NCBI GenBank assembly: GCA_042216015.1
Contig: JBDGUI010000022.1
Coordinates: 1 to 11,348 of the forward strand
Direction: 5' to 3'
Length of the DNA stretch: 11,348 nucleotides
Source: Halodesulfurarchaeum sp.
GTDB lineage: Archaea; Halobacteriota; Halobacteria; Halobacteriales; Halobacteriaceae
The notes below the pieces were generated by a model, which did no database searches, was not told where the DNA came from, and saw only the letters and a program-made list of their open reading frames with translations. The position numbers were made by a program, and so were the translations under genes. This document shows positions 1 to 11,348 of this stretch, piece after piece (within the stretch, counting starts at the first letter, position 1; the number at the start of each line of letters is the position of its first letter).

Positions 1-13
1 CCCGGCGAGTCCA
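1..13 (+). tRNA. 3' end (T-stem 3' strand, acceptor stem, discriminator) of a probable tRNA-Ala, truncated by the window edge
   Basis: CCCGGCGAGTCCA matches the 3' end I recall for haloarchaeal tRNA-Ala(GGC) (...GGGTTCAAATCCCGGCGAGTCCA). A near-copy at 73-88 (AATCCCGGCGAATCCA) keeps the preceding T-loop bases AAT. Only 13 nt are visible and the anticodon is outside the window. Confidence 0.6.
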
Positions 14-72
14 CTCGGCTCACTTCGATCGTTTCGTTCCCTCGTCGTCTTCCCGCTCGCTCCACTCGCGGG

Positions 73-88
73 AATCCCGGCGAATCCA
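73..88 (+). repeat. Degenerate direct repeat of the tRNA 3' end (att-like)
   Basis: CCCGGCGAATCCA (76-88) versus CCCGGCGAGTCCA (1-13): 12/13 identical. A shorter third copy, CGAGTCCACT at 293-302, is identical to 6-15. Confidence 0.75.
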
Positions 89-182
89 TGCACCATTTTA
101 CTCGTCGGGTTCGCCTCCGGCGAACCGCTCCTCGTTAAAATCTGCACCAAAAAAGCCGCAGCCGCGAGCCGAAGGCTCGCGG
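89..182. repeat. Hairpin repeat unit 1 (REP/MITE-like palindromic element)
   Basis: Stem GGTTCGCC 108-115 / GGCGAACC 119-126, enclosed by TTTTA 96-100 / TAAAA 136-140 and TGCA 89-92 / TGCA 143-146. Followed by AAAAGCCGCAGCC (151-163) and the perfect hairpin CCGCGAGCC-GAA-GGCTCGCGG (162-182). Confidence 0.75.
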
Positions 183-216
183 AACGCGTCCCGCGGTGTG
201 TCACCGCCCCACTCCG

Positions 217-262
217 GCGTGATATGTGGTCTGGGGGTTGCGTGATTTGTGGTCTGGGGGTT
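217..262. repeat. 23-bp tandem duplication
   Basis: GCGTGATATGTGGTCTGGGGGTT (217-239) is immediately followed by GCGTGATTTGTGGTCTGGGGGTT (240-262), with one mismatch. Confidence 0.95.
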
Positions 263-306
263 TTCAGGGGGAGAGACCGACGCTAACACCGCCGAGTCCA
301 CTTCCA

Positions 307-417
307 CTTTTTCCGTCACGGGTTTCACTGATCCTCGGGTTTCCTCGGTCGCCTGCGGCGACTTGCAGAAACCTCTCGGTTGGAAAACCGTGGGGAAAAG
401 CCGCAGCCCTCGAGGCT
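307..417. repeat. Hairpin repeat unit 2, related to unit 1
   Basis: Nested stems: CTTTTTCC 307-314 / GGGAAAAG 393-400 (one G-T pair), CACGGGTTTC 317-326 / GAAAACCGTG 383-392 (one mismatch), GGTTTC 338-343 / GAAACC 368-373, and GTCGCC 348-353 / GGCGAC 357-362. Contains the same AAAAGCCGCAGCC at 396-408. Confidence 0.75.
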
Positions 418-474
418 CAGCGAAAACCTCCACACACCCTTATGTCGGCCGAGACCGTCTATCCCGGTGCCAAG

Positions 475-816
475 ATGACAACACGCAATTCCACAGATTC
501 CCTGCTCCGAATCCTGCTCGTGGTCCTCGCGGCCATCATCCTTGTCCCGGTCCTGATGATGGCGTTCGCGGTTCCAATGGTTTGGGGTGGCGGAATGATG
601 GGGGGATACGGGGCCACGCCGGTCTGGAGTATCGGCATGTCGCTCGTCTGGCTTGCCATCCTCGTCGGAATCGGGTTCATGTTCTACCGGTGGCTGAGTG
701 GCGGTCCGGGCGTCGCCGAAGACCCGGCACTCGAGGAACTTCGGCTCGCGTACGCTCGGGGTGAACTTTCCGAAGAGGAGTTCGAAACTCGTCGGGAAAA
801 ACTCGGGGGCGACTGA
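475..816 (+). CDS. SHOCT-domain membrane protein (2 TM, Met/Gly-rich loop), 113 aa
   Basis: From ATG 475: MTTRNSTDSLLRILLVV..., two hydrophobic helices and a C-terminal DPALEELRLAYARGELSEEEFETRREKL typical of SHOCT. The upstream extension to 226 in the ORF track runs through the repeats and is not protein-like. Confidence 0.9.
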   Translation: MTTRNSTDSLLRILLVVLAAIILVPVLMMAFAVPMVWGGGMMGGYGATPVWSIGMSLVWLAILVGIGFMFYRWLSGGPGVAEDPALEELRLAYARGELSEEEFETRREKLGGD

Positions 817-824
817 AAGGAATA

Positions 825-1730
825 TCAGGACTGCCCGTCCAGATACGAAAGCACTCCCCGGACGTTCATCCGGGCCTCCGCTCGACCCTTGATCGGACCC
901 CAGGCGTCGACCGTCTCGGTTCGCTCGGCGAAATACTCGAGCGTGGCCTCCGCCCCGAGTTCCGCACGCTTCTCGCCGACCGAATCGACCCACCCCTCGA
1001 GCACCTCGGCGTACCGGGAGAGCAATCCATCCGGTTCGTGATCCCCGAAATGGGCCAAGTAGAGCGCGTTCGGTTCGAGTGACTCGATGGTCTCGAGATC
1101 CGCGAGACAGCCCTCCAGGTCGAAGTCGGGCGGCGGACTCGAAGGCCGGACTCGATCGAGGCCAGGGGTGAGAATGCCGACAGCGTCGCCGGTGAATACG
1201 CCGCCCGTCGTCCGGTCCTCGAACACGAACTGGTGGAACGCGTGGCCCGGTGCGGGGTGGGCGAGTAACTCGTGATCCCCGAGATCGATTCGATCCCCGG
1301 CTTCGAGTTCGACGATCCGCCCCGCCGCGACCGGGCGGGGCTCGACGTAGAACTGAATCTGGTCCCCGACGGCCGTCTTCGTCCCATCCCAGAGCCGACC
1401 CGGATCGACGAGGTGTTTTGCCCCCTTCTCGTGGACGTAGACCTCCGCGTTCGGGCACACCTCGAGAAGATGACCGGCCCCGCCCGCGTGGTCGAGGTGG
1501 ACGTGGGTCAACACGATCACCTCGAGATCCCCGGGGGCGATATCCAGCTGGGAGAGGGCGTCGAGAACCACGTCCACGTTCGCCCCGGTCCCGGTGTCGA
1601 TCACGGCCGGTCGCTCGGCGTCGATAATGTAGACGGAACAGTAGGTGGCCGGATCGAAATCGCCCGTCTCGACGTAATAGAGGTCACGGCTGTTCCCCGC
1701 AGTTGCCCGGTGGAGTTCGGGCTGTGACAT
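825..1730 (-). CDS. Metallo-beta-lactamase (MBL) fold metallo-hydrolase, 301 aa
   Basis: Motifs VIDTG, THVHLDHAGG (HxHxDH), PGHA, FTGD and LAHFG; acidic composition. Start taken at ATG 1730 (MSQPEL...), which avoids overlap with the upstream SHOCT gene. Substrate unknown. Confidence 0.93.
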   Translation of the reverse strand: MSQPELHRATAGNSRDLYYVETGDFDPATYCSVYIIDAERPAVIDTGTGANVDVVLDALSQLDIAPGDLEVIVLTHVHLDHAGGAGHLLEVCPNAEVYVHEKGAKHLVDPGRLWDGTKTAVGDQIQFYVEPRPVAAGRIVELEAGDRIDLGDHELLAHPAPGHAFHQFVFEDRTTGGVFTGDAVGILTPGLDRVRPSSPPPDFDLEGCLADLETIESLEPNALYLAHFGDHEPDGLLSRYAEVLEGWVDSVGEKRAELGAEATLEYFAERTETVDAWGPIKGRAEARMNVRGVLSYLDGQS

Positions 1731-1753
1731 GCCCGTAAATTGGGGAAGGGGTC

Positions 1754-2146
1754 TCAAAAACGTCCCTGCTGTCGTTCGTGGGGCCGGTGACCCTTCCGAT
1801 GACACCAACCGCGGCCCGTTCGGTCCGACCGGCGGGCTGGACGGTTCGCCTCGGTATCCTGTTCCGGAGTCCCAGTCCGAGTCGATTCCCGGGTTCGAGT
1901 CCCCGCGGTTGGCTCGGGCACTGAATCTGCCTCGTCCGTCTCGTACAGCCGTTTGGCCCGGCGCTCGAGCGTTTCGATGTCGATCGCTCCCTCGACGTAG
2001 CGTTGTTTGAGAGCCTCTATTGCCTCTTCACCGCTCGTTGTGCCCTCGCGGGCCGACGGGTCCACTCTCCCCACCTCGGCTCTGTAACCAGCGAACCCGA
2101 GAAGGGTGAATCCGAGCACGACGACGAAACCCAGCCACAGCAACAT
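1754..2146 (-). CDS. SHOCT-domain membrane protein (1 N-terminal TM), 130 aa
   Basis: Hydrophobic N-terminus, then EEAIEALKQRYVEGAIDIETLERR (SHOCT-like), then a low-complexity Thr/Arg-rich tail. Confidence 0.78.
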   Translation of the reverse strand: MLLWLGFVVVLGFTLLGFAGYRAEVGRVDPSAREGTTSGEEAIEALKQRYVEGAIDIETLERRAKRLYETDEADSVPEPTAGTRTRESTRTGTPEQDTEANRPARRSDRTGRGWCHRKGHRPHERQQGRF

Positions 2147-2229
2147 TGGTGAGTCCCGGTAGGGGCTCGGGTGTTACCCCGCTGGCGCTTTCGATCAGTA
2201 AGTCACTCGTCCCCGACAGTTTGGAGACA

Positions 2230-3000
2230 TCAGGAAAGCAGCGGCGGCACGGCATCGACGAGCAACAGGACCGCGACCGCGAACACCAGCACCGATGCCA
2301 CGATCTGGAACATCGCGTGATAGCGCTCCCCCTTTCGCCTCGTACGTTTGGAGAGGGAGCCTACGCCGCTCCCGATCGCCGCCATGCTCGCGACGATGGA
2401 GATCGTGTAGGCCGCGACGACCCCGACGACGAGTGTGCCTCCCCGGTTGCTCATGACCACCGAGATGAACGCGATCATCGACACGGGCGGTGAGAGGGTG
2501 AAAAGCGCCCCGATCGTGCCGATCTTGAGGTACTCGAGGACGCCGTGATCGTGGGCGTGATCGCCGTGAGCGTCCATCGCGTCACCTTGCTCACCGCTCC
2601 CTGTCCCGCCCGGTGACCCGATCGGCAGGTGAACGTGGACGTGAGAGTGGGGCCCAGCGCCGTGTTCGTGTTCGTGGCGGTGGAGCAGTCGTCGAGTGCC
2701 CGTCACCCCCAGATACAGGCTGAGCATGGCCAGGATCGTTCCCACGACGAGCAGGCCGAATTGCTCGAGCACCGGTGGAAACCTGGTCGCTCCGAAGAGA
2801 AGCAGGGCCGTCCCGACCCAGATCACGACCAGGATCGCGTGACCGATCGCGAAGCAGCCGCCGACGATCGCCGAGAGTTTCGGATCCGCGGCCTCGTGGG
2901 TGAGTGCCGCGATGACGGCGACGTGATCGGGCTCGATGGCGTGAGTGATCCCGAGCACGCCGGCCGAGACGAACAGTCCGAGCCCCACAGTCGGATCCAT
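2230..3000 (-). CDS. NiCoT/UreH-like nickel/cobalt transporter with His-rich loop, 256 aa
   Basis: GITHAIEPDH resembles the HAxDxDH signature and FAIGH resembles the FxxGH motif. About 6 TM helices and a central HRHEHEHGAGPHSHVHVH...HGDHAHDH loop. Direction of transport cannot be read from the sequence. Confidence 0.85.
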   Translation of the reverse strand: MDPTVGLGLFVSAGVLGITHAIEPDHVAVIAALTHEAADPKLSAIVGGCFAIGHAILVVIWVGTALLLFGATRFPPVLEQFGLLVVGTILAMLSLYLGVTGTRRLLHRHEHEHGAGPHSHVHVHLPIGSPGGTGSGEQGDAMDAHGDHAHDHGVLEYLKIGTIGALFTLSPPVSMIAFISVVMSNRGGTLVVGVVAAYTISIVASMAAIGSGVGSLSKRTRRKGERYHAMFQIVASVLVFAVAVLLLVDAVPPLLS

Positions 3001-3317
3001 GCGATTCCATCAACTGGGCGAGGTGACTTGACGGCCCACCCTCGTTTCCAGATCGTGAGAATGGATGGAATGGGAGTCAATCACACCGGGGCGAATGTAT
3101 CCTCCCGCCTGTAAAGCGGGTTCTTCGCCGCGCGGACCCCGGCAATCCTCAATCTCGCTGCCATCGTTCCCCCATATTGTGGAGCGGGTGGCGACCACCC
3201 GGACGGACGAGAAATGGATCGAAAAGGCCGCTAACATCCGTGATCTTCCGTCGACCTGCCAAATAGTGGATGGTTGCTACCACCACAGTAAAGGGTCCCA
3301 CCGTCACTATTCCGGGT

Positions 3318-3680
3318 ATGAACGTGGAACCCACCGGATCCAGCGCGGAGACCCTGACGTTCACCGAGGCGGCCATCGACGAGGCCCGGAGGGCGATGGC
3401 GCGTGAATCCCTCGATCCCGCCGAGAACGGCCTTCGAATCGTCGCCCGAGAGAAAAACTGCGACTGTGGCTCGATGGCCTACGGAATGCACTTCGAGCCC
3501 GATCCCCGTCCCGAGGACGAGGTGATCGACCACGGGGAGATCCAGGTGTTCGTCGACCCGGGGAGCTACGAACACGTCGACGGAGCGACTGTGGATTACG
3601 TCTCCGGCCCGGGCCGTGAGGGATTCATCGTGGAGGTGCCTCGGTCGGACGGGGGCTGTGGGTGCGGCGGCCATCACTGA
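3318..3680 (+). CDS. HesB/IscA-family (A-type) Fe-S cluster carrier protein, ~120 aa
   Basis: LTFTEAA, GLRI, VFVDPGSYEHVDGATVDYV, GF and C-terminal GCGCG motifs. ATG 3318 is preferred over 3270 because of the family N-terminus and a weak A/T-rich GTAAAG at 3288-3293, the position expected for a leaderless transcript. Start is uncertain. Confidence 0.9.
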   Translation: MNVEPTGSSAETLTFTEAAIDEARRAMARESLDPAENGLRIVAREKNCDCGSMAYGMHFEPDPRPEDEVIDHGEIQVFVDPGSYEHVDGATVDYVSGPGREGFIVEVPRSDGGCGCGGHH

Positions 3681-3889
3681 CTGGGTCAGGTTACCATTTG
3701 TCCTTTCCGAGGGCCGGTTATTCGTTACGAGGACGAGGCCGCCGGAGCCCGGGGCTGCACAATGATCGCCACCGTCGATCGACGAACGAAGGGTTCCCGA
3801 GGGGTGGATCGACGCGATCGGCGCCATTCGTGCCTCGAGAGGTCTGGATTTCCCGGACGCAAAGTCAGTTTTGCTGGGCCATTGCGGAG

Positions 3890-5878
3890 TCAGATTCCCT
3901 GGAACCCCAGTTCCCGTTCGGCCGTCCGATCGGTCCGACAGGTTGGACAGACCTCGAGGTCCAGCGTTTCGAGGGCCGCCTCGTCGAGCTGTTCGCGCAT
4001 GGCGTCCAGTCCGTCCCGGGGGGCAAAGGGATCGCCACAGACCGTACACTCGACCATCTCCTTTTCGACGATCGGGCGCCGGTCGGGTACCGTCCCGTCA
4101 CCGATCGCCATCCGCCCGGTGACGGTCATGACGTCTTCGGGGCACGCGGTCTCACAGTGGCCACAGCCCAGACAGGCCCCCGAATCGAAGGCAAGCGTTC
4201 CGGTCGTCTGTTCGAGGGCGTCGGTCGGACAGACGTCCTGGCAGGTCGAACAGAGGGTGCAGCCGTCCGCATCGACGGTCACTGCTCCCCCGCCCGGGAC
4301 CGCAACCTGCTTCTCACTCCTGCCGTGACCGGCCGCAAGCGCGACGCTCGCACGCACGCCAAGTTCGTGGCGAGAGCCACTCTCGACGCTTCCTGTCGAC
4401 ACCGATTCGATCGGCTCCCCGAGCAACCCATCCATGAGGGCCGCGAGCGAATCCTGATCGGTGGTATCGCTCACCCGCACCCGCTCGCCCAGCCCCAGAT
4501 CCGAGAGAGCCTGATTCGCCTGGCGGGCAGCGTCTTCGACCGGTTCCGTGGCTCGGTCCGGGTCGCTGGCCAGGACGACGCCATCCGCCCCCAGTGCGAC
4601 CGCGTAGATGGCGGCCACGTCGGGCACCGAGAGCACGTTCGGCACCTCGATGGGGACCATCGCCGGGACCGCCCGCGAGGAGAGCGTGGCCCGAAAGGCG
4701 GGCGCGATCGCCTCGCTGACGAACGCCACGCCGAAGGGCGTCGAATCGGCCCCCCACGGGAATCGCGAACCACCGGACGCCTCAATGATCGGTTCCAGAG
4801 CGGCCTCCACCACGCGGGCCGTCGTCGCGACGTCATACACGCGGGTCGGTTCGATCGAGTCGGTCGGACAGACCGAAACACAGGTTCCACAGGCGACACA
4901 ACGATCCGGCTCGATCGAGACCCCGCCGTCATGAGAGAGCGAGATGGAGATGGCGTCGTTGGGACAGGCCTCCTCGCAGGCCGAACAGCCCTCGTTTCCG
5001 ACCGTGCCAACTGCACAGGTCTCCGGCTCGACGGAGACCTCCGGCCGGGCTCGCATCCGTGCGGCACGGCGGACGGCCCCGGTGACGCCCGTCCGGATGG
5101 CGTGCACCCAGCGATCGCCCACGAGTGGACCGTCGTAACCGGGCCAGACCACCTGTGTCGCGTCGAGTTGCTCGACGATCGGGTCAGTTGTTGGCCTGAT
5201 GGCGCTTTCCGGACAGACTCCCGGTTCGACCCCCGCTCCGAGGACCTGAACGGGGACTGCAGCTGTCTCCTCGGGATACTGCCGGAAACAGCGGCCACAT
5301 TCGGTACAGTCCTCAGTCACCCGTCGCTCGACCCGCACCGAATACCCGCCCGCCTTTCGCGCAAGTTCCGTCGGGATGCCAGTCCGCACCGTGACCGCCG
5401 CGGGAAGCGTGACATCCCCCAGATCGGTCCCGTCGGTGAGAAGGGTCACGTCGACCGTCCCGGCCAGGTCGCGGGCCACAAGCGGGTCTCCGATCACCAC
5501 GACGTGGGCCGTCCCGGGTTCCGGATCGGCGGGGAAATCCCGTTGAGCCTCCATTCCCGCCAGGGCGGCGTTGGCCGATCCCGCGACGATCGCCGTCGCC
5601 GTGTCCTCGTCCTGGGCCTCGCCGATGAAGGGGCTGACCCTGTCGGTTAGATAATCCGCCTCGCGGAGACTCGTCTGCAGGTCCTCGACCGCCGGATCCC
5701 GTCCGGCCACGAACAGGACCCGGTCGGTGGTGGTGGCCTCGATGCGCTCGGCGATTTCCTCCACGTGCGCACCGACGTCACCCGTGACGATGGCATCGTC
5801 GACGTCGAGCGCCGACGCGACGTCGTCTCGGTCCATCTGGGCCGTCCCACGACAGTCACTGACGACGGCGACCGTCAT
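3890..5878 (-). CDS. FDH-associated multi-[4Fe-4S] protein with degenerate HdrA-like N-terminus and MvhD-like domain, 662 aa
   Basis: Cys motifs CTECGRC...VCP, CAVGTVGNEGCSACEEACP, CVACGTCVSVCP, CTLCSTCQDVCP, CLGCGHCETACP and C-terminal CTVC...CPTC. Contains ALGADGVVLA. ATGA overlap with the TorD gene and SD GGGGGTG at 5884-5890. Confidence 0.9.
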   Translation of the reverse strand: MTVAVVSDCRGTAQMDRDDVASALDVDDAIVTGDVGAHVEEIAERIEATTTDRVLFVAGRDPAVEDLQTSLREADYLTDRVSPFIGEAQDEDTATAIVAGSANAALAGMEAQRDFPADPEPGTAHVVVIGDPLVARDLAGTVDVTLLTDGTDLGDVTLPAAVTVRTGIPTELARKAGGYSVRVERRVTEDCTECGRCFRQYPEETAAVPVQVLGAGVEPGVCPESAIRPTTDPIVEQLDATQVVWPGYDGPLVGDRWVHAIRTGVTGAVRRAARMRARPEVSVEPETCAVGTVGNEGCSACEEACPNDAISISLSHDGGVSIEPDRCVACGTCVSVCPTDSIEPTRVYDVATTARVVEAALEPIIEASGGSRFPWGADSTPFGVAFVSEAIAPAFRATLSSRAVPAMVPIEVPNVLSVPDVAAIYAVALGADGVVLASDPDRATEPVEDAARQANQALSDLGLGERVRVSDTTDQDSLAALMDGLLGEPIESVSTGSVESGSRHELGVRASVALAAGHGRSEKQVAVPGGGAVTVDADGCTLCSTCQDVCPTDALEQTTGTLAFDSGACLGCGHCETACPEDVMTVTGRMAIGDGTVPDRRPIVEKEMVECTVCGDPFAPRDGLDAMREQLDEAALETLDLEVCPTCRTDRTAERELGFQGI

Positions 5879-6474
5879 TGGCGCACCCCCTGCCGATCCG
5901 CGTCGAAGGCCACCAGACCCGACACCATCTCGGCAATCGCCTCGAAGTACGGCTCCTCGGTGGCCTCCCGGATGTCCTCGCCGAGGTCGGCGAACCAGTC
6001 CCCGTGGGATTCGAGAAAGGCCTGCTTTCGCGTTTCGCTCTCGGCCGTGAGTTCGCGCAACGCGGCGAGTTCCACGGCGGCGTGGTCGGCCTCCTCCTTG
6101 AGATCCGGGGCGGGAGCGATCCCGAGTTGTTTGTAGGTCTCCGTCACGGCCGCGAGCGGTTCGCCGAGATACTCACCCGCGTAGTAGGACTCGTGGATCT
6201 GTAACTTCGGGCGAGGACCCACGAAGAGGCGGGTGAATTCGACGGCGAGTCGGTCTGCCTCCGCTGCCGGATCACTGACGGACTCACCCCATTCCCCGAG
6301 CCTCTCGAGTCCGGACTGCAACTGGTCGTTCGGGGCGAGTTCGGGGTCCGGGAGCGGGCCCGCCGCGAGCCTCTCGACTGTCGACTCCTCGGGTGGATCC
6401 GCAAGCGCACCCGAGAGGAGATCATAGAGCTGTGCCAGCGTCGCGTCGTCGGTCGGTGTGTCCTCGGAATTCAT
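5875..6474 (-). CDS. TorD/DmsD-family redox enzyme maturation chaperone, 199 aa
   Basis: EFTRLFVGP, HESYY and EEADHAAVEL (ExxDH) motifs; lies in an operon with a Tat-exported molybdoenzyme. Confidence 0.93.
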   Translation of the reverse strand: MNSEDTPTDDATLAQLYDLLSGALADPPEESTVERLAAGPLPDPELAPNDQLQSGLERLGEWGESVSDPAAEADRLAVEFTRLFVGPRPKLQIHESYYAGEYLGEPLAAVTETYKQLGIAPAPDLKEEADHAAVELAALRELTAESETRKQAFLESHGDWFADLGEDIREATEEPYFEAIAEMVSGLVAFDADRQGVRQ

Positions 6475-6508
6475 GATTCACTGATCGGTTCCGAAAGTTC
6501 ATAGCGTC

Positions 6509-7495
6509 TCAATCTGTGACCCGTTGTGCCATTCCATAGAGCAACGCCACGAGGCCGGCGATGATGATCAGCACCGCGACGTTGAGCCCGAGACTCCAGA
6601 AGACCCCGAAGGTCCCCTCGAGGATCGTCTCCGGAGGCTCCAGGAGGTAGAGGGTCGTCCGCGTGCCCGGAATCGGTGCCAGAATGCGATCGATCATGAT
6701 CCCGGAGTAGATCGCGGCGAAGACGAAGAGCACCACCCCGACGGCCGCGACCTGAATCGAGCGGCCCTCGATGGCGTCGCCGGTGGCAGTCTCCCCCTGG
6801 CCAGTCGGGCCGGTCGGTGCCTCGGAGGGCTCGCCCCCGTCGGTCCGCTCCGAGTCGCCATCCACCCATTTACCCCACTCCTCCCGGGCCCGCTCGAGGG
6901 ACACCCGACCGGTGAAGATCGAGGTGTCGAGTGGGAACTGGAGGACGTGGGTGTCATAGAGGTGGAAGGTCACGCCCATCAGGAGCGTGAACGCGAACAC
7001 CGCATGGAGGTCACTCGCGACGAGGAACGCGGGACGGTACCGGAGCAGGAGACCGGGGAAGACGAGCAGGAGCCCCGTCGCGGCCAGGACGGTGAGCTCG
7101 ACGGTGATGATCAGGATCTCGGACTTCTGGATCCAGTTGTACTTTCCCGATCGTGGCTGTCTCCCTCGGCCGAGCACGTGTTTCGCGTAGGCGATCGCCT
7201 CCCGAACCGTCTCTCGGGTCGGAATCCAGTCCGTGGGGACATCTCCCGTCGCCAGCCCGGTGATCGCGTAGATGAGATAGTACAGAAGCGAGAGAAAGAG
7301 GGTGACCCCGGCGACGATGTGGATCAGCACGATGTTCTGGTAGCCGAAGATGGCATAGAGCCAACCCACCTGCCCGCCGAACGTGATCGCGGTCCCCGAA
7401 AGGAACAGCACGAGAATCGCCCCGGCCATCAGGAAGTGAAAGTACACCTGGACGGCCGAAAAGCGTGCCACCGTCTCGGCGTCCGGCTCGTTCAT
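6509..7495 (-). CDS. fdhC: Formate dehydrogenase cytochrome b (gamma) membrane subunit with C-terminal 2-TM extension, 328 aa
   Basis: VARFS...YFH, IHIVAG, GKYNWIQK and LHAVFA...TFHL give four candidate heme-ligand His. C-terminal SIFTGRVS...W is typical of FdnI/HupC-type cytochromes b. Confidence 0.88.
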   Translation of the reverse strand: MNEPDAETVARFSAVQVYFHFLMAGAILVLFLSGTAITFGGQVGWLYAIFGYQNIVLIHIVAGVTLFLSLLYYLIYAITGLATGDVPTDWIPTRETVREAIAYAKHVLGRGRQPRSGKYNWIQKSEILIITVELTVLAATGLLLVFPGLLLRYRPAFLVASDLHAVFAFTLLMGVTFHLYDTHVLQFPLDTSIFTGRVSLERAREEWGKWVDGDSERTDGGEPSEAPTGPTGQGETATGDAIEGRSIQVAAVGVVLFVFAAIYSGIMIDRILAPIPGTRTTLYLLEPPETILEGTFGVFWSLGLNVAVLIIIAGLVALLYGMAQRVTD

Positions 7496-7776
7496 CGGTT
7501 CACCCCCTGGTGTGTGCGCAACGAGAGGACGAGCAGCACGGAGACCGTCGCGATCAGGCCGGTGAGGTAGACGCCCAGGAGCCCGCGCAGGATGAGCCAG
7601 TTCCCTGACATGGACTCGTACTGCGAGATTCCCTCACCGACCAGCGCGAGCGTATCCCGCATCCACACGCCGGTCGTCAACCCCGGGGATGCGGCGTTCA
7701 GGGCGTACAACACGCCGGCTCCGATGAGTACTGCGGCGACTGCGGCGACGATGGATCGGACGTGGTCGGTGTGCAT
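7492..7776 (-). CDS. Small 2-TM hypothetical membrane protein in the fdh operon, 94 aa
   Basis: Fills the gap between fdhB and fdhC, has two hydrophobic segments, and its stop overlaps the fdhC start (ATGA). Confidence 0.8.
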   Translation of the reverse strand: MHTDHVRSIVAAVAAVLIGAGVLYALNAASPGLTTGVWMRDTLALVGEGISQYESMSGNWLILRGLLGVYLTGLIATVSVLLVLSLRTHQGVNR

Positions 7777-7788
7777 CGTTTTCCCGTG

Positions 7789-8343
7789 TCAGTCACTTCC
7801 CGTGCCGAAGACGATCGACTGTTCGGCTTTGGTGAACATCGGGTCGCTACCGCGGCGACGCATCTCGTCCGAGATCTCGCTGGGAGTTCCGAAGACCAGG
7901 GCGTCCGTCGGGCAGGTATTCACGCAGGCAGGGTTCTTGCCCTCTTCGAGGCGTGGCTCGCACGTGGTGCACTTGTCCATGATGCCCGACCCCCCCGTCG
8001 TGGTCTCTTCGGTCGGGTACTGTGGCGCACCGAACGGACAGGCCCAGGCACAGTACGAGCACCCGATGCAGAGGTCCTTGTCAACCTGAACGAGATTGTC
8101 CTCGTCACGGTGGAGTGCGTCCGTGGGACAGACGTCGATACACGGCGCCTCCTCGCAGTTGTAACACTGCATCGGGGTGTGGGTCTCGCCGTCCGTATAA
8201 TACGTCCCGCGTTCGGCCTCGTTGTGCGTCACGACCTCGATGCGCTCGCCGGAGTGGGGGATGTCCCACTCCTCCTTGCAGGCGACCTCGCAGCCACCGC
8301 AGTCGATACAGCGTTCGACGTCGGGAATGACGCGCAGCGTCAT
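7789..8343 (-). CDS. fdhB: Formate dehydrogenase iron-sulfur (beta) subunit, 4x[4Fe-4S], 184 aa
   Basis: CIDCGGCEVAC, CYNCEEAPCIDVCP, CIGCSYCAWACP and KCTTC...PACVNTCP; no C-terminal TM anchor. SD GGAGGTGA at 8350-8357 and ATGA overlap with fdhA. Confidence 0.95.
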   Translation of the reverse strand: MTLRVIPDVERCIDCGGCEVACKEEWDIPHSGERIEVVTHNEAERGTYYTDGETHTPMQCYNCEEAPCIDVCPTDALHRDEDNLVQVDKDLCIGCSYCAWACPFGAPQYPTEETTTGGSGIMDKCTTCEPRLEEGKNPACVNTCPTDALVFGTPSEISDEMRRRGSDPMFTKAEQSIVFGTGSD

Positions 8344-11285
8344 TTCGTGTCACCTCCGAGATTCTGGTCGATGATTCCCTTCTCCTCCTGGAACGCGAGT
8401 TGCTTCTCGGGCAGGTCGGGAATCTGGTCCGGACTCGCCTTTTCGACGAGCGCGAGGTTCGCCTTCGTCTCCTGCATCATGGTATGTGGGTCGTAGCCGT
8501 CTGACGTCCCGATATTGGCCGAGTCCCCGATAGTCAGGGGTGCGAGGCCGTCAGGATACCGGTCTGTGAGCGATTCGCCCTCGAAGATGCCGCCCCAGTG
8601 GAACGGCATGAATAGTTCCTCGTCGTTGACGCGGTCGGTGACCCTGGCCTGGACGACCATCTTCCCGCGCCTCGTGCCGACCACGATCCAGTCGCCCGTC
8701 TCGACCGCGAGTTCGTTCGCGCGCGCCCGACTGATTTCGGCGTACATGTACGGGGCCCGTTCGGCGGTGAAGCGATTGTTGCGGGTCTCCGCCCCGCCAC
8801 CCGTGTGCTCGACCTGCCGACCGGTCGTCATGATCACGGGGTGTGACTCGACCAGGTTCTTCCGGGCCAGCTGCTTCGAGCGATCGTGGAGGTTGACCCG
8901 GAACAGGTCGTCCATGTCCTCGTAGGTCGGGTACTCGTCGATGAGGTCGGGCCGGGGGGTCTCGATCGGTTCGCGGTGGATGGGAATGGGATCGTAGAGG
9001 TTCCAGGCGTTTCCGCGGGCCCGTCCCCGACCGGTCGGTGGGTCGGGCTGTTTGTGATCGTACTGCGTGTACTCGTCGGGATTGACGTCCTTTCCGGCCT
9101 CGCTCAGAGCCTTCGCGGCGTCGTAGACCGACTTGTCCTCTCGCTCCGCGTACTCGATCGGGACAGTCTTCGCGGCCGGATCGGCAGGGTCCGGCAGGGC
9201 CATGTGCCACATCGGGTACTGCGGGACCCCCTCGATGGTGTCGTCCCACCAGTCGGGTTCGTAGGGATTTCGGAGGAGGTTCTCCCCGTCGGGACTCTCC
9301 GTGCCCCATCGCGAGCGGAAGTCGAGACCGCCCTTCGCCGGGTGCTTGTTGTCGTCGTACAGGATCGGTGTCCCCGGGTGTTCGCCGTGCCAGGAGGGCC
9401 ACGGAAGCCCGAAATAATCGCCCGCGAGCGGGTGGTCGTCGGTGACCTCCGCTTTGAGGTCCTCCGTGTCGAAGACGCCCGAGTTGTCCATGTGTGCCTT
9501 CATCCGCTCCGGCGTCTGCCCGATCATCCCGATGGTGCGCATGCCGAGGTTCCACTCGCGAGTGACGTCCTCGACGCTCTCGTAGTCGAAGTGGTCGCCG
9601 AAGCCCAGCCGCGTTGCCAGGTCCTGAATGATCTCGAAGTCGGTCCGGGAGTTGTGACGGGGCGTCACGGTCTGGCGACGCCACTGGATAGAACGGTGGG
9701 AGTTGGTGACGCTGCCCGCCGTTTCCATCTGGGTCGCCGCCGGCAGGAGGATGATGCCGTCGTCGCGGTCGGGCAGCGAAGAGGTGAGCGCCGGGTACGG
9801 GTCCACGCCCACGATGAGATCGAGATTCTCCATGGCCGTCTTCATCTTCTTCATCTGGGTGACCGAGTTGAGCGAGTGGCCCCAGATCATCACCGCCTTC
9901 AGCGGATTCGGCTGATGGAAGTCGACGCCCGCTTCGTTCCCGGGGAACGCGGCCTCGTACCATCGGGAGACCGTAAGACCGTTCTTCTCCATCAGGTCCT
10001 TCGAGTGGAAGCGATCCCGCATCGCCTCGTAGGATGTCGATCCGCTGGTCGAGGGGGTCTGATCCCAGACGTCCGCCCAGTGACGCCAGGCCCCTTCGCC
10101 GAGGCCGTAGTACCCCGGCAGCGAGTTCGACAGGACACAGAGGTCGGTCGCGCCCTGGACGTTGTCGTGCCCCCGGACGACGTTCAGACCGCCGCCGGCC
10201 TGGGCGGCGTGGCCGAGCGCGAGGTTGAGGATCGCGAACGACCGAATGTTCTGGGTGCCGTTGTTGTGCTGGGTGGATCCCATCGCCCAGTCGACGGTCG
10301 AGACGTCGGCGTTCGCGAGAATCTCCGCTATCTCTTTCAGACGGTCGACGCTCACCCAGCTGATGTCCGAAACCGTCTCGAGGTCGTACTCGCGGATCGT
10401 GTCTTTGACTTCGTCCCAGCCGGCGACCCGGTCGCGGATGAATTCCTCGTCGTGCGCCCCGAGGTTGAAGACGATGTGGTGGGTGAGACCGTTGATAAAG
10501 GCGGTGTCGGTCCCCGGCCGGATGCGGACCGCCTCGTCGGCCTGTGCCGACGTCTTCGTGAATCGGGGTTCGGCGGTGATGACCGTCCCGCCGTTGCGCT
10601 GCATCTGCTGGACGTACTGCATCATCACCGGGTGGGACTCCGCGGGGTTGTGCCCGATGATGAGGTTGGCGTCCTGGTGCTGGTAGTCGTTGAGGGGGTT
10701 GGTCTGGGCGCCGAAACCCCAGGTATTCGCGAGGCCGGCGACCGTCGTGGAGTGACAGATCCGGGCCTGGTGGTCGACGTTGTTGGTCCCGTAGAAGGCC
10801 GCCAGCTTGCGGAACATGTAGGCCTCCTCGTTGTTGACCTTCGCCGATCCCATCCACATCACGGAATCAGGGCCATACTCGTCGCGGATTCGTTCGAGTT
10901 CGGAGGCGACCTCGCGCATGGCCTGCGACCAGGTAATAGTCTTCCACTCGCCGCCTTCTTTCTTCAACGGCTCTTTCAGCCGGTTCTCGTCGTTTACGGT
11001 GTGAGTCAGACTCGCACCCTTCGAACACAGCCCGCCCTGGCTGATCGGATGGTCGTCCCAGGTCTGGAGGCCGACGACCGCGTCGTTCTCGACCTCCATC
11101 TTCAGCCCACAGCCGACCGCACAGTGCGAACAGATCGTCTTGACGGTGTCCGGTTCCTTCCCGGCGTCAGTACCCCCTGTTTCGTCTGATTGGGCGAGGA
11201 CACGGGAGCTTCCGGCGGCGGTCGCGATGGCCGTTCCACCGGCCACTTTAAGGAAGTCCCGTCTCTCGAAGTCTATGCTGGACAT
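8340..11285 (-). CDS. fdhA: Tat-exported Mo/W-bis-PGD formate dehydrogenase catalytic (alpha) subunit, Cys-type, 981 aa
   Basis: Twin-arginine signal FERRDFLK; N-terminal [4Fe-4S] motif CSHCAVGC...LCSKG; active-site DHQARICHS and RGHDNVQG; C-terminal molybdopterin-dinucleotide domain (TTGR, MPFHW). Confidence 0.96.
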   Translation of the reverse strand: MSSIDFERRDFLKVAGGTAIATAAGSSRVLAQSDETGGTDAGKEPDTVKTICSHCAVGCGLKMEVENDAVVGLQTWDDHPISQGGLCSKGASLTHTVNDENRLKEPLKKEGGEWKTITWSQAMREVASELERIRDEYGPDSVMWMGSAKVNNEEAYMFRKLAAFYGTNNVDHQARICHSTTVAGLANTWGFGAQTNPLNDYQHQDANLIIGHNPAESHPVMMQYVQQMQRNGGTVITAEPRFTKTSAQADEAVRIRPGTDTAFINGLTHHIVFNLGAHDEEFIRDRVAGWDEVKDTIREYDLETVSDISWVSVDRLKEIAEILANADVSTVDWAMGSTQHNNGTQNIRSFAILNLALGHAAQAGGGLNVVRGHDNVQGATDLCVLSNSLPGYYGLGEGAWRHWADVWDQTPSTSGSTSYEAMRDRFHSKDLMEKNGLTVSRWYEAAFPGNEAGVDFHQPNPLKAVMIWGHSLNSVTQMKKMKTAMENLDLIVGVDPYPALTSSLPDRDDGIILLPAATQMETAGSVTNSHRSIQWRRQTVTPRHNSRTDFEIIQDLATRLGFGDHFDYESVEDVTREWNLGMRTIGMIGQTPERMKAHMDNSGVFDTEDLKAEVTDDHPLAGDYFGLPWPSWHGEHPGTPILYDDNKHPAKGGLDFRSRWGTESPDGENLLRNPYEPDWWDDTIEGVPQYPMWHMALPDPADPAAKTVPIEYAEREDKSVYDAAKALSEAGKDVNPDEYTQYDHKQPDPPTGRGRARGNAWNLYDPIPIHREPIETPRPDLIDEYPTYEDMDDLFRVNLHDRSKQLARKNLVESHPVIMTTGRQVEHTGGGAETRNNRFTAERAPYMYAEISRARANELAVETGDWIVVGTRRGKMVVQARVTDRVNDEELFMPFHWGGIFEGESLTDRYPDGLAPLTIGDSANIGTSDGYDPHTMMQETKANLALVEKASPDQIPDLPEKQLAFQEEKGIIDQNLGGDTK
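8350..8357 (-). promoter_or_regulatory. Shine-Dalgarno site for fdhB (similar sites at 7500-7507 and 5884-5890)
   Basis: GGAGGTGA lies 6 nt before the ATG. GGGGGTGA and GGGGGTG precede the other two ATGA-coupled starts. Confidence 0.85.
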
Positions 11286-11328
11286 TTACACCCAAACTAA
11301 TGATCGGAACCCGGGTAGTAGCTCACCC

Positions 11329-11348
11329 TATATACAAGGGGCTTTTTA
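11329..11348 (-). promoter_or_regulatory. Probable archaeal BRE/TATA promoter of the fdh operon
   Basis: Minus strand reads TAAAAAGCCCCTTGTATATAGG: an A-rich BRE-like run, then TATATA (11329-11334) ending 43 nt before the ATG. This implies a leader of roughly 20 nt carrying GGGTG (11289-11293). Confidence 0.6.

Follow-up and report, generated by a model that had tools for sequence, protein, structure and literature searches.

A flavin-less polyferredoxin with HdrA- and MvhD-like parts is encoded beside torD in a haloarchaeal formate dehydrogenase operon

HdrA is the classic example of a subunit that bifurcates electrons by means of a flavin. A polyferredoxin of Halodesulfurarchaeum sp., encoded by the final gene of an fdhA-fdhB-TM-cytb-torD operon, was originally predicted to be a stripped-down HdrA-MvhD fusion. 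The window, which is the whole stretch of 11,348 nucleotides that was analysed, carries upstream of this gene and on the same strand genes for a TorD/NarJ-family protein, a cytochrome b gamma subunit, a small membrane protein, an FDH3-type beta subunit and a Tat-signal FdhA (Table 1). The reading frame is, by its conservation, a genuine gene rather than a chance one, since it has 24 homologues at E ≤ 1e-3 (49-85% identity within Halodesulfurarchaeum and Halanaeroarchaeum) and the family core is shared by at least 521 representative clusters (50% identity) at E ≤ 1e-30, many of them in Pseudomonadota.

Table 1 Coordinates of the polyferredoxin gene, its parts and its neighbours in the window
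Feature	Coordinates	Strand	Evidence
Polyferredoxin CDS, 662 aa	3890..5878	minus	stop codon 3890-3892; ATG start; ORF and homologues
HdrA N-terminal domain remnant, residues 1-120	5519..5878	minus	clade vs 25 relatives, hhalign prob 96.7, E 4.2e-10
HdrA flavin-domain Rossmann beta-alpha-beta stub and GN(F/Y)xV strand, residues 121-186	5321..5518	minus	residue map
Half of HdrA inserted ferredoxin, residues 187-235	5174..5320	minus	Cys positions, residue map
Strand, linker and helix, residues 236-285	5024..5173	minus	residue map, HdrA profile alignments
Two-cluster ferredoxin (HdrA C-terminal ferredoxin), residues 286-345	4844..5023	minus	Pfam Fer4; PDB HdrA chains
Cys-free MvhD/FlpD-like domain, residues 346-490	4409..4843	minus	Pfam FlpD, hhalign, Cys positions
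Linker, residues 491-530	4289..4408	minus	clade alignment; H504 invariant within clade
Second two-cluster ferredoxin, residues 531-590	4109..4288	minus	Pfam Fer4; FwdF, MvhB, HycF chains
C-terminal tail, E-C-x2-C-G-x-P-F ... C-P-x-C-R, residues 591-662	3893..4108	minus	Cys conservation
torD stop / polyferredoxin start overlap, ATGA	5875..5878	minus	also in related loci L001, L002, L004, L005
TorD/NarJ-family chaperone, 199 aa	5875..6474	minus	Pfam Nitrate_red_del E 3.8e-18
Formate dehydrogenase gamma (cytochrome b), 328 aa	6509..7495	minus	Pfam Ni_hydr_CYTB residues 11-180, E 7e-21
Small hydrophobic protein, 94 aa, without family	7492..7776	minus	kept across operon loci
FDH3-type beta, 184 aa, four-cluster ferredoxin	7789..8343	minus	NCBIfam FDH3_beta E 8.9e-45; Pfam Fer4_11
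Formate dehydrogenase alpha FdhA, 981 aa	8340..11285	minus	TIGR01591 E 2e-150, 502 bits (cut-off 666)

Several further matches of the operon products fell under the cut-offs of their models. These were the torD product against NCBIfam TorD (E 1.1e-7), the gamma subunit, which has a C-terminal extension, against TIGR01583 (E 7.8e-14), the beta subunit against FDH3_beta (cut-off 240 bits) and the twin-arginine signal ERRDFLK of FdhA against Pfam TAT_signal (18.6 bits). FdhA contains a Cys-His pair in ARICHSTT, which from formate dehydrogenase sequences we take to be the active site. An IscA/HesB-like gene lies directly downstream within the window. The predicted overlap between torD and the polyferredoxin gene was seen in the window and at 4/4 related loci, hence at 5/5 clade loci. 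The polyferredoxin (N-terminus MTVAVVSDCRG) has neither a signal peptide nor a transmembrane segment, and its top 19-residue Kyte-Doolittle score, 1.65, is located in the MvhD-like domain; it is therefore probably cytoplasmic. The Tat signal sits on FdhA.

All 11 motifs quoted in the original prediction occur in the protein in the order given: DRVLFVAG (52-59), ATAIVAGSANAA (94-105), HVVVIGDP (125-132), VTLL (144-147), GGYSV..CTECGRC (177-197), VCPESAI (221-227), LDATQVVWPGYD (238-249), VPIEVPNVLSV (408-418), AVALGADGVVLASD (426-439), CTVC (611-614) and CPTC (644-647). The 25 cysteines, which include a lone C9, agree in position with the predicted five [4Fe-4S]-type motifs and one four-Cys site. 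They form a single CxxCxxC...CP motif (C191/194/197 and C222), a first two-cluster ferredoxin (C288/298/301/305 and C327/330/333/337), a second (C540/543/546/550 and C569/572/575/579) and the tail site (C611/614 and C644/647). Among 87 aligned relatives, C288/298/301/305/327/333/337 were each found in 87 and C330 in 81; the cysteines of the second ferredoxin were retained in 84-86 of 85-86 relatives, and those of the tail in 85-86 of 85-86. This strict conservation of the 16 cysteines in the two ferredoxin domains shows that the predicted redox clusters matter, but it does not separate the functional readings considered below.

Read from the N-terminus, the protein resembles an HdrA from which parts have been removed. 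The target retains one of the four cluster cysteines of the N-terminal domain (C9), positions that most relatives keep. In the Rossmann stub, GGGIAG of true HdrA is replaced by GDPLVA, and the residue map places a deletion of 26 residues past strand 2. The inserted ferredoxin has one [4Fe-4S] motif left (C191, C194, C197, C222) and has lost the second, whereas both are retained in relatives such as P0039-P0060. The strand LDATQVVW is the counterpart of HdrA 'VGxIIxATG' and leads through a short linker into a helix matching the one that closes the HdrA flavin domain. By residue map and profile comparison, the counterpart of HdrA about 330-555 (~225 residues of the flavin domain) is absent from the target, to which HdrA chains align from query 264/266 on. 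A scan of the entire target found neither GxGxxG nor GxGxxA, so that the predicted absence of the FAD-binding motif and of most of the flavin domain was borne out. The ferredoxin that follows carries the family signature C-A-x-G-x5-G-C-x2-C-x3-C-P and, using the family profile, matched PDB HdrA chains at E 5e-14. No cysteine occurs between residues 337 and 540, a span that includes the MvhD-like domain; the [2Fe-2S] site is therefore absent, as had been claimed. For the linker that comes next no family match was found, and the second two-cluster ferredoxin is extra relative to the HdrA2 architecture. Searched alone, the tail had no Pfam match and no significant PDB match; its four cysteines resemble a zinc-ribbon or rubredoxin knuckle.

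Descent of the polyferredoxin from an HdrA-MvhD fusion that lost its flavin domain is supported, mostly through intermediates, by profile comparisons and structure models. A profile of 25 full-length relatives, from which the target clade was left out, was collinear with five true HdrA over HdrA 1-346 (hhalign prob 99.95, E 1.7e-37), and the target clade aligned to those 25 relatives over residues 1-258 (prob 99.8, E 5.7e-28). When the target served as master row, its residues 1-245 were collinear with HdrA 1-327, covering the N-terminal domain, the Rossmann stub and the inserted ferredoxin, and the residue map recovered the HdrA motif pairings first proposed. For target residues 1-186, the ESM Atlas model matched HdrA clusters with Pyr_redox_2 at TM 0.62-0.64. 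Direct comparison of the clade with the HdrA profile over residues 1-265 was not significant (best local E 2.4e-4, prob 44%; N-terminal domain E 0.04), and the N-terminal link to HdrA thus consists of the intermediates and the predicted structure.

Further along, clade residues 271-490 aligned with HdrA2-type 556-749, which comprises the C-terminal ferredoxin and MvhD (prob 97.7, E 1.7e-12), and the middle domain of the clade aligned with FlpD-bearing relatives (hhalign prob 98.7, E 2.4e-16). Pfam FlpD matched the target at E 0.039 (14.4 bits, under the cut-off of 22.3; residues 337-530) and the relatives P0029 and P0028 at 1.6e-16 and 1.3e-4, and was detected in 19/29 full-length relatives. 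All five PDB matches to the N-terminal part of P0029 were HdrA chains, and the HdrA2 NCBIfam model matched both ends of relatives in the correct order. The likeness to HdrA and to MvhD that had been suspected from family motifs was thereby recovered.

The loss of the flavin domain is shared by the family. GxGxxG was present in 5/5 true HdrA (at about 146-150) and in 0/29 relatives, and Pfam Pyr_redox/FAD families were found in 5/5 true HdrA and 0/29 full-length relatives; the target matched none of them, its only Pfam families at E ≤ 0.01 being Fer4. The polyferredoxin therefore probably carries no flavin. The description as a stripped-down HdrA-MvhD fusion holds for the target but not as a peculiarity of this gene, as a flavin domain is missing from all 29 full-length relatives and the entire large family is flavin-less. 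In full-length alignment the core of the family consists of the signature ferredoxin, the FlpD-like domain, the second ferredoxin and the C-x2-C...C-x2-C tail, and the target fits this core. Atlas predicted structures of the target and its relatives agreed at TM 0.63-0.68 across residues 1-658.

Gene neighbourhoods were compared at 16 loci: the window, four related loci, two haloarchaeal plasmids, eight annotated proteobacterial plasmids and an unannotated Ralstonia locus. A TorD-family gene was adjacent or inside the displayed region at 15 of them, usually together with an FDH3-type formate dehydrogenase; at the Ralstonia locus none was found. TorD was present at 8/8 annotated proteobacterial loci examined, in keeping with the neighbours first proposed for some proteobacteria. 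The two genes are adjacent in reversed order in Haladaptatus and Diaphorobacter, and in Natronorubrum the enzyme that precedes the torD-polyferredoxin pair is not a formate dehydrogenase but a Psr/Phs-like reductase anchored by NrfD. The polyferredoxin gene lies outside the structural fdh operon at 8/8 annotated proteobacterial loci; at 5/8 it is first in an operon with an ApbC/Mrp-NBP35 Fe-S carrier, and one locus has MobA, FdhD and Moco genes as neighbours. No match to hdrB or hdrC was found among the window ORFs scanned, and no hdrB, hdrC or hdrD was annotated at the 10 annotated plasmid loci. The target fits this neighbourhood, with its TorD-family chaperone and Tat-exported Mo/W-bisPGD enzyme. 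That the family sits beside chaperones of the TorD type, which serve exported formate dehydrogenases, points to a possible part in the construction of this enzyme, and genome context favours maturation over an electron wire.

We consider the chances about even that the polyferredoxin acts in the cytoplasm, much as NapF does, as an Fe-S accessory factor in maturing the Tat-exported enzyme, a reading drawn by analogy. In its ancestry, an HdrA2-type fusion lost nearly the whole flavin (thioredoxin-reductase-like) domain and gained a two-cluster ferredoxin and a four-Cys tail. The haloarchaeal clade additionally lost the N-domain cluster, one inserted-ferredoxin cluster and the MvhD [2Fe-2S] site, so that its members keep five [4Fe-4S] sites and the tail site alongside two alpha/beta domains devoid of cofactors. 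Such a protein should be incapable of electron bifurcation. It would work in the cytoplasm alongside the TorD-family chaperone, as a presumed partner of TorD and FdhAB. There it would act on the Tat-exported FdhA-FdhB while this is still a precursor awaiting export, much as NapF acts on NapA. The polyferredoxin may give low-potential electrons, contribute to the assembly or protection of the metal cofactor and the five [4Fe-4S] clusters, or do both, with the cofactor-less HdrA N-terminal domain and MvhD-like domain as putative docking surfaces.

The main rival, which we regard as unlikely, is that the protein is a working electron-transfer subunit, that is, a flavin-free wire. It could be docked on the cytoplasmic face of the membrane-bound formate dehydrogenase, or could provide the missing electron-acceptor interface to ferredoxin for the monomeric cytoplasmic FdhA of these archaea. 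Five intact [4Fe-4S] motifs, near-invariant over 87 relatives, are consistent with a wire. Co-transcription with the structural genes, at 5/5 clade loci, also supports it and speaks against maturation, and the fusion of an FdhB/DmsB-type Fer4_11 in 2/7 atypically long or extended members scanned fits an electron-transfer chain at least equally. According to passages of PMC9012536, electrons enter and leave HdrA through its C-terminal and inserted ferredoxin domains. Against a wire, FAD is the sole link between those two domains and is gone here. The Tat signal on FdhA places catalysis outside the cell. Electrons of formate oxidised outside finish on menaquinone, and there is no driving force against the membrane potential for them to reach inside ferredoxin-level clusters. 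The anchor of the Natronorubrum partner enzyme is, by annotation, of the haem-less NrfD type, and at 8/8 annotated proteobacterial loci the gene stands apart from the structural operon, among genes for TorD, DUF3305/6, ApbC/Mrp and MobA.

Expression data bear on the same choice. On sulfur, thiosulfate and DMSO, the Halodesulfurarchaeum formicicum orthologue HTSR_1571 gave 4, 11 and 3 spectral counts (PMC5437934 Table S11), and FdhA gave 23, 12 and 4 (PMC5437934). The two are of the same order yet not parallel, HTSR_1571 rising from 4 to 11 while FdhA fell from 23 to 12, and the peak on thiosulfate coincides with a rise of cytoplasmic FdhA enzymes (PMC5437934). An abundance close to that of FdhA is high for an assembly factor and agrees with a wire, although such low spectral counts are weak evidence. 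HTSR_1571 is numbered beside the TorD gene HTSR_1572 in Table S10 of that study (PMC5437934), which has six TorD/DmsD genes and only two 'ferredoxin-like protein' rows; it is thus unlikely that TorD clients in general rely on this factor.

A redox-sensing or quality-control protein, gating Tat export of FdhAB via TorD with no donation of clusters or electrons, is a decidedly less probable reading. The TorD partnership in gene neighbourhoods and the conserved Fe-S clusters would suit it, and TorD-type chaperones do carry out pre-export proofreading, according to passages of PMC10609526 and PMC4464133. No sensing or output domain was found with Pfam or NCBIfam, however, and five clusters exceed what a sensor needs; the present data do not separate this reading from maturation. 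It is very improbable that the Rossmann stub still binds a flavin or dinucleotide and that HdrA-like bifurcating or confurcating activity is kept: the beta-alpha-beta remnant HVVVIGD...VDVTLL is set against the missing glycine motifs, the deletions within and beyond the stub, the absence of FAD/Pyr_redox families from the target and 29 relatives, and a window without hdrB or hdrC. Scarcely credible, too, is a chance or convergent likeness in a generic polyferredoxin with unrelated spacer domains, which could draw on the non-significant direct comparison and on the Fer4-only Pfam result but is opposed by the collinear chain of intermediates (E 1e-10 to 1e-37), the HdrA matches of P0029, the ordered HdrA2 matches at both ends of relatives and the independent structural match of residues 1-186.

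Returning to maturation, we put forward tentatively, as somewhat doubtful, that the family, whose clusters number at least 521 and range from haloarchaea to Pseudomonadota, represents a new class of factors for molybdoenzyme maturation, made by excising a bifurcating flavin domain from an HdrA-MvhD fusion. Electrons or clusters would come from the ferredoxin clusters of such a factor, acting with carriers of the ApbC/IscA type, and its cofactor-less HdrA N-terminal and MvhD domains would retain the TorD-bound precursor, FdhAB or Psr-like, until loading is complete and Tat export can follow. In discarding the flavin while keeping the iron-sulfur modules of inlet and outlet, this widespread HdrA descendant illustrates the recycling of such scaffolds. 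Its members are uncharacterised and carry no annotation more specific than 'hydrogenase iron-sulfur subunit' or '4Fe-4S binding protein'. Exported W/Mo formate dehydrogenases have to be loaded with five Fe-S clusters and a sulfurated cofactor; this process is understood only in part, which restricts the making of these enzymes in heterologous hosts for CO2 reduction. If the polyferredoxin is a required accessory factor, it would be a concrete candidate for co-expression and, after NapF, a second example of a dedicated cytoplasmic polyferredoxin of Tat-enzyme biogenesis.

Among known systems, the target shares its module order with HdrA2 (the Methanosarcina HdrA-MvhD fusion, NCBIfam NF040770) and with HdrA of HdrABC-MvhAGD (PDB 5ODC), whose domain boundaries and electron paths are treated in passages of bioRxiv 10.1101/2024.09.26.615249 and PMC9012536. 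Shared with HdrA2 are the N-terminal domain, the Rossmann start and the inserted ferredoxin in one half, and the last flavin-domain helix, the C-terminal two-cluster ferredoxin and the MvhD domain in the other. Unlike HdrA2, the target lacks GxGxxG, about 225 flavin-domain residues and the MvhD cysteines, has one N-domain ligand and a single inserted-ferredoxin cluster, and gains a ferredoxin domain and the four-Cys tail; its neighbours, unlike those of HdrA, are torD and fdh rather than hdrBC. It scored 61, 45 and 47 bits against the HdrA models NF040770, NF041778 and NF041891, for which the cut-offs are 1100, 1400 and 1300. The features of HdrA are unequally kept: the C-terminal ferredoxin is whole, the inserted ferredoxin is present with one of two motifs, and the N-terminal domain retains its homology and fold while three of its four cluster Cys positions are not Cys. 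Residues 346-490 are homologous to FlpD (PF02662) of relatives and to the MvhD part of HdrA2-type proteins, with S388, N414, D439 and R442 at the Cys positions seen in P0029, positions that 26-31 of 86 relatives keep.

The best PDB matches to both ferredoxin domains were the FwdF and MvhB polyferredoxins and HycF (formate hydrogenlyase subunit 6), and the HycF alignment extends into the tail (query 559-651 against HycF 63-162, E 2.7e-8). These matches rest on CxxCxxCxxxCP motifs, and the non-ferredoxin domains are not shared. The proposed likeness to NapF, a cytoplasmic, non-exported multi-[4Fe-4S] protein of the periplasmic nitrate reductase system, is one of function by analogy. NapF is encoded with the signal-peptide-binding NapD, and the target with TorD, each beside a Tat-exported Mo-bisPGD enzyme. 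Passages of PMC10609526 describe NapF as a cytoplasmic protein carrying four [4Fe-4S] clusters; in Rhodobacter sphaeroides it binds NapA, whose Fe-S loading depends on it. The same passages describe its role as disputed from organism to organism. Unlike the target, NapF is small and consists of ferredoxin motifs alone, with no HdrA/MvhD remnants, and there is no nap operon here. The NapF model TIGR00402 matched 27/29 relatives at E ≤ 1e-5 through generic ferredoxin motifs only, and napF was not among the best 25 NCBIfam matches of the target; the target is probably not a member of the NapF family, the sequence similarity being confined to those motifs.

A further comparison is with the annotated '4Fe-4S binding protein' and 'hydrogenase iron-sulfur subunit' entries of about 550-780 aa in Pseudomonadota and haloarchaea, which have the same invariant cysteines and TorD/FDH neighbourhood. 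Within this family, the loss of cofactors has gone furthest in the target clade. Most proteobacterial members keep the four N-domain cysteines and lack the inserted ferredoxin, and other archaeal members retain both inserted clusters and often the FlpD cysteines as well. The haloarchaeal loci, unlike the proteobacterial, are without DUF3305/DUF3306; DUF3306 is fused to the polyferredoxin in 2/7 atypically long or extended members scanned. Ferredoxins labelled 'fer4' or hypothetical that co-occur with torD-fdh operons are noted in a passage of Bay et al. 2015 (PMC4464133).

The 662-aa polyferredoxin contains every motif listed in the original prediction, in the order given, and its 25 cysteines are grouped as that prediction's roughly five [4Fe-4S] sites and four-cysteine C-terminal site would require. 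Residues 191/194/197 and 222 make up a CxxCxxC...CP motif, the regions 288-337 and 540-579 each hold a complete two-cluster ferredoxin domain, residues 611/614 and 644/647 form a CxxC...CxxC tail, and C9 stands alone; between residues 337 and 540 there is no cysteine. The FAD-binding GxGxxG, predicted to be absent, was not found anywhere in the protein, nor was GxGxxA. Pfam searches at E ≤ 0.01 returned ferredoxin families only, and neither a signal peptide nor a membrane helix was detected. The C-terminal tail, searched alone, gave no Pfam family and no significant PDB match; an alignment with HycF, which appeared to run on into this tail, was left out of the argument.

A profile of the target clade (the target and its close haloarchaeal relatives) and two distant matches was searched against 1.84 billion representatives. 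At E ≤ 1e-3 the search identified 18147 proteins, mostly by way of ferredoxin motifs; tightening the threshold to E ≤ 1e-30 left 521. Some of the best 150 matches are full-length (e.g., P0039-P0045, P0060, and P0118, the P-numbers denoting family members), and many cover the core alone (residues 270-656). The structural neighbors of the ESM Atlas model of the target (pTM 0.70), themselves predicted structures, are whole-length "4Fe-4S binding protein" clusters of approximately 650-700 aa (TM 0.63-0.68), mostly from Pseudomonadota and one of them archaeal. The target is a member of a large family and not a singleton. Literature searches, with subscription journals outside their coverage, found no paper on a flavin-less HdrA-MvhD derivative or characterizing this family. 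Seven atypically long or extended members were scanned for natural fusions: a DUF3306 domain lies N-terminal to the core in P0096 and P0165, an FdhB/DmsB-type Fer4_11 domain lies C-terminal to it in P0128 and P0138, and none of the seven is fused to TorD.

Ancestry was assessed with an alignment of 29 full-length family members. The NCBIfam model of HdrA2, the HdrA-MvhD fusion, matched all 29 at E ≤ 1e-5 (best E 2.3e-59), with every score far under the model's cut-off. Individual relatives were matched in two separate regions in the correct order, as in P0040 (2-154 with model positions 1-162) and P0043 (267-472 with 549-766). FlpD (MvhD) was present in 19 of the 29 and a Pyr_redox/FAD Pfam family in none, while five true HdrA proteins drawn from the fetched loci all had Pyr_redox_2 and a GxGxxG near residue 146-150. 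Direct profile-profile comparison of target clade residues 1-265 with true HdrA was not significant (best local match GGYSV..CTECGRC with GNYNV..CTGC, E 2.4e-4, prob 44%; N-domain, E 0.04), and the link to HdrA was therefore argued through intermediates. In such comparisons, 25 relatives outside the target clade aligned collinearly with true HdrA over HdrA 1-346 (prob 99.95, E 1.7e-37), and the clade aligned with these relatives over residues 1-120 (prob 96.7, E 4.2e-10) and 1-258 (prob 99.8, E 5.7e-28). Even with E-values scaled to the whole library, an HMM of residues 1-186 from 13 clade sequences detected the cysteine-bearing haloarchaeal forms P0136 (E 7.6e-11) and P0029 (E 1.8e-10). The first 194 residues of P0029 in turn matched HdrA2 in NCBIfam (E 4.3e-11) and, in the PDB, HdrA chains only (5/5 matches; best 5odc_A, E 1.1e-7). 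The Atlas model of target residues 1-186 also matched HdrA clusters in which 100% of members have Pyr_redox_2 (TM 0.62-0.64 over 152-161 residues), a likeness between models that is independent of the sequence profiles. The proposed resemblance to HdrA is thus upheld by the intermediates (E 4.2e-10 to 1.7e-37) together with the Atlas match. Membership of the target in the FAD-dependent HdrA proteins was rejected, as it has neither nucleotide-binding motif nor a Pyr_redox/FAD family.

The MvhD part of the prediction was also supported. The target clade alignment gave a single match to the true HdrA proteins, pairing residues 271-490 with 556-749 of an HdrA2-type member, the stretch comprising the C-terminal ferredoxin and MvhD (prob 97.7, E 1.7e-12), and clade residues 346-490 matched 15 FlpD-bearing relatives (prob 98.7, E 2.4e-16). 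Pfam FlpD scored E 0.039 for the target, 1.3e-4 for P0028, and 1.6e-16 for P0029. The MvhD [2Fe-2S] cysteines are missing, as had been claimed: S388, N414, D439, and R442 occupy the four cysteine positions of P0029, which are retained in 26-31 of 86 aligned relatives. These results support the evolutionary reading of the target as an HdrA-MvhD derivative.

With the target as the master row of the full-length alignment, its residues 1-245 align with HdrA 1-327 (prob 99.8). The next matching segment begins at target residue 271 and HdrA residue ~556, so ~225 flavin-domain residues have no counterpart, consistent with the predicted absence of most of this domain. The HdrA domain limits adopted here agree with the portions available of bioRxiv 10.1101/2024.09.26.615249 and PMC9012536.

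Correspondence of HdrA elements with the target polyferredoxin
HdrA	Target
C-H-C	S7-D8-C9
FMC	lost
ACSP	AGRD
HCSW	GEAQ
IIGGGIAG	VIGDPLVA
26 residues after strand 2	absent
GNYNV...CTGCAVCEDVCP	GGYSV...CTECGRCFRQYP
Inserted ferredoxin, second cluster motif	C222 only
LTVGNIII	LDATQVVW

To place these losses, a cysteine table was read against a FastTree tree of 87 members, rooted at the midpoint and used without regard to support values. The target clade lies beside P0030 and P0035, and these lie beside haloarchaeal P0029, P0031, and P0036, in which the four cysteines of the N-domain and the four of FlpD are all retained; this arrangement suggests that the losses were stepwise. Archaeal-type relatives retain both inserted-ferredoxin clusters. 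In most proteobacterial forms, the N-domain cysteines persist, the inserted ferredoxin is absent, and the FlpD cysteines are gone. Together with the tail, the two two-cluster ferredoxin domains form a constant core, with cysteines in 84-87 of 85-87 members per position except C330 (81/87). The stripped-down state originally described is real, but it is a trait of the family rather than a peculiarity of the target, and reduction has gone furthest in the target's clade.

The target gene closes an operon of six genes, all on the minus strand, in a stretch of ~0.65 GC that encodes acidic proteins and whose nearest homologs come from the haloarchaeal genus Halodesulfurarchaeum. The torD stop and the target ATG overlap as ATGA. 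Both the gene order and this overlap recur in 4/4 complete related loci, namely L001 and L002 (Halodesulfurarchaeum MAGs), L004 (a Halanaeroarchaeum MAG), and L005 (a Halobacteriota MAG); two more, L003 and L006, are contig fragments.

Features of the window
Feature	Position	Strand	Remarks
FdhA, 981 aa	8340-11285	-	ERRDFLK twin-arginine signal, Mo-bisPGD domains, ARICHSTT Cys-His pair
Beta subunit, four-cluster	7789-8343	-	best NCBIfam match FDH3_beta, E 8.9e-45
Hydrophobic membrane protein, 94 aa	7492-7776	-	no Pfam or NCBIfam family
Cytochrome b gamma subunit	6509-7495	-	Ni_hydr_CYTB match confined to residues 11-180
TorD/NarJ-family chaperone	5875-6474	-	
Target polyferredoxin	3890-5878	-	
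IscA/HesB-type Fe-S biosynthesis protein	3270-3680	+	Pfam Fe-S_biosyn, E 7e-11
Downstream gene	2230-3000	-	
tRNA-Arg(CCT), 89 nt	1825-1913	+	called by ARAGORN
Downstream gene, SHOCT-like	1754-2146	-	overlapped by the tRNA call
Downstream gene	825-1808	-	
Downstream gene	226-816	+	

The 94-aa protein, whose gene separates fdhB from that of cytochrome b, is conserved in each of the four related loci (52-90% identity; the L005 copy is partial), and proteobacterial FDH3 operons also have a small hypothetical gene at this position. The gamma subunit extends ~150 residues past residue 180, with a linker that is acidic and rich in Gly/Thr/Glu and with additional hydrophobic segments. FdhA and FdhB of L004 (4636-8135) are 91% and 89% identical to those of the window (7789-11285), while the remaining four operon proteins are merely 52-59% identical; the operon looks like a mosaic in which fdhAB was recently exchanged between genera. 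The IscA/HesB-like gene is convergent with the target gene, 210 bp from its end; a homolog lies ~2 kb downstream in L001, and none was matched in L002, L004, or L005. Of the four genes farther downstream, which seem unrelated to the operon, two encode membrane proteins with a SHOCT domain, one an MBL-fold hydrolase, and one a membrane protein rich in His that weakly matches NicO (nickel transport) under the cut-off (E 1.9e-4). The tRNA call is false or represents an archaeal tRNA with an intron; across the window, Rfam gave zero families at the gathering threshold.

Gene neighborhoods beyond the clade were drawn from plasmid records. P0029 matched two, and both were examined. In Haladaptatus salinisoli, the target homolog precedes torD, divergent from an operon of fdhA, 4Fe-4S, hypothetical, and cytochrome b genes. 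Natronorubrum bangense has, among ars genes, the series Mo-oxidoreductase, 4Fe-4S, NrfD, hypothetical, TorD, and target homolog, and the best match of this oxidoreductase is PhsA-like (E 8e-57), not FDH. P0118 matched 84 records; nine from different genera were examined, eight of them annotated. The claim that related 4Fe-4S proteins sit beside torD and fdh in proteobacteria proved correct, as DUF3305, DUF3306, TorD, and FDH3 genes adjoin the "4Fe-4S binding protein" in 8/8 annotated loci (the FDH3 alpha subunit is not listed in the annotation of L086). The text available from Bay et al. 2015 (PMC4464133) likewise notes "fer4"/hypothetical ferredoxins and DUF3305/6 in torD-fdh operons. In five of the eight (L085, L087, L088, L090, and L091), the polyferredoxin heads an operon whose further genes, a conserved accessory set at ~10800-13300 in each locus, encode DUF6494, ApbC/Mrp-NBP35, a member of the biotin/lipoate-protein-ligase family, and DUF6505. 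L084 and L086 have DUF6352; no paper mentioning DUF6494, DUF6505, or DUF6352 was found in the literature searched. Diaphorobacter has DUF3305-DUF3306-polyferredoxin-TorD-MobA opposite an fdh3 operon with FdhD, and its DUF3306 and polyferredoxin genes overlap by 95 bp. In the unannotated Ralstonia locus, FdhA and FdhB lie downstream, and a search with the window's TorD did not detect a TorD.

Expression data exist for H. formicicum HTSR1, where HTSR_1573-1576 is described in the sections available of PMC5437934 as a membrane-bound, outward-facing FDH, with no discussion there of the downstream genes. In Table S10 of that paper, as far as available, six genes are listed as TorD/DmsD and two rows carry the name "ferredoxin-like protein"; the number of one of the two, HTSR_1571, adjoins that of a TorD gene. 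From this shared name and gene position, HTSR_1571 is probably the target's ortholog. Its spectral counts on sulfur/thiosulfate/DMSO were 4/11/3, compared to 10/6/0 for TorD (HTSR_1572), 23/12/4 for FdhA (HTSR_1576), 1/0/0 for FdhB, and 2/0/0 for cytochrome b (Supplementary Table S11, portion available).

To judge from sequence, the target is likely cytoplasmic and the enzyme it accompanies Tat-exported. We consider a maturation-related function the most likely one, at about an even chance, in which the target would act in a cytoplasmic accessory role ahead of enzyme export. Such a role is pointed to by the conserved partner, a signal-peptide-binding chaperone found with the target whichever of the two genes comes first and alongside two kinds of enzyme, by the grouping of the gene in bacteria with accessory genes, among them one for an Fe-S carrier, and by the IscA/HesB-like gene just downstream in the window. 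A putative electron-transfer subunit is kept as the rival explanation, favored by co-transcription with the structural genes, by the protein level of the ortholog relative to FdhA, and by the Fer4_11 fusions within the family. Transfer of electrons from formate oxidation outside the cell to a ferredoxin inside it was rejected on general energetic considerations. For the maturation-related role, the nearest functional precedent is NapF, as presented in the available part of PMC10609526.
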